In this document: positions 1 through 64,000 of the stretch, one piece after another
Layout: each line of letters starts with the position of its first letter
Position numbering within the stretch: the stretch's first letter is position 1
Source: Alphaproteobacteria bacterium
GTDB lineage: Bacteria; Pseudomonadota; Alphaproteobacteria; MPNO01; UBA830
Length of the DNA stretch: 64,000 nt
Reading direction: 5' to 3'
Assembly: GCA_965243135.1 (NCBI GenBank)
Contig: OZ251539.1
Location: 5,088,001-5,152,000 of the forward strand
Position numbers and translations under genes: made by a program
The notes under the pieces: generated by a model
Seen by the model: only the letters and a program-made list of their open reading frames with translations
The model's database searches: none
Told to the model about the DNA's origin: nothing

Positions 1-617
1 AACGGACGGAAGACGGCTACTACATCCTGCATGCGCGTTCGATGCGGGACCTTCGCCTGAAGGACGCCGTGGTGTTCCGGATGCTGAACGACGACCGCCT
101 GGCTGCGCGGATCGACTCGCCGAGTGCGCATCTTGAGGAGGGGCACTGGCGCCTCGACGAGGCGACGGTCCTCACGCCGGACGGGCGGACGGAACGCCGG
201 GAAGCCCTGCGCCTGTCCACCAACCTGACGCGAGAAAACATCGACGAGAGTTTCGCGCCTCCCGAAACGATATCCTTCTGGGCCTTGCCGGCCTTCGTCC
301 GCGCGCTCGAAAGCGCCGGGTTGAAGGGCATCCGCCACAAGCTGCAGTGGCATGCGCACCTTGCTCTGCCCCTGATGCTGGCGGCCGTCACCCTGTTGGC
401 GGCGACCTTTTCGCTGCGTCCGGTCAGAGGCGGCAGAGGCGGATCGCTCCTGATCGTCGCGGGCTGCGGCCTCGGGTTTCTCGTCTATTTCCTGACGGAC
501 GTGGTTCATGCGCTCGGGATCTCTTCCGGGATCCCCGTGGCGATGGCGGCATGGAGTCCGCCGCTCGTCAGTGCCTTCGTCGGCGTGGGCATTCTGCTGC
601 ATCTCGAGGACGGCTGA
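1..617 (+). CDS. lptG: LPS export permease LptG (5' partial)
   Basis: C-terminal LptF/G membrane region (PETISFWALP, HALG..G.P..AAWSP); directly upstream of lptD. Confidence 0.9.
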   Translation, partial: RTEDGYYILHARSMRDLRLKDAVVFRMLNDDRLAARIDSPSAHLEEGHWRLDEATVLTPDGRTERREALRLSTNLTRENIDESFAPPETISFWALPAFVRALESAGLKGIRHKLQWHAHLALPLMLAAVTLLAATFSLRPVRGGRGGSLLIVAGCGLGFLVYFLTDVVHALGISSGIPVAMAAWSPPLVSAFVGVGILLHLEDG

Positions 618-618
618 A

Positions 619-2799
619 TTGCGGCGACTTGCCCGCATCCTTCTTCTGGCGATGCTGGCCTGGCCGGCGCTCGGCCAGGTCCGCGACGGACAGCCCATCG
701 CCTTCAGGGCGGACGATCTGCGCGAGGAGGGCGATCTCGTCATCGCCGCCGGCAACGTCGAATTCTCGCAGGGGGGACGGACGCTTTTCGCGGACGAGGT
801 GACCTACGACCGGGGCGCCGCCACGGTGACGGCGACCGGCGACGTCGTTCTGGCGGAAGCTTCGGGGGACACCCTTTTCGCCGACCGCGTCGAGTTCAAC
901 GACGACCTGCGCGACGGCATCGTCGAGAATCTGCAGGTTCGCTTGGCGAACGACGCGCGGCTCGCGGCCGCAGGAGGGCGCCTCGCGGGCGACGTGGCGG
1001 ATTACCGCAAAGCGGTCTATTCGCCGTGCAAGCCTTGCGAGGACGACCCGGAGGCCGTTCCGATCTGGCAACTGAAGGCCTTCGACGTGACGCACGATCA
1101 GGAGGCGAACGACATCGTCTACAGGGACGCGTTTCTCGAATTCGCGGGCGTCCCGGTTCTTTACGCGCCTTACTTTTCGCACCCTGACCCCACCGTCGAT
1201 CGCCGAACGGGCTTCCTTACCCCTTCGTACGGCAGCGACGACGATCTCGGCACCATCCTCAGAATCCCCTACTATATCGATATCGCCCGGAACATGGACG
1301 CCACGCTGACTCCCACCCTCACGAGCAAGGGCGGTTCCGGCGCCGCGCTCCACTTCCGGCATCTTCTCGGACAAGGCGAATACGACCTGAAGGGAAGCTT
1401 CATCCACGAGGACGAACACGACTCGGACGCCAAGGAAGGCTTCCGCGGGCATGTCCGGGCGCGGTTGAGGTACGACTTCGACGAGGTTTGGCGCGGCGGC
1501 GCCGACGCGTTCCTCACCAATCAGGACACCTACCTCCGAAGGTACGGCTTCGGAAACGAGAACACGCTCGAGAACAGGGCGTTTCTGGAACGTTTCGCGG
1601 GCCGCAGCTACGCGGCCGCCGACGCGTACTACTTCCAGGGGCTGCGCGAGGAAGACGAATCGGACACGATACCCCTCGCGCTTCCCGTTTTCGATTACAA
1701 CTTCGTCGGGGAACCGGAGCCGAACGGCGCGCAGTGGAAGCTCGACGCCAACCTTCTCGCCCTGACCAGGGTCCGCGGCCGGGACACGAGACGCGCGTCC
1801 GTCCGGGCGTTCTGGCAACTTCCCCGCGCGACTCCGGGCGGGCATCTTCTGCGGCTGTTCGGATCGCTTCAGACCGACCTGTACTGGACGAACGATCTGC
1901 ACTGGACGAAAGACCGCGTTCGAAAGGAGGAGCCCGGAGCGACGGAATTCGAGAGCCGCGTCTTTCCCCAGGTCGGAGCGGACTGGAGCCTGCCGCTGGT
2001 CCGCGCCTCCGACGGATTCGCGTTGAGTCTGGAACCGACGGCGGCGCTGATCCTCGCGCCCGCCGCGCCCGCCGCAAGCGACATTCCAAACGAGGACAGC
2101 CTCAGCGCGGAACTCGACGACACGAACGTCTTCTCCGCGAACCGCTTCGCAGGGATCGACCGCGTGGAAGGCAGTCCGCGCGTCAGCTACGGCCTGCGCG
2201 GCGCGCTGCACGGCTCGGGCCGTCGCTTCGGCTCCTTTCTGCTCGGCCAGAGCTACAGCGTCGCCGCCGACGCGGATTTCCGTCCGGGGAGCGGCCTCGA
2301 AAGCGAACTCTCCGACATCGTCGGGCGCATCGGCTTCTCCCCCCTGCCGTGGATCGACGCCGCCTACCGGTTCCGGCTCGACAGGGACAGCGGCGACGCC
2401 GAACGCGGAGAGCTTCAGTTGTCGGCCGGCGCGCCGCTGCTGCGCATCGACGCCAACTATCTGTCGATCAAGAAGCAAACCGGCAGGGCGACGCCGGAAA
2501 CGTTCGACGAAAGGGAGGAGCTGATCGCCGCGGTCTCCTCGAGATTCGCGGAGAACTGGCGGGTGGGCGCGCACTCGCACCGCGACCTTGCGGGCCGCGG
2601 GCGATCGCTGCAACATGGCGCGTTCTTGATCTACGAAAACGACTGCTTCCGGACTCGCCTCGACTTCTCCCGAAAGTTCACCGTCGACAGGGACCTCCGG
2701 CCGCGGGACACGATCTTCCTGCAGGTCGAATTCAAGACTCTCGGCGCGGTGAGCCTGTTCGGCGGCGGGGGCCAGGGCGTCCTTGGAGAAAACCGATGA
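619..2799 (+). CDS. lptD: LPS assembly protein LptD
   Basis: TTG start after lptG stop; signal peptide, OstA-like N-terminus, YSPCKPC and PYFSHPDP..RRTGFL motifs, beta-barrel C-terminus. Confidence 0.93.
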   Translation: MRRLARILLLAMLAWPALGQVRDGQPIAFRADDLREEGDLVIAAGNVEFSQGGRTLFADEVTYDRGAATVTATGDVVLAEASGDTLFADRVEFNDDLRDGIVENLQVRLANDARLAAAGGRLAGDVADYRKAVYSPCKPCEDDPEAVPIWQLKAFDVTHDQEANDIVYRDAFLEFAGVPVLYAPYFSHPDPTVDRRTGFLTPSYGSDDDLGTILRIPYYIDIARNMDATLTPTLTSKGGSGAALHFRHLLGQGEYDLKGSFIHEDEHDSDAKEGFRGHVRARLRYDFDEVWRGGADAFLTNQDTYLRRYGFGNENTLENRAFLERFAGRSYAAADAYYFQGLREEDESDTIPLALPVFDYNFVGEPEPNGAQWKLDANLLALTRVRGRDTRRASVRAFWQLPRATPGGHLLRLFGSLQTDLYWTNDLHWTKDRVRKEEPGATEFESRVFPQVGADWSLPLVRASDGFALSLEPTAALILAPAAPAASDIPNEDSLSAELDDTNVFSANRFAGIDRVEGSPRVSYGLRGALHGSGRRFGSFLLGQSYSVAADADFRPGSGLESELSDIVGRIGFSPLPWIDAAYRFRLDRDSGDAERGELQLSAGAPLLRIDANYLSIKKQTGRATPETFDEREELIAAVSSRFAENWRVGAHSHRDLAGRGRSLQHGAFLIYENDCFRTRLDFSRKFTVDRDLRPRDTIFLQVEFKTLGAVSLFGGGGQGVLGENR

Positions 2800-2858
2800 G
2801 AAAGCCCGGCTTGGCTTGCGGCGAGGCGGCGTTTACAATGCACTGGGGACGGCGGACG

Positions 2859-4094
2859 ATGCAGCGGATCGCACTTCTTCTTACGGCGCTGGGGATTTGC
2901 GCGGCGGCGACGGCCGGTCAGGCCGCATCGTGGATCGCCGCCACGGTGAACGACGAGGTCGTTTCGGCTTACGACGTCGAAGCGCGGCTGCGGCTGGTTC
3001 TCTTTTCCACCCGGCTGCCCGACACGCCCGAGACTCGCCGACGCTATCGCGGCCAGGTCCTGCGGTCGCTGATCGACGAGCGGCTGCAGCTCCAGGAAGC
3101 CAAGCGCCGGAACGTCTCGGTGAGCGAGCGCGAAATTCGTCTGGAGACGGCGGACCTCGAGCGGCGGAACAACATGCCCGCGGGCAGGTTGAGCGAGTTG
3201 CTCGCCCGCAACGACGTGCCGCCGGACGCCTTCGCCGCCCAGATTCGGGCCGGAGTCGCCTGGCGAAAGCTGGTTTCCCGCCAGCTTCGCCCTCGGGTCG
3301 TCGTAGGCGACGAGGAAATCGACGAGGCGATCGACCGCGTCGCGTCGCGTCAGGGCCAGATGGAGTACCGCCTCGCCGAGATCGTGATGACGGCCGAGCG
3401 CCCCGACCGGGAGGCGGCGGTTCGCGAGGCCGCGGAGCGGCTCGCCGGGCAGCTTCGCCAGGGCGCGCAGTTCGGCGAAGTGGCGCGCCAGTTCTCGCAG
3501 AGCGCGACCGCGGCGGTCGGCGGGGATCTGGGATGGGTCCACGAGTCGGACCTCGACGAATCGCTGCGGCAGGTCGTTCCCGGCGCGAGCGCGGGCGCTC
3601 TGATCGGCCCGCTCAAGGCGCTTTCCGGGTACCGCATCGTCTTGCTTTCCGACGCGCGGAAAATCGCGGGGAGCGCCCGGCTGAACATGCGCCAACTGCT
3701 CGTTCCGATTCCTGCCGACGCGGACGCGGGCGAGGTCGATGCCCGGATGGCGAGGGCGACCGAGCTCGGGCGGGAAGCCGGCGATTGCGGAACGTTCGAG
3801 GCTCTCGCCCGCCGGCTCGAGTCGCCCGTCCCGCCCGATCCGGGCGAGATCGTGACGGACGGCCTCGCGCCGGAAATGAAGACCGTCGTGGAGGACCTGC
3901 CGGTCGGGCGCGTCAGCGACCCGGTCCGCACGCCGGCCGGCGCTCTGCTTCTGATGGTCTGCTCCCGCGACGAACGGGGCCTGCCCGACCGCATGATCGT
4001 CGCGAACGGGCTGCTCCAGCAGAAAATGTCGCTGATGGCGCGGCGCTACATGCGGGATCTTCGGCTGTCCGCGGTCATCGACGTGCGCAGTTGA
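2859..4094 (+). CDS. surA: Peptidylprolyl isomerase/chaperone SurA
   Basis: IAATVNDEVVS, LIDERLQLQEA, ARQFSQS..GGDLGW rotamase motif; lptD-surA-pdxA synteny. Confidence 0.9.
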   Translation: MQRIALLLTALGICAAATAGQAASWIAATVNDEVVSAYDVEARLRLVLFSTRLPDTPETRRRYRGQVLRSLIDERLQLQEAKRRNVSVSEREIRLETADLERRNNMPAGRLSELLARNDVPPDAFAAQIRAGVAWRKLVSRQLRPRVVVGDEEIDEAIDRVASRQGQMEYRLAEIVMTAERPDREAAVREAAERLAGQLRQGAQFGEVARQFSQSATAAVGGDLGWVHESDLDESLRQVVPGASAGALIGPLKALSGYRIVLLSDARKIAGSARLNMRQLLVPIPADADAGEVDARMARATELGREAGDCGTFEALARRLESPVPPDPGEIVTDGLAPEMKTVVEDLPVGRVSDPVRTPAGALLLMVCSRDERGLPDRMIVANGLLQQKMSLMARRYMRDLRLSAVIDVRS

Positions 4095-4098
4095 ACCC

Positions 4099-5082
4099 GT
4101 GGCGGACGGCCTGCCCATCGCGGTGACAATGGGCGACCCGGCCGGCATCGGCGGCGAGATCGCTCTCATGGCGTGGCGATCCCGCCGCGGCGACCTGCCG
4201 CCGTTCTTCCTGATCGACGACCCCGAGCGCCTTCGCCGGCTGGCGGACGCGACGGGAATCCGTTGTCCGGTCAGCCCGATCGCGGCCGCCGCCGCCGCCG
4301 TCGGCGTCTACGCCGACGCTCTCCCGGTCATGCCGATCGGCGCGTCGTTCCGCGGCGACGGAACGATCGAATCGATCGACCGCGCGATCGACGAGGCGCT
4401 GGCGGGGCGCGTCGCCGGCATGGTGACGAATCCCATTCGCAAGAGCGCCCTCTACGAGCGGGGTTTCGCATGCCCGGGGCATACCGAGTACCTCGGCGAA
4501 CGGGCCGGCCTGGAACGCCCGCCGGTCATGATGCTCGCCGCGCCCGCGCTGAAGGTGGTGCCGGTCACGATTCATCTCGCCTTGCGCGACGCGATCGCGG
4601 CGCTCACGACGGAGCGGATCCATCGCGCGCTGGCGGCGACGCGGGACGCCATGAAGACGGACTTCGGCCTGGACGAGCCGCGGATCGCGGTTTCCGGCCT
4701 CAATCCGCACGCCGGCGAGGACGGCCATATGGGCCGGGAGGAAATCGACGTCATCCGGCCCGCGATCGCCCGCATGCAGGCGGACGGCGCGTCGGTCGCG
4801 GGCCCGCTCGCGGCGGATTCCATGTTTCACGAAGACGCGCGGCGGCGTTACGACGTCGCCGTTTGCATGTATCACGATCAGGCCCTGATTCCCCTGAAGA
4901 CCCTCGACTTCCGCGGCGGGGTCAACGTCTCTCTGGGGCTTCCCTTCGTCAGAACTTCGCCGGACCACGGCACGGCCTGCGATATCGCGGGGACGGGAAC
5001 GGCCGACCCCTCGAGCCTGATCCAGGCGATACGCATGGCGGGCGAGATCGCGGACCGCCGCGCCGGAAAAGGCGCTTCCTGA
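4099..5082 (+). CDS. pdxA: 4-hydroxythreonine-4-phosphate dehydrogenase
   Basis: TMGDPAGIG, GHTEYL, GLNPHAGE, MYHDQ, RTSPDHGTA motifs. Confidence 0.96.
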   Translation: MADGLPIAVTMGDPAGIGGEIALMAWRSRRGDLPPFFLIDDPERLRRLADATGIRCPVSPIAAAAAAVGVYADALPVMPIGASFRGDGTIESIDRAIDEALAGRVAGMVTNPIRKSALYERGFACPGHTEYLGERAGLERPPVMMLAAPALKVVPVTIHLALRDAIAALTTERIHRALAATRDAMKTDFGLDEPRIAVSGLNPHAGEDGHMGREEIDVIRPAIARMQADGASVAGPLAADSMFHEDARRRYDVAVCMYHDQALIPLKTLDFRGGVNVSLGLPFVRTSPDHGTACDIAGTGTADPSSLIQAIRMAGEIADRRAGKGAS

Positions 5083-5126
5083 GCCGGAACCCGCAGCCCG
5101 GGCCGGCGGGCCGCGGCGCGAAGGCG

Positions 5127-5957
5127 GTGAGCGACTTGCCGCCGCTGCGCGAGGTCATCGCCGCGCACCGCCTGCGCCCGCGCAGGTCTCTCGGCCAGAA
5201 CTTCCTTCACGACCTCAACGTCACGCGCCGCATCGCGCGCGCGGCGGGACCGCTCTCGGGAGCGACCGTCCTGGAAATCGGGCCTGGACCGGGCGGGCTG
5301 ACCCGCGCCCTGCTGGAAGAAGGGGCGGCGCGCGTCGTCGCGGTCGAGCGCGACCCGCGATGCGCGGGCGCGCTGGAGGAAATCTCCGCGGTCGCGGGCG
5401 GGCGGCTGACCGTGGTCGAAGGGGACGCGCTGTCCTTCGACCCGGCGTCGATCGGCGACGGTCCCGTGCGAGTCGTCGCCAACCTGCCCTACAACGTCGC
5501 GACGGCCCTTCTGCTTCGATGGCTGAAGGAGCCGGGGCGTTTCGACCGGCTCGTGCTGATGTTCCAGAAGGAGGTGGCCGAGCGCCTGACGGCGGAACCG
5601 GGATCGCGGCGGTACGGCCGCCTGTCGGTCGCCGTCCAGTCGCGATGCGCCGCGCGCCGGTTGTTCGATCTGCCGCCCGCGGCGTTCGTGCCGCCGCCCA
5701 AGGTGCATTCGTCGGTCGTGGCGCTGCGGCCCGCGCCGTCCGCCGGCGCCGACCCCGAACTTCTCGAAGCCGTCGCGGCCGCGGCGTTCGCCCAGCGCCG
5801 CAAGATGCTCCGGACCGCGCTCGCGGGCCTGTTCGCGGCGCCGGACGAAACGTTGGCGAATTGCGGCATCGACCCGCGGGCGCGCGCGGAAGAAATCGAT
5901 ATCGACGGCTTCCGGGCGCTGGCGCGGGCGCTCGGAACCCTGCGCCGCGGCGCCTGA
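5127..5957 (+). CDS. rsmA: 16S rRNA adenine dimethyltransferase
   Basis: SLGQNFL, LEIGPGPGGLT, ANLPYN, MFQKEVA, F.PPPKV.S motifs. Confidence 0.95.
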   Translation: MSDLPPLREVIAAHRLRPRRSLGQNFLHDLNVTRRIARAAGPLSGATVLEIGPGPGGLTRALLEEGAARVVAVERDPRCAGALEEISAVAGGRLTVVEGDALSFDPASIGDGPVRVVANLPYNVATALLLRWLKEPGRFDRLVLMFQKEVAERLTAEPGSRRYGRLSVAVQSRCAARRLFDLPPAAFVPPPKVHSSVVALRPAPSAGADPELLEAVAAAAFAQRRKMLRTALAGLFAAPDETLANCGIDPRARAEEIDIDGFRALARALGTLRRGA

Positions 5958-5963
5958 AGCCCG

Positions 5964-6596
5964 CTATCCGCGCAGGCGCTCGACGAATTCCCTCAAGCCC
6001 GTCTGCCGCTCGCGCCGCAGCCGCTCCGCGGCCAGCACCGCCCGCACCTTGGCCACGCAGTCTTCGATTTCCTCGTTGACGACGACGTAGTCGTACTCCG
6101 GCCAGTGGCTGATGTGGTCGGCCGCACCCGCCATGCGTTCCCTGACCACGTCGGCGCTGTCCTGCGCGCGCAGTTTCAGCCGCCGGCCCAGTTCTTCCGT
6201 GGAGGGCGGGAGAATGAAGACGCTCACGAGGTCGCCGCTGACCTTCTCTCTGAGCTGCTTCTCGCCCTGCCAGTCGACGTCGAGCAGAACGTCCCGGCCG
6301 TCGGCGAGCGCCTTCCTGACCGCCGGGCGCGGCGTGCCGTAGCGGTGTCCGAACACCTCCGCATGCTCGAGCAGCTCGCCGCGGTCGAGCATGTCGGAGA
6401 ACTCGCCGGGACCGACGAAGTAATAGTCCCGGCCGTCTTCCTCGCCGGGGCGCTTCGGACGGGTCGTGGCCGAGATCGACGGAAAGAGGCCGGTTTCCGT
6501 TTCGAGCAGCCTCCTGGATACCGTCGTCTTGCCGGCGCCGGAAGGCGACGACAGAACGAGCAGCAGGCCGCGGCGGGCGATGACGGCGCCGTTCAT
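5964..6596 (-). CDS. gmk: Guanylate kinase
   Basis: SSPSGAGKTT P-loop, SATTR..RPGE.DG.DY, YGTP. Confidence 0.96.
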   Translation of the reverse strand: MNGAVIARRGLLLVLSSPSGAGKTTVSRRLLETETGLFPSISATTRPKRPGEEDGRDYYFVGPGEFSDMLDRGELLEHAEVFGHRYGTPRPAVRKALADGRDVLLDVDWQGEKQLREKVSGDLVSVFILPPSTEELGRRLKLRAQDSADVVRERMAGAADHISHWPEYDYVVVNEEIEDCVAKVRAVLAAERLRRERQTGLREFVERLRG

Positions 6597-6606
6597 CGCG
6601 GCCGCC

Positions 6607-7479
6607 TCATTCGACGTTCCGGATCTGCTCGCGCAGCCGTTCGATTTCGACCTTGAGGTCGATCCCGCGCTGCGTAAGCTCCAGGGCCGACGACTTGGCG
6701 CACAGGGTGTTGGCCTCGCGGCCGAGTTCCTGACAGAGAAAGTCCAGCCGCCGCCCTATCGCGCCGCCGCCGCCGATCAGTTCGCGAACCGCGTCCAGGT
6801 GCGCGCGCAGGCGTTCGAGTTCCTCGCTTGCGTCGCCGCGCGCCGCGATCACGGCGATTTCCTGCGCGAGCCGGTCTTCGGCCAGGCCGGTTTCCGTCAG
6901 TTCGCGCAATCGCGCGCGCAACCGGTCCGCGCTCTTCCGCGGCTCCTCCGCCGCGAGCCCGGACGCTTGCGACACGAGCCGCCCGATCTCGTCGAGATGC
7001 CCGTCGACCGCCAGCTTCAGCCGCGCGCCTTCTTCCCGCCGCGCCTGCGACAATTCGTCGAGAAGTTCGGCGAAGCCGCGCAGAACTCCGGCTTGCCGTT
7101 CCGGGGACGGCGCTTCGTCGCCGACCGTCTCGACGACTCCCCGGACCGTCAGCAGAGTCGCGATGTCGGACGCGCTGCCGTCTCCCGCCGTTTCGCCGCG
7201 GCATTCCGCGACCGCGTTCGCCAGCCGCCCGAGCAGGCCGCGGTCGATCTCGTAGCGGGCCGCCGCCGCCTGCAGCCGGCAGGTCAGCCCGAAGGCGAGG
7301 CTGCCGCGCGAAAAGCGCTCGGCCGCCAGCTTCCGGGCCGGCGCCTCCACCGGCTCGAAACCGGCCGCGAGCCGGAAACGCATTTCGATCCCGCGCGCGT
7401 TGAGGCTTCTGGCTTCCCAGGTCCAGCTGCAGCCCGAACCGGAGCCGTCGACCCGCGCGAATCCCGTCATGCTCGACAT
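6607..7479 (-). CDS. yicC: YicC/YloC family endoribonuclease
   Basis: SMTGFAR N-terminus; GRRLDFL.QE..REANT and EQI.NVE C-terminus; upstream of gmk. Confidence 0.93.
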   Translation of the reverse strand: MSSMTGFARVDGSGSGCSWTWEARSLNARGIEMRFRLAAGFEPVEAPARKLAAERFSRGSLAFGLTCRLQAAAARYEIDRGLLGRLANAVAECRGETAGDGSASDIATLLTVRGVVETVGDEAPSPERQAGVLRGFAELLDELSQARREEGARLKLAVDGHLDEIGRLVSQASGLAAEEPRKSADRLRARLRELTETGLAEDRLAQEIAVIAARGDASEELERLRAHLDAVRELIGGGGAIGRRLDFLCQELGREANTLCAKSSALELTQRGIDLKVEIERLREQIRNVE

Positions 7480-7523
7480 GCCCGCCTGACCGCTCATGGG
7501 CGGGCCGGACGCGCCGCGCTTCG

Positions 7524-8486
7524 TCATCGGTTCTTCATGCGCCGCCGCCACTCGGCGACGTTCCTGTTGTGCTCGCGGAGCGTGCGGGCGAACCTGTGGC
7601 CTCCGGAGCCGTCGGCGACGAAATACAGATCTCCGGTGCGGGCCGGCCTGACGGCCGCCCGAAGCGCGGCGCGGCCGGGGCTGGAGATCGGCGCCGGCGG
7701 CAACCCCCGCCGCGCATAGGTGTTGTAAGGCGAATCGACGGCTAGGTCGGCGCGCGTGAGCTTGCGTCCCAGCGGCCTTCGCCCGGCCGTGATCGCGTAG
7801 GCGACCGTCGGATCGGACTGCAACCGCATGCCGCGGCGCAGGCGATTGTGGAAAACGGCCGATATCCGGGCGCGCTCGGCCCCGACGCCGGTTTCCTTCT
7901 CGATCATCGAAGCGAGGACGAGCGCCTCCTCCGGCGTCCGGATGGAAAGGCCCTTCTTGCGAACGTCCCAGGCTTCGCGAACCGCCTCGGCCATCGCGGC
8001 CGCCATGCGCCGCAGGATCGAATCCCGCGTGTCTCCCCAGGAATAGAAGTAGGTTTCGGGCAGCAACGCGCCCTCCGCCGCGGGGGCGGAGACGCGGCCG
8101 GAAAGGCCTCCGGCGTTCTCGACCAGAGAGACGATCGCGCGCGCCGTCAGGCCCTCGGGAACCATCAGCCGCCGCGTCACGGTCTTGCCGGCGGCAAGAT
8201 GCCGCGCGACGTCCCGCATGCTCATCCTCGGCGCGAAGGCGAACTCGCCCGCGCGCAAGCTGCCGGCGAGGCCGGAGACGCGAACGCCGGACGTGAAAAG
8301 AAAGGAATCCCGGATAACTCCCGCATCCGACAGAAGGCGCGAAATTTCCCGCACGCCGTTCCCTTCGGGAATGACGACCACGGTTTCCGCGGTCAGCGGT
8401 CCGGCCCGCTCGAAAGCCCGCCACGCGGCCCCGGCCGCGACGGCGACGGCGATCGCAAGGACAGCTGCGCCCGCAAGCCGCGGCAT
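7524..8486 (-). CDS. mltG: Endolytic transglycosylase MltG
   Basis: EG.LLPETY, LASMIEKETG, NRL..GMRLQSDPTV, SPYNTY...GLPP.PI. Confidence 0.95.
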   Translation of the reverse strand: MPRLAGAAVLAIAVAVAAGAAWRAFERAGPLTAETVVVIPEGNGVREISRLLSDAGVIRDSFLFTSGVRVSGLAGSLRAGEFAFAPRMSMRDVARHLAAGKTVTRRLMVPEGLTARAIVSLVENAGGLSGRVSAPAAEGALLPETYFYSWGDTRDSILRRMAAAMAEAVREAWDVRKKGLSIRTPEEALVLASMIEKETGVGAERARISAVFHNRLRRGMRLQSDPTVAYAITAGRRPLGRKLTRADLAVDSPYNTYARRGLPPAPISSPGRAALRAAVRPARTGDLYFVADGSGGHRFARTLREHNRNVAEWRRRMKNR

Positions 8487-8492
8487 GTTCCG

Positions 8493-9761
8493 TCAGGGCG
8501 CCTCTTTGAACAGGATGGAAGCGTTGGTGCCGCCGAAACCGAAGGAATTGGAGAGCGCGACGCGGACGGGCCTTTCCTTCGCCTGCAGGGGCACCAGATC
8601 GATGTCGCATCCGTCGGAGGGATTCTCGAGGTTGAGCGTCGGCGGCGCGACGCCGTCTCCGATCGCCTTGATCGCGAAGATCGCTTCCACCGCCCCGGCG
8701 GCTCCCAGCAGGTGTCCGATCGCCGACTTGGTGGACGACATCGACAGCGCGTATGCGTGGTCGCCGAAAAGCCGCTTGACGGCGCCCAGCTCGATCTCGT
8801 CGCCGACGGGCGTGGACGTGCCGTGCGCGTTGACGTAGTCGACCTCCTCCGGGTTGATCCGGGCGTTTCGCAGCGCGGCCCGCATCGAGCGGTAGCCGCC
8901 GTTTCCGTCTTCCGGGGGCGCGGTCACGTGATGGGCGTCTCCGGACAGGCCGTACCCCGCGACCTCGGCGTGAATCGTGGCGCCGCGCGCCTTGGCGCGC
9001 TCGTACTCCTCGAGCACCAGGACGCCGGCCCCTTCTCCCATCACGAAGCCGTCCCGGTCGCGGTCCCACGGCCGCGAGGCGCGTTCCGGCTCGTCGTTGA
9101 AATTCGAGGACAGGGCCCGCGCCGCGGCGAAGCCGGCGACGCCGAGGCGGCAGATGGCGGCTTCGGACCCGCCCGCCACCATCATGTCCGCGTCGCCGAA
9201 ACCGATCAGGCGCGCCGCGTCGCCGATCGCGTGCGCGCCGGTGGAACAGGCGGTCACCGGGGCGTGGTTGGGCCCCTTGAGTCCGTATCTTATCGACACT
9301 TGTCCGGACGCGAGATTGATCAGGCTCGAAGGGATGAAGAACGGGGAGATGCGGCGCGGCCCCTTCTCCTCCAGTTGCGCCGACGCCGCGGCGATCGTCG
9401 CGAGGCCGCCGATGCCCGAACCGATCATCACGCCCGCGCGCTCGGCGTCTTCTTCGGTCTCGATCTCCCATCCCGATGCGGCGAGGGCTTCCTTCGCCGC
9501 TGCCAGCGCGTAAACGATGAAGGCGTCCATCTTGCGCTGGTCCTTGGGAGGAAGCACTTCGTCGGGATCGAACAGGCCCGCCGCGGCGTCGCCGCGGGGG
9601 ATTTCGCAGGCGATCCGGACCGCGAGGTCGCCGACGTCGAACGACCGGATGGCGTCCGCGCCCGATTCGCCTTCGAGAAGACGCTTCCAGACGTTGCCGA
9701 CCCCGACGCCGAGCGGGGTGACGACGCCCATTCCGGTCACGACGACTCGCCTGAGTTCCAT
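8493..9761 (-). CDS. fabF: Beta-ketoacyl-ACP synthase II
   Basis: RRVVVTGMG, TACSTGAHAIG, NAHGTST, GHLLGAAG, SNSFGFGGTN. Confidence 0.97.
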   Translation of the reverse strand: MELRRVVVTGMGVVTPLGVGVGNVWKRLLEGESGADAIRSFDVGDLAVRIACEIPRGDAAAGLFDPDEVLPPKDQRKMDAFIVYALAAAKEALAASGWEIETEEDAERAGVMIGSGIGGLATIAAASAQLEEKGPRRISPFFIPSSLINLASGQVSIRYGLKGPNHAPVTACSTGAHAIGDAARLIGFGDADMMVAGGSEAAICRLGVAGFAAARALSSNFNDEPERASRPWDRDRDGFVMGEGAGVLVLEEYERAKARGATIHAEVAGYGLSGDAHHVTAPPEDGNGGYRSMRAALRNARINPEEVDYVNAHGTSTPVGDEIELGAVKRLFGDHAYALSMSSTKSAIGHLLGAAGAVEAIFAIKAIGDGVAPPTLNLENPSDGCDIDLVPLQAKERPVRVALSNSFGFGGTNASILFKEAP

Positions 9762-9789
9762 GTTCAGCTCTCCGAGGCGGCCCGGCAGC

Positions 9790-10026
9790 TCAGGCGCCGC
9801 TCTCCTCGAGAAACGCGATCGCGTCCTTCACGGTCATGATCTTCTCGGCCGCGTCGTCGGGAATCTCGCAACCGAATTCCTCTTCGAACGCCATTACGAG
9901 TTCCACGGTGTCGAGGCTGTCCGCGCCCAGATCGTCGATGAAGCTGGCGTTCTCGGTCACCTTGCCTTCGTCCACCCCGAGATGCTCCACCACGATTTTC
10001 TTTACCCGTTCTGCGATATCGCTCAT
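9790..10026 (-). CDS. acpP: Acyl carrier protein
   Basis: [13 protein letters not shown] phosphopantetheine site. Confidence 0.98.
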
Positions 10027-10158
10027 CTTTCTTCCCTGAATTCCGCCGGCTTCCGCGCATGCGGCAGACCGGACTGCGGTTCCGGCCGTCCGCGCGAGCC
10101 CTTTCCGGCGGCAGCCGGGGGTCCGAACGGAACGTCCGCTCGCCGTGCTTATATCACG

Positions 10159-10896
10159 CTATATCATGGCCATTCCACCGTTGACGTGCAGCGTCTGGCC
10201 CGTGACGTAAGCCGCTTCGCCGGAGCACAGGAACGCGACGCAGGCCGCGACGTCTTCAGGCGTTCCGGGCCGGCCGGCCGGTATCCGCCGGAACAGTTCC
10301 TCCCTGCGGGCGTCGTCCATCCCCGCGGTCATCGCGGTCTCGACGAAACCCGGAGCGACGCAGTTCACCGTGATGCCGCGCGTCGCGACCTCGGCGGCCA
10401 GCGATTTCGACATGCCGGCGATGCCCGCCTTCGACGCGGCGTAGCCGGTCTGGCCGGGATTGCCGGTGGTTCCGACGATCGAGGTGACGTTGACGATCCG
10501 GCCCCAGCGCGCCCGCATCATGCCCCGCAGGACGCCGCGCGAAAGCCGAAACGCCGCGGTCAGATTGACTTCGAGAACCTCCCGCCAGTCGTCGTCCCTG
10601 ACGCGCATCGCCAGGCCGTCGCGCGCGAGGCCGGCGTTGTTGACCAGAATGTCGACGCCGCCCATGGCGCCTTCGGCGGACGCCAGCGTCCGGTCTGCGC
10701 CCTCGGGTTCCGAAAGGTCGCTTTGGACCGCATGCGCCCGGTCGCCGAGCTCGGCCGCCAGCCCGTCGAGCGCGGCCCGGTTCCTGCCCGCGACGCATAC
10801 CGTCGCGCCCTGCGCGCAGAGCAGCCGCGCGGTCGCGCCGCCGATTCCTCCTGACGCGCCGGTGACCAGCGCGCGCTTTCCGGTCAGTTCGAACAT
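10159..10896 (-). CDS. fabG: 3-oxoacyl-ACP reductase
   Basis: TGASGGIG, NNAG, YAASK, VAPGF; between fabD and acpP. Confidence 0.95.
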   Translation of the reverse strand: MFELTGKRALVTGASGGIGGATARLLCAQGATVCVAGRNRAALDGLAAELGDRAHAVQSDLSEPEGADRTLASAEGAMGGVDILVNNAGLARDGLAMRVRDDDWREVLEVNLTAAFRLSRGVLRGMMRARWGRIVNVTSIVGTTGNPGQTGYAASKAGIAGMSKSLAAEVATRGITVNCVAPGFVETAMTAGMDDARREELFRRIPAGRPGTPEDVAACVAFLCSGEAAYVTGQTLHVNGGMAMI

Positions 10897-11846
10897 TCGC
10901 CGTCTCCGATCAGCTCGAGCGCGGCTTCTACGTCGCCCGGCGCGCCGACGCTGATCGCCTTCAGTTCGGGAGCGATTCTCCGGGCCAGCCCGGACAGCAC
11001 CTTGCCGGCGCCGATCTCGATGACGGCATCGACGCCCATCTCCCGCATCTTCATGACGCTTTCCCGCCACCGCACCATGGCCGTCACCTGCTTCACGAGA
11101 AGGGTACGGATTTCGCCGGGATCGTCGACGGGTTCGGCCGTCACGTTGGCCACGAGCGGCGCCGACGGCGCGCACGGCGGCGTCGCCGCGAGGGCCTCCT
11201 CCATGGCCGCCGCGGCGGGCGCCATCATCTCGCAATGAAAGGGGGCGCTCACCGGAAGCTTCACGCTGCGGCGGACGCCGCGGTCCGCGGCGATCCGGAC
11301 CGCCCGGTCGATCGCGCCCGCCGCGCCGGACAACACGACCTGGCCCGGGGCGTTGTCGTTGGCGACAGCGCAGACCGACCCTTCGGCCGCCTGGTCCGCG
11401 ATCTCGCGAGCGAGCGCAAGATCCGCGCCGAGCAGGGCGGCCATGCCCCCTTCTCCGACCGGCACCGCTTCCTGCATCGCCTCGCCGCGCCTTCGCAACA
11501 GCCGCGCGGCATCGTCGAGCGCAAGGCCTTGCGCCGCCGCAAGCGCCGCGTATTCGCCGAGCGAATGTCCGGCCACGCACGCGCAACTCCGGACGACGTC
11601 CTTCCCGGCTTCCGTCTCGAGGACGCGAAGCGCCGCCATGCTCACCGCCATCAGGGCGGGCTGGGCATTCTCCGTAAGGGTGAGTTCATCCTGCGGTCCA
11701 GAGGCGATCAAGCCGCTCAGATCGCGGCCGAGCGCTTCGTCGACCGCCTCCAGGGTTTCGCGCGCAGACGGAAAGGCGGCAAGCAATTCTTTCCCCATGC
11801 CGACGGCCTGCGAGCCTTGCCCCGGAAAAACCAGCGCGCATGTCAT
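10884..11846 (-). CDS. fabD: Malonyl-CoA:ACP transacylase
   Basis: FPGQGSQ, GHSLGEY, VSAPFH. Confidence 0.96.
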   Translation of the reverse strand: MTCALVFPGQGSQAVGMGKELLAAFPSARETLEAVDEALGRDLSGLIASGPQDELTLTENAQPALMAVSMAALRVLETEAGKDVVRSCACVAGHSLGEYAALAAAQGLALDDAARLLRRRGEAMQEAVPVGEGGMAALLGADLALAREIADQAAEGSVCAVANDNAPGQVVLSGAAGAIDRAVRIAADRGVRRSVKLPVSAPFHCEMMAPAAAAMEEALAATPPCAPSAPLVANVTAEPVDDPGEIRTLLVKQVTAMVRWRESVMKMREMGVDAVIEIGAGKVLSGLARRIAPELKAISVGAPGDVEAALELIGDGECSN

Positions 11847-11875
11847 CCCGTCCCCCGCGTTCTCCACGCGGAACA

Positions 11876-11903
11876 GTCATAGACGGGGCGAGTCGCGTGT
11901 CAA
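11876..11903 (-). promoter_or_regulatory. Putative sigma70 promoter of fabD operon
   Basis: TTGACA-16 nt-TATGAC on minus strand, ~30 nt upstream of fabD start. Confidence 0.55.
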
Positions 11904-12022
11904 GCCGGGAAGTCCGGACGGCTCGGCGGCGGGAGCCGCGAACGCTCTCGCCCGCCTCGCGAGTCCCTCCCGCAGACCGGCGGGGGAGGCGGCGAAGGTT
12001 CAGGAGCGCCGACGCCGGTCCC

Positions 12023-12050
12023 TTGCGCGGCGCCGGCGAACGTGTATATT
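12023..12050 (+). promoter_or_regulatory. Putative sigma70 promoter of rpsF operon
   Basis: TTGCGC-16 nt-TATATT, ~55 nt upstream of the rpsF GTG. Confidence 0.5.
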
Positions 12051-12104
12051 GCGCCGGCCCGCGTTCGAGGCTGGCGCGGCGTCGATGCACATGGGAGTGG
12101 TCAG

Positions 12105-12794
12105 GTGTCGTTTTACGAAAGCGTATACATTGCGCGTCCGGACATTTCGGCGGCGCAGGTCGAGGCCCTTACCCAGAGCCTGACCGGGATCGTCGAGGAG
12201 AACGGCGGAAAGGTCACGAAGACCGAGTACTGGGGGGTCAAGTCCCTCGCCTACCGCATCAAGAAGAATCGCAAGGGCCACTACTCGCTCCTCAATCTGG
12301 ACGCGCCGCCGGCCGCGTTGAAGGAGATGGAGCGCAACATGCGGCTCAGCGAGGACATCATCCGTTACATGAGCGTCCGGGTCGATCAGCTCGAAGAAGG
12401 GCCGTCGATCGTGATGCAGAACAAGAGCGGCCGCGACGGACGGAATCGCGACCGGAGCGGAGGCTTCAGGGGCGGGGCGGCGAAAAAGGCGGACAATTCC
12501 GGCGGGAACGGGAAAACCGACCGGCACGGCGAGACCGGCAAGGCGCAGACGGGAGCCGCCAATGCGCCGACCGGCGCCGGCGGGCCGCAGACGGAAGCGG
12601 CCGGGGCGCAGGCCGAACCCGGCAAGGTGCAGACGGAAGGCGACAAGCCGCAGGCCGAAACTACCGGGGCGCCGACCGATGCCGCCAAGCCGCGGACGGA
12701 AGCCGCTGGGACGCCGACCGACGCCGGCAAGCCGCAGGCCGAATCCGCCGGGGAGCCGACCGCAACAACCACTGAGGCAGGAACCGAGACATGA
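12105..12794 (+). CDS. rpsF: 30S ribosomal protein bS6 with long repetitive C-terminal tail
   Basis: [28 protein letters not shown]; ~120 extra low-complexity residues. Confidence 0.95.
12537..12767 (+). repeat. Degenerate 42-nt (14-aa) coding tandem repeat in the bS6 tail
   Basis: [14 protein letters not shown] / [14 protein letters not shown] / GKVQTEG / [14 protein letters not shown] / [14 protein letters not shown] / [14 protein letters not shown]. Confidence 0.8.
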
Positions 12795-13018
12795 GCCGGC
12801 GACCCTTTTTCCGGCGGCCGAAGAGCTGTCCGTTTTCCGGGGCGAACGCGCCCAAAATCGACTACAAGAACGCCAAACTGCTGCAACGCTTCATTTCCGA
12901 ACGCGGCAAGATCGTGCCCAGCCGGATCACCGCCGTCTCGGCGAAAAAACAGCGGGAGCTGGCGAGAGCGATCAAACGGGCCCGCAACATCGCGCTGCTG
13001 CCGTTCATCGTCAATTGA
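12791..13018 (+). CDS. rpsR: 30S ribosomal protein bS18
   Basis: [33 protein letters not shown]. Confidence 0.98.
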
Positions 13019-13041
13019 AGCCCGCAGGGCGGGGGGCGCAG

Positions 13042-13944
13042 TTGGTTCCTCTGGGCGCCGGCGCCGCGGCCGCCGCGCTGCATCTGTCGGCCATATCGGG
13101 CTTCCCCGCCGGGTTCCTGCTCGCGTATTTCGCGCAGGCGCCGTTGGCCGCGACGGGACTCGGGCTCGGCTTCATGCCCGCGGCGATCGCGTCCGCCGTC
13201 GCCGCGTTGATCGTGGGGTTGGCGTCGCCCGGCGTCGGCGCGCTCTCGCTGTTCTTGATCACGTCGGTCCTGCCGGTTCTGATCGTGGTTCGCCTCGCGC
13301 TTCAGAACCGCTCCGCGGAGAACGGCGCTCTCGAATGGTATCCGGCCGGTCGCCTGCTCGGCTGGCTGACCGCGCTGGGGATGGCCGCCTTCGGAGCCGC
13401 TCTCCTGCTCTTCGCCGACGGCGGGCTGACGAGCGCCGTGGAAGGGTACTTCCGGACGCTGCTCGACGGGCCGCCGCTCGACGGAATGATCGGCGCGATG
13501 ACCCGCTACTTCCCCGGAGCGGCCGCCACGTCGTGGATCCTGATGATCGCGATCAACTGCGCCGTCGCCCAGCAACTGCTGACGCGCGCGGGAAAGAACC
13601 TGCGCCCGAAACCGGACTACCGTTCGACGGAAGCGCCGGTCTGGCCGCTGGGCGTCGTCGTCGTCGGCGCGGTGATGTCGTTCTTCGGAGGATTCCTCGG
13701 GTTTGTCGGCGTGAACGCGATGATGATCGCCGGAATCCCTTTTTTCTTTATCGGGCTCGCGGTCTTGCATAGTATCTCCGCCGCTTGGCCCGCCCGACCC
13801 CTGATCCTGTCGGGGGGCTACCTGTTCGCGGCACTGCTGCTCTGGCCGATCGCGGCGATTTCCCTGCTCGGAGTCGGGGAAATCTGGCTGCGTCTTCGCG
13901 ACCGGGCGGGCCGCGCGAAGAAGGGAAAGGATCTATGGAAGTAA
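13042..13944 (+). CDS. DUF2232/YybS-like membrane protein
   Basis: Multi-[11 protein letters not shown] motif; usual position between rpsR and rplI; start uncertain. Confidence 0.8.
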
Positions 13945-14495
13945 TTCTGCTCGAACGCATCGAGAAGCTCGGACAGATGGGCGACGTCGTGGACGTCAAG
14001 CCGGGATACGCGCGCAATTTTCTTCTGCCGCAGCAAAAGGCGCTCAGGGCGACGGACGCGAACCGCGCCGCGTTCGACGAGAAGCGCGCCCAGCTGGAGG
14101 CGGAAAGTCTCGAACGCCGCGAGGAAGCCGAGAGCGTCGCGTCGGCGATGGAGAATCTTTCGGTCGTCATCGTCCGCCAGGCGAGCGACAACGATCACCT
14201 CTACGGCTCCGTCACGACGCGGGACGTCGCGATCGCCGTGTCCGAATCCGGCGTTACCGTCGACCGGCAGCAGGTGCGCCTCGACAGGCCGATCAAGACC
14301 GTCGGCCTGCACGTCGTGCGCATTACCCTGCATCCCGAGGTCGCGGTCGGGATCACCGTCAACGTCGCGCGGTCCGACGAGGAGGCGAAGATGCAGGCCG
14401 AGGGCCGGCGGCCCGGCGACGAAGACGAACGGGAAGACGAAGGCGGCCCGCCCGCGGAGGGCGCGGGACCGGAAACCGCCCCGGACGACGGCTGA
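13935..14495 (+). CDS. rplI: 50S ribosomal protein bL9
   Basis: [40 protein letters not shown]. Confidence 0.97.
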
Positions 14496-14560
14496 TCTTC
14501 GCGGGCGACGGCCGCGCCGATGCGTTCCGCCCGCCAGGCGCTTCCGCCGGATTCCGGAAC

Positions 14561-15328
14561 GTGACCGTCCCGCGCATCGCGTTCGTGGCGGCGTCGTCGG
14601 AAAGCGCCCGGGACGCGCATGCGCGTCTTTCCGGCATGTACGACAGCGCGCCGCCGGACCAGGCGGACGTCGTCGTCGCCCTCGGCGGCGACGGGCACAT
14701 GCTGGAAACTCTGCACGCCTATCGGGACCGCGACGTGCCGATCTACGGCATGAACCAGGGAACGGTCGGCTTTCTGATGAACGAATACCGCGAAACCGGC
14801 CTCCTCGAACGCGTCGCCGAGGCCGGCGCCGTCCGGATAAGGCCGCTGGAAATCGCGGCGGAGTCGGTGAGCGGCGATAGCCTGTCCACGCTCGCGATCA
14901 ACGAGGTCTCCCTGCTGCGCCAGACCCGCCAGGCGGCCAAGATAAAAATCCTGATCGACGGGAAGGTGCGCATGCCCGAACTGATCTGCGACGGCGTTCT
15001 CGTGGCCACGCCCGCCGGCAGCACCGCCTACAATCTTTCCGCGCATGGACCGATCGTCCCCCTCGACGCGAAGCTGCTCGCGCTCACGCCGATCAGCGCC
15101 TTTCGCCCGCGGCGCTGGCGCGGCGCGCTGCTTCCCGACAAGGCGACCATCGCGCTCGAGGTCCTCGAGCCGCTCAAGCGGCCGGTCAGCGCGGTCGGCG
15201 ACTATACTGAGGTCCGCGACGTGCGCCGGGTGGAGGTGCGGACGTCGCCCGACAAGTCGTTCTGCCTGCTCTTCGACTCGGAGCACAATCTCGAGGACAG
15301 GATCCTGAACGAGCAATTCATTCCCTGA
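14561..15328 (+). CDS. nadK: NAD kinase
   Basis: [34 protein letters not shown]. Confidence 0.95.
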
Positions 15329-15347
15329 CGCCCGCGCGGAGAACGGC

Positions 15348-16415
15348 ATGCCGGTCATCGTCGCGGAAGACGACGTCATCATCCGCACCGCCCAGGCGAT
15401 CCTCGACCCCGACGCCGACCCGGAGCGGTACGCCGCGATCGCGGACTACTATCGCGTCGACATTCCCGATTTCGACCGCTGGGTCGGCGATCTCAGGGCC
15501 GAGTTCCCGAACCTGTTTCCGGCGGCCTTCCGGATGGTCCGGACCCAGGAAGAGTTCCGGAGCGGCCTGGCGGAAGCGGACGGCGCCGTGTGCCAGGACC
15601 TTGCGGTCGGAATCCCCGAACTCGACGCCGCGCCGGCGCTCAAGATCGTCCAGAAGTTCGGCGCCGACCTGCGGAACGTCGACCTCGAAGCCTGCGCGTC
15701 GCGGGGCGTCGCGGTCAAGCCGTTGCGCCGGCGCGTCAACGTCGCCGTCGCCGAGCACGCGATGGCGATGATGCTCGCCATGGCGAAGAAGCTTCCCCTG
15801 CTCGACCGGCGCATCGACGAGGCCAGCCTTCGCGCGGCCGGCTTCCGGCCCCGCATGTACGACCGCCGCCATGCCGCGGCGGCCAACTGGGGCCGCGTCC
15901 CGGGGCTGCGCACGCTGTACGGCGCGACGGTGGGTTGCCTGGGCCTCGGCGAAATCGGCCGCGAAGTCGCCGCGCGGGCGATCGCCTTCGGCGCCGAGAC
16001 GCTCTACCACCAGCGCAACCGGCTGCCGCCGGAAATCGAGGCGGGCGCGGTCTATTGCGGCTTCGAGGAGCTTCTCGAGCGCGCCGACTACGTCAGCGTT
16101 CACCTTCCCCTGAACGACTCCACCCGCGGCATGATCGACGCGGAGGCCTTCGCGCGCATGAAGGACGGCGCGTTCCTGATCAATATCTCGAGGGCGGCCA
16201 TAATCGACCGGACCGCTCTGCTGGACGCGCTGGAAGGCGGCCGGATCGGCGGCGCCGCGCTCGACGTGCACTACGAGGAGCCCTCGCCGGCCGACGAGCC
16301 GCTGAAGAACTTCGCGAACGCGCTGCTGACGCCGCATACGGCGGTCGCCTCGCGTCATTGCGCCGCGGCCGACATGCGGGAGCTCGTCGGCAATCTCGCC
16401 GCGGAGATCGGCTGA
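15348..16415 (+). CDS. D-2-hydroxyacid dehydrogenase family protein
   Basis: AVAEHA, GLGEIG, LINISRA, LDV..EEP, TPH. Confidence 0.88.
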   Translation: MPVIVAEDDVIIRTAQAILDPDADPERYAAIADYYRVDIPDFDRWVGDLRAEFPNLFPAAFRMVRTQEEFRSGLAEADGAVCQDLAVGIPELDAAPALKIVQKFGADLRNVDLEACASRGVAVKPLRRRVNVAVAEHAMAMMLAMAKKLPLLDRRIDEASLRAAGFRPRMYDRRHAAAANWGRVPGLRTLYGATVGCLGLGEIGREVAARAIAFGAETLYHQRNRLPPEIEAGAVYCGFEELLERADYVSVHLPLNDSTRGMIDAEAFARMKDGAFLINISRAAIIDRTALLDALEGGRIGGAALDVHYEEPSPADEPLKNFANALLTPHTAVASRHCAAADMRELVGNLAAEIG

Positions 16416-16454
16416 CGGCGCTTCGCCGCCGGCACGGCGAAAAGAGGAACCGAC

Positions 16455-17234
16455 ATGGACGAAAAAATCCTGCTCCGCCGCGACGGCGCCGTCGCGACCG
16501 TGGTCATCAATCGGCCCGAGAAGCGGAACGCCCTGGATTCCGCGACCTGGCGCCTGCTGGGCATGACCGTCGACCGCCTGTCGGCCGACGAGACCCTCCG
16601 TTGCGTCGTGTTCGCCGGCGCCGGCGAAAAAGCGTTCGCGGCGGGCAACGACATCTCGGAATTCGAGACGGCGCGCTCCACGGCCGCGCAGGTCCGCGCC
16701 TACAACGAGATCACCGCGGGCGCCCTGCGGGCGATCGAGAACTCCCTCCATCCGACGGTCGCGCGCATCCGCGGCCACTGCCTGGGCGGCGGTCTGGAAA
16801 TCGCGTTGGCATGCGACGTCCGCGTCGCGTCGCGGGACTCGAGATTCGGGCTGCCGGTGCGGAACATGGGCATCTTTCTCGACCCGGCGCTGGCGAACAC
16901 GCTCGTCAACGCCGTCGGGCGGGCGACGGCTCTGGAAATGGTTCTCGAGGGCCGCGTATACGACGCCGAAGAGGCGCTGGAACGCGGCATCGTCACGAGG
17001 GTCGTCGACGTCGCCGGCCTCGACGCCGAAATCGAGGCGACGGCGCGTCGCGTCGCCGAGGGGGCGCCGCTCGCCGCCCGCTTCAACCGGCGCGTCGTGC
17101 GGGGCGTGTCGCCGGAGGCGTCGCCATCCGAAGAAGCGCTCGCGGAAGCGGCCTCCTACGGCGACACCCAGGACTACAAGGCTGCCTACGCCGCGTTCGC
17201 GGCCCGAACCAGACCGACGTTCAGGGGGCGCTGA
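16455..17234 (+). CDS. Enoyl-CoA hydratase/isomerase family protein
   Basis: NRPEKRNAL, FAAGNDISEF, CLGGGLEIALACD. Confidence 0.92.
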   Translation: MDEKILLRRDGAVATVVINRPEKRNALDSATWRLLGMTVDRLSADETLRCVVFAGAGEKAFAAGNDISEFETARSTAAQVRAYNEITAGALRAIENSLHPTVARIRGHCLGGGLEIALACDVRVASRDSRFGLPVRNMGIFLDPALANTLVNAVGRATALEMVLEGRVYDAEEALERGIVTRVVDVAGLDAEIEATARRVAEGAPLAARFNRRVVRGVSPEASPSEEALAEAASYGDTQDYKAAYAAFAARTRPTFRGR

Positions 17235-17289
17235 TGCGCGGGACGGCGCGCCTCGCGGCGTTCGCAAGCGCGCCGCCAGCCGCGACCGG

Positions 17290-18303
17290 TCACGGATCCG
17301 CCAGGAATTCCGCCCGGATCCGCTCGATCGTCGCCGGATCGAAGTAATCGTCGATCCGTTCGCGGACCGTTTTCGCGTAGCCGGCGTCGGCCGGCGACCG
17401 GCCGTATTCGACCCGCCACTTCGCGCACCACGTCGTCGTCCGCAACCATGTCAGCCTCCTCATGGCGGCGCACCAGGGACGGATCCGGTCGCCCAGCGCC
17501 GTCGGCGCCGCCGCGAAGTAAGCCGCGTAGAACGCCGACGACTGTTCCGGGGTCAGCGCCGCGCCGCAGTCCCACATGGTGGAAGTATAGACGCTGGCGT
17601 GGGCGAGATCGATCGCGGGCGACCCGTAGACCATCTTCTCGAGGTCGACGAAGATCGCCGCCCCCTCGCCGTTGACGATGAAATTGCCCGGATGCGTGTC
17701 GGTTCCCGCAAGCGCGACGGGATGCTCCGGCAGGCCGGAACCGCAGCCGCGCGCCCAGGCGAGCTCCTCGGAGAGCTGACGCGACGCGTCGGGATGCATG
17801 CCCGCGAGGTCGATATAGGCCGCCTGGACCTCGATGACGTCGACCGTCGCCCGGACGGGGTCGCGGTGACGCAGCAGCGGCGCGGGATCGTCGGGAACCG
17901 GCAGCTCGTGAATGGCCGCCAGCGACCGGGCGATCCGCGGCAGGTCGTCCGGCAGGACGGGCGACTCGCCCGCGATTTCCCGCACGACGAGCGCGCCCCA
18001 AGGCGCTCCCTTCGAAGGCTGGATCGCGCCGAGCAAGGCCGGGACCGCCCCGCAGGCCGCCGCCCGGCGGAAGCACGCCGCCTGGTAGGCGAGGTTTCGG
18101 GCGGGATCGAACCCGTAGGCGCTCAGGCGGGGAACGCGAAGAAGCGCGTCCGCGCCGCGAATGCGGACATGCGCGTGGTTCAGGCCTCTGGTTCGAAGTG
18201 GTTCGAGGTCGTCCGCCGCCGCGCGCGCGAAGGCGGGCAGGGCGGCCAGGCCCTCGCGCAGCGCCTGAAGATCCGCGCCGCCGGTCGTCCACGAGCCCGT
18301 CAT
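17290..18303 (-). CDS. Phosphotransferase (APH/choline kinase-like) family protein
   Basis: LLRVPR, LAAIH, TDTHPGNF catalytic loop, VDLE..VYG.P..DLA. Confidence 0.75.
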   Translation of the reverse strand: MTGSWTTGGADLQALREGLAALPAFARAAADDLEPLRTRGLNHAHVRIRGADALLRVPRLSAYGFDPARNLAYQAACFRRAAACGAVPALLGAIQPSKGAPWGALVVREIAGESPVLPDDLPRIARSLAAIHELPVPDDPAPLLRHRDPVRATVDVIEVQAAYIDLAGMHPDASRQLSEELAWARGCGSGLPEHPVALAGTDTHPGNFIVNGEGAAIFVDLEKMVYGSPAIDLAHASVYTSTMWDCGAALTPEQSSAFYAAYFAAAPTALGDRIRPWCAAMRRLTWLRTTTWCAKWRVEYGRSPADAGYAKTVRERIDDYFDPATIERIRAEFLADP

Positions 18304-18365
18304 GAGGCGAACGCCGAACGCGCGGCCGATACCGCATTCGCCGCCGATGCTCTAAACGTTGCCGG

Positions 18366-19277
18366 ATGAACGGCAAACCGTCGGCAACCCCATTTTGGCT
18401 CGCGCTCGCGTTTCTCGCGTTCAGCGCGCTCTCCTGGGCGGGCAGTTCCGTCGCGGGCCGCGCGGCTTCGGGAAACATACCGCCGTTCACCCTGTCCTTC
18501 GTTCGCTGGCTGTGCGTGTTTTTCTGCTTCCTGGCGATCGGCTGGCGCGACGCCTGGAGACAGCGCGGCGCGATATTCCGGCACTGGCGGATCCTTTCGG
18601 CGTTCGCCCTGTTCGGCGTCGTGGGATTTACCGTTCCGTATTACGTCGGCCTCCAGTTCACGGTCGCCGTCAACGCGACGCTGATGAACGCGTCGGGAAC
18701 GATCTGGATCGTCGCGACGACGTTTCTGATGACCGGGGAGACGATCAGTCGCCGCCAGGCCCTCGGCGTCGCGCTCGGCCTGTTCGGCACGCTCACCATC
18801 GTGCTTCGGGCCGACTACGCCCAGCTCGCGGAAATAGCCGTCAACGCCGGCGACCTGTTCGTGCTGGCGGCCTTCTTCTCCTGGGCGGTCTACACCTCCA
18901 TGCTTCGATGGCAGCCGAGCGGCGTCGGCGGGATTCCGTTCCTGATCGCGATCACGGGGATCGGATCCGCGATGATGCTGCCCCTTTTCCTTCTGGATCT
19001 CGGTCGCGGCGCCGTTTTCGAACCGACCGCGGTCAACGCCGGAATCCTCGCCTATTCGGTGATCTTCCCGTCCTTCCTGTCCTACATCTGCTGGAACAGG
19101 GCCGTTTCCGTCGTCGGCCCGAGCGTCGCGAGCATGGCCCAGTACATGATCCCGGTGTTCGGGACGGTCCTTGCGGTGCTGATCCTGGGAGAGATCGTGG
19201 AAACCTTTCATGTCGTCGGGATCGCAATAATTTTCGCCGGAGTATGGCTCGTGACGGCCGGCCGCGGAAGAACCTGA
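18366..19277 (+). CDS. DMT/EamA transporter
   Basis: About 10 TM, two EamA repeats (GLQFT...NA.L, P.FG..LA..ILGE). Confidence 0.9.
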   Translation: MNGKPSATPFWLALAFLAFSALSWAGSSVAGRAASGNIPPFTLSFVRWLCVFFCFLAIGWRDAWRQRGAIFRHWRILSAFALFGVVGFTVPYYVGLQFTVAVNATLMNASGTIWIVATTFLMTGETISRRQALGVALGLFGTLTIVLRADYAQLAEIAVNAGDLFVLAAFFSWAVYTSMLRWQPSGVGGIPFLIAITGIGSAMMLPLFLLDLGRGAVFEPTAVNAGILAYSVIFPSFLSYICWNRAVSVVGPSVASMAQYMIPVFGTVLAVLILGEIVETFHVVGIAIIFAGVWLVTAGRGRT

Positions 19278-19419
19278 CGCCCCGGGACCCGCGACGGCGC
19301 CGCGGGCCGCCCGCGAACTCCCGGCTCGCGAGGTCCGCCCGCGGCCCGGGAAGCGGCGGCCGGCGGCGGCGCCACGATAACGGGAGCCGCCCGCGGCGGC
19401 AACGCGGACGCCGGGCGGC

Positions 19420-20658
19420 TTACGGAACGCGCTCCAGCGCGCGCGTCATCTCGTCGCGGCGCCGGGAAGCCCAGAACCACAGCCCGAGGCAGACGAGCGC
19501 GCCGGCGATGACCGGAGCCTGAAACCCGACCGCTTCCGCGAGCGAGCCCATCGCCAGCGCGCCGAGGGCGGGCGCGCCGCGACCCACCATGCCGTAGAAA
19601 CTCATCACCCGGCCGCGCATCGCGGGATCGACGGCGTTCTGCATGAGGGTCTGCTCGCCGACGCCGACGACGATCACGGAAAAACCCGTGACGACGAGGC
19701 AGACGAGGGCGAGACCGAAGAAATCGGTCGCCGCGAAACCGATCAGCGACAGCGACAGCGCGAGGATGCCGACCGCGACCCGGGCGGTCAGGCCCCGCAC
19801 CTCTCCGCGTTGGGCGAGCCAGAAGGCGCCCAGCATGGCCCCGACTCCGGTCATCGACACGAGCAGCGAGTAGCCTTGGGCGCCGCGGTCGAACACTTCG
19901 TCGGCGAATCCCGCGAGAAGCTCCATGTACGGCCGCCCGCACGCGGAAACGACGGCGAGCACGACGAGCATCGGGGCGATTCCGGGGTGCCGCGCGGCGT
20001 AACGGAATCCGTCCGCGATTTCGCGGGGAATTTCGCGGAGCCTCGTCCTCTCCTTGCCGCTGCGCGGATCGGAAATCCGGAGAAGGAAGAGCGAGCCGAT
20101 GAACCACAAATAGCTTGCGGCGTTGAAGGCGAAGGCGAAGGCGACGCCGTAGAATCCGATCAGGACGCCGCCGATCATGGGGCCGGTCGCGCGCGCCGAA
20201 TTGAAGATCATGGCGTTGATGCCGATCGCGGCCGAAAGGTTCCGGCGCTGGATGAGATGCGGCACGAGCGCGAGCCGGGCGGGCTGGTTGAAGGAAATGA
20301 CGACGCCGTGCGCCAGCACCAGGGCGACGAGAAGTTCCGGCGTCATGACGCCGGCGAGCGTAAGGCCGGCGAGCAGAGCCGACTGCAGGGCGGCGAGCGC
20401 CTGGGTGACCTTCATCATCGCGAGCAGGTTCAGGCGGTCCGCCAGCGCGCCCGCGAACGGACCGATGAAGACGACGGGCAACAGGTCCGCGGCGCTGGTC
20501 AGGCCGAGCCAGAAACCGGAATGGGTCAATTCCCACGCGAACCACAGCACGGCGGCGCGCTGCGCCCAGGTGCCGTTGTGAGAAAGGAGGTTGCCGATGG
20601 AAAACGTCCGGTAATCGCGGTCGGAAAGCGCCGCCGAAAGTGCGGATAGACCCGGCAT
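19420..20658 (-). CDS. MFS transporter
   Basis: About 12 TM, G.LADR, P.R.A, MRGRVMS. Confidence 0.92.
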   Translation of the reverse strand: MPGLSALSAALSDRDYRTFSIGNLLSHNGTWAQRAAVLWFAWELTHSGFWLGLTSAADLLPVVFIGPFAGALADRLNLLAMMKVTQALAALQSALLAGLTLAGVMTPELLVALVLAHGVVISFNQPARLALVPHLIQRRNLSAAIGINAMIFNSARATGPMIGGVLIGFYGVAFAFAFNAASYLWFIGSLFLLRISDPRSGKERTRLREIPREIADGFRYAARHPGIAPMLVVLAVVSACGRPYMELLAGFADEVFDRGAQGYSLLVSMTGVGAMLGAFWLAQRGEVRGLTARVAVGILALSLSLIGFAATDFFGLALVCLVVTGFSVIVVGVGEQTLMQNAVDPAMRGRVMSFYGMVGRGAPALGALAMGSLAEAVGFQAPVIAGALVCLGLWFWASRRRDEMTRALERVP

Positions 20659-20783
20659 GACCGTCGGTTTGTAGCGCAGTTCGCCCGTCGCCGCATGCGC
20701 GCTCGCCGGAAACGTCGCGCTTGCCGGAAACGTCGCGAGTTGCTAGCCTTCTCGCCCATGTCGGCCGAAGACGGAGCAGGACG

Positions 20784-22115
20784 ATGCCGGATAGCGGATC
20801 TCTGACCGAGCGCAGCGTCAACACGCTCGAACCCTTCTGGATGCCTTTCACGAGCAATCGGCAGTTCAAGGCCGCGCCCCGCATGATCGTCTCGGCCAAG
20901 GACATGCATTACGTCACGGCCGATGGACGCAGGATCCTCGACGGTTCGGCGGGGCTGTGGTGCGTGAACGCGGGCCATTGCCGGGACAAGATCGTCGAGG
21001 CCGTTCGAACCCAGGTCGGCCGGATGGATTACGCGCCGCCGTTCCAGTCGGGCCATCCCGGCGCGTTCGAGCTCGCCTCGCGGCTCGTCAACATGTTCCC
21101 CGGCGATCTCGACTACGTCTTCTACGGCAACTCCGGTTCGGAAGCCGTCGACACCGCGCTCAAGATCGCGCTCGCGTGGCATCGCGCGCGCGGCGAAGCG
21201 CACCGCACCCGTCTGATCGGCCGCGAACGCGGCTACCATGGAGTCGGATTCGGCGGGATTTCCGTCGGCGGCATGTCCAACAACCGCAAGCAGTTCGGCG
21301 CCATGCTGCCCGGCGTCGACCATCTCCCGCATACCTACGATCGAGAGAAGACCGCGTTCAGCCGCGGACAGCCGGAATGGGGCGCGGAACGCGCCGACGC
21401 GCTGGAGGACCTCGTGTCGCTCCACGACCCTTCGACCATCGCGGCCGTCATCGTGGAACCGGTTGCGGGTTCCACCGGCGTGCTCGTACCGCCGAAGGGA
21501 TACCTGGAAAGGCTCAGGGCGATATGCGACCGCCACGGCATCCTGCTCATCTTCGACGAGGTAATCACGGGTTTCGGAAGGCTGGGCGAGAATTTCGCCG
21601 CGGACTATTTCGGAATCGTCCCGGACATGATGACCATGGCCAAGGGAATGACGAACGGAACCGTGCCCATGTCGGCGGTCGCCGCCCGCAAGGGCGTGTA
21701 CGAGGCTTTCATGCAGGGGCCGCCGGAAGCGATAGAGCTGTTTCACGGATACACCTATTCGGCGCACCCGGTCGCCTGCGCGGCGGCGCTCGCGACGATC
21801 GAGGTCTACGCGGAAGAAGGCCTGATCCAGCGGGCCCGGTCTCTCGCCGGGAAATGGGAAGACGCGCTGCACTCGCTCGGCAGCCTCGCCAACGTGGTCG
21901 ACGTGCGCAACATCGGCCTCATGGGCGCGGTTGAAATCGCGCCCCGGGACGGGGCACCGCGCACCTTCGACATCTTCCTGAAATGCTTCGAAAAAGGCAT
22001 GCACGTCCGGCAGACCGGCGACGTGATCGCCATGTCGCCGCCGCTGATCGTCACCGAAAGCCAGATAGACGAAATGGTGAACGTTCTTGGAGAAGCGATC
22101 CAGGAAACCGATTGA
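20784..22115 (+). CDS. Class III aminotransferase (beta-alanine/omega-amino acid:pyruvate type)
   Basis: FWMPFT.NRQFK, GLWCVNAGH, NSGSEAVDTALK, FDEVITGFGR, AKG. Confidence 0.92.
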   Translation: MPDSGSLTERSVNTLEPFWMPFTSNRQFKAAPRMIVSAKDMHYVTADGRRILDGSAGLWCVNAGHCRDKIVEAVRTQVGRMDYAPPFQSGHPGAFELASRLVNMFPGDLDYVFYGNSGSEAVDTALKIALAWHRARGEAHRTRLIGRERGYHGVGFGGISVGGMSNNRKQFGAMLPGVDHLPHTYDREKTAFSRGQPEWGAERADALEDLVSLHDPSTIAAVIVEPVAGSTGVLVPPKGYLERLRAICDRHGILLIFDEVITGFGRLGENFAADYFGIVPDMMTMAKGMTNGTVPMSAVAARKGVYEAFMQGPPEAIELFHGYTYSAHPVACAAALATIEVYAEEGLIQRARSLAGKWEDALHSLGSLANVVDVRNIGLMGAVEIAPRDGAPRTFDIFLKCFEKGMHVRQTGDVIAMSPPLIVTESQIDEMVNVLGEAIQETD

Positions 22116-22139
22116 CGACATCCCGCTTGGAGATCGACC

Positions 22140-22967
22140 ATGAAAATTCTCATCGTTCTCGCGGCCGGCGCGCTGGCGGTCGGCTGCGCCGGCCCGCAAC
22201 TCCCGGCGGCGGAAAAAGCCGTTCCGAAGGGCGACGCGTTTTCCAAGGCGCTCCACGCCGAATACGTCGGCCTCTCGCGGAGCGAATACGCCGAAGGCGA
22301 CTATGCCGATTCCGACCTCTTCGCGAACCGCGCCATCGCGGCCGCCGGCGGCGCGCACGCGCAGCCGGAACCCGTTTCCTCCCGGAAGCAGGGCGAGAAG
22401 GAAGCGGCGGCGCTCGAGGCCGCGCGGAAGCGCCTCGTCGCGGCTCTTGCCGGAGACGCGCCGAAACGCCGACCTGCCGACTCGGCCCGGGCGCAGGCCA
22501 GCTACGAATGCTGGGCTCAGGAGCAGGAGGAGAATTTCCAGCCCGGCGACATCGACGCCTGCCGCATCCGTTTCTTCGCCGCGCTTGCCGCGATGGAGCA
22601 GAAACCCCCGCCTCCCCCCAAGCCGAAACCCCCGCCCCTGACTTTTCTGGTCTATTTCGACGTCGGAAAGTCCGGCATCGACGCCGCGGCGAAATCGGTC
22701 ATGGAAACCGCCGCCGGAGTTGTCGCCGACACCAAGCCGTCCGTCGTGTCCGTGGTCGGCCACGCCGATCGGGCAGGCGGCGAGGGATACAACATGGATC
22801 TGTCGGAGAGGCGCGCGAACATGGTGGCGAACGCGCTCGCGAAGGCCGGCGTCGCGGGCGGGCTGTTGTCGATCAGCGCGTTGGGCGAACACGCGCCGGC
22901 CGTGCCGACGGCGGACGGCGTCGCCGAATCCGGCAACCGCCGGGTGGAAATCGGGCTGCGCTATTAG
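22140..22967 (+). CDS. OmpA family lipoprotein
   Basis: Lipobox-like AVGC, Pro linker, GHADR.G...N..LS.RRA, NRRVEI. Confidence 0.9.
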   Translation: MKILIVLAAGALAVGCAGPQLPAAEKAVPKGDAFSKALHAEYVGLSRSEYAEGDYADSDLFANRAIAAAGGAHAQPEPVSSRKQGEKEAAALEAARKRLVAALAGDAPKRRPADSARAQASYECWAQEQEENFQPGDIDACRIRFFAALAAMEQKPPPPPKPKPPPLTFLVYFDVGKSGIDAAAKSVMETAAGVVADTKPSVVSVVGHADRAGGEGYNMDLSERRANMVANALAKAGVAGGLLSISALGEHAPAVPTADGVAESGNRRVEIGLRY

Positions 22968-23002
22968 GCGGGTGCCGCCGCGCCGCCCCTCGGAGCCGGG
23001 CC

Positions 23003-23836
23003 TTGCCGAAGAAGCTGAGCGCGAAAGATCTTCTGCGCGCGGAGCGCGACGGGTGCGTGTTCCCCGTCCGCGTCCTGTCGGCGGAACGGGCCGCCGCCTG
23101 CCGCGCGGTCTATGAAGACGTGGAGGCGCGCCAGGGCAGGGACGTCCCCGAAACCCTGTCCGTCAAGCCGCACGTCCTTTTTCGCTGGCTTTTCGAGCTC
23201 GGGACCACGCCGGCGCTGCTCGACGCGATCGAGGATCTGATCGGCCCCGACATCCTGATGACCACCTCGGCGATCTGGGCCAAGCGCGCGCGGGATCCGC
23301 GCTTCGTCACCTGGCATCAGGATTCCGCGTATTTCGGCTACGATCCGGTGGACGTGTGGAGCGCCTGGATCGCGCTCACTGACAGCAGGGCGGACAACGG
23401 CTGCCTGCGCTACCTGCCGGGATCGCACCGGAATCCCGAGATGGCGCACGAAGAAACCTGGGACAGGATGAACATGCTGTCCCGCGGCCAGCGCATCGTC
23501 GACGAATTCGACGAGTCGCGCGCCGTCGACGCGGAGCTCGATCCCGGGGAATGCGCGCTGCACCATTTCCGGCTGGCGCATTCGTCGGAACCCAACCCGT
23601 CCGACCGGCGGCGCATCGGCATCCTGTTCGTGTTCTGCCCGCCCCGCGTGCGGCCGACGCTCGATCTCGACGCCGCCTTGCTGGTGCGCGGCGAGGATCG
23701 GTACGGCCACTGGAGGCCGGACCCGCTTCCGGAGCGCGATCTCGACCCCGCCTGCCTCGACTATTACAACGCCTTTTTGGCCAGCTACGCCGATCCGGAA
23801 ACGCGCTCCGAGGTCGAACGCAAGACGGCCGGCTGA
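23003..23836 (+). CDS. Phytanoyl-CoA dioxygenase (PhyH) family Fe/2OG enzyme
   Basis: WHQD, WIALTD...NGCL..LPGSH, H.S.PN.S.RRRIG; TTG start with GGAG RBS. Confidence 0.9.
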   Translation: MPKKLSAKDLLRAERDGCVFPVRVLSAERAAACRAVYEDVEARQGRDVPETLSVKPHVLFRWLFELGTTPALLDAIEDLIGPDILMTTSAIWAKRARDPRFVTWHQDSAYFGYDPVDVWSAWIALTDSRADNGCLRYLPGSHRNPEMAHEETWDRMNMLSRGQRIVDEFDESRAVDAELDPGECALHHFRLAHSSEPNPSDRRRIGILFVFCPPRVRPTLDLDAALLVRGEDRYGHWRPDPLPERDLDPACLDYYNAFLASYADPETRSEVERKTAG

Positions 23837-25243
23837 ATGGCGGATCTCCGCTCCTATCTGAAGGAAATCGACAACGCGATTTTCCGGCCCGCCGAACCGC
23901 TCTCGGTCGTCGAGGAGATCACCGCCCTGCAGCACGTGATGGCGGCCCGGAACGTCGACCCGGCCATTTTCGTCCGCCGTCCCCGCATGCCCGGAGGGGA
24001 GATCGGCGAAATCCCGGTGCTGACCAATCTCTTCGCCAGCCGGGAGATGGCGGCGAGGGCGCTCGGCATCGAAGACCATCGCCAGGCCGCGAAAATCCTG
24101 TCGAGGACGGCGTCGAAGTCCGTCGCGCCGGTCGCGGTCGCGCCTGACGGCGCTCCGGTGCGGGAAATCGTCGACCGGAATCCGGACCTCGCGAGTCTGC
24201 CCGCGCTTCGCCAGCATGCCGGCGACGCCGGTCGCTACGTCACCTGCGGGCACGTGGTGACCTTCGATCCCGACAGCGGCATCGACAACATGGGCATCCA
24301 GCGGCTGTGGATACGCGGGCCGCGGCTGATGGGCTGCTACATGCTGGAAACCTCCCACAACGCGATCAATCTCAGAAAGTTCTGGGCGCGGGGCGAACCC
24401 TGCCCGGTCGCCGTGTGGATCGGCCATCACCCGGCCGTCGAAATGGGAGCTCAGGCCAAGCTCGGTTATCCCGAGAGCCACTGGAAGGCGGCCGGCGGAG
24501 CGGCGGGCGAGCCGTTGCGCCTCGTTCCCACCGTGACCCACGGCGAGCGCATCATGGTGCCGGCGGACGCGGAAATCGTCATCGAAGGCTTCCTGCCCGC
24601 GGGACGCATCGAAGCGGAGGGGCCGTTCGCGGAGTTCACCGGGTATCAGGGACCGCAGATCCCGAATCCGGTGATCGAGGTCGCCTGCGTCACGCGCCGC
24701 GCCGACGCCATCTATCACGATTGCGGGTCCGGTCTCGCCGACCATCTGGTGCCGGACAACCTCGCGATGGAAGGTTATCTGTATTCCCTCGCGCGCACCG
24801 TCGCTCCGTCGCTGATCAACGTGCACGTGCCGGTATCGGGCCGGCGTTTCCACGCTTATCTTCAATTCGATTCGCCGAGGCCGGGAGAAGCGCGCGACGC
24901 GATGATGGCCGCGATCGCGTTCCGCCGCCTGAAGGCGGTATTCGCCTTCGACGAGGACATCGATCCGTTCGACGACCGTCAGGTGATGTGGGCGATCGCG
25001 ACGCGGGTGCAGTGGCATCGGGACTTCATGCGCCTCGACGGGCTGACGCTGGCGCCGCTCGATCCGTCCGCGCCGGCCGCGGGCGCGACGATCGCCAAGG
25101 CGGCGATCGACGCGACTCTTCCTCCGGCCGCCGGACCGGGGCTGCCCAAGCCGGTTCCGCCCCGCAATCGCGTCTCCGACGAGGCGCTGGCGACGGCCGC
25201 CGCCGCGCTCGACGGAATCGACGCGACGGAGTGGCCGCGATGA
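23837..25243 (+). CDS. UbiD family prFMN-dependent (de)carboxylase
   Basis: N.GIQR, VPADAEIVIEG, EGPFAEFTGY, DEDIDP....V.WAIATR. Confidence 0.92.
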   Translation: MADLRSYLKEIDNAIFRPAEPLSVVEEITALQHVMAARNVDPAIFVRRPRMPGGEIGEIPVLTNLFASREMAARALGIEDHRQAAKILSRTASKSVAPVAVAPDGAPVREIVDRNPDLASLPALRQHAGDAGRYVTCGHVVTFDPDSGIDNMGIQRLWIRGPRLMGCYMLETSHNAINLRKFWARGEPCPVAVWIGHHPAVEMGAQAKLGYPESHWKAAGGAAGEPLRLVPTVTHGERIMVPADAEIVIEGFLPAGRIEAEGPFAEFTGYQGPQIPNPVIEVACVTRRADAIYHDCGSGLADHLVPDNLAMEGYLYSLARTVAPSLINVHVPVSGRRFHAYLQFDSPRPGEARDAMMAAIAFRRLKAVFAFDEDIDPFDDRQVMWAIATRVQWHRDFMRLDGLTLAPLDPSAPAAGATIAKAAIDATLPPAAGPGLPKPVPPRNRVSDEALATAAAALDGIDATEWPR

Positions 25244-25434
25244 CTTTCGAAAAAACCGGATCCGCCGTATGGACGCAGTGTCCCGCCTGCGGCCACTGGT
25301 TCCACGTTTCGCCCGCGCTGCTGCGCATGGAAACGGTCGACCTGATTTGTCCAGGCTGCGGCGGCGCGTTCCGGCCGGGCGAGGCAAACGCCATCGCCGG
25401 AGATCGCCGCTCCGGAACCGCAGCGGACCGGTAA
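25240..25434 (+). CDS. Small zinc-ribbon protein (64 aa)
   Basis: ATGA overlap with UbiD stop; CPAC...CPGC. Confidence 0.7.
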   Translation: MTFEKTGSAVWTQCPACGHWFHVSPALLRMETVDLICPGCGGAFRPGEANAIAGDRRSGTAADR

Positions 25435-26069
25435 GCTGGACCGGGGCGTCCGTCCGTTGACTCGCCCGATGCGGAGCGGAAAGAAGAATGACCCTAACCG
25501 GACAAACCTGCCCGTTCTTCGACGACAACCTCTATCGGAAAGGCAAAGCGCTGTCCCCGGAACCGCCCGGCGCATGACGTTTCAGAGTGCCAACCGCGGA
25601 GCGTGCAGGTTCTTCAAGCTCCGCTGCTCGGCGGCCGACTTGCGGCGGGTGCAAGGAATGCCGCCGGGATGCCAAGCGTGGTCCGCCCCCTGCCAATGGC
25701 TGCCCGCGCACAGTTGGTCACCTGGATCTGTGACGCCACGACCAGATATCCCTCTTTTGCTCTGGCGATTGATCGACCGGGCGCTTCTTGCGAACCTGCC
25801 GGCCAACGGACAGAGCGAACCACGGGATACCGACTGGCGGAAATTGCCGAAAAGCGGCATAGCGCCACCGCATCCTCGGTCTCTAGGGCAGTAAATACAA
25901 GATATTACGTTCCGATAAAAGTATCATGCAGAAGACAGTGTAGAATAGGCGTAGAATAGGCGTCGTGGCAAGCTCTAATGGTGCGGTAGCAAAACCCAAC
26001 ATAGGCTTTGACATTAGGTGTAAATCGAGATATGTAGAATGGTCGATCACGCCAAAGGGAGAATAATCG

Positions 26070-27050
26070 TTGTCTAGGGTTTTCAAGATTTTCTCAAAAA
26101 CGTTCGCGTTTCTGATCGAAGAAATCGATACCATTTGGTACGTTATTGGATTTATCTCCACAATCATTTGCTTTGGGATTGCTTATACATTACTCACACC
26201 TATCGGTCATGGAGTAGGAGAAGGCCTCAAGCCGCTTCCCGAGGTTACACTGTCTACTGGTATCTATTTTAGCGTTATTACGATTTCCTCGTTAGGTTAC
26301 GGAGACGTCCACCCCGTCGGATATTCAAAAATCCTTGCCAGCATAGAAGTTCTTATGGGTATCACGATTATCGGAATTTTGATTGCCAAAATCACATCGC
26401 GGCGCGTTTCTCATCATGTCACGCGCCTTTTTATTTCCGATTCTAGGAAACGGCTTGAAGATCTTGGAATAAAATTTGATAATTGTCGAAAAATTCTGAA
26501 TTTTCTTTCCTTGGAGTTCGAGAAGAACTTTGTGCAGCCCCCTTGGCCGGATTCGGAGTTTCAACACCGCTCATCCGCCCTTGATCCAAGTAGAAAACAA
26601 GAAATGAAATCGAAATTTCAGACAGCGCTTGATGATTTGCACACGGCTTCCGAAGAGATTTTTGATTATTTTCAAGCTGAAGTTCGTCAAGATAGCAAAT
26701 ACTTCAGGCTTATTCCATCAATTGTATTGGAGCGAACTGGAAAGGATATCGTAGAAGCGCTGTGGGCTCTCGGGCAATTAATATCGGAATTGCCAACGCG
26801 AGCTAGATCTGAGATTCTTGATTTTCGCAACAGACGAAGAATTTCGGAAACCATTGATTTACAAAAGAAAACATACGAGTTGACTAAGCAGTACGTTAAT
26901 GCTAATTCTGGCTTGAGCATCTTTCGAGAAATTATGGATACTTGCGATCATATTCCAAAAGGCTATTTCCAAGTGCCGGAGGAGGAGCAACCTGATCAAT
27001 TGTTGCCTGCTGTCGATGAACCTCAGGAGGTCGCAACTGAAGCCGAGTGA
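26070..27050 (+). CDS. Potassium-channel pore-domain protein with C-terminal helical domain
   Basis: TM-YFSVITISSLGYGD-TM selectivity-filter signature; AT-rich. Confidence 0.85.
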   Translation: MSRVFKIFSKTFAFLIEEIDTIWYVIGFISTIICFGIAYTLLTPIGHGVGEGLKPLPEVTLSTGIYFSVITISSLGYGDVHPVGYSKILASIEVLMGITIIGILIAKITSRRVSHHVTRLFISDSRKRLEDLGIKFDNCRKILNFLSLEFEKNFVQPPWPDSEFQHRSSALDPSRKQEMKSKFQTALDDLHTASEEIFDYFQAEVRQDSKYFRLIPSIVLERTGKDIVEALWALGQLISELPTRARSEILDFRNRRRISETIDLQKKTYELTKQYVNANSGLSIFREIMDTCDHIPKGYFQVPEEEQPDQLLPAVDEPQEVATEAE

Positions 27051-27113
27051 TTTAAGTGTGAACGACCAGCGCTGTGATCTTACGTCACCTCACCGCAACT
27101 TTGGAGATCTAAA

Positions 27114-27464
27114 ATGCAACTGAACTGGATGAAATGTCGACGCGACATTTGGTGCAGATTGAATTTGGTCAATTTGGAGCATCGGCATTTTGAAAATAAA
27201 CAGGGAGTTTACATCATCTGGCACGGTGGCGAAAGATCAAGAGTGGTTTATGTCGGCCAAGGAAACATTAGGGAGCGTTTAGAATATCATCGGGCGAACC
27301 CGGAAATACAAAAATATGAAAATTTGGATCTTTACGTCACCTGGGCATCTGTAATAGAGAAATATCGTGATGGGATCGAAAGGTATTTGACGGACTATTG
27401 GCGGCCTTTGGTCGGCGATAATTTTCCAAATAGCCCTCCAATAGAGGTGAATTCTCCATGGTGA
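27114..27464 (+). CDS. Stand-alone GIY-YIG-like nuclease
   Basis: GVYII...VVYVGQG.IRERL..H...E; GGAG RBS. Confidence 0.75.
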   Translation: MQLNWMKCRRDIWCRLNLVNLEHRHFENKQGVYIIWHGGERSRVVYVGQGNIRERLEYHRANPEIQKYENLDLYVTWASVIEKYRDGIERYLTDYWRPLVGDNFPNSPPIEVNSPW

Positions 27465-27696
27465 AATTTCTACGCTAACAAAGCCGCCACTCCTTATCAA
27501 ATTTGAGGCCAACGGAAACTGTCTGCAATCCCTGCCGCGAGGGCAGGATGAATCGGCCGGTGATTCAAAATGCAACGGTGTCGGAGACCGTCGCCGCAGG
27601 GAATACGAGCCGGCTGACCCAAGATCGAGTTCATTGCATTCCAATCACGTCGAACGAGAAAGCCGAAAACCTTATCGTGATTAGAGAATCCCGCGA

Positions 27697-28173
27697 ATGA
27701 GCGCTGCGAAAAACCAGGAATACGAACCTAACATCGAGAAGCTCGCGTTCGGAAACTTGCTTTTCGACATCGCGAGAGCCGTGCGGGACATGCCCGGCGA
27801 TCAATACGGGAAATTCGTGAAAGGAGAGCTGCGCCTGACGATTTCCTTCGAGGAGAAAGATCGCCCGTCACGACCCGTCAAACCGGGATGCTCCTCCGCC
27901 GGTGTCGTTCCTGAACGGGAGCTGCAGCGCATTCGAGCAAAGTTGGACCTAGCGCAAAGTCGTGAGGACGGCCATCGAATCGTACTCGATGCTTTTCCCG
28001 AGAGAGAGCGGTTGTTCGCCTTTGCAGGATTTTTGGATCTGCCGGTTCGAAAAGGAGACAAAGCCGAAAATGTCCGCGAGAAAATCGTGGCGTTTACGGT
28101 CGGTCGGCGTCTGTCCGGTGAGGCGATACGCGGCGGCTTTACCGCCAGCTCTGGCCGGTTCGCGCGCGAGTGA
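27697..28173 (+). CDS. Hypothetical protein
   Basis: Protein-like 158-aa ORF ending LDLPV...REKIV..TVG.RL...AI; co-oriented with islet genes. Confidence 0.65.
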   Translation: MSAAKNQEYEPNIEKLAFGNLLFDIARAVRDMPGDQYGKFVKGELRLTISFEEKDRPSRPVKPGCSSAGVVPERELQRIRAKLDLAQSREDGHRIVLDAFPERERLFAFAGFLDLPVRKGDKAENVREKIVAFTVGRRLSGEAIRGGFTASSGRFARE

Positions 28174-28531
28174 CGCAGATTTCGCGGGGCCGGGCCGCTT
28201 CGCGTCTTGCGCGGAACGGCGGGATGAAGCGCTTGCGTAGAGCGCATCAACGGCGCAACGGCAGTTCCCGCCTTCGATGCCCTGCCCAGTGCCGGACGGC
28301 CGGGAAACGCTCCATGACCTGCCAACCTAAATCCACCTTTGCAGTGGCGCCCTCGAAACGACAACGAAGGTTCCGGCCGACGGCGGCAGCTCCCGCGTTC
28401 GCCGGCCGCCGCGCCGCATTCCTTCGGCGCGGCGATTCCGGCAACGTCTACGGCCGAAATCCGGCGCGCCTTGCGGAACCTCGCGTCGCATGCTATCCGC
28501 CTGACGAAGGCACGCAGATCGGAGACCGGCC

Positions 28532-29539
28532 GTGAAGCTCGACATCTTCAACCATGTCTTCCCGGTTCCGTTCTTCGAACGGATGCAGGAAGTGCTGACC
28601 GACACCGGCCCGATCAAGCGCTGGTTGAACATCCCCGTGCTTTACGACATCGACGCCCGCATGAGAATGATGGACGAGTTCGGCGAGGATTACCGTCAGG
28701 TGATCAGCCTTTCGGCGCCGACCATCGAGTTCCTTGGAACCCCCGAAGAGACGCCGCTCCTGGCCCGGCTCGCCAACGACGGCATGGCGGACATCTGCCG
28801 CGCGCATCCGGACAGGTTTCCCGCGTTCGTCGCGTCGTTGCCGATGAACAATCCGGACGAGGCGGCGCGCGAAATCGAACGCGCGACCGGCGAGCTGGGC
28901 GCTCGCGCCGTGCAGGTGTTCACCAACGTCAACGGGGAACCGCTCGACCTGCCCAAGTACTATCCGGTGTTCGAAACCGCGGCGCGGCTCGACGTTCCGA
29001 TCTTCCTGCATCCGGCGCGCGGGCCGAACTTTCCCGACTACCTGACCGAGGACAAGTCCGAATTCGAGATCTGGTGGACCTTCGGCTGGACATACGAAAG
29101 CTCGGCCGCCATGGCGCGGCTGGTGTTCTCGCGGTTGTTCGACAAGCTCCCCGGCATCAAGATTCTCACGCACCATCTGGGCGCGATGATCCCTTATGTC
29201 GAGGGGCGGGTCGGCTACGGACAGGATCAGCTCGGTTCGCGCACTCCGGGCGACGCGCTCGTCCGGCTGCGCGAGAGCCTCGAAAAGCGCCCGATCGACT
29301 ATTTCCGGATGTTCTACGCCGACACCGCGACCTTCGGTTCGCTCGGCGCCATGCGATGCGGCATAGACTTCTTCGGACCGGAACGCTGCATGTTCGCGTC
29401 CGACTGCCCCTTCGACCCCGAAGGCGGCCCTCTCTACATCCGGGAAACCATCCGGTGCGTCGACAATGCGGGGCTCGGCGACCGCGCGCTGGCCGGCGTC
29501 TATGCCGACAATGCGCGCAAGTTTCTGAAGCTCGACTGA
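28532..29539 (+). CDS. Amidohydrolase_2 family protein (possible decarboxylase)
   Basis: D.FNH, LHP, HHLG, ASDCPF, NA. Confidence 0.9.
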   Translation: MKLDIFNHVFPVPFFERMQEVLTDTGPIKRWLNIPVLYDIDARMRMMDEFGEDYRQVISLSAPTIEFLGTPEETPLLARLANDGMADICRAHPDRFPAFVASLPMNNPDEAAREIERATGELGARAVQVFTNVNGEPLDLPKYYPVFETAARLDVPIFLHPARGPNFPDYLTEDKSEFEIWWTFGWTYESSAAMARLVFSRLFDKLPGIKILTHHLGAMIPYVEGRVGYGQDQLGSRTPGDALVRLRESLEKRPIDYFRMFYADTATFGSLGAMRCGIDFFGPERCMFASDCPFDPEGGPLYIRETIRCVDNAGLGDRALAGVYADNARKFLKLD

Positions 29540-29552
29540 GGGGCGACGGATC

Positions 29553-31019
29553 GTGCGACCGCTATCCAATGCCGGCCAGAGATTCGCTTACGAGGATCTC
29601 CGCGAATGGATCGAACAGGCGGATCGCCTGGGCGAACTCAGGCGCGTCAACGGCGCCTCTTGGGAGAAGGACATCGGTCTGGCGGCGGAGGTGGTGATCC
29701 GCGACGAAAACGGACCTGCGGTGCTGTTCGACGAGGTGCCCGGCTGCCCGGCGGGATACCGCGTGCTCATCAACGTCTTCGGCGGCGTGCGGCGCAACAT
29801 GACGCTTGGCTTCCCGGACCATCTGACGCGGCAGGAACTGTCGGACGCCTGCTTCGAATCGTTCGTCAGGGACCGCCGGACGATCCCGCACGTCGTCGTC
29901 GAGGACGGACCGGTGTTCGAGAACGTCCTGACGGGCGACGACATCGACCTCATGAAGTTTCCCACGCCGCTCTGGCACCCGGGCGACGGCGGGCGCTACA
30001 TCGGCACCGGAACCTACACGGTGACGCGGGACCCGGAGGAAGGCTGGCTCAACTGCGGCGCCTACCGGGCCATGGTTCACGACCGCAAATCCGTCGGCTG
30101 CCTCATGGTGACGGGCAAGCACGGATACGTCCATCGCAACAAGTACTGGGCGGAGGGCAAGCCGTGTCCGGTCGCGATGGTCGTCGGGGGCGAACCGGTG
30201 GCCTTCTTCAACGGCGGAGCCGAAGCGCCCTGGGGGGTCTTCGAACTCGACATTGTCGGCGGCATCCGCGGAAAGGCGGTGGAATGCGTGGAGGGCAAGG
30301 TTACGGGCCTGCCCTTTCCGGCGAACGCCGAGATCGTCTTCGAGGGTCATCTCTATCCGGACAAGGTGAAGAACGAAGGCCCGTTCGGCGAATGGACGGG
30401 GTATTACGCGAGCGGCGAGCGGCCGCAGCCGGTGCTCGAGGTCGAGGCCGTCTATCACCGCAACGATCCGATCATCCTCGGCGTTCCGCCGATGGGCCGG
30501 GGGTCGGACGAAATGGCGCGGTACCGCGCCGTGTTGCGCTCCGCCATGCTCAAGCAGAATCTCGCCGATGCCGGCGTGCCCGACGTGACCGGGGTCTGGT
30601 GCCACGAGATAGGCGCGTCGCGCCTGTTTCACGGGATCTCGATCAGGCAGCGCTATCCCGGTCACTCGAAACAGGCCGGCCATATCGCGGCGCAGTGCCG
30701 CGCCGCCAACTACGCCAACCGTTTCGTCGTGATCGTCGACGACGACATCGACGTCACGAATCTCGACGAACTGATCTGGGCGATGTGCACGCGATGCGAC
30801 CCGGCGACCTCGATCGACATCGTCCGCGGCGCATGGACCTCGCCGGCCGACCCGCGCGTCGATCCCGTAGAAAAGGCTCGCGGAAACGTAACCAACAGCC
30901 GGGCGGTGATCGACGCTTGCAAGCCGTTTCACTGGAAGGACGAGTACGCGCCGGTCAACGCGCCCGACGCGGAAACCCTGCGCGAAGCGCGGGAACGATT
31001 CGGCTACCTGATGGAGTGA
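29553..31019 (+). CDS. UbiD family prFMN-dependent (de)carboxylase
   Basis: DLREWI, DGGRYIGT, N.G.YR, EGPFGEWTGYY, VDDDID, WAMCTRCDP. Confidence 0.93.
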   Translation: MRPLSNAGQRFAYEDLREWIEQADRLGELRRVNGASWEKDIGLAAEVVIRDENGPAVLFDEVPGCPAGYRVLINVFGGVRRNMTLGFPDHLTRQELSDACFESFVRDRRTIPHVVVEDGPVFENVLTGDDIDLMKFPTPLWHPGDGGRYIGTGTYTVTRDPEEGWLNCGAYRAMVHDRKSVGCLMVTGKHGYVHRNKYWAEGKPCPVAMVVGGEPVAFFNGGAEAPWGVFELDIVGGIRGKAVECVEGKVTGLPFPANAEIVFEGHLYPDKVKNEGPFGEWTGYYASGERPQPVLEVEAVYHRNDPIILGVPPMGRGSDEMARYRAVLRSAMLKQNLADAGVPDVTGVWCHEIGASRLFHGISIRQRYPGHSKQAGHIAAQCRAANYANRFVVIVDDDIDVTNLDELIWAMCTRCDPATSIDIVRGAWTSPADPRVDPVEKARGNVTNSRAVIDACKPFHWKDEYAPVNAPDAETLREARERFGYLME

Positions 31020-31072
31020 ACGGCGTCGCGGGCCCGCTCCGGCCGGCGCATTGAAAGGAAATCCCGGCGTTC

Positions 31073-32278
31073 ATGCAGTGGCGCACCCCCGCCGTAGCTC
31101 TCGTATGCGGCACCGTCATACTTTTCGTCAGCTTCGGCGGGCGGAACATATTCGGGCTCTTGCTGGATCCTATGACGGTCGATCTCGGCTGGACGGCCGA
31201 GGACTTCTCCTTCGCCGTCGCGCTTCAGGCGTTGCTGTGGGGATTGACGACGCCCATCACCGCCTCGCTCGCCGATCGATACGGCACCGCGCGCATGGTG
31301 GCCGCCGGCGGCGTTCTCTACGCCGGCGGCCTCGCGTTGATGTCGCAGGTCTCGACGCCGATGGAGATGAACGTCACGTCGGGCCTGATGATCGGCCTCG
31401 GCCTCAGCGCGACGGGCTTCCCGATCATTCTCGCGGCCGTCACCAAGCGCGTGGACCAGAAACGCCGCAGCCTGTTCCTCGGCATCGGCAGCGCGGCCGG
31501 GTCTTCCGGCCAGCTGGCGCTCGTGCCGCTCGGCCAGTTCTTCATCGACGGGTACGGATGGGTGATCGCGGTGCTCGCTTTCTCCTGCATCGCCGCGATC
31601 ATCGTGCCGCTGGCCGCGCCGCTCGCCGATTCCCGGCGCGCCTCTCCCGCCGCCGCGCCGCAGAAAATGGGCGACGCATTGCGCGAGGCGGCGACCCACC
31701 GCGGCTTTCTCCTGCTTTCCGCCGGCTATTTCGTCTGCGGCTTTCAGATCCTGTTTCTCGGCACCCATCTGCCCAAGTTTCTGGTCGAGGCGGGACAGGA
31801 TCCCTGGCTCGGGGCAACGGCGCTATCGGTGATCGGCCTGTTCAACATACTCGGCACGCTCGGCTGGGGAGCCCTGGGGGGCCACCTGCGCATGAAATAT
31901 TTGTTGAGCGCGATCTACCTCCTGCGTTCGGCGGCGCTGGTCGCGTTCATCCTGCTTCCGGTCACGCCGGTCGGAACCTACGTCTTCTCCGCCGTCATCG
32001 GCCTCCTTTGGTTGGCGACCGTGCCCCTCACCTCCGGCCTCGTCGCGCAGATCTTCGGATTGCGCTTCATGGCGACGCTGACCGGAATCGTCTTTTTCTC
32101 GCATCAGCTCGGCAGCTTTTTCGGCGTCTGGCTGGGCGGAAGGCTCTTCGTCGACACCGGCAGCTACGACGCCATATGGTGGATCTCGATAGCGCTCGGC
32201 CTCGTCGCCGCGCTGCTGCACTATCCCATCGACGACAGGCCGGTCGAACGCGAGGCCGCGCGGGAGGCCGCGGCATGA
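31073..32278 (+). CDS. MFS transporter
   Basis: About 12 TM, LADRYG, GYFVCGFQ, HQLGSF. Confidence 0.92.
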   Translation: MQWRTPAVALVCGTVILFVSFGGRNIFGLLLDPMTVDLGWTAEDFSFAVALQALLWGLTTPITASLADRYGTARMVAAGGVLYAGGLALMSQVSTPMEMNVTSGLMIGLGLSATGFPIILAAVTKRVDQKRRSLFLGIGSAAGSSGQLALVPLGQFFIDGYGWVIAVLAFSCIAAIIVPLAAPLADSRRASPAAAPQKMGDALREAATHRGFLLLSAGYFVCGFQILFLGTHLPKFLVEAGQDPWLGATALSVIGLFNILGTLGWGALGGHLRMKYLLSAIYLLRSAALVAFILLPVTPVGTYVFSAVIGLLWLATVPLTSGLVAQIFGLRFMATLTGIVFFSHQLGSFFGVWLGGRLFVDTGSYDAIWWISIALGLVAALLHYPIDDRPVEREAAREAAA

Positions 32279-33486
32279 GCGCCGGCTGGCGCACGCCGAT
32301 CGTCATCCTGGTCTGCGGCACGTCGATCGTGCTGATTTCGCTCGGCGCGCGCATGACCTTCGGGTTGTGGCTGGAACCCGCGACCAACGACCTGTGGCCG
32401 AACCAGTACCGGATCCTGTCGCTCGCGATGGCGCTCCAGTCGCTGTTCTGGGGGGTCGGAACGCCGGTCGCCGGCAATATCGCCGATCGCTACGGCAGCG
32501 GGCGCGTGATCGCCGCGGCCGGCATTCTCTACACGGCCGGCCTGCTGCTGATGACGGTCTCGACGACGCCGATCATGGCGCATTTGTCGATCGGGGTATT
32601 GACCGGATTCGCCATGTCGGGCGCCATGTTTCCGATCGTCCTTTCGGCCGTCAGCCGCGCGGCTCCCGAGGGCCGGCGCGACGTCTATCTCGGAATCGCG
32701 AGCGCCGGAGGCTCGTCCGGACAGGTTCTGATGGTCCCCGTCGGCCAGTATCTCGTCGACGCCAGCGGCTGGGTCGCGACGCTTCACGTCATGGCGGCCG
32801 TGACGGCGCTCATCGTTCCGCTCGCCTACGCAATGGTCCGCACCGGATCGCCGGCGGCGGCCGCGACCGGCCAGCGCGCCGTCGACGCCATACGGGAAGC
32901 GTTCCGTCATCGGGGATACGTCCTGCTGATGGGCGGCTACTTCGTCTGCGGGCTGCAGACGATGTTCATCGGAACCCATTTCCCGGTCATGCTGGCCAGC
33001 CTGGAGGTGGACCCGGCGGTCGCCGCGTACTCGCTGTCCCTGATCGGCCTATTCAACATCGTCGGCACCTTCGCCTGGGGCGCCGCAGGCGGGCGTTTCC
33101 GCCAGAAGTACCTGCTTTGCTGGCTCTATTCCCTGCGCTCGCTGGCGATGATCGCCTTCATCCTGCTGCCCGTAACGCCGACGAGCGTCATCGCCTTTTC
33201 CTGCGCGATGGGTCTGGTTTGGCTCGGCACGGTGCCGCTCACGGGGTCGATCGTCGCCCGCGTCTTCGGGCTGCGCCACATGGGAATGCTGTTCGGCTTC
33301 GCCTTCGTCGCCCACCAGCTCGGCAGCTTCATCGGCATCTACGCCGCCGGCTATTTCTTCGACATGTTCGGGAACTACAACGTCGTCTGGTGGTCGGCGA
33401 TCATCATGGGGCTGGTCGCCTCGCTGATGAACTACCCCGTCGACGACAGCCCGATCGAACGGCGAACGGCCTTGCAACGGGCATAG
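32275..33486 (+). CDS. MFS transporter (paralog of upstream gene)
   Basis: ATGA overlap; same motifs (ADRYG, GYFVCG, TVPLT, HQLGSF). Confidence 0.92.
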   Translation: MSAGWRTPIVILVCGTSIVLISLGARMTFGLWLEPATNDLWPNQYRILSLAMALQSLFWGVGTPVAGNIADRYGSGRVIAAAGILYTAGLLLMTVSTTPIMAHLSIGVLTGFAMSGAMFPIVLSAVSRAAPEGRRDVYLGIASAGGSSGQVLMVPVGQYLVDASGWVATLHVMAAVTALIVPLAYAMVRTGSPAAAATGQRAVDAIREAFRHRGYVLLMGGYFVCGLQTMFIGTHFPVMLASLEVDPAVAAYSLSLIGLFNIVGTFAWGAAGGRFRQKYLLCWLYSLRSLAMIAFILLPVTPTSVIAFSCAMGLVWLGTVPLTGSIVARVFGLRHMGMLFGFAFVAHQLGSFIGIYAAGYFFDMFGNYNVVWWSAIIMGLVASLMNYPVDDSPIERRTALQRA

Positions 33487-33938
33487 GCCGCCGAACTCGT
33501 TCTCCGCCTATGAGAAATCCGCCGAAGCGCCTCCGGTCGGGGCGGGCGACAGGATCTTCGGCCCGCCGGACGAACCGGTTGCCGTCCGGCGCCGCAGGGA
33601 TCGGATGACCTTGGGCGCCGGCAAGGCCAACCTGCTCGCCCAGGAAAGGCGCCGGGGACCACTCCAAGCGCCATGAGGCAACCGGCCGACGGGCGCAGGC
33701 GGATCTCGGCCCTCGCGCCCTGAAGGAGGATGAAGAAGGTCTGCGGGCGGCGGGAGGACACGACGTTCGTTGATCCGACAGGAAACCGCGTCAACGTTCG
33801 CCGGACCGTCGCCACGGCGAATTTATTCTTGATTGCAATCCGATGATAATGAAAGGAAAAGGCCGTTCAAGAAGGGGTGAAGCGTCGGAAGTGGGTAGTG
33901 ACTCTTTTCCGAACGTCTTTGCCGCCAATGTGTCGACC

Positions 33939-34296
33939 ATGATGGAGAAAAACATGCAGAACGACATCGCCGTTCGGCCGGTGCTCGACCGGGCTGAACG
34001 CGACCGGTGGGACGAGACGATGCGGAAACGCCACTACCTTGAGTTCCGCGGCATGGTCGGCGAGGCGGTGCGGCATGTTGCCGCAGCCCCGAACGGAGAT
34101 TGGGTGGCGTTGCTGGGTTGGAAAGCGGCAGCTTGGCGGTTGCGGGCGCGAGACCGACGGTTGGACCCCCGAGCGGCGCGATCGCCGGTTGCATCTTGTT
34201 GCGAACAACGCGCGCTTGTTGATTCTCCCACCCTGGCGGCAACGCAACTTGGCGTCCCGTATTTTGTCTCTCAGCGCCCGGCGCCTGTCGGCCGAC
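33939..34296 (+). pseudogene. DUF4338 (IS-associated) protein remnant
   Basis: HYL...VGE..R.VA....WVALLGW.AAAW...RDR, frameshift at ~34157, then GWT...RRLHLVANNAR.LILP...NLASR.L...RRLSAD; truncated. Confidence 0.8.
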
Positions 34297-34765
34297 GCGT
34301 CCGTCGGGAACCTTTCGTCCGGCCGCCCCTTTGAGAACGGACCGCACTGCGAGGCGCTGCGCGCGTCGTCGCGTATGCGAAACGCGCGTTAGCGCCGAAG
34401 GTCGCCGCGGTCAGTGCCGCTTTGCGGATCCTGACGCACAGGAAAGCAGCTCGTCGCCGGAAACGCTGTCGATCAGATGGTCGCCGATCTCGTCAAGCCG
34501 ACGCGGGTCGTCGATGCCGGTCAGCAAGGCTTCGAGGCCCGCAGCCGTCCCGGCGTCGAACTTCCGCGCCGCCTGACGCAACAACATCGCCCGTTGTCGC
34601 TCCAAGCCCTGCTCCAAGCCTTTTTCCAAGCCCTGTTCCAAGCCCTGTTCCAAGCCCTGCTCCAAGCCCTGCTCCAAGCCCTGCTGTCGACTCTCAAAGA
34701 GCGCCGTGTCCAAAAAAGAGCCCATTTCCTTCAGATCTCCCTCTTGCGCCAACTCCCTGAACCGC
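34293..34765. repeat. Direct duplication, copy 1 (Rpn 3' end plus downstream flank)
   Basis: Near-identical to 35567-36015; offset 1274 before and 1250 after the 12-nt repeat tract. Confidence 0.95.
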
Positions 34766-35469
34766 GCTTTCACCTCGGGCGCCACGTCCTTGCTCTGCAT
34801 CACCTCGTGCCGCAGCAACTCCTTGAACAGATCGGCAAGGCTCGCATCCGTCTCCGGGTCCACCGCCAGCGCCTGCAGATCTTCTCCGACCGTCGCCCAG
34901 TCGCGCTGCGCAAACCGGGCCCGCAACGACAACAGGTTCCGCCTCGGCAAATCCTCTGCATTCAGCCGGTGGATGTCAATCAGAAAAAAGCGCTGCCGCG
35001 GCTGATACGTTTCCAGAAAGCCGCCTGGCGGCGCCACCAGCAATTCCGTCGCCGCAGTCCAGGGCGGGCGGCCAGTGTAGATCACGATCGGCAGCACCGG
35101 CGGCAATGGAGCGCCCTTCGGCAACTCTTCGTTCCGACGGAGCTTCCGATGCAGTTGCCCGACATACGCATGCATCCGCGACGCCATGTCGCTGTCCACG
35201 GTGGACTGGAACTCCAGCACCAGAAGCAGGTAGAGCCATCCCTGCGCTCCGGCGAGGCGGAAACGGATGCGCCAGACCGCGTCGCCGAAACTCTGGTTCA
35301 AACCGTCGTCGACATACTGGGTCGACAACTGTTCCATCTTTCCGAAATCGCAGGCTTCGACCACCTCCGGCGGCATGAGGCCGCGCAGCACGTCCACGAC
35401 CGCGCCGGGGATATCGAACAACTTCTTCATCCAGGCGTCTTCGAAATTTGCGAACATCCCGGTTTCCAT
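34411..35469 (-). CDS. Rpn/YhgA-like PD-(D/E)XK nuclease family protein
   Basis: D...K.LF, D.VW, LEFQS.VD..MA.RM..Y, LPPVLPIV.Y.G...W, (Q/K)GLE repeats, LLRQA.RKF. Confidence 0.9.
   Translation of the reverse strand: METGMFANFEDAWMKKLFDIPGAVVDVLRGLMPPEVVEACDFGKMEQLSTQYVDDGLNQSFGDAVWRIRFRLAGAQGWLYLLLVLEFQSTVDSDMASRMHAYVGQLHRKLRRNEELPKGAPLPPVLPIVIYTGRPPWTAATELLVAPPGGFLETYQPRQRFFLIDIHRLNAEDLPRRNLLSLRARFAQRDWATVGEDLQALAVDPETDASLADLFKELLRHEVMQSKDVAPEVKARFRELAQEGDLKEMGSFLDTALFESRQQGLEQGLEQGLEQGLEQGLEKGLEQGLERQRAMLLRQAARKFDAGTAAGLEALLTGIDDPRRLDEIGDHLIDSVSGDELLSCASGSAKRH
34600..34683 (-). repeat. 12-nt tandem repeat x7 encoding (Q/K)GLE
   Basis: ccaagcc core every 12 nt from 34602 to 34674. Confidence 0.95.
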
Positions 35470-35566
35470 TCATGCGCAGCAAAATGAGCGCCACCATACC
35501 ACGACAGGGCATGCTCCCGCCGGCCGCGCACGGGAACGCCGCGTCGTGCGCCCGTCGGCCGACGCT

Positions 35567-36015
35567 CGACGCGTCCGTCGGGAACCTTTCGTCCGGCCGC
35601 CCCTTTGAGAACGGACCGCACTGCGAGACGCTGCGCGCGTCGTCGCGTATGCGAAACGCGCGTTAGCGCCGAAGGTCGCCGCGGTCAGTGCCGCTTTGCG
35701 GATCCTGACGCGCAGGAAAGCAGCTCGTCGCCGGAAGCGCTGTCGATCAGATGGTCGCCGATCTCGTCAAGCCGGCGCGGGTCGTCAATGCCGGTCAGCA
35801 AGGCTTCGAGGCCCGCAGCCGTCCCGGCGCCGAACTTTCGTGCCGCCTGACGCAACAACATCGCCCGTTGTCGCTCCAAACCTTTTTCCAAGCCCTGCTC
35901 CAAGCCCTGTTCCAAGCCCTGTTCCAAGCCCTGCTGTCGACTCTCAAAGAGCGCCGTGTCCAAAAAAGATCCCACTTCCTTCAGATCTCCCTCTTTCGCC
36001 AACTCCCTGAACCGC
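35567..36015. repeat. Direct duplication, copy 2
   Basis: Near-identical to 34293-34765, with 5 instead of 7 12-nt units (35874-35933). Confidence 0.95.
35685..35975 (-). CDS. Stand-alone Rpn C-terminal domain (putative RpnS-type antitoxin, 96 aa) or Rpn fragment
   Basis: GTG at the position of the internal ATG (34725) of the full Rpn, preceded by GAGGGAGA; open to the same stop. Confidence 0.55.
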   Translation of the reverse strand: MGSFLDTALFESRQQGLEQGLEQGLEQGLEKGLERQRAMLLRQAARKFGAGTAAGLEALLTGIDDPRRLDEIGDHLIDSASGDELLSCASGSAKRH

Positions 36016-36059
36016 TCGTGGCCGTCTCGCCGACGAACTATCACGTCGACGGCAAACGG

Positions 36060-36662
36060 TCACGCGACGGGCACAGGCTGCTCGACTTCGATCTCGCTCT
36101 CCACCAGCGGCATGCGGGCGAGCCATTTTTCGACTTCGGCTGGATCTTCGAACAGGGTTTCGAGTTCGACGCGCGCCTCGGGCTCGGTCTGGCGGCCCGA
36201 CTCGATCACCGAAAGGCCCGCGTCGGCGATGCTGGTCGCCAGTTCCAGGCGAATGCCGTTGGGATCGAAGAAATAGGCCGACCAGAACCGGCCGCCGAGA
36301 TGGACCGGACCGATCAGATCGACGCCGCAGTCCTTCACATGTGCGCACAGCTCGTCGAAGCGGGCTTTCGGCACGTGGAAGGCGAGATGCTGCATCCCGC
36401 CGGGCAAATCGCGATCCGACCGATCCAGCCCTTTCGGATACTCGAAGAAGGCAAGGAAAGAGTCGTTTCCCATGTCGAAGAAGTAGTGTCTCAGGTTGTC
36501 GTAGGGCGGTTGGCCGCGGTCGCGCTCGAACGGCACCCGGCGCACGTGCACGAGCCGCATCCGCAACACCCGCGTGTAGAATTCCATCGTCGCCGGCATG
36601 TCGTCGGTGACGAGAGCGAGATGGTCGACGCCGCGCACGCCGACGGGTTCGAGCGGGTTCAT
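36060..36662 (-). CDS. VOC/glyoxalase family protein
   Basis: DHLAL...M..T.EFY, QHLAF, YFFDPNGIRLE. Confidence 0.92.
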   Translation of the reverse strand: MNPLEPVGVRGVDHLALVTDDMPATMEFYTRVLRMRLVHVRRVPFERDRGQPPYDNLRHYFFDMGNDSFLAFFEYPKGLDRSDRDLPGGMQHLAFHVPKARFDELCAHVKDCGVDLIGPVHLGGRFWSAYFFDPNGIRLELATSIADAGLSVIESGRQTEPEARVELETLFEDPAEVEKWLARMPLVESEIEVEQPVPVA

Positions 36663-37504
36663 ACCGGATCTCCCTTCAGAAAGGCTTCCACCTCGCCGAT
36701 CAGCGCTTCCGGCGCGTCGCCTGCAACGTCATGTCCCGCCTCGATCTCCGCTATGGAGATTCTGGGATTGGCGTCCATAACCTTGGCGACCGTCTCCGAA
36801 GCGAACATGTCGGAACGGCTGCCGCGGATCGCCAGAACCGGACAACGGACCTCCGCGAGCGCGGCCCACATGTCCGGGCCCGCGGGGGCGGCGGTGCCTT
36901 CGAGGATCTTGCGGAACCTGTCGCGATGAAAGGCGTCGCGTTTGATGGCGTATCCGTCGGCGGTCTTCGCAAGATAGGCTTCCATTCTCCTGCGGTACGG
37001 ATCGTCGGACGGGAGGTTGCGGTCCCTGCCGAAATGCTCCAGCGCGTCGTCCACGGACGCGAAGGCGTCCGGCGTTCCGGCGACGGTTTCCGCCACCCGC
37101 CGGGAACCGGCCGGCGCGTTGACAGGAGAGTAGTCGCACAGCACCAGCGCGGCGACGCGCTCCGGATAGCGGGCGGCGCACCAGACGCAGTTGCGTCCGC
37201 CCATCGAGTGCCCCATCAGGACGACTTTGTCCCAGCCGAAATGATCGGCGACCGCAATGCAGTCGGCGGCGTAGTCGTCGACGCCGTAGGCGCGCGACGC
37301 GCTCCAGCTCGAGTCCCCGAAGCCCCGCATGTCCATCGCGACGACCTCGCGCCCGCCGGATGCGAGTTCGTTCGCGACCGGAATCCAGTCGTAGGAAAAA
37401 TAGCTGAGGCCGTGAACGATCAGGATCGGCGTTCCGCCGGGCGCGCCGAAACGGCGGTAGAACAGGGCGAGGTCGCCGTTCGCGACCGCGCCGGTTCCGC
37501 TCAT
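36659..37504 (-). CDS. Alpha/beta hydrolase
   Basis: HG, D.RG.GDS, GHSMGG nucleophile elbow, AGH. Confidence 0.92.
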   Translation of the reverse strand: MSGTGAVANGDLALFYRRFGAPGGTPILIVHGLSYFSYDWIPVANELASGGREVVAMDMRGFGDSSWSASRAYGVDDYAADCIAVADHFGWDKVVLMGHSMGGRNCVWCAARYPERVAALVLCDYSPVNAPAGSRRVAETVAGTPDAFASVDDALEHFGRDRNLPSDDPYRRRMEAYLAKTADGYAIKRDAFHRDRFRKILEGTAAPAGPDMWAALAEVRCPVLAIRGSRSDMFASETVAKVMDANPRISIAEIEAGHDVAGDAPEALIGEVEAFLKGDPV

Positions 37505-37508
37505 CGGC

Positions 37509-38831
37509 TCATCCTTCCAGCAGGCGCGGCAGAACCAGCGCGACGGCCGGAAACGCCAGGACGATCGCGACGCGCGCGGCGTCCGACAGGAAGAAGGGCA
37601 GAACGCCCTTGAAGGTTTCCAGCATCGGGACGTCCTTCGCCATCGAGTTGATGATGAAGACGTTCAGTCCCACCGGCGGCGTGATCAGCCCGACCTCGAC
37701 CACGATCAGCGAGATTATGCCGAACCAAAGCTTAAGTTCCTCGCCCTGCACGGAGAATTCCAGACCCGCGATTATCGGCCAGAAGATCGGCACGGTCAAC
37801 AAGATCATCGACAGGGAGTCCATCACCAGGCCCAGCACGATGTAGAGCGCGATCATGCCGAACACGATCACCATCGGGGTCAGCCCGGAGTTCCGGAAGA
37901 AGTCCGCGGCCTGGATCGGGAGCTGCGAGAAGCCGAGAAACGCGTTGAAGACCGCGGCGCCGAGGAGGATCAGGAAAATCATGGCCGTGGTCGACGCGGT
38001 TCCGAGAAGCGCGTCGACGAAACCTTGCCATCTCATGCCGCCGCGCAGCACCGCAATGAGAAAAGTCCCCGTGGCGCCCACGCCTGCCCCCTCGGTCGGC
38101 GTGAAGAACCCGGCGTAGATGCCGCCCATGACGAGCAGGAAGATCACCAGCACCGGCCAGATCTCGATCATCGCCCGCAGCTTGAGGGCGAACGTGGTCT
38201 TCGGGCCGGCGGGACCGGACTCCGGCGCGATTCGGACGACGATCGCGATCATCAGGATGTAGCCGACCGCCGCCATCAGGCCCGGCACGAACGCCGCTTG
38301 AAAAAGGGTCGCGACATTGGCCTCGACCATCACGGCGTAGATGATGAGGACGATCGACGGCGGAATGAGAATGCCGAGCGTGCCGCCGGCGGCGAGCGCG
38401 CCGGTGGCGAGCGATCCCGCGTAGTTGTAGCGCCGCAGTTCCGGCAACGCGACCTGGCCCATCGTCGCCGCGGTCGCCAGCGACGATCCGGTGATCGCCC
38501 CGAACCCCGCGCATCCGCCGACGGCGGCCATGGCGATCCCGCCGCGAAACTGTCCGAGCCAGGCGTTGGCGGCGGCGAAGAGCGCTTGGCTGAGCCCCGC
38601 CTTGGCGGCGAACTGTCCCATCAGAATGAACAGCGGAACCACCGACAGGGTTTCCGCGGTGAACCGCCAGTAGGTCTCGGTCTTGAGGAAGCTGAGCAGC
38701 GCGACCTCGCCGGCGATCGCGACGTAACCGACCATGCCGACGGTCAGCATGGCGATCGCGATCGGGATCCGGAGGGCGAGAAGCGCCAACAGGACGCCGA
38801 AGCCGATCAGGCCGATCGTGGAACCTTCCAC
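37509..38831 (-). CDS. TRAP transporter large permease (DctM)
   Basis: VPLFILMG, GSSLATAA, GGTLGILIPPS, TPTEGA, ITPPVGLN. Confidence 0.94.
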   Translation of the reverse strand: MEGSTIGLIGFGVLLALLALRIPIAIAMLTVGMVGYVAIAGEVALLSFLKTETYWRFTAETLSVVPLFILMGQFAAKAGLSQALFAAANAWLGQFRGGIAMAAVGGCAGFGAITGSSLATAATMGQVALPELRRYNYAGSLATGALAAGGTLGILIPPSIVLIIYAVMVEANVATLFQAAFVPGLMAAVGYILMIAIVVRIAPESGPAGPKTTFALKLRAMIEIWPVLVIFLLVMGGIYAGFFTPTEGAGVGATGTFLIAVLRGGMRWQGFVDALLGTASTTAMIFLILLGAAVFNAFLGFSQLPIQAADFFRNSGLTPMVIVFGMIALYIVLGLVMDSLSMILLTVPIFWPIIAGLEFSVQGEELKLWFGIISLIVVEVGLITPPVGLNVFIINSMAKDVPMLETFKGVLPFFLSDAARVAIVLAFPAVALVLPRLLEG

Positions 38832-38833
38832 CG

Positions 38834-39352
38834 TCAGGCCCGAAGCTCGGCGAAACTCCGCCGCACGCTGTATGCGACCACCGCCACCAGAAAGGCCAGC
38901 ATCAGAATCGACGGCGGGAACGTCGTCCAGCGCGGAAAGTTGATCGTCATCGATTTTTCCGCGTAGTCGTACATGTCGACGCCGCCGAGGGTCATCCTCC
39001 AGGCGAGGATCGACCCGATGACCAGATAGAAGAGATTGCCGGCCAGATCGCAGAGAGTTCTGATCCGGGCCGGAGCTCCGGCCATGAAAAAGTCGACGAG
39101 CACGTTGCCGCGCGTTATCTGGCACCACGGCAGGAAAGCGAACACGGCGAGCCCGGTGCCGATCGCCACCAGTTCGAAGTCGCCCGGCACCGGGGCGGAC
39201 AATGCCGAGCGTCCCGACACGCTTATCGTCGTCAGCGCGGCGAGGGCGCACAGCATGAAGCCGCCCGCGACGGCGAGCCATTTGGCGAGGTCGTAGAGAA
39301 GGCGGCCCGCCCTGTCGGCGGGCCGCCCGGACGCCGCGGCGCCTTCGGACAC
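38834..39352 (-). CDS. TRAP transporter small permease (DctQ)
   Basis: 4 TM, PVPGDFELV, GNV.VD. Confidence 0.9.
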   Translation of the reverse strand: MSEGAAASGRPADRAGRLLYDLAKWLAVAGGFMLCALAALTTISVSGRSALSAPVPGDFELVAIGTGLAVFAFLPWCQITRGNVLVDFFMAGAPARIRTLCDLAGNLFYLVIGSILAWRMTLGGVDMYDYAEKSMTINFPRWTTFPPSILMLAFLVAVVAYSVRRSFAELRA

Positions 39353-39374
39353 GGGAGGCCGGCCGGTCCGCCGA

Positions 39375-40396
39375 TCAGTTGGCGGAATACTTGTCGATCA
39401 GGGCGCGGGCGTCGGCCAGCAGTTTCGCGCCGTCCACGCCTATGTCCTTCATTTCCGCAAGCCACCGGTCGAACACGGGCTTCGCCGCTTCTTTCATCTT
39501 GGCGACCTCTTCGGCAGGTATGGTGTGGAACTTGTTCTTCTCGCGCGACTGCACGACCTTCAGGCCGGGAGCCTCGATCGCGTCCCAGTTCCTGCCGGCC
39601 ATCTCGGCGATGTTGCGTCCCGAATTGTCGTCGATCACCTTCCGGAGGTCGCTCGGCAGCTTTTCGTAGCTGTTGCGGTTCATCAGGAACGTGAAGACGT
39701 TGGTGCCGAGGCGCGGCTGCGAGCCGGCCAGCGTCGAGAAGTGGCTGACGAGATCGGGCGTCTTGACCGCCGGGGCGATCTCGTAGGGCAGAGTTACGCC
39801 GTCGATCACGCCTTTCGAAAGCGCCTGCGGGATCTGCGGCAACGGAAGGCCGATGCCGGTGGCGCCGAGCGCGTTGAGAAGCCAGACGCCGCCGCGGGAA
39901 GCGGCGCGCAGTTTGAGCCCCTTGAGGTCGGCCATCTTGAGGATCGGTTTCCGGGTCTGGAACAGAAAGCCGGCGTGAACGTGGACCAGCAGTGGATGAT
40001 AGCCCTTCAGATCGGGCGCCAGATGCTTTTCCTGGTAATCCTGAAGCGCCATCGTGGACGAATAGGCGGTCTTGTGGACGAAGGGCAGCTCGAAGGGCTC
40101 GACGCGCGGCATGCGGCCCGGCGTGAAGCCCGGCAGCGTCCACGCGATATCGATCACGCCGTCGCGCACCTGATCGAGAAGCTGCGGCGCCTTGCCGCCG
40201 AGCTGCATGGCCCAGAAGGAATCTTGAGCTTGCCGCCGGATTCCTTGGCGATCTTTTCCGCCCACGGCGTGAGAAAGGTCTTGCCGGGGTTCGCTACGGG
40301 CGGAATGAAGGTTTGCATGCGGAGAGTTTCCGCCTTCGCGTCGAAGGCGGCCAATGCCGCCGCCGCGCAAAAGGTTCCGATAATCCGTGTCTTCAT
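39375..40396 (-). pseudogene. TRAP substrate-binding protein (DctP), frameshifted near 40220
   Basis: Signal peptide and ...ESGGKLKI in one frame; FWAMQLGG..PQL.DQ..DG..D, ELPF, DLKGLKLR in another. Confidence 0.85.
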
Positions 40397-41162
40397 GGGG
40401 TCGCTCCCGAGTAAGGCCGAACCTGGCATGGTTCGAAAACGAATTCTACAACCGGACGCCGGAACGGACAACCGGACGCGCGCGCGCAGTCTTCGTCCGG
40501 CCGGCGCCTGCCGCCCTCCGCGTGGACCGGTCCTGCGGCCGGCCCGGGAGCGAAGGATTCGACGATCCGAAGGCGGGAAACGATCGTTCTCCATGTCCGG
40601 ACCGCGATTTTTTCGGTTTCCGAGAATCTGGAGCTTCGAGAGGCCGCCATCGGCGCGAACGCTGCGCTTGCCGAACCAAGGAGGCTCGTCGGGCCGCCAC
40701 CGGGACTGCCGGAAGGCCGGAAACGACGAGGTTTCGGGCGCGACGGCCTGCCGCCGCGGGCGGTCTCCGCCGAACATGCGGCGCGGGACCGCGCAGCGCG
40801 GCGCCGGACGGTTTTCCGACGCTCGCGGCCGTGGCGCGCGAACCCGACGCCTTCGGGGCCGGCTATGCGCGGCCTCCGACGCTTTCGGGAGAACGGATGG
40901 CGGAGGGACGCAGAGTCTGCCGGCGTTTTTTCGCGAGTTTTCCGGAGGAGCTTCCGCCCCGGGAATCGCCGCTGAACGATTACCGGAATATAATGCCGCC
41001 GTTCCGCAAGGGACGGACAACGGAAGCTCGACGGCCCGTCCGCCGAAGGAAGACGGGATGGAACTCGTCGAGCGCCAAAACGAGGGGCAGGCCCCGCGCG
41101 AAGCGGCCCTCCTGCGGAAGCGTCTCGAGGCGCCGCCCGCCCGTCTGCACTCAGGAGAGAAG

Positions 41163-41576
41163 ATGGAACCCGTTCTGCAAAGCTTCCTGACCGGTTTTCC
41201 GGTTCTGCTCCTTCATTTCGCGGTGACGCTCGCCATGCTCGCGCTGGGCGTGACCGTCTACCATCTGATCACGCCCTATCACGAGCTGCGGCTGATACGC
41301 GGCGGCAACACCGCCGCTTCGGTTTCCATCTCCGGCGCCATTCTCGGACTCGCGATCCCGCTCGCCGTCTGCATGGCGACCAGCGTCAGCGTCTGGGACA
41401 TCGTCGTCTGGGGCGTGGTGACGCTGGCCATTCAGCTGCTCGCCTACCGGATCGGCGACGCGCTGGTGAGCAATCTGCCGGCGCGCATCGAGAACGGCGA
41501 AATGGGCGCGGCGATCCTGGTCGTCGCCATCAAGATCGCCGTCGCGTTCGTCAACGCGGCCGCGATCGCCGGCTGA
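41163..41576 (+). CDS. DUF350 membrane protein
   Basis: ITPY.E..LIR.GN.AA, IE.GE..AA, NAAA. Confidence 0.9.
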   Translation: MEPVLQSFLTGFPVLLLHFAVTLAMLALGVTVYHLITPYHELRLIRGGNTAASVSISGAILGLAIPLAVCMATSVSVWDIVVWGVVTLAIQLLAYRIGDALVSNLPARIENGEMGAAILVVAIKIAVAFVNAAAIAG

Positions 41577-41582
41577 GCCGGC

Positions 41583-42413
41583 GTGAAGCTCCGCGACGTC
41601 CTCGCCCTCCTGCTGATCGCGGTCGTCGCCATCGGCGGGCGGATCTTCGGCGGAGACGCGCCGGGCGAGCGCCGCCCCGAGAGACCGTCGGCGGCGCCGG
41701 CCGCCGGAGGGAACCTGCCCCCGGAATCGTTCGACGATCCGCGCCTGATCGTCGACGTCGGGGAGAAGAACGCGAACGCGACCGGAACCGCGTTCTCCGT
41801 CGATCGTTCGGGCATCTGGATCACGGCGCGGCACGTGACCGAAGGATGCGCCTCCGTGGCCATTCGCCGGGGCGACGGCCGGCTGATCCGCGCGCGCCGC
41901 GTGGCGGCGCAGGGCTACGCCGACATGAGCCTGCTGTGGACGCGCGGCGGCGCGCCGTCATTGCCGACCGTCGACCCCGAACTGAGAATCGGCGAGGACG
42001 GCTACTCGTTCGGGTTTCCGCAGGGCGAACCCGGAGACGTGCATGCGCGGCTGGTCGGCCGAAGCAGGATGCTGGCTCGCGGCCGCTACCGGACGGACGA
42101 GCCGGTGGTGGCATGGACCCAGATACGCCGCGTGCCCGACCGCGGTCCGGATCTCGGCGGCATCAGCGGCGGTCCCTGGGTCAACGCGAACGGAGACGTC
42201 ATCGGCGTGCACGTCGCCGGCGCGCCCCGCCGCGGACGATCCTATTCCACTGCGCCGCGAACGCTTCTCCGTGCCCTCGAAAACGCCGGCCTCCGTCCCG
42301 GCGCCGGACGGACGGACACTCCGGAAAACCTGACCCCCGGCCGCTTCGAGAGATACGGCGACGAACTCCGCAGGCGGCAGACGGTCGCCCAGGTGGTCTG
42401 CCTGGTCGCATAG
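41583..42413 (+). CDS. Trypsin-like serine protease
   Basis: GTAF, ITARHV, D, G.SGGP. Confidence 0.88.
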   Translation: MKLRDVLALLLIAVVAIGGRIFGGDAPGERRPERPSAAPAAGGNLPPESFDDPRLIVDVGEKNANATGTAFSVDRSGIWITARHVTEGCASVAIRRGDGRLIRARRVAAQGYADMSLLWTRGGAPSLPTVDPELRIGEDGYSFGFPQGEPGDVHARLVGRSRMLARGRYRTDEPVVAWTQIRRVPDRGPDLGGISGGPWVNANGDVIGVHVAGAPRRGRSYSTAPRTLLRALENAGLRPGAGRTDTPENLTPGRFERYGDELRRRQTVAQVVCLVA

Positions 42414-42468
42414 CCGCGCGTCCGACCGGCGGCGGCGCGGGTTTTTCGAGAGGAAAGGCCCCGGGGCT

Positions 42469-43443
42469 TCAGCCGGCGAGTCTGGCCGTCAACCTGCGCG
42501 CCAGCGCGCCCACCACGCGGCGGCGATACCAGGGCGCGACGGTCGTGGTCCGCATCGGCTTCGCCTGCTTGCGCACGGTTTCGCGAATCGCGTCGAGCGC
42601 GTCCGCGTCGAGCGGCGCGCCGACGAATTTCTCCGTCCCCGTCACCATTTTCGGCAACGGGTTCACAGCGGTCAGCGCGATGCGAAGATCGGCCAGCCTG
42701 CCGTTCTCAATCGCCAGCAGCGCGGCGACGCCGGCGAGAGGGAAGTCGATCGATCCGCGAATGCGCGACTTCTCGTAGCCGGACCGGGCGGCGGCGGGGA
42801 GTCGCGGGAGAAGGACGGACGCGAGAAGCTCTCCCTCTCCCAGCGCGAGATGGTTCATGCCGTCGTCGCGATACAGGTCCGCCAGCGGGGTCGCGCGCGC
42901 GCCGCCGGGACCGACGAGCTCGGCTTCCGCTCCGCAGACCATCATTGCCGGCGCGACGTCTCCCGAATAAGCCGCGAAGCAGCGCTTGCCGCCCGGAGCC
43001 ACGTGGCAGACCGCGCCGAGGTGCTTGAGGCAGAACTCGTTGCTCTCGCGCCACCATTGCGACTGGTTGTAATAGATGCATCGCGTGTCGAGGCACAAAT
43101 TGCCGCCGACCGTGCCGTACCGGCGATGCGTCGGGCCCGCGACGGCCGCCGCGGCCTCCGCGACCGCGGGATAATCCCTGCGGAGGACGGCGTGGTCCGC
43201 GAGTTCCCGAAGCCGCGCGCCCGCGCCGACGCGAACGCGGTCGTCCGCAACCTCGATCCCGGCCATGTCCGCTATGCCGGACAGGTCGATCAGCGCCGCC
43301 GGCGTCTCGATGCCGCGCCGCACGTTGACGATCATGTCGGTTCCGCCCGCGAGGTAGCGCGCCTCCGGGTTAGCGGCCCTCAACGCGACCGCTTCGGCGG
43401 CCGTCGCCGGACGGTGAAGATCGAACTCGGGAAGATATTCCAT
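42469..43443 (-). CDS. hcrB: 4-hydroxybenzoyl-CoA reductase beta subunit
   Basis: AGGTD FAD motif plus [4Fe-4S] insert CLDTRC.YYNQS.WWR....CLK....CHVAP...RC. Confidence 0.9.
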   Translation of the reverse strand: MEYLPEFDLHRPATAAEAVALRAANPEARYLAGGTDMIVNVRRGIETPAALIDLSGIADMAGIEVADDRVRVGAGARLRELADHAVLRRDYPAVAEAAAAVAGPTHRRYGTVGGNLCLDTRCIYYNQSQWWRESNEFCLKHLGAVCHVAPGGKRCFAAYSGDVAPAMMVCGAEAELVGPGGARATPLADLYRDDGMNHLALGEGELLASVLLPRLPAAARSGYEKSRIRGSIDFPLAGVAALLAIENGRLADLRIALTAVNPLPKMVTGTEKFVGAPLDADALDAIRETVRKQAKPMRTTTVAPWYRRRVVGALARRLTARLAG

Positions 43444-43448
43444 GATTC

Positions 43449-45758
43449 CTACGCCCGGACGGCGGTTCGCTCCGCGTCCTCGAGAAGCCGCAGCAGGCGG
43501 TCGGGGGTGACCGGCAGTTCGTGGGGGCGCACGCCCATGGCGTCCGCGACGGCGCTGGTCAGCGCCGGCAGGAAGCCGGCAAGCGACGCCTCGCCCGCCT
43601 CCTTCGCCCCGAACGGTCCGTGCGGATCGTTGGACTCGACGATGTGGGCCTCGATGGGAGGCGATTCCACGATCGTCGGAACCCGGTAGTCGAGCATGTT
43701 GCCCGAGACCATGAGGCCGTCGTGGTAGCGAGTCTCTTCCGACAGCGCCTGTCCCATGCCCATCCAGACGGATCCCTGGATCTGGCCCTCGACGGTCAAC
43801 GGGTTGAGGGCCCGGCCGCAGTCGTGGGCCACCCAGACCTTGTCGACCGAGATCTCCGCGGTGTCGGGATCGACCGTCACTTCGACGACCTGGGCGGCGT
43901 AGGAGAACGCCATCGTGCCGCCGATCGCCGCGCCGCGGTACTTCTTGCCGCCCCAGCTTTCCGGCAGGGTTTCGAAATTGCCCTTTACGGTGATCGTTCC
44001 GGAGCCTTCGAGCGCCGCCGCGACCACCTCCTCGAAGGTCATGCCTTCGTCCTGGCTGCCGGCGCGATAGATCTCGCCGAGGCATTCGACGTCGTCCGGC
44101 TTGACGCCGAGCTTGCGGGCCGCGGCCTCGACCAGAACCGACTTCAGGTTACCGGCCGCCTCGATCGCCGCGTTGCCGACCATGAAGGTGACGCGGGAAG
44201 AATAGGAGCCGTTGTCCTTCGGCGTGACGCGGCTGTCGGCCGCGACGATCTTGACGCGCGCGGGATCCACGCCCAGCACCTCCGACACGCACTGGACGAG
44301 AACCGTGCTCGATCCCTGGCCGATCTCGGACGCGCCGGTCAGGATCACGACGGATCCGTCGAAATCGAGCTTGACGTTGACGGTGGCGTGCGGCTCGCCG
44401 GTCCAGTTGACCGGCTTGGAAGCGCCGGAAACGTAGTGGGAGCAGCCGAGGCCCAGCCCCTTTCCGGGCGGCAGGCGGCCCTTTCGCTCCTTCCACCCGG
44501 ACGAGCGCTCGACGATGTCGAGGCATTCCGGCAGCCCGTAGGAATTGACCCAGAGATCGTTGGCGGTGTGCCCCATCTCGGAGATCAGGTTGGCGCGCCG
44601 GACCGCGAACGGGTCGAGCCCGAGGCGCCCCGCCATCTCGTCGAGCGCGTTCTCGAACGCATGGCGGACATTGACCGTTCCGTGGCCGCGAAACGCGCCG
44701 CACGGCGGCGTGTTCGTCAGCGCCCGCTTGCCGTCGTAGCGCACGTTGCGCAGATCGTAGATCGCGAACAGCATCGAGCCCGAATAGAGAATCGTGACGA
44801 TTCCGTAGCCGGAGTAAGCGCCGCCGCGCTGCACGGTCCTGCAATCGACGGCGGTGATCCGGCCGTCCGCCTTCATTCCCATCCTGATTCTGACCGTCTG
44901 TTCGGGCCGGCCGCGATGGGTGATGAAAGTGTCTTCCCGGCTGATCACGATGCGCACGGCTCCCCCGGCGCGGCGCGCGAGCATGGCGGCGATCATTTCC
45001 ACGTTCAGCGCTTCGGTGCGGCAGCCGAAGCCGCCGCCGAGGAAGGGCTTGACGACGCGGATCTTCGACTGCGGCATTCCGAGGATCTTCGCCAGCATCA
45101 GATGGACGTAATAGGGCACCTGCGTGCTGGCGTGAACGGTCAGCTCCCCGCGGGCGGCGTCGTATTCGGCGAAGGCGGCGTGAGGCTCGGTCTGGACCTG
45201 GCATACCTCGGCGCAGAGGTATTCGGTCTCGTGGACCAGATCGGCCTCCGCGAAGCCCGACTCGACGTCGCCGATTTCGAACTCGACGTGCCGTTCGACG
45301 TTGCCGGGCCGATGATCGTGGAGGTCGACGGCGTCGGGCGACATCGCCTCGTCCGCGGAGAAGCAGGCGGGCAAGGCCTCGTACTCGATCCGGACGAGGT
45401 CGCAGGCGCGCCGCGCGATCGCGATCGTGTCGGCGGCGACGGCCGCCACCGGCTCGCCGCGGTAACGCACGCGGTCGCGGGCGATGGGCGGTTCGGTCCG
45501 CGCGACGGGAAGCACGCCGTGGCCTTCCGCGGTCTCGCCGCCGGCGACGACGGCGCGGACGCCGGGCAACGCCTCGGCGGCCGAAACGTCCACCGACAGG
45601 ATGCGCGCGTGCGCCACCGGGCTCCGCTTTATGAAGCCGGCCAGCGCGCCGGGGTCGGCGAAGTCGGCGGTATAGCGCGCCTTGCCCGAGATCTTCTCGG
45701 GGCCGTCGACCATCGGCATCGGCACGCCGATGGAAGGGACGGGGGCGATCTCCGTCAC
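43449..45758 (-). CDS. hcrA: 4-hydroxybenzoyl-CoA reductase alpha (Mo) subunit
   Basis: TQVPYYVH, GGGFG.RTE, PPCGAFRGHG, KYRGAAIG, GAKEAGE. Confidence 0.9.
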   Translation of the reverse strand: MTEIAPVPSIGVPMPMVDGPEKISGKARYTADFADPGALAGFIKRSPVAHARILSVDVSAAEALPGVRAVVAGGETAEGHGVLPVARTEPPIARDRVRYRGEPVAAVAADTIAIARRACDLVRIEYEALPACFSADEAMSPDAVDLHDHRPGNVERHVEFEIGDVESGFAEADLVHETEYLCAEVCQVQTEPHAAFAEYDAARGELTVHASTQVPYYVHLMLAKILGMPQSKIRVVKPFLGGGFGCRTEALNVEMIAAMLARRAGGAVRIVISREDTFITHRGRPEQTVRIRMGMKADGRITAVDCRTVQRGGAYSGYGIVTILYSGSMLFAIYDLRNVRYDGKRALTNTPPCGAFRGHGTVNVRHAFENALDEMAGRLGLDPFAVRRANLISEMGHTANDLWVNSYGLPECLDIVERSSGWKERKGRLPPGKGLGLGCSHYVSGASKPVNWTGEPHATVNVKLDFDGSVVILTGASEIGQGSSTVLVQCVSEVLGVDPARVKIVAADSRVTPKDNGSYSSRVTFMVGNAAIEAAGNLKSVLVEAAARKLGVKPDDVECLGEIYRAGSQDEGMTFEEVVAAALEGSGTITVKGNFETLPESWGGKKYRGAAIGGTMAFSYAAQVVEVTVDPDTAEISVDKVWVAHDCGRALNPLTVEGQIQGSVWMGMGQALSEETRYHDGLMVSGNMLDYRVPTIVESPPIEAHIVESNDPHGPFGAKEAGEASLAGFLPALTSAVADAMGVRPHELPVTPDRLLRLLEDAERTAVRA

Positions 45759-46228
45759 GCCGTCCGCAACTCTTCGGCCGCCATCCGAACCGCCTCGATT
45801 ATCTTCACGTATCCGGTGCAGCGGCAAATATTGGAGGCCATTTCGACGCGGATCGTTTCCTCGTCGGGATCCGGGTTCCTGCGCAGCAAGCCCTCGGCCG
45901 CCATCACCATGCCGGGCGTGCAATACCCGCACTGCGCGCCCAGCTTCTCGTGAAAGCCCCGCTGGATGGCGTTCAGCCGGCCGCCGGCCGCCAGCGATTC
46001 GACGGTCTCGACCGACTTGCCGCCGCAAACGGCGGCGAGGGTCAGGCAGGAGTGCCTCGCCTCGCCGTCGACCAGGACGGTGCACAACCCGCATTCCCCG
46101 CCGTCGCAGCCGATCTTGGTGCCGGTCAGCCCGACGGTCTCGCGCAGATAGTCGACCAGGAGAAGATTGCCGGGAACCGCGTCTTCGCGCAGGCGTCCGT
46201 TCACCTCGATCGAAAGCAGCGTTTTCAT
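45755..46228 (-). CDS. hcrC: 4-hydroxybenzoyl-CoA reductase gamma (2x[2Fe-2S]) subunit
   Basis: GTK.GCDGGECG.CTV, QCGYCTPG, CRCTGY; overlaps hcrA start. Confidence 0.88.
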   Translation of the reverse strand: MKTLLSIEVNGRLREDAVPGNLLLVDYLRETVGLTGTKIGCDGGECGLCTVLVDGEARHSCLTLAAVCGGKSVETVESLAAGGRLNAIQRGFHEKLGAQCGYCTPGMVMAAEGLLRRNPDPDEETIRVEMASNICRCTGYVKIIEAVRMAAEELRTA

Positions 46229-46311
46229 GTCCAATCACCTTCGCCCGGGAACGGGAACCGGCGGCGGGAGAAACCGCCTTCGGCCGACGGAGCCGGGAAC
46301 ATCGGCCGCCG

Positions 46312-46341
46312 CAATATGCAACATGCCGCCCGCCGCATCAA
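46312..46341 (-). promoter_or_regulatory. Putative sigma70 promoter of hcrCAB
   Basis: TTGATG-17 nt-CATATT on minus strand. Confidence 0.35.
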
Positions 46342-46571
46342 GGTTGCCCGCCGAACGGGTTTCAGGGGCCGTCGGGCGGGACGAGGACTTGGAATCGTCG
46401 TTCCTGCCGGACGGGCGGCGGGAGTCGGCGCGCGAGACTGGGCCTTGAGGAGGCAGCGCAAGGACAAGCCGGTCAAGCACCTGCCGTGCGCGACGGTCCG
46501 CTGCCCACGCGGAGATTGCCGCAGCGCGACCGCCTCTTGACGGCTCCAGTGCGGCAGCCTACTCTCTTCGG

Positions 46572-48102
46572 ATGGCGAGACGCATGCTTCCGACCGGCAT
46601 GACCTCCCTCCGGGAGATCCGGGAGATGGACTGCTACTACGTCGACAAGACGGAGCATGTGCGCCGCCTCGTCGAGAGGGGCAAATACAACTTCCTGTCG
46701 CGCCCGCGCCGGTTCGGCAAGAGCCTCTTGGTGGACACGCTGCAGAAGCTGTTCGAGGGAAGCGAGGAGTTGTTCCGGGGCCTCGCCATACACGACGGTT
46801 GGGACTGGTCGGCGCGCCGTCCGGTCGTGCGGCTCAGCTTCGGCGGACGCAATTTCGTTGTCCCGGACCGCGTTCGGGCAACGGCGGAAAGGCAGTTGGC
46901 GGCGACGGAGCGGCGCGGCGGCCTCGAACCGGGCCCCGTCGATACGGCGGCCCGTTTCCAGGAATTGATCGAGGCCCTGCACGAGCGCACCGGGCAGCGG
47001 GCGGTCGTTCTGGTCGACGAATACGACAAGCCGGTCCGCGCTCGGCGACCGGGAACTGGCGCTGGCCAACCGCGACTTCCTGCGCGACCTGTACGGGGTG
47101 ATCAAGGAGTGCGACGAGCATCTCCGTTTCGTTTTCCTGACGGGAGTAACCAAGTTCTCGAAAGCGGGTCCGCTCTCGGGCCTGAACAACCTGACCGACA
47201 TCACCCTTGATCCGCGTTTCGGCGCCCTTTGCGGCTACACGGACGAAGAGCTGGACGCGGTCTTCGCTCCTGAACTCGAGGGCCTGGACCGGGACGAGAT
47301 CCGCCGCTGGTACAACGGCTACAACTGGCGCGGCGCGGAGAAGGTCTACAATCCGTTTGACGTCCTCTTTCTTTTCGAAACGCGCGAGTTCAAGGCGCAC
47401 TGGTTCGAGACCGGGACGCCAAGCTTTCTCGTCGATCTTCTGTCGCGGCGCCGGGTCGCGCCTCCGGCCCTGGAGAGCATGGTCGCGGACGACTCGCTGC
47501 TGTCGGCCTTCGACGTCGACGACACCGAAGCGCTTTTGTTCCAGACCGGCTATCTGACCATCGTCGGGGAGGAAGCCGTCGGCGTCCGGAGCCTGTACCG
47601 GCTGGATTATCCGAACTACGAGGTGAAGTTCAGCCTGAACGGGCGGCTGCTGCGCACGATGTCTCCGGCAACGGGAGGGGAGGCGATGCGGCAGGCGGAA
47701 CTTGCCAGGCTGACGGCGGAGGACGATCCGGAGAAGGTGAGGGCGCTGTTCGAGGCGTTCTTCGCGAGCGTTCCTCACGATTGGCACCGGAAGAACGACC
47801 TCTACGAGGGCTATTGGGCGGCCCTCGTCTACTCGCACTTCGCGGCGGCGGGGCTGGACGTTCGGGTCGAGGAAGCGACCGCCCGCGGGCGCCTGGACAT
47901 GGCTGTGCTCAGTCCGGGATGCGTGCATCTGTACGAGTTCAAGGTCGTGGATCAACAGCACGAAGGCCAAGCGCTGGCGCAGATGCGGGAGCGTGGCTAC
48001 GCGGACAAGTATCGGCATCTTGGGGTGCCGATCCGGTTGATCGGCATGGAGTTCGGCCGGGAGGAGCGCAACATCGTCGGGTTCGAGTTCGAAACCGCCT
48101 GA
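46572..48102 (+). pseudogene. AAA-ATPase-like + PD-(D/E)XK nuclease protein, frameshifted at ~47036
   Basis: YYVDKT, LSRPRRFGKSL, DEYDKP then shift; LTGV.KFSK, WYNGY, YNPF, LFQTGYLT, GR.D, EFK, Y..KY. Confidence 0.88.
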
Positions 48103-48287
48103 TGCCGGGCGGGTTCGACATCCCGTCCTGACGTTTCGACAAGTTGAACCGCTTCCGCGAAAGGCCGCCACCCGCGTCGCGGTGCGCCTCGCCGGGGGGC
48201 CGCCAGGACGTCATCGCCATCTTCCGTTTTCGCGCTTCGGCAACGGAGGATCGCCGCCGCTCCGAACGTTGGTTGCCCGCGAACGCG

Positions 48288-49481
48288 TCAGACCGCCTTG
48301 TTGACCGGTTCGAGTCCGAGCGCCACGCGGCCGTATTCAGCGCCGTTGATGTCGAAATTGACCTGCACCTGCCCGGCGGCCGCATGCATGTCGCGGAACC
48401 GCCGCTGGAAGGGATTGGAAAGATAGTTTCCGCCCGCGCCGATCGCGGATTGCAGAATCTGGACGGATCTGACGCAGTTCTGCGCCGCCCAGGCTCCGTC
48501 GCGTCGCCACCTGACCTTTTCCTCCACCGTCGGCATGCGCCCGGTTTCGGCGATGCGTTCGGCTTCCCGGATATTGTCGTGCGCCAGCAGCCGCGCCGCC
48601 TGTATGAGCGCGCCGGCCTCGGCCACCTTCATCTGAATCTGGGTATGCCCCGCGAGAGGCGAAGCATTGTAGGTGGAAACGCGTTCGCGGATTTCGGCCG
48701 CGTAGTCGTCCCACGCACCCTGGGCGATTCCGATCATCGGGCCGACGAGGATGTGCGGAAAGAGCCCGAGCACCGGCAACTGGTAGAGCAGGCCGGGCGA
48801 ATGCGGCGTTCCGGGCGTCGGGCCGCCGCGGGTGTGGGCCGGCTCCAGAGTCATGCAGTCGGGAACGTGGACTCCTTCGCAAGCGACGTCGCGGCTTCCG
48901 GTACCGACCAGCCCGCTGACGTGCCAGGTATCGATTTCCTCGAAGGACGCGCGAGGAAGCACCAGCCACAGCGGACGTCGCGGTCCGTCGTCCTCGATCA
49001 TGGCGGCCATCATCATCCAGTCGCTGGGATCGATGCCGCTGCAGTAGGGCCATCTTCCCGACAGTTCGAAGCCGCCGGTTACGCGCCGGGCGCGACCGGC
49101 GGTCGCCACGAGCGAAGACGCGATCAGCGCGCGGGGATTGTCCTTCCACACAGCGTCCTGCGCTTCGGCGCGCCACATGGGCAGCATCCAGTCGTGGCTG
49201 ATGAGATTGCTGTAGATCCAGGCGGTGGATGCGCAGCCGCGCGCGATGCGGTCGGGTATGTCGATGACCGTGCCGTAGTCGAGTTCGAGGCCGCCGTACC
49301 GCCTCGGCTTGAGGATCGACCACAGTCCGGTTTCCCAGAAATCCTCGACCGTATCCGGGTGAATCTCCCGGGTTCTTTCGACTTCCTCGGCCCGTTCCGC
49401 GACCCGCGGCGTCAGCGCCGCGGCCCGGGCGACCATCTTCTCACGGCCGGGGATTTGCCCGGCCTCGCTTACTGCTTGCAT
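48288..49481 (-). CDS. Flavin-dependent monooxygenase (acyl-CoA dehydrogenase-like, HsaA type)
   Basis: P.RYGG.E, C.S.AW, GRW...SG, DTW.V.GL.GTGS, QR.FRD. Confidence 0.88.
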   Translation of the reverse strand: MQAVSEAGQIPGREKMVARAAALTPRVAERAEEVERTREIHPDTVEDFWETGLWSILKPRRYGGLELDYGTVIDIPDRIARGCASTAWIYSNLISHDWMLPMWRAEAQDAVWKDNPRALIASSLVATAGRARRVTGGFELSGRWPYCSGIDPSDWMMMAAMIEDDGPRRPLWLVLPRASFEEIDTWHVSGLVGTGSRDVACEGVHVPDCMTLEPAHTRGGPTPGTPHSPGLLYQLPVLGLFPHILVGPMIGIAQGAWDDYAAEIRERVSTYNASPLAGHTQIQMKVAEAGALIQAARLLAHDNIREAERIAETGRMPTVEEKVRWRRDGAWAAQNCVRSVQILQSAIGAGGNYLSNPFQRRFRDMHAAAGQVQVNFDINGAEYGRVALGLEPVNKAV

Positions 49482-49525
49482 CGCGTTCCGTTCCGGGAAT
49501 CCGGGGCGCCAGCCGTCACGCCGCG

Positions 49526-49951
49526 TCAGACCCGGTCTTCGTTCCAGTAATTCAGCTCGATCATGATGCCGTTCGGATCCTCCACGAAGATCTGGAACAG
49601 ATCCATGTTGGGCACCTTGCGTTCGCGATACGGATATCCGTGCTTCTTCAGTCGGCCGCGCACGGACTCCGGCTCCTTCGCGCGAAACGCGATGTGATCG
49701 AAGGCGCCGGAACCGTCGAGCGCCTCGGCGCTGATCTCTCCTCCGAGATACTCCTGGAGTCCCGACGGATCGTCCGGATCGACGCCGACGAGATGGACGA
49801 CCGCCGTGCCGTCGACGTACAGCCAAGCGCCCGGGAAGGGGAAATCCGGCCGATCCCCGTCGGTCATTCCGAGGATATCGACATAGAAATCGCGGGTCTC
49901 TTCAAGCTTCACCGTACGGATCGAGCAATGGTCGAGCGAATTGAGACTCAT
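49526..49951 (-). CDS. VOC/glyoxalase family protein
   Basis: LDH..IRT..LE.T..FY, RP.F.FPGAWLY, DHIAF, DPNG..IE. Confidence 0.92.
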   Translation of the reverse strand: MSLNSLDHCSIRTVKLEETRDFYVDILGMTDGDRPDFPFPGAWLYVDGTAVVHLVGVDPDDPSGLQEYLGGEISAEALDGSGAFDHIAFRAKEPESVRGRLKKHGYPYRERKVPNMDLFQIFVEDPNGIMIELNYWNEDRV

Positions 49952-50491
49952 TGGCCTTACTCCCTGTCTGTCTCCTGTCTTCGGAGTCTAGAACCCGATC
50001 TCCGTCAACACAAACGAACAGCCGCAGCGGCGGGCGCGGCGCCGACGCTGCGTCCGTCGGATCCTTGTACCGGAAACCGGAGCGCCGCGCAGGCCGGAGA
50101 CGGCCTCAAGGCAGGCATCCTCCGAACGCCGACAACTCTCCGAGAGGGGACAGGGGAGACAGGCGGCGAGGACTTTCGGCCTCGTCAGGCTCGCTCGGTG
50201 GATCGCGAGCGCGGATTCCTCGCGGCGGCGGCCGCGCCGGCGAGCCCGCCCACCCGCAGGTCCTTCTACAATCTCCGCCAAGACCCGGCGGCGAAGCTCG
50301 CGGCTTGTGCCCGCGGAAGTTCTTTGCGATTGCCGAGCCATGCCCGCAATAGGCACCGAACGCCGCCGGATTTGACAAATCCTTGGCCAGCGTGAATATT
50401 GCTAATGTACGCATTGGTCGATAGCGTAGGCGCCAAGGTGGAATGAAGCGTTCGAGACGATAACGCTATTCAGAAGATCAAGGGGTAAGAG

Positions 50492-52039
50492 ATGGAGAAT
50501 CCGGATATCAGGCTTGCAAAGGAAATTCCAGATTCAGCGAGCCCGAACGTCCGCATCAAGGTTGCAAACTTCGGGCCCATCGCCAATGGCGCGGTGGATC
50601 TTCGGCCGCTCACGGTGTTCGTCGGTCCGAGCAACACCGGAAAGACCTACCTTGCCATTCTGATTTACGCGCTGCACAAAGTGCTTGAAGGATTTTCGCG
50701 TCTCCCCCCCGTGACAAGACATTTCTACCGCGTTGGAAAAGAAATGCCGATATCGGATGCAACCACTGCAGAGGTAATTTCTAGCGTTGATGTCGATAAA
50801 CGACCGTTCTTTTTTTCCGACTTGCCTGAAATCGCACAAAATACTACGCAAAACATCCTTCAAAATCCGGATTACATGGCTGCGCATTTGAAGGAAGAAT
50901 TAGAAAGATGCTTCGATCTGAAGGATGCTGTGGATCTGATTGGATCATCCGCGAAGCTTGGCAAAATGGATATATCTCTTATAGTCAAAAACGGCGACAA
51001 GGAACTTTGGAATTTTTCCATGGGAGTATCAAATTCGACAATTTTTGCGGATGGAAGAATCAAGGATATGGTCCTTATACCGGAAACCATATCTGATTCA
51101 GATGATGAAGTTACTTTCCAGCTTCTTTGGAAAAGTTTAAACGACAAAAAAATGGATAACGTATTTTTCTTCTTCATGGAATTCCTAAATTTATTGTCTT
51201 ACATCACAAGAAATGAGAAATATCCAGACAGCCATTACTTGCCAGCCGCTCGTAGCGGCATCATGCAGAGTCACCGCTTCATTGCCGGCTCCCTCGTAGC
51301 TAGATCTACGCGAGCAGCCCTAGAACGTTTTCCAGAATTTCCAACATTCTCTGGCGTGACGGCCGATTTCATGCAACGCCTCATTCTTTACGATGCAGCC
51401 GATCCATATCCTAGGTATCGTCCGCGCAGTGAGCCGTCGAAAGCGTTGCTAGATATTGTGGATGCTTTGGAACGCAAGATGTTGTGTGGCAGCATCGAGA
51501 CAATTACGGAATCGCCAAACGGCTATCCAGAGTTCGTCTACAGACCCCGAAATTCCAAGAAGTCCATACGATTGAACCGTGCATCATCAATGGTATCCGA
51601 GTTGGCACCCATCGTACTTTTCCTTCGGAACAATATCCGCAAGGGCGATACCTTCATCATCGAAGAGCCGGAGGCGCACCTTCATCCCGCGGCCCAGACG
51701 GAGATAGCGACAATCCTTGCGCAGTTGGTCCGTAGCGGCGTCAGGGTCGTGGCGACCACGCACAGCGACTGGTTGCTCAAAGCCATCGCAAACTTGATGC
51801 GCGAAGGTGAACTCGGAACGGTTGAAGGCAGCCCCTCGTCGCCGATATCGTTGCAACCGCACGAGGTAGGAATATGGCTATTTCGCAAGGATGGTACGAC
51901 AGGATCGACGGTGGAGGAAATACCGTTCGACCGTATCGAGGGTATAGAGCCGACGGATTATGAGGATGTTGCCGAACAACTCTACAATCGTTCCGCTGAC
52001 CTTCAGAACAAGCTTGAAAGGGTGGCTAGCAAGGCATGA
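50492..52039 (+). CDS. ABC-type (AAA_15/AAA_21-like) ATPase
   Basis: NFGPI, GPSNTGKT Walker A, PAARSG, ASSMVSEL signature-like, IIEEPEAHLHP Walker B, TTHSD; AT-rich. Confidence 0.9.
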   Translation: MENPDIRLAKEIPDSASPNVRIKVANFGPIANGAVDLRPLTVFVGPSNTGKTYLAILIYALHKVLEGFSRLPPVTRHFYRVGKEMPISDATTAEVISSVDVDKRPFFFSDLPEIAQNTTQNILQNPDYMAAHLKEELERCFDLKDAVDLIGSSAKLGKMDISLIVKNGDKELWNFSMGVSNSTIFADGRIKDMVLIPETISDSDDEVTFQLLWKSLNDKKMDNVFFFFMEFLNLLSYITRNEKYPDSHYLPAARSGIMQSHRFIAGSLVARSTRAALERFPEFPTFSGVTADFMQRLILYDAADPYPRYRPRSEPSKALLDIVDALERKMLCGSIETITESPNGYPEFVYRPRNSKKSIRLNRASSMVSELAPIVLFLRNNIRKGDTFIIEEPEAHLHPAAQTEIATILAQLVRSGVRVVATTHSDWLLKAIANLMREGELGTVEGSPSSPISLQPHEVGIWLFRKDGTTGSTVEEIPFDRIEGIEPTDYEDVAEQLYNRSADLQNKLERVASKA

Positions 52040-52521
52040 GTAATGTTCTAAATCAAATCCGCGTAAGCGTGGACAAGGAGCATCTCACCGAATCGTGTGG
52101 AGAGGCGGGATGCAAGGTGTTCCTGACTGGCGTATCGTCGGATCGGGTTATCGTTGATGCGGAATCCGCCTTTCCGGCTTACGGTTTGAAAGGAAAACGG
52201 TGCGATTACGTTCTGTTCGTGACGAATTCCCAAGGGGAACTCGTTGCAGCGCCGATGGAACTCAAAAGCGGCAATGTGGACGCATCTGGAGCGGCAGACC
52301 AGTTGCAAGGCGGCGCAACATTCGCCGAACGATTTGCGCCCGAGAATCCGGCGACCGTTTGCTGTCCGCTTCTGTTCCATGGACGCTCCATCCACCCGAA
52401 GGAACGCAAAGCCCTCAGTCGCCAAAAGATCGAGTTTTGCGGGGAGAAAGTTATGATTAAGACGGCGCGGTGCAACCGCCCCCGAAATCTGGCGAATGCC
52501 TTGCTGAACGCCATGCCATAG
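52036..52521 (+). CDS. Hypothetical protein, PD-(D/E)xK-like
   Basis: ATGA-coupled to the ATPase; KRCDYVLF...ELKSG....A..QL. Confidence 0.7.
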   Translation: MSNVLNQIRVSVDKEHLTESCGEAGCKVFLTGVSSDRVIVDAESAFPAYGLKGKRCDYVLFVTNSQGELVAAPMELKSGNVDASGAADQLQGGATFAERFAPENPATVCCPLLFHGRSIHPKERKALSRQKIEFCGEKVMIKTARCNRPRNLANALLNAMP

Positions 52522-52822
52522 CAAAACTTTCGAGGATCCCGGGGCCAGGACGAGCGAGGTTGTCCGCTGTTTCGCCGCGGCTGGCCTTGCAAGCGGCTGC
52601 GAACGGCTTGAAGCGCGACAACCGACCCGCCCTGCGGGAATGCGCTTGCCTTCGAGAACCTGTCACGCCGAGGCCGACGAAGGCTTCGCGCGCCGGGACA
52701 CGGTGCCCGCGGCGCGCGGCCGTCCGAGACGCGGACGCTCCCCGCTTGACCTCTCGAAAGTTCCTGACGCACTATTCGCGCCATACGCTCTACGCGAGCG
52801 ACGAACCGCCGTGAGGGAAGCC

Positions 52823-53674
52823 ATGAAACCGGCCCCATTCGCCTACGTCAGGGCGCGAACGCTCGAAGAAGTCTTCGACCTGCTGGAAAAGCACGGAGAC
52901 AGCGCGAAAATCCTCGCCGGCGGACAGAGCCTGATGGCGACGCTCAACATGCGCCTGTCAGCGCCCGGCCTCCTCGTCGACATCGGGCGGATCGACGGCC
53001 TCGCGGGAATCGAGGACGTCGGCGACGCGATCCGGATCGGCGCGACGACCCGCCATGCCGACGTCGAGGCGTCGGCGGAGGTCGCGGCGCATGCGCCGCT
53101 GATCGCGCTTGCGATGCCGCATGTCGCTCACCCCGCGATCCGCAATTTCGGCACCTTCGGCGGTTCGATCGCCTTCGCGGATCCCGCGGCCGAGTTGCCC
53201 GCGTGCGCGGTGGCGCTCGGCGCGCGAATGCTGATCGCGGGAAAGGAGGGCGAGCGCGCGGTCGACGCGGATTCCTTCTTCCGCGGGCTTTACGAGACGG
53301 CGATAGAACCCGGCGAAATCCTCGCGGCGGTCGAGATTCCCAAAACCTCCCCCGACCGGAAGCCGGGCTTCATGGAACTGGCGCGCCGTCACGGCGATTA
53401 CGCCATCATCGGCCTTGCGGCCGACGCGGAAGTGGACGGCGGCGCGTTCGGCGATGCGAGGCTGGCGTTCTTCGGCGCGGGGGACCGGCCGGTTGCGGCG
53501 CGCCGAACCGCCGCGCTGCTCAGGGGACGGCCCTGGTCGGAGGAACTCGCGGCGCAGATTGCCGACTCGCTGAAGGACGAACTCGACCCGCCCGAAGACC
53601 TCAACGCGGACGGCGCGATGCGCAGGCACCTTGCCGGCGTCCTCGCGAAGCGGACGCTGGGTCCGATGGCCTGA
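52823..53674 (+). CDS. Molybdenum hydroxylase FAD subunit (CoxM-like)
   Basis: MKPAPF.Y, AGGQSL, H.AIRN.GT.GGS, ARRHGDYA. Confidence 0.92.
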   Translation: MKPAPFAYVRARTLEEVFDLLEKHGDSAKILAGGQSLMATLNMRLSAPGLLVDIGRIDGLAGIEDVGDAIRIGATTRHADVEASAEVAAHAPLIALAMPHVAHPAIRNFGTFGGSIAFADPAAELPACAVALGARMLIAGKEGERAVDADSFFRGLYETAIEPGEILAAVEIPKTSPDRKPGFMELARRHGDYAIIGLAADAEVDGGAFGDARLAFFGAGDRPVAARRTAALLRGRPWSEELAAQIADSLKDELDPPEDLNADGAMRRHLAGVLAKRTLGPMA

Positions 53675-53685
53675 GGAGAAAACCG

Positions 53686-54168
53686 GTGGACAAGACGATC
53701 AATATCTCGATGCAGGTCAACGGCGAGACGGTCGAACGCCGGGTCGAGGCGCGCACGAACCTCGTGGACTTCCTTCGCTACGAACTCGGCCTGACCGGCA
53801 GCCATGTCGGTTGCGAACACGGCGTGTGCGGCGCCTGCACGGTTCGAGTCGACGGGCGCATCGCGCGCGGATGCCTGATGGTCGCGGCGCAGGCCGACGG
53901 CGCCGACGTGTGGACCATCGAAGGCGTCAGCGACAGCGGCGAAATACAGCATCTCCAGGACGCCTTCGTCGAGCGCAACGCGTTGCAGTGCGGCTACTGC
54001 ACGCCGGGCATGTTGCTGACCGCGGCCGAACTCATCGAGACCCGGCCGGAAGCGAGCCGCGAGGAAATCCGCGCGTACCTTGCCGGAAACTACTGCCGCT
54101 GCACGGGCTATCAGGCCATCGTGGACGCGGTCGAGATGGCGCGGGCGCGCCGGGGAGAACCGTCATGA
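53686..54168 (+). CDS. Molybdenum hydroxylase [2Fe-2S] subunit (CoxS-like)
   Basis: GCEHGVCGACTV, QCGYCTPG, CRCTGY. Confidence 0.93.
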   Translation: MDKTINISMQVNGETVERRVEARTNLVDFLRYELGLTGSHVGCEHGVCGACTVRVDGRIARGCLMVAAQADGADVWTIEGVSDSGEIQHLQDAFVERNALQCGYCTPGMLLTAAELIETRPEASREEIRAYLAGNYCRCTGYQAIVDAVEMARARRGEPS

Positions 54169-56537
54169 CGGACAACTGGATTCTGGATCGCCCGAACTCC
54201 TACATCGGGCGCTCTGTGCCGCGCCCGAACGCGCCGCGCCTCGCGCGCGGACGCGGCGCGTTCGTCGACGACATCGAGATCGGACGGACGGCGCATGTCG
54301 CCTACCTGCGGTCGCCTCACGCCCACGCCCGCATGCGTTCGATCGACGCCGCTCGGGCGAAGGCGGCGAAGGGCGTGATCGCGGTTGTCGCGGGGAGGGA
54401 ACTCGCCGAAATTCACGACCCCTGGATCGGGGTGCTGACGCATCTCGAAGGCCTGAAATCTGCGCCGCAATACGCCCTGCCGCTCGAAAAGGCGACCTGG
54501 CAGGGCGAGGCGGTGGTCGCCGTCGTCGCCGAGAGCCGGGCGCTGGCGGAGGACGCGGCGGCGCTGATCGAGGTCGACTGGGAGGTCCTGCCGACGGTCG
54601 CCGACGCCGAGACCGCTCTCGACGGCGCGACGCCGGTCATTCACGAAAGCCTGGGCGACAATCTCGCATGGCGCCGCAAGGCGGAATTCGGCGACATCGA
54701 GGCGGCCTACGCCGAGGCCGACCATATCGTCGAGGAGACCTTCGTATTCGGCCGCCACACCGGCGTATGCCTCGAGCCGCGCGCAATACTGGCGGACTGG
54801 AATCCGGGGGATGAACAGTTGACCGTGTGGCACAACACCCAATGCCCGCACATGGTCCAGAACATCCTGGCGACGCATTACCGGTTGCCGGAGCATCGCG
54901 TCAGGGTCATCGCGCGCGACGTCGGCGGCTCCTTCGGAATCAAGGTGCATACCTACGCCGACGAGATCGCGACCGTCGGCCTCTCTCTTCTGCTCAAGCG
55001 TCCGGTGAAGTTCGTCGCCGACCGCATGGAGAGTTTCGTTTCCGACATTCATGCGCGCGACCACCGCGTGAAAGGCAAGATAGCGGTCAAGGACGACGGC
55101 CGCATCGTCGCCTTCGAAATAGACGATCTGACCGGCATCGGCCCCTATTCGATGTATCCACGCACCAGCGGCATCGAGGCGAACCAGATCGTCAACATGA
55201 TCGGCGGCCCTTACGCTTTCGACAACTATCGCGCGGTGGCGACGGTGGTTTTCCAGAACAAGAACATGATGTGCCAGTACCGCGCCGTGGGCCATCCGAT
55301 CAAATGCGCGGTGACGGAGGGACTGGTCGATTCCGCCGCCCGGGCTGTGGCCATGGACCCGGCGGAGTTCCGCCGGCGGAATCTTCGGGCGGACGATTCC
55401 TATCCCTGCAAGTCGGCGCAGGGAATGCCGTTCGAGAATCTCTCGCATCACGAAAGTCTGGACAAGCTGCTGAAGGCGATGGACTACGATGCGCTCAGGG
55501 CCGAGCGCGACGCCCTGCGCGGCGAGGGCGTTCATCGCGGCATCGGCTTCGCGAGCTTCATCGAGGTCACCAATCCGTCCGCCATGTTTTACGGCGTGGG
55601 CGGCGCCCGGATCTCCGCGCAGGACGGCGCGACGATGCGCCTCGACGCGAAAGGCAACGTGTTCGTCGCGACAGGCGCGACGGAGCAGGGGCAGGGAATG
55701 GAAGCGGTCATCTCCCAAGTCGCCGCCACCGCCGTCGGCGTATCTCCGGACCGTCTCAAGATCGTCACGGGAGACACCGAGCATACGCCCTACGGCGGCG
55801 GAACGTGGGCGTCGCGCGCCGCCGGCATCGGCGGCGAGGCGGTGGCCCAAGCCGGCCGCGCGTTGCGGCAGCAGATTCTCGCCGCGGCCGCCGCGATGCT
55901 GCAGGAAGACGCGTCGCGGCTCGACATCCGGGCCGGCGTCGTCGTGGACGCCGACAGCGGAGCGGAACGCATCGGCCTCGACGAGATCGGGCGCATCTGC
56001 TACTATCGGCCCGATACGCTCCCGGACGGATTCCAGTCGGAGCTCGTGGCGACCCGGCATTACGTGCCGCGGAAGTTTCCGTTCGCTTTCACGAACGGCG
56101 CGCAGGCCTCCTACCTCGAGGTCGACGCGGAAACGGGGTTCGTCACGCTGCTCAACCACTGGTGCATCGAGGACTGCGGCACGGTGATCAACCCGCTGCT
56201 GGTGGACGAGCAGATCCGGGGCGGCGTGGTGCAGGGCATCGGCGGCGCGTTGTGGGAGGAATGCGTCTACGACGGCGCGGGACAGATGCTCAATGCGAAC
56301 ATGGCGGATTACCTCGTGCCGATGGCGGCCGAACTTCCGGACATCGAGTGCGGCCACGCGGTTTCGCCGACCGCCGATTCCGATCTCGGCGCCAAGGGCG
56401 CGGGAGAGGCCGGCACCTGCGGCGCGCCGGCGGCGATCATGAACGCCCTGAACGACGCGCTATCGCCGTTCGACGCCCGGCTGACCGACATGCCGTTCAC
56501 GCCGAAGAAAGTGCTGCGGGCGCTTGGAAAGATATAG
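54165..56537 (+). CDS. Molybdenum hydroxylase molybdopterin subunit (xanthine dehydrogenase family)
   Basis: RSPHAHA, DVGGSFG.K, QYRAVGHP loop, GAKGAGE. Confidence 0.92.
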   Translation: MTDNWILDRPNSYIGRSVPRPNAPRLARGRGAFVDDIEIGRTAHVAYLRSPHAHARMRSIDAARAKAAKGVIAVVAGRELAEIHDPWIGVLTHLEGLKSAPQYALPLEKATWQGEAVVAVVAESRALAEDAAALIEVDWEVLPTVADAETALDGATPVIHESLGDNLAWRRKAEFGDIEAAYAEADHIVEETFVFGRHTGVCLEPRAILADWNPGDEQLTVWHNTQCPHMVQNILATHYRLPEHRVRVIARDVGGSFGIKVHTYADEIATVGLSLLLKRPVKFVADRMESFVSDIHARDHRVKGKIAVKDDGRIVAFEIDDLTGIGPYSMYPRTSGIEANQIVNMIGGPYAFDNYRAVATVVFQNKNMMCQYRAVGHPIKCAVTEGLVDSAARAVAMDPAEFRRRNLRADDSYPCKSAQGMPFENLSHHESLDKLLKAMDYDALRAERDALRGEGVHRGIGFASFIEVTNPSAMFYGVGGARISAQDGATMRLDAKGNVFVATGATEQGQGMEAVISQVAATAVGVSPDRLKIVTGDTEHTPYGGGTWASRAAGIGGEAVAQAGRALRQQILAAAAAMLQEDASRLDIRAGVVVDADSGAERIGLDEIGRICYYRPDTLPDGFQSELVATRHYVPRKFPFAFTNGAQASYLEVDAETGFVTLLNHWCIEDCGTVINPLLVDEQIRGGVVQGIGGALWEECVYDGAGQMLNANMADYLVPMAAELPDIECGHAVSPTADSDLGAKGAGEAGTCGAPAAIMNALNDALSPFDARLTDMPFTPKKVLRALGKI

Positions 56538-56709
56538 GGACGGTCGTCTACCTCGCCACAGAGGCCACCTGCGGAGTTGATGGGGCCGGTTTTGGCCGCG
56601 GATCCGCTCGGGGGCACGAGGCTGCGCGGTCTCCGGACACGTGGACGAGAGTCGCCGCTTTGGCTGACCTCCACACGCAAATCTTGGCTGTCAGCGGGGA
56701 AGCCGCCAG

Positions 56710-58224
56710 TTACATGCCCCAGATCTCGACGTTCGATTCCGTGCGGCGGAAAACCTTCTCGCTCCAAGGCTTCTTCTCGTCGCGGTCGAAGATCACCAGG
56801 TGGCCCGTCTCCGCCGCGCAGCGGTCCATGTAGCCCGCAACCTGCTCCAGTCCCGCGGCGACCGTCGCCTCCAGGCTCCCGCGCAACATCTTGCACTCGA
56901 CCACGAACTTCTGCTCGCTGCCGCCCTTCGGCCAGACGATCAGCAGGTCGACGCGCCCCCGGCCCAGCCCGAACTCCCGCCCGCCCGCCGCCGTTGAGCA
57001 CCCGTTGCAGAAACGCCTGCAACAGAAGCTGAGGCCAAGCCTCCGGGTACGCGAAGCGGTCCTTCCAGTGATTCTCGCGGAAGAACGTCTGGAACGCCGC
57101 CATTCGCCGCGTCGAGGCCGCCGCCGGCGCCGACGTACCAGGCCCTGCCTGAGCGCCGCCTGCGCCTTCCAGGTCAGTTCGCGCGGAATCACCTCGGCGT
57201 AGACCGGATTGGCGATGCGGAGCGGTCCGTCCTTCGCGAGCAGGCCCAGATCCCGCGCGTATTCGATGTCCCGGTCGGCGACGGCGCTCTCGTCTCCGCC
57301 GGCGAGGATCGGCTCGATCACCTGCCGGACGCGCTCCTCCTCCAGCCTGTACGCCAACTGGTCCAGGTGAGTCACCCGGCTCAGGATGAGCCGCTCCCGC
57401 GCGTCGGCGATTTCGCTGTCCGTCACGGCGCGCGAGCGGTCGCGCCCCGCCTCGCTCTCGAAGCAGGTTTCCCGGGCCAGCGCGTTCACCAGCCACGGCT
57501 GGCCGAGGGTCTGCTCCCACACCGCCTCCTGCGCCTCCGCCGTGAACGCCTGCCCCGTCTCGGCGGTATGCTGACCGAGCAGCGCCAGCGTCTCCTCCCG
57601 GCTGAAGTCTCTCAGCCGCAGCGACTTCGCGACGATGTTGAAGGGGCTGACGGTCGGGTCGATGCGGCAGTCGCGCACGTCCCGCATCCCGCACAGCACC
57701 ACGCTTTGCGGAAAGCCTCCCGGACGCTTGGGGTAGCCCGCGCGCAACTGTCGGAGCACCGAGAGCAGCGATCCGACCTGCAAGGCGTCGATCTCGTCGA
57801 TCAGCAGCACGAGCGGCTTCGGCGACGCTCGGGACCAGCGCGCCAACGCCTCCATCAACGCGTGGTCGGGAACCGAATCGGCAAGAATGCCGCGCCAAGT
57901 GTTGGACAGAAACGGATCGTCGAGTTCCGACCGCGCCTCGAATGCCAGATTGGCGAGCACCGTCCCTATTGCTCTCTCCAAGTCTTGGCCAGCGGTGCTC
58001 GCCCCCTCGACGGTGGCGTACAGGCAATGGTAGCCTTGTCCGCTTAGTAGATCCTGCAGGGCGATCAGTACGGAAGTCTTGCCCGTCTGCCTCGGGGCAT
58101 GCAGCACGAAATACTTTTCGTCCCGAACGAGCCGCAGCACCTCGTCTATGTCCAGACGTTCCAGCGCCGGGATGCAATAGTGCTTTTCGGGCTTGATCGG
58201 CCCCTCGGTATTGAAGAAGCGCAT
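56710..58224 (-). pseudogene. AAA ATPase + PD-(D/E)XK protein with three compensating frameshifts
   Basis: MRFFNT.GP, HAPRQTGKTS, DEIDAL, GQPWLVNAL, ANPVY.E; conserved AWYV and QAFLQRV.NGGG segments lie in other frames; GR.DL...ECK. Confidence 0.82.
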
Positions 58225-58799
58225 GGTCGGGCGGCTTTCGCTACGCTGCCGGACGACGATAGCCCGAAAAGTCGAGGGATGGCAGGCGTGTTCGCGCGGG
58301 CCGCTCATAGATTGATCGCGGCGTTGTCGGCGTCGAGCGCGATGACCGCCACTCCCGAGGCGACCGCGAAGCCGAACAGGGCGGCGTCCCTGCGCAATCC
58401 CTGCCCGGCCGGCCGGCCGTCAACCGAAGAGGGAGCAACGCAATGACCGTGATCTCCGCGCCAGAAGGACCGAGCCGGAAAGGCGAACCTCGCCCACGCG
58501 TCGCAGTGGCCGTAACGAACTCCGAGGCGGCCAAGCGCGTCGGCAAGGCTGAATGCGCAGGGCGTGGAGGTCGTCGACAGCGGTGAAGCCATGCGAACCG
58601 TGGACTGCCTCTGTCGTCATCGGCGGAAAAGACAGCTTGCGATCCGGCGAACTGCCCCTAGACGTCGCCACGTTTCGGTGCGCCGATGGCGAATTCCAGT
58701 TCCTCCGTCGGCGCGCTTGGCTGCGTATTTCCAAGCAGGGCGAACAACCGGGCGGGAGAGGTCGGCTGGCGCGGTCGTACGAGCAGCGGTTTACCGAGG

Positions 58800-58832
58800 A
58801 AAAAAAAGAAGCCGCGCCCGTCGGGCGCGGCT
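58800..58832 (-). terminator. Rho-independent terminator after the NHLP-fusion gene
   Basis: Minus strand AGCCGCGCCC-GAC-GGGCGCGGCT stem followed by TC and a T8 run. Confidence 0.88.
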
Positions 58833-59454
58833 ATCCGAGCCAGCGGTTGGTCAGGCGCCTGACCATGCCGGCGTAGACGTCGAGGGCCGCGTCGCCGTCG
58901 CCGTTGCCGATCGCCGCGACGGCGGCATCGATCCGCTCGCCGATCCAGTCCCAGTCGGCGTGATCGGCGGGGATCACCGCGACGATCGAGGGCGCCGTCT
59001 CGTAGTAGGCCGCGACCATCTCACGGCGCTCCTCCGTCTCCGACATGTAGCCGTCGCGGAAGCCCCGCAGCGCCGACAGCGTCGGACCGTCGTCCGCCTC
59101 GCCGCGGAGCCCCGCCACCGCCGTGGTCAGGAAGCAGTCGCCGCTCCGGGAACGTTGTATAAGGTTGTCCAGGTTGGCGGCCCACTCTTCGTACGTCATG
59201 TACGACGTGCCGCCAACGACGACGCCGAGATCGTCGTCCGACATCGTGCGGTTGGGGTCGGGCGGGGCCACCACGTGGATCGTGTCCTCGCTGTTCACCG
59301 CGAGGCGCACGTCGACGCCGCTCGGAATCTCAATTCCGTGCTCGGCCAGCGCCGCCTTCGGGTCCGCCTCCATTCGCGAGCGGAACTCGGGGTCACCGCG
59401 CCAACTCTCCTCCATCTCCGCCCAGCGGCCGCCGTCCGTCTTCTCGTTCGTCAT
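58831..59454 (-). CDS. NHLP-type leader peptide fused to a CFI-box-CTERM-like domain (207 aa)
   Basis: W..DPEFR.R..ADPKAALAE.G...P....V...N...H.V.PP.P...MSDDDL..VVGG (aa 1-82); CFLTTA...LRGFRDGY...MV..YY..AP.IV (from aa 107); AGGAG RBS. Confidence 0.82.
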   Translation of the reverse strand: MTNEKTDGGRWAEMEESWRGDPEFRSRMEADPKAALAEHGIEIPSGVDVRLAVNSEDTIHVVAPPDPNRTMSDDDLGVVVGGTSYMTYEEWAANLDNLIQRSRSGDCFLTTAVAGLRGEADDGPTLSALRGFRDGYMSETEERREMVAAYYETAPSIVAVIPADHADWDWIGERIDAAVAAIGNGDGDAALDVYAGMVRRLTNRWLG

Positions 59455-59511
59455 TTTTCTCGTCTCCTGTTCCTTGGGCCATTCCGCCCGCAAGCGGATC
59501 CCTACACTAGC

Positions 59512-59522
59512 GGGGGGGGGGG
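59512..59522 (-). repeat. C11 homopolymer (G11 on +) in probable promoter spacer
   Basis: Minus strand reads TTTTG-C11-GCTAGTGTAGGGA, ~60 nt upstream of the ATG. Confidence 0.75.
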
Positions 59523-59948
59523 CAAAACCCTAATTTCGCGAATCGCGCGCCGGGACGAGCGCCGCTGGCGACGGTCCCGAGCGGTGCCGAAGCGCCCCGG
59601 ACCTGCCGTTGCCCTCGGCCGGACGACGGCGGCGCGGCTCAAAATAGAAATCGACGATCTTCTTCCCACGGAGGGCGATAAAAAAGGTCTGGAAGAACAT
59701 CGACGGGGCCAGGCGCGTCGCTTCGCTGTCGGCGTTTGAATCTCTGCAGTCCGGCTTCGTTGGATCGACGTGCCGACGGACGGCGCGTTCCGCAACAAGA
59801 AAGAGGCGCGCAAAGTCGCCGAGGAGCTATGCCGTTTCGACGAATAGGCAAAGACCAATAGCGACGGCTCGCCATGGGAAGTCGCCGTTCGCGAACGCGC
59901 GACTTCGACACGTCGGAACGCTATGACGAGTGGCGGAAAAAAGCTGCG

Positions 59949-60051
59949 GCGCCGTTCGTCGAACACCGCCCGGAATTTTCCGTCAGAGGCTGGCAAGGCT
60001 CACATAAGCGCAGCGCCGTTCGTCGAACACCGCCCGAACTCTCCGTCAGAG
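59949..60051 (+). repeat. Two ~40-nt direct repeats with 64-nt period
   Basis: gcgccgttcgtcgaacaccgcccg...tccgtcagag at 59949-59988 and 60013-60051. Confidence 0.8.
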
Positions 60052-60188
60052 CCGAACTCGCCGCTGAAGAATGGAAAAATGTCGGCGACAGGCCCGCTCT
60101 CCAAGCATGGCTTCTCATCGCTGCCGAGGACCGACGACTGTACGGAGCGCACCGCACCGGACCGAGCCATGGGTCGGCGCGCGGCGGA

Positions 60189-61502
60189 TCACAGCAGTCC
60201 CGGCGCCCACAAGGCGACGGCCGGAAAACCCACGATCGTCGCGAGGCGGAAAAAATCGCTGACGACGAACGGCATCACGCCCTTGAACGTCTCGATCAGA
60301 TCGACGTCCTCGGCCAGGGAATTGATAACGTAAACGTTCAACCCTACCGGCGGCGTGATCAATCCGGTTTCCACCACGCTCAGGACCAGGATCCCGAACC
60401 AGATGGCCTTGGCTTCCATCGACATGCCGAGGTCGAGTCCGAGAACGATCGGAAGAAACACCGGCACCGTGATCAGGATCATGGCCAGTCCGTCCATCAC
60501 TGCGCCCAGAAGGATGTAGATGACGAGGATCAGCGCGATCACGGCGAACGGCGACAACTCGCTCCCGGCGACCATCCCGGCGATGCGCTCGGGCAGTTCC
60601 GACAGCGCCATGAACGAACCGTAGATTTCGGCTCCGATCAGGATGAGGTAGATCATGCCGGTCGTTTTGGCGGTGCCGATCAACGACTCCTTGAACCCCT
60701 CCCACGTCATGCGGCGAAACAGGGCGACGACGCCGGTGCAGGCCGCGCCCACCGCGGCCCCCTCGGTCGGCGTGAAGACCCCGCGGTAGATGCCGCCGAT
60801 CACGATCAGGAATATGGCCGCCACCGGCCAGACGTATTTCAGGCTTTCCAGCCGCGCGCGCCAGGTCGCGCGTTCGTCCGACGGGCCGGCCTCGGGCCGG
60901 ATCCGGACGAAGATCCAGACTGCGGCGACGTAATACAGCGTCGCGATCATGCCGGGGAAAAAGGCCGCGAGGAACAGATCGCCGATCGACTGTTCGGTGA
61001 TGATCGCGTAGATCACGAGGATGATCGACGGCGGGATGAGGATGCCCAGCGTTCCGCCGGCGGCAAGGCACCCCGTCGACAACGCGCCGGAATATCCGAG
61101 CTTGCGCATCTCCGGCAGCGCGACGCTGGCCATGGTCGCGCCGGTCGCGATGGAGGATCCGCAGATGGCGCCGAACGCCGCGCAGCCGCCGATCGTCGCT
61201 ACCGCGATGCCGCCGCGGCGGTGGCCGAACCACGCCCTCGCCGAGCGAAACAGAACCGCGCCCAGCCCGGAATGCATCGCCAGTTGGCCCATGAAAACGA
61301 ACAAGGGGATGACCGAAAGGGAATAACTGGCCGTCCGGCCGACTGGCGCGCCTTCGAGCCAGACGAGAAACTGCTCGAAACTCGTAACGTGAATCATGCC
61401 GACCGCGCCCACGGTGAACAGGGCGATGGCGACCGGCATGCGCAGCGCGATCAGCGCCAGCAGCGCGGCGAACATGAGAACGGCGAGATCGGGACCGCTC
61501 AT
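60189..61502 (-). CDS. TRAP transporter large permease (DctM)
   Basis: IPLFVFMG, CGSS.ATGA, GGTLGILIPPS, TPTEGA, ITPPVGLN. Confidence 0.94.
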   Translation of the reverse strand: MSGPDLAVLMFAALLALIALRMPVAIALFTVGAVGMIHVTSFEQFLVWLEGAPVGRTASYSLSVIPLFVFMGQLAMHSGLGAVLFRSARAWFGHRRGGIAVATIGGCAAFGAICGSSIATGATMASVALPEMRKLGYSGALSTGCLAAGGTLGILIPPSIILVIYAIITEQSIGDLFLAAFFPGMIATLYYVAAVWIFVRIRPEAGPSDERATWRARLESLKYVWPVAAIFLIVIGGIYRGVFTPTEGAAVGAACTGVVALFRRMTWEGFKESLIGTAKTTGMIYLILIGAEIYGSFMALSELPERIAGMVAGSELSPFAVIALILVIYILLGAVMDGLAMILITVPVFLPIVLGLDLGMSMEAKAIWFGILVLSVVETGLITPPVGLNVYVINSLAEDVDLIETFKGVMPFVVSDFFRLATIVGFPAVALWAPGLL

Positions 61503-61963
61503 CGCCTCGCGAACGCTTTGCAGAGAGCGACCAGAGCGAATAGCGTCAGGCCGCCCGCGCCGACCGCGTGCAACCACCATGTCTTCATAGCCAGGAACAT
61601 CGATTCATCGCCGGTTTCGAACTTGTCGATTCCGCCGATCGCGACGCGCCATACGACGATCGCGAGAATCAGAAACAGAATCAGGTTCTGGACCGAATCG
61701 AGCGCCGCCCGGGCGCGCGGCGGCATCCGCGACGAGAAGAACTCGGCGACCAGATGGCCGTCGGAAGCGTGGGCGAACGCGAAGAAGAAAAAGGCGGCGA
61801 CGGAAATGCCGTATTCGACAATCTCGTAATCCCCCGTGATCGGAGCGCCGAACGCGTAGCGCCCGGCGACGCTTGCGACCGTGACGGCGGAGACCGCGAC
61901 GACCGCGAATCCGCCGATCAGCGCAACCCGCCGGGTGAACCGGTAAAGGCGTTCGACGTTCAT
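61499..61963 (-). CDS. TRAP transporter small permease (DctQ)
   Basis: 4 TM, PITGDYEIVE, GH. Confidence 0.9.
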   Translation of the reverse strand: MNVERLYRFTRRVALIGGFAVVAVSAVTVASVAGRYAFGAPITGDYEIVEYGISVAAFFFFAFAHASDGHLVAEFFSSRMPPRARAALDSVQNLILFLILAIVVWRVAIGGIDKFETGDESMFLAMKTWWLHAVGAGGLTLFALVALCKAFARR

Positions 61964-61999
61964 GTTCGAGAGGCGGCGGCCCGTGCCGCCGCCGCGCGT

Positions 62000-63031
62000 C
62001 TATTTGCCGAAGGCGGCTATCGCGGCTCGCATGTCGGCCAGGAGAGCCTCGCCGTCGATTCCCTTCTTCTTCATGTCGGCGATCCAACCTTCGATCACGC
62101 CTCTCGACGCCCGTTCCCAGCGCTGTTTTTCGTTCGCGGAAAACGCGTACATGGGCTTGCCGGACTTCTTCGCCACCGCGATGGCCGGCATGTCGTCATT
62201 GTGCCAACGCTCGCCGAACTCCCGCGCCAGCGCCATGCCGGAATTGCCGTCGACGACCTTCTGGAGGTCCGCCGGCAGTTTTTCGTAGCTCTTCCGGTTC
62301 ATGACCACCATAAGCACGCCCGAACTCAATCCCGGGAGCGCATAATGACTGGCCACGCGCACGATCTTGGTGGGCAGGGAAATAGTCCAGGCCGTGTAGA
62401 CCGCGTCGATCACGTTGCGCTGGAACGCTTCCGCCATCTTGATCCCGGGAATGCCCACCGGCGTCGCGCCGATCGCCTTGAACGCCTGACCGAGCGTGCG
62501 GCCGGAGACTCGGACCTTGAGACCCTTCAGGTCGTCCAACTTGGCGATGGGTTTGTGGGAAAACAGGGCGAACGGACCCGGCGCATGCAACACGATCGGA
62601 TGCGCGTCGGGAAAGTCCTTCGAAAACCACTTGTCGTAGAGGGACCAGATCGCCGGAGCCACGACGCGGGGCGAATGGCCGGAAACGAACGGCAACTCGA
62701 CCACCTCCAGCCGGGGAAACCGGCCGGGAGTGTATCCGGGCAGGGAATAGATGATGTCGACGAATCCCTTCCGCGCCTGGTCGTAGAGTTCGGACGGCTT
62801 GCCCCCAAGCTGGCGGGACGGGAACAGCTTGATCCTGATCCGGTCGCCCGAGTCCGCGCGAACCTTCTGGGCCCACCATTCGAGATTCTTGAACGAGCGC
62901 GCCACCGCCGGAACGAAAGTGTGCAGCCGCATCGAGACCTCCTGGGAATGCGCCGGAGGCGCTGCCGCGAGCATCAACGCAGCCGCTGCGGCCGCGGAAG
63001 CCGCGCCGAACGCGAGAAAAGCCGGTTTCAT
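62000..63031 (-). CDS. TRAP substrate-binding protein (DctP)
   Basis: Signal peptide, QLGGKP.ELYDQ, PGYTPGRFP..E..ELPF, DLKGLKVR. Confidence 0.93.
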   Translation of the reverse strand: MKPAFLAFGAASAAAAAALMLAAAPPAHSQEVSMRLHTFVPAVARSFKNLEWWAQKVRADSGDRIRIKLFPSRQLGGKPSELYDQARKGFVDIIYSLPGYTPGRFPRLEVVELPFVSGHSPRVVAPAIWSLYDKWFSKDFPDAHPIVLHAPGPFALFSHKPIAKLDDLKGLKVRVSGRTLGQAFKAIGATPVGIPGIKMAEAFQRNVIDAVYTAWTISLPTKIVRVASHYALPGLSSGVLMVVMNRKSYEKLPADLQKVVDGNSGMALAREFGERWHNDDMPAIAVAKKSGKPMYAFSANEKQRWERASRGVIEGWIADMKKKGIDGEALLADMRAAIAAFGK

Positions 63032-63199
63032 ATTGTCGTTCCTCCCGTTGCATGTCTTTGCGCTTTCCGGCGACGTGCCCGCGTCCCGGACGACAAGTGT
63101 AGCGCATTCGGCAAGACTGGTTCAAAACGCTCCGGCGCTTGTTGCTTCCCGGCGGCGGTACATGCGATGCTTCGCGATCCATAGCGGAGGCAGGCGCTG

Positions 63200-64000
63200 A
63201 TGAGCGATACGACGGACGCTTCGGAGGTGACGGTCGAACAGCTGGGCCCGTCATGCGGCGCGGAGATCCACGGGCTCGACGCGACCCGGCCCCTTGGCGC
63301 GACGATGGTGCGAACCATCCGCGACGCGCTGATGACCCACGGCATCCTCATATTCCGGGATCAGGACATCAGCCGCGAACAGCAGGCCGCGTTCGCGGCG
63401 CATTTCGGGACGCTGACCGTGCATCCCTTCTCGCCTCATCTCGACGAAATGCCGGAGATGATCGTCCTCGACAACGACGGCGGCAATCCGCCGCTGTCGA
63501 CCGATTGCTGGCACAGCGACGAGACCTTTCGACTCGAACCGCCCATGGGAACCGTCCTGCGCGCCGTCATCGTGCCGCGGGTCGGCGGCGACACCCTGTT
63601 CTCGAGCATGACCGCGGCTTACGAGGGGTTGAGCGACCGCATGCAACGGTTCGTCTCGGGGCTGGAAGCCGTCCACGACTTCAGGAATTTCCGGAAGCTC
63701 TTCGGCAGGAGCGCCGAGCACCGGAAGCGCCTCTGGGAAATGGAGGACGCGTTCCCCAATCCCGTGCATCCCGTGGTCCGCGTCCATCCGGAGACCGGAA
63801 AGAGGGCGCTTTTCGTCAACCCGCAATTCACCGTCGCGATCAAGGGCATGAAGGAAGACGAGAGCGACGCCCTCCTGGAACTTCTTTACCGTCAGGCTTG
63901 CGTCCCGGAATACCAGTTCCGCGTCGATTGGCGAGTCAACCTGATGGCGTTCTGGAACAATCCCATGGTCCAGCACTACGCCGCCCGGGACTATCTTCCC
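63200..64000 (+). CDS. TauD/TfdA family dioxygenase (3' partial)
   Basis: Own translation: GAEI.GLD, FRDQ, WHSD.TF, GGDTLF, HPVVR.HPETG..ALFVN, W.N...QHYA. Confidence 0.92.
   Translation, partial: MSDTTDASEVTVEQLGPSCGAEIHGLDATRPLGATMVRTIRDALMTHGILIFRDQDISREQQAAFAAHFGTLTVHPFSPHLDEMPEMIVLDNDGGNPPLSTDCWHSDETFRLEPPMGTVLRAVIVPRVGGDTLFSSMTAAYEGLSDRMQRFVSGLEAVHDFRNFRKLFGRSAEHRKRLWEMEDAFPNPVHPVVRVHPETGKRALFVNPQFTVAIKGMKEDESDALLELLYRQACVPEYQFRVDWRVNLMAFWNNPMVQHYAARDYLP

Follow-up and report, generated by a model that had tools for sequence, protein, structure and literature searches.

NHLP/proteusin leaders are the address tags of short peptides that are turned into heavily modified natural products. 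Why, then, should such a leader be found at the head of a protein that ends in a folded domain? The question is raised by a gene in a 64,000-nucleotide stretch of alphaproteobacterial DNA (hereafter the window, meaning the whole stretch that was analysed). According to the original prediction, made from the sequence alone, an NHLP-type leader (aa 1-82) is joined there to a CFI-box domain, in a gene having its own ribosome-binding site and terminator and relying on machinery encoded in trans. The gene is read on the minus strand, and coordinates are positions in the window:

58834-59454, minus strand: open reading frame of the NHLP-CFI fusion (207 aa; ATG at 59454, stop codon at 58831-58833)
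59464-59468, minus strand: ribosome-binding site AGGAG, 9 nt 5' of the ATG, as read from the sequence
59209-59454, minus strand: leader of the NHLP/proteusin type, aa 1-82, assigned from HMM and fold matches, with a terminal GG (G81-G82, 59209-59214)
59137-59208, minus strand: variable spacer or candidate core, aa 83-106 (24 aa), distinguished by identity, pLDDT and GC content
58834-59136, minus strand: CFI-box-CTERM domain, aa 107-207, matching NF041770 and predicted to be a six-helix bundle; its first residue is the invariant Cys107
58802-58832, minus strand: intrinsic terminator abutting the stop codon (stem-loop 58810-58832, T run 58802-58809)

The frame is intact and its GC3 (0.90) is similar to that of the adjacent genes. 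Both halves of the protein match models or folds, and the two expression signals are present as proposed, the terminator stem being made up of 10 bp, nine of them GC pairs. The middle segment had been described as less GC-rich than its flanks; its GC content, 0.583, is indeed below that of the leader (0.691) and of the domain (0.726). A search for a sigma-70 consensus promoter at the gene found none, an Rfam search of 58200-60300 gave 0 matches, and the small flanking ORFs 58553-58873 (plus strand) and 59505-59996 (minus strand) are without any Pfam family. The first of these ORFs is a piece of a helicase gene remnant.

When both halves were searched with HMMs, the leader matched Pfam NHase_alpha with 28.9 bits, above the 27.2 cut-off, and TIGR03793 (leader_NHLP, aa 20-82) with 42.4 bits (E = 4.5e-11), below the curated cut-off of 50.9. 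Two other members of the fusion family pass the latter cut-off, with 57.1 bits in genome G078 and 52.6 bits in G080. The full-length model, whose pLDDT is 82-88 at leader aa 11-40, finds as its best Foldseek matches the solved proteusin precursors 8tb1 and 9cjx (probability 1.00; E = 4.6e-3 and 4.1e-2; identity 34% and 28%; TM, target, 0.55), which assigns the modelled leader to the NHase-alpha-like/proteusin fold. The double-glycine motif reads M-12, D-8, L-7, V-4, GG, with the two glycines at positions 81-82, and D73, L76, G81 and G82 are invariant in 20/20 members of the fusion family, as is the motif with its -4, -7 and -8 positions. Among NHLP precursors generally, the mean end position of the GG motif is reported to be about 83 (Haft et al., 2010; PMC2887384). 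The genome of the window (G000) contains 22 NHLP-leader matches, a true nitrile hydratase alpha subunit among them. The nearest leader paralog (G000:C1:3491939-3492244, 56% identity over aa 4-105) has a hydrophobic, Gly-rich, bacteriocin-like core. The leader also behaves as a module, since some pairs of homologs have a common spacer and domain together with unlike leader types; for P0015 and P0020, identity is 0.40 in the leader, 0.60 in the spacer and 0.95 in the domain.

The C-terminal half matches NF041770 (CFI_box_CTERM) at aa 107-163 with 44.9 bits (E = 7.3e-12; cut-off 40), and the same profile gives 46.9 bits at the fusion in a six-frame search of the genome. The match covers only profile positions 1-53 of 69, and the same is true of P0032. 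The domain reaches the last residue of the protein. Its opening residues are CFLTTA; of the 125 carriers found to have the motif, 78 share this start, and in 78 of these 125 a Gly precedes the Cys. An AF2 model of the domain is a confidently predicted six-helix bundle (pLDDT 96.6, pTM 0.88). Searching PDB sequences with a profile of this domain returned spurious repeat matches only, Foldseek found no solved relative (E of at least 2.2), a wide VIA-align search reached at best Z 5.3, in the range expected of generic helical bundles, and an ESM Atlas search gave unnamed clusters only. The lack of a solved relative does not show that the modelled fold is new. A literature search for the CFI-box or its motif found no paper, and the sorting or processing role that the name implies is putative.

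Carriers of the domain are numerous, with 2010 cluster representatives at E ≤ 1e-3 that are 90-1178 aa long and bear it at the extreme C-terminus; 110 of 111 sampled carriers match NF041770. Usual carriers are large non-RiPP proteins with the box placed after a Gly/Asp/Ser-rich linker. In genomes of the same genus, the box occurs on proteins of ~540-650 aa with N-termini that, by eye, resemble Sec signal peptides. PHROG matches among the 111 carriers include virion structural proteins (4), tape-measure proteins (5) and an ejection protein (1), and one carrier has an eCIS core domain. Thus, as far as sequence matches tell, the CFI-box is a portable C-terminal module, present on large proteins with signal-peptide-like N-termini and on phage virion proteins. 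An extracytoplasmic role is not secure, because no obvious export signal is seen in some carriers, among them two with zinc ribbons, two with caspase domains and three with Sel1 repeats.

The original prediction had allowed that the fusion might be unique to this assembly, with no reads spanning 59137-59208. Instead, 19 full-length homologs were found, with identities of 50-91%, and six copies of the fusion are present in four complete or near-complete genomes. The segment 59137-59208 is bridged by contigs of the runs X4 (556 nt, 1 difference), X5 (413 nt) and X1/X3 (124 nt, 0 differences), and both fusion junctions are bridged by contigs from two studies. In the domain tree, the CFI-box domains of the fusions form an exclusive clade (support 0.889). 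P0094, a distant protein without GG whose domain falls outside this clade, was considered as a second, independent NHLP+CFI fusion. It is 35-38% identical to the family over 92-97% of its length, and is better read, from this similarity, as a divergent member that is devoid of GG. We also considered whether the free NHLP-CFI protein makes up, in the manner of a Rosetta stone, for a CFI-box lost from large proteins of secretin operons. Three paralogs of such a body protein, ending at an acidic linker, are indeed present in G000. As a general rule the idea was rejected: in G012 the fusion occurs without any body protein, and the body proteins of G017, G022 and G025 are devoid of CFI-box in genomes that lack the fusion.

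Conservation is very uneven along the protein. It had been suggested to look for homologs with constant ends and a variable middle, and this is what the family displays, mean pairwise identity being 0.50 in the leader, 0.16 in the spacer and 0.81 in the domain. The spacer varies from 24 to 34 aa with indels, and the full-length model assigns it a pLDDT under 50, that is, it is predicted to be disordered or is modelled with low confidence. In a trio of close homologs, dS is 0.28-0.50 in the spacer vs. 0.05-0.15 in the flanks (small counts), and the dN/dS of the spacer is 0.33-0.52; therefore, the spacer is not neutral. By our count, 12 of 20 homologs begin the spacer with G-K-[TS]-[AG] or K-[TS]-A, as do canonical cores of the genome. 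Most of the canonical cores listed are, by eye, dominated by S/T/C/G/A. In the spacer of the present protein, S, T, G or A make up 8 of 24 residues (hand count) and Cys is absent; Cys occurs in 3 of the 20 homolog spacers. The residue before Cys107 is D, G, P, E or S in the family, with no conserved residue or motif there. Altogether 125 aa follow the GG, of which 100 lie in the confidently folded domain, unlike the short modified cores of NHLP type.

As to the machinery, the original prediction had noted the absence of maturation genes nearby and had proposed a search for them elsewhere in the genome. Within the window the absence holds. The search revealed a maturation and export locus 1.35 Mb away in the same genome, with a TOMM cyclodehydratase, SagB, a LanM-like enzyme, a PoyD-like epimerase and an NHLM exporter composed of HlyD, ABC1 (C39) and ABC2. 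The export genes are at G000:C1:3794153-3800904, with ABC1 at 3795765-3797963; there, TIGR03794 scores 267.9 (cut-off 156.2), TIGR03796 scores 1020.7 (cut-off 853.3) and ABC2 is partial. All four fusion-bearing genomes have a C39-ABC transporter as well as two YcaO genes. In one of them, G078, the absence of nearby maturation genes does not hold, as the cyclodehydratase is in the same operon: the fusion stands at its head, a gap of 59 nt separates it from five NHLP genes, the gene of a 786-aa cyclodehydratase comes next, and the sole promoter box of this 16.6-kb locus stands before the fusion. Together with a promoter box shared with other precursors (see below), this arrangement strengthens the proposal of machinery acting in trans. 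The six fusion loci otherwise lie in unrelated housekeeping contexts (rpsD/Lrp, secA/argJ; named by eye) or in a pseudogene, and no neighbour that could be an immunity gene is conserved across them. NHLP precursors are reported to sit, in some cases, far from their enzymes (Haft et al., 2010; PMC2887384).

Docking of leader aa 50-106 onto the C39 domain of the distant exporter gave a median score of 0.54, vs. 0.02 for the best control, with a partner pLDDT of at least 52 and runs agreeing in at least 83% of contacts. Of 80 solved complexes, 58 reach the docking mark, as do 2 of 110 mismatched pairs, and a score of 0.60 or less is found in only 7 of the 80 solved complexes and in both mismatches that passed. 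The models are thus weakly suggestive of a leader-C39 contact, and the pass may reflect likeness only, because like complexes are already solved.

Upstream of the gene, the following features delimit a small expression unit:

59525-59536, minus strand: promoter-region box AAATTAGGGTTT (gene strand), with the ATG 71 nt downstream
59512-59522, minus strand: homopolymer tract (C11 when read on the gene strand) that separates the box from a -10-like TAGTGT
58802-59603, no strand assigned: cassette of ~0.8 kb (box, gene, terminator) inserted in a decayed helicase gene remnant; the right limit is approximate

The exact 12-mer of the box occurs 9 times in the 6.1-Mb genome, vs. ~0.07 copies expected from our base-composition estimate. 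Eight of these nine sites stand 100-180 nt upstream of NHLP-leader matches, and the box is also upstream of all 5 fusion loci in the 3 other genomes. Moreover, blastn homology with the G012 ortholog ends at 59536, so that the upstream limit of the common DNA coincides with the box. At other NHLP promoters of the genome, this box is likewise followed by tracts of 11-16 nucleotides, and one contig of run X4 (depth 4.5) carries one extra G in the tract. The box and C tract would constitute the promoter, in which the tract is possibly a phase-variable spacer. The flanks of the cassette, 58489-58801 and 59622-59759, match G000:C1:3185607-3185959 and 3185971-3186107, two segments that are 12 bp apart in this paralogous "empty" copy. 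The cassette has 90% nucleotide identity to the genome of another family, without flanking synteny, and thus looks horizontally mobile.

How can these features be reconciled? The explanation that we favour, and to which we give an even chance, is that the fusion is a co-regulated substrate that is cut at GG and exported by a peptidase-containing ABC exporter (PCAT). As part of it, and with the same balance of probability, the gene would be an autonomous ~0.8-kb expression cassette belonging to the NHLP precursor regulon of the genome. Transcription would start from the same type of box-plus-C-tract promoter as that of canonical NHLP precursors; the leader would be recognized by the distant NHLM-type PCAT (ABC1 with C39, ABC2, HlyD); and the exporter would cut after Gly82, releasing a product of ~125 aa made up of a variable 24-aa N-terminal peptide and the constant CFI-box domain. 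The latter would be the functional cargo, with a putative site of action outside the cytoplasm, and the NHLP leader would provide its export route. Expression and export of the fusion thus seem to run in step with those of the other leader-bearing peptides of the cell. Against this reading stand the score of the present leader, which is under the TIGR03793 cut-off, the lack of GG in P0094 and of an obvious export signal in some CFI-box carriers, and the size of the cargo, 125 aa being large for the exporter class. In the MccV PCAT system, one study describes an abrupt drop in secretion at cargos of 116 aa (PMC10231218).

The hypervariable middle held between conserved parts resembles the families in which a conserved leader precedes a variable core. 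The protein might hence be a true RiPP precursor of the leader-core-follower type, which we regard as unlikely. Jointly with this, and at the same strength, aa 83-106 would be a core modified in trans by the YcaO/SagB, LanM-like or PoyD-like enzymes, a second cut would occur before Cys107, and the CFI-box would be a follower, for recognition or solubility, or a self-processing module. The onset motif shared with canonical cores, the occasional Cys of homolog spacers, the non-neutral dN/dS and the place of the G078 fusion at the head of a precursor array agree with such a scheme, which is opposed by the Cys-free spacer of this copy, poorer in S/T/G/A than canonical cores and predicted to be disordered or of low confidence, by the absence of any conserved residue or motif ahead of Cys107, and by the large non-RiPP carriers, in which this Cys simply follows a linker rich in Gly, Asp and Ser. 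A rather improbable variant is a device for peptide display or release: a hypervariable, possibly modified peptide would be exported on a CFI-box scaffold under a phase-variable promoter, with a chemically active Cys107 acting, jointly with the rest, for example by covalent attachment or by cleavage of the X-Cys bond, freeing the peptide. If, on the other hand, the domain were the killing part of a large unmodified toxin of the bacteriocin or microcin kind, the leader would be nothing but a GG export signal. The coexistence, in one genome, of a GG leader with a PCAT/HlyD exporter, the bacteriocin-like core of the closest leader paralog, the apparent mobility of the cassette and the CFI-boxes of phage ejection, tape-measure and eCIS core-domain proteins fit this idea, to which we attach a small probability: no conserved neighbour at the six loci is a candidate immunity protein, the domain is the constant and not the polymorphic part, and a product of 125 aa exceeds the class II microcins, described as smaller than 10 kDa (PMC10231218).

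Export itself may also be questioned. NHLP leaders are described as folded, protein-like binding modules (PMC12537861, PMC12455567; structures 8tb1 and 9cjx), and the fusion could remain in the cytoplasm as an accessory (decoy, regulator or scaffold) whose NHLP-like domain binds the enzymes or the transporter while the CFI-box makes another interaction. The first position in the G078 operon, the GG-less P0094 and the CFI-box proteins lacking export signals are compatible with this. We nevertheless consider it improbable, as the GG site, invariant in 20/20 close members, would be hard to explain without cleavage and the hypervariable spacer would be left unexplained. Finally, a functionless chimera or an assembly artefact is very improbable and already contradicted. 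The location of the cassette inside a decayed pseudogene region and the sub-threshold leader would suit such an origin; the 19 full-length homologs with 50-91% identity and six copies in 4 genomes, the intact frame with a GC3 of 0.90, the average conservation of 81% in the domain, the junctions bridged in two studies and the exclusive domain clade speak against it.

Placed among known systems, the fusion is a composite. As in NHLP/proteusin systems, its leader is long, NHase-alpha-like and ends with GG near position ~83, paralogs are many and the enzymes are distant; its genome also possesses the TOMM cyclodehydratase, SagB, LanM-like and PoyD-like enzymes and the HlyD/ABC1/ABC2 exporter. Unlike NHLP precursors, in which a short S/T/C-rich core follows the leader, it has a 24-aa variable spacer and a folded domain of 100 aa. 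Like NF041770 proteins, it carries at its extreme C-terminus a domain above the cut-off starting with Cys-Phe-Leu, but its partner is a RiPP leader, in contrast with the large proteins and linkers of usual carriers. Systems of the prochlorosin ProcA/ProcM type also have scattered precursor genes and one enzyme set in trans. The resemblance extends to conserved leaders, hypervariability after GG and a single maturation and export locus, and stops at the constant folded domain that follows the variable part in the fusion. We know of no shared promoter box with a homopolymer tract in the prochlorosin system. Precursor families whose dispersed genes depend in trans on a single set of enzymes have been described (PMC10783134), and the association of NHLP/proteusin precursors with the NHLM export trio is captured by TIGR03793/03794/03796/03797 (Haft et al., 2010; PMC2887384). 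With class II microcins such as MccV and its CvaAB exporter, the fusion shares an N-terminal GG signal and a C39 ABC transporter with an HlyD-type adaptor. It differs from them by its leader (82 aa vs. about 15-25 aa), by a cargo of 125 aa, past the length at which MccV export fell (PMC10231218), and by the absence of an adjacent immunity gene; short leader, mass below 10 kDa and immunity, which mark the class, are not found here.

The existence of a conserved family with an NHLP tag on a folded domain means that the NHLP system may also handle small proteins or, alternatively, that there is a possible undescribed precursor layout of leader, variable peptide and constant domain. The shared box with its homopolymer tract suggests that individual precursor genes may be switched on and off independently. 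If the display or release reading were true, it would give a first function to a domain family of ~2000 clusters and add a leader-core-follower logic that is new for RiPPs. In any case, the fusion is a first experimental handle on CFI-box-CTERM, a very common domain, which would here be reduced to a minimal cargo of one domain, its predicted N-terminus, its exporter and its promoter all being defined.

The original prediction described a nitrile hydratase-like leader peptide (NHLP) fused to a CFI-box-CTERM domain, with a less GC-rich spacer in between and with the gene's own ribosome-binding site and terminator. This description proved right in every particular. The locus carries the following elements:

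58831-59454, minus strand: open reading frame of the fusion, ATG at 59454, stop codon 58831-58833, 207 aa
9 nt 5' of the ATG, minus strand: ribosome-binding site AGGAG, read from the sequence
directly after the stop codon, minus strand: intrinsic terminator, 10-bp stem with 9 GC pairs, then a T run
59512-59536, minus strand: 12-mer box AAATTAGGGTTT, then a C tract

Both halves hit their NCBIfam models: residues 20-82 match leader_NHLP (TIGR03793; E 4.5e-11, 42.4 bits, under the curated 50.9) and residues 107-163 match CFI_box_CTERM (NF041770; 44.9 bits, above the cut-off of 40). The leader region also exceeds the gathering score of Pfam NHase_alpha (28.9 vs. 27.2 bits), and M-12, D-8, L-7, V-4, G-2, and G-1, ahead of the predicted cleavage site, form a canonical double-glycine motif. 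The GC content is 0.583 in the spacer vs. 0.691 in the leader and 0.726 in the domain. The full-length AlphaFold model has a mean pLDDT of 63, with leader blocks within residues 11-40 at 82-88 and residues 74-107 below 50; its nearest PDB structures are the solved proteusin precursors 8tb1 (E 4.6e-3) and 9cjx (E 4.1e-2), with a probability of 1.00. Both parts of the fusion are already known and named. The literature searched describes neither the fusion itself nor its hypervariable middle, its structure as a cassette, or the promoter box it shares, and the term "CFI-box" and a box motif of the domain were absent from it as well.

The fusion is genuine and conserved, with 19 full-length homologs (P0002-P0020, 50-91% identity) retrieved by a word-indexed search. 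As anticipated, these have a constant leader and CFI domain around a variable middle. Mean pairwise identity is 0.50 in the leader, 0.81 in the domain, and 0.16 in the spacer, whose length varies from 24 to 34 aa with indels; GG, L76, D73, and 40-odd positions of the C-terminal domain are invariant in the alignment. Within a set of 78 same-order genomes, the complete fusion occurs only in the genome that contains the window (G000) and, twice, in G012. Species-representative genomes were scanned as well and gave five full-length fusion loci in three alphaproteobacterial MAG chromosomes, one of which, G080, was taken as the same genome as G012. An assembly artefact, unique to this genome and unspanned by other contigs, is hardly credible. 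Indeed, Logan contigs from four runs in two studies cover the gene, and both junctions are bridged by a 556-nt contig of run X4 (58826-59381, one difference), by a 413-nt contig of X5, and by 124-nt unitigs of X1 and X3 (59122-59245, zero differences). Runs X4 and X5 carry the label sponge metagenome. In a FastTree phylogeny of 145 CFI-box domains (5 of 150 rows, covering <80 columns, were left out), the five GG-bearing fusions that were sampled group together to the exclusion of all other domains (support 0.889), consistent with a single fusion event.

The CFI-box domain alone is predicted to fold into six helices (pLDDT 96.6, pTM 0.88, 150-row alignment). Foldseek gave no solved-structure relative of this model (E at least 2.2), the best VIA-align wide match (Z 5.3, rmsd 2.9 over 64 residues) is well inside the chance range for helical bundles, and a profile search of PDB sequences with the domain returned nothing credible. 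Searched exhaustively with phmmer, 1.84 billion representatives yielded 2010 matches at E <= 1e-3, 152 of them at E <= 1e-10; in nearly all of the best 150 of the 2010, the domain forms the very C-terminus of a protein of 68-1178 aa. Where the motif could be located (125 carriers), Gly precedes the Cys in 78 and the 25 residues upstream are mostly Gly/Asp/Ser-rich. NF041770 is matched by 110 of the 111 carriers scanned. On the same 111, Pfam matches are few (Sel1 3, caspase 2, zinc ribbon 2, eCIS core 1, LysM 1, NHase_alpha 1), and PHROGs matches include virion structural protein (4), tape-measure families (2, 2, and 1), DNA ejection protein (1), and endolysin or transglycosylase families.

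Same-genus genomes carry the domain (52-64% identical) at the C-terminal end of proteins of about 540-650 aa with N-termini that look signal-peptide-like by eye, and one such carrier is encoded in the same operon as a weak secretin-like lipoprotein and a T2SSE-family ATPase. Three paralogs of this body protein occur in G000; they end at an acidic linker without a CFI-box, and the sole CFI-box of G000 is that of the fusion. Three paralogous operons with a secretin-like lipoprotein are present (G000:C1:2908315-2909613, 508057-509298, and 5558709-5559944; locus L044, 3699-12041). The large secreted protein of each stops at an acidic Gly/Asp linker, after which the CFI-box follows in same-genus genomes, beside the T2SSE ATPase. 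In this setting, the CFI-box is an optional appendage of the large secreted protein. In another genome, G010, the domain minus its first two residues stands in frame behind a transposase-like fragment (L034, 10083-10526); an insertion sequence seems to have truncated this copy.

As had been predicted, export and RiPP genes are encoded elsewhere in the genome, which is a single 6.10-Mb contig with 65% GC. Those in an island at about 3.78-3.815 Mb are:

fused cyclodehydratase/leader-binding protein: TIGR03604 276.9 (cut-off 219.25), TIGR03882 136.3 (36.9)
SagB dehydrogenase: TIGR03605 155.4 (78.4)
LanM-like protein: TIGR03897 255.7 (304, not reached)
PoyD-like radical SAM epimerase: TIGR04517 315.7 (325, not reached)
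NHLM_micro_HlyD: TIGR03794 267.9 (156.2)
NHLM_micro_ABC1: TIGR03796 1020.7 (853.3)
ABC2, partial, the query ending at the locus end: TIGR03797 330.8 (709.4, not reached)

Across the genome there are two C39-peptidase ABC genes, two YcaO genes, and one LanM-like gene; each of the four genomes bearing the fusion has a C39 ABC transporter as well as two YcaO genes. The NHLP leader model has 22 matches in G000, one pair of which is a true nitrile hydratase alpha subunit; most others are precursors with S/T/C/G/A-rich cores after GG. According to Haft et al. (2010; PMC2887384), NHLP precursors may be far from their enzymes and their GG motif ends on average at position 83; on that account the orphan position of the fusion gene is ordinary for the family. 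Two precursor genes (G000:C1:3085207-3085419 and 4192389-4192601) have identical leader and core sequences as printed, which indicates recent duplication of a precursor cassette. The nearest paralog of the fusion's leader (3491939-3492244, 56% identity over residues 4-105) has a promoter box with one mismatch and a core that, in contrast to the S/T/C-rich ones, is hydrophobic and rich in Gly.

The fusion is linked to the NHLP system by operon membership and by the promoter box. In genome G078, five co-directional NHLP genes (8683-10722) begin 59 nt beyond the fusion (L038, 7890-8624); after them come a 786-aa ORF with a YcaO match and, about 12 kb on, a C39 ABC gene. The sole box in this 16.6-kb locus stands before the fusion. 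G078 also holds a second, far larger tandem NHLP precursor array (63-72 bits), present twice on two contigs (C1 737838-743789 and C2 20965-26923), close to another C39-ABC gene. The exact box occurs nine times in G000 (about 0.07 expected, as estimated from base composition), eight times 100-180 nt upstream of NHLP leader matches, the fusion gene among them. With one mismatch allowed, 13 of 18 sites are NHLP-linked, and all five fusion loci of other genomes have such a box. Next to the box comes a tract that is C-rich or made of C alone (11-16 C at five NHLP promoters, lengths that may be unreliable in long-read assemblies), then GCTA. Box and tract precede most NHLP precursor genes of G000; beyond the window, they occur at:

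G000:C1 114437, 141034, 962194, 2208742, 3491823, 3781393, 3792185, 3806210, 3814645, 4210430, 4921332

The box is thus a putative common promoter or operator. It also stands, exact or with one mismatch, at 182931 and 230413, before two non-NHLP ORFs resembling secreted proteins, so that the regulon may include other exported proteins. A C13 tract lies 39 nt ahead of a C39-ABC gene (3795726). The tract may be comparable to the C tract in Bordetella fim promoters, and it is longer by one base in an X4 contig (depth 4.5, weak); regulon-wide phase variation through tract length is possible.

The window and the G012 ortholog have in common only 58820-59536 (90% identity), from the terminator to the box, without flanking synteny. 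Window segments 58489-58801 and 59622-59759 match G000:C1:3185607-3185959 and 3185971-3186107. Since the latter adjoin (12 bp apart), about 0.8 kb (58802 to roughly 59603) is an insert in a decayed gene. Its left edge coincides exactly with the terminator T run, and neither a target duplication nor terminal repeats were observed. In the paralogous copy the gene is intact: its ORF spans at least 778 aa and shows, by eye, superfamily-1 helicase motifs. Next come a 379-aa ORF and an ORF of PLD-like look; the window copy has additional deletions. This three-gene locus (intact at G000:C1:3184502-3188999) survives around the fusion gene as a decayed remnant (58489-58801 and 59622-60142, plus strand); it may be a defence-type module, its domains being named by eye. 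Other fusion copies lie among unrelated housekeeping genes (rpsD and an Lrp-type regulator; secA and argJ; named by eye from N-terminal sequences), those of G079 in still other contexts, and no neighbouring gene is conserved across copies. A 532-aa AAA-type ATPase (56710-58308, minus strand; AAA_22 32.8 bits, AAA_35 slightly under cut-off) lies near the fusion gene. That a different AAA-ATPase_like and PDDEXK_9 protein is encoded close to the nearest leader paralog (L035, 11723-13282) is probably coincidental.

We give about even chances to the fusion protein being a co-regulated substrate of the NHLM exporter. Cleavage after Gly82 and export would then yield a 125-aa product with the CFI-box as functional part. 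Docking of leader residues 50-106 to the C39 domain of ABC1 lends this reading weak support (median score 0.54, best control 0.02; partner pLDDT at least 52, runs agreeing in at least 83% of contacts). Among 80 solved complexes, 58 reach the docking mark, against 2 among 110 mismatched pairs; scores of 0.60 or less occur in only 7 of the 80 and in both of those mismatches. Since like complexes are solved, the pass may reflect likeness only. Against export, MccV-type export drops sharply at 116-aa cargos (PMC10231218), some CFI-box carriers lack an export signal, and the distant member P0094 lacks GG. A cytoplasmic accessory protein is improbable, and the chance of a bacteriocin-like toxin is equally slim.

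A leader-core-follower RiPP is rather unlikely. The spacer could be a linker or a core. A linker would fit its low pLDDT in the full-length model, its indels and identity of only 16%, the plain low-complexity linkers at the same place in the wider CFI-box family, and the window copy's lack of Cys, with S, T, G, or A at only 8 of 24 residues (hand count). A core would fit the G-K-[ST]-[AG] or K-[ST]-A start, as in canonical cores, of 12 of 20 spacers (own count), the Cys in 3 of 20, and a dN/dS of 0.33-0.52 in a close trio, like the flanks. Spacer dS (59137-59208) is 0.28-0.50 vs. 0.05-0.15 in leader and domain, from only 4-6 synonymous differences among three close orthologs, and could reflect mosaic origin or homogenisation of the flanks. 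Also counted for a core, some pairs with differing leader types have a spacer in common (P0015/P0020: identities 0.40, 0.60, and 0.95 in leader, spacer, and domain; P0011/P0013: a long identical stretch). This leader-swapping pattern argues that spacer and domain form one unit, for which the leader would serve as a modular address tag.
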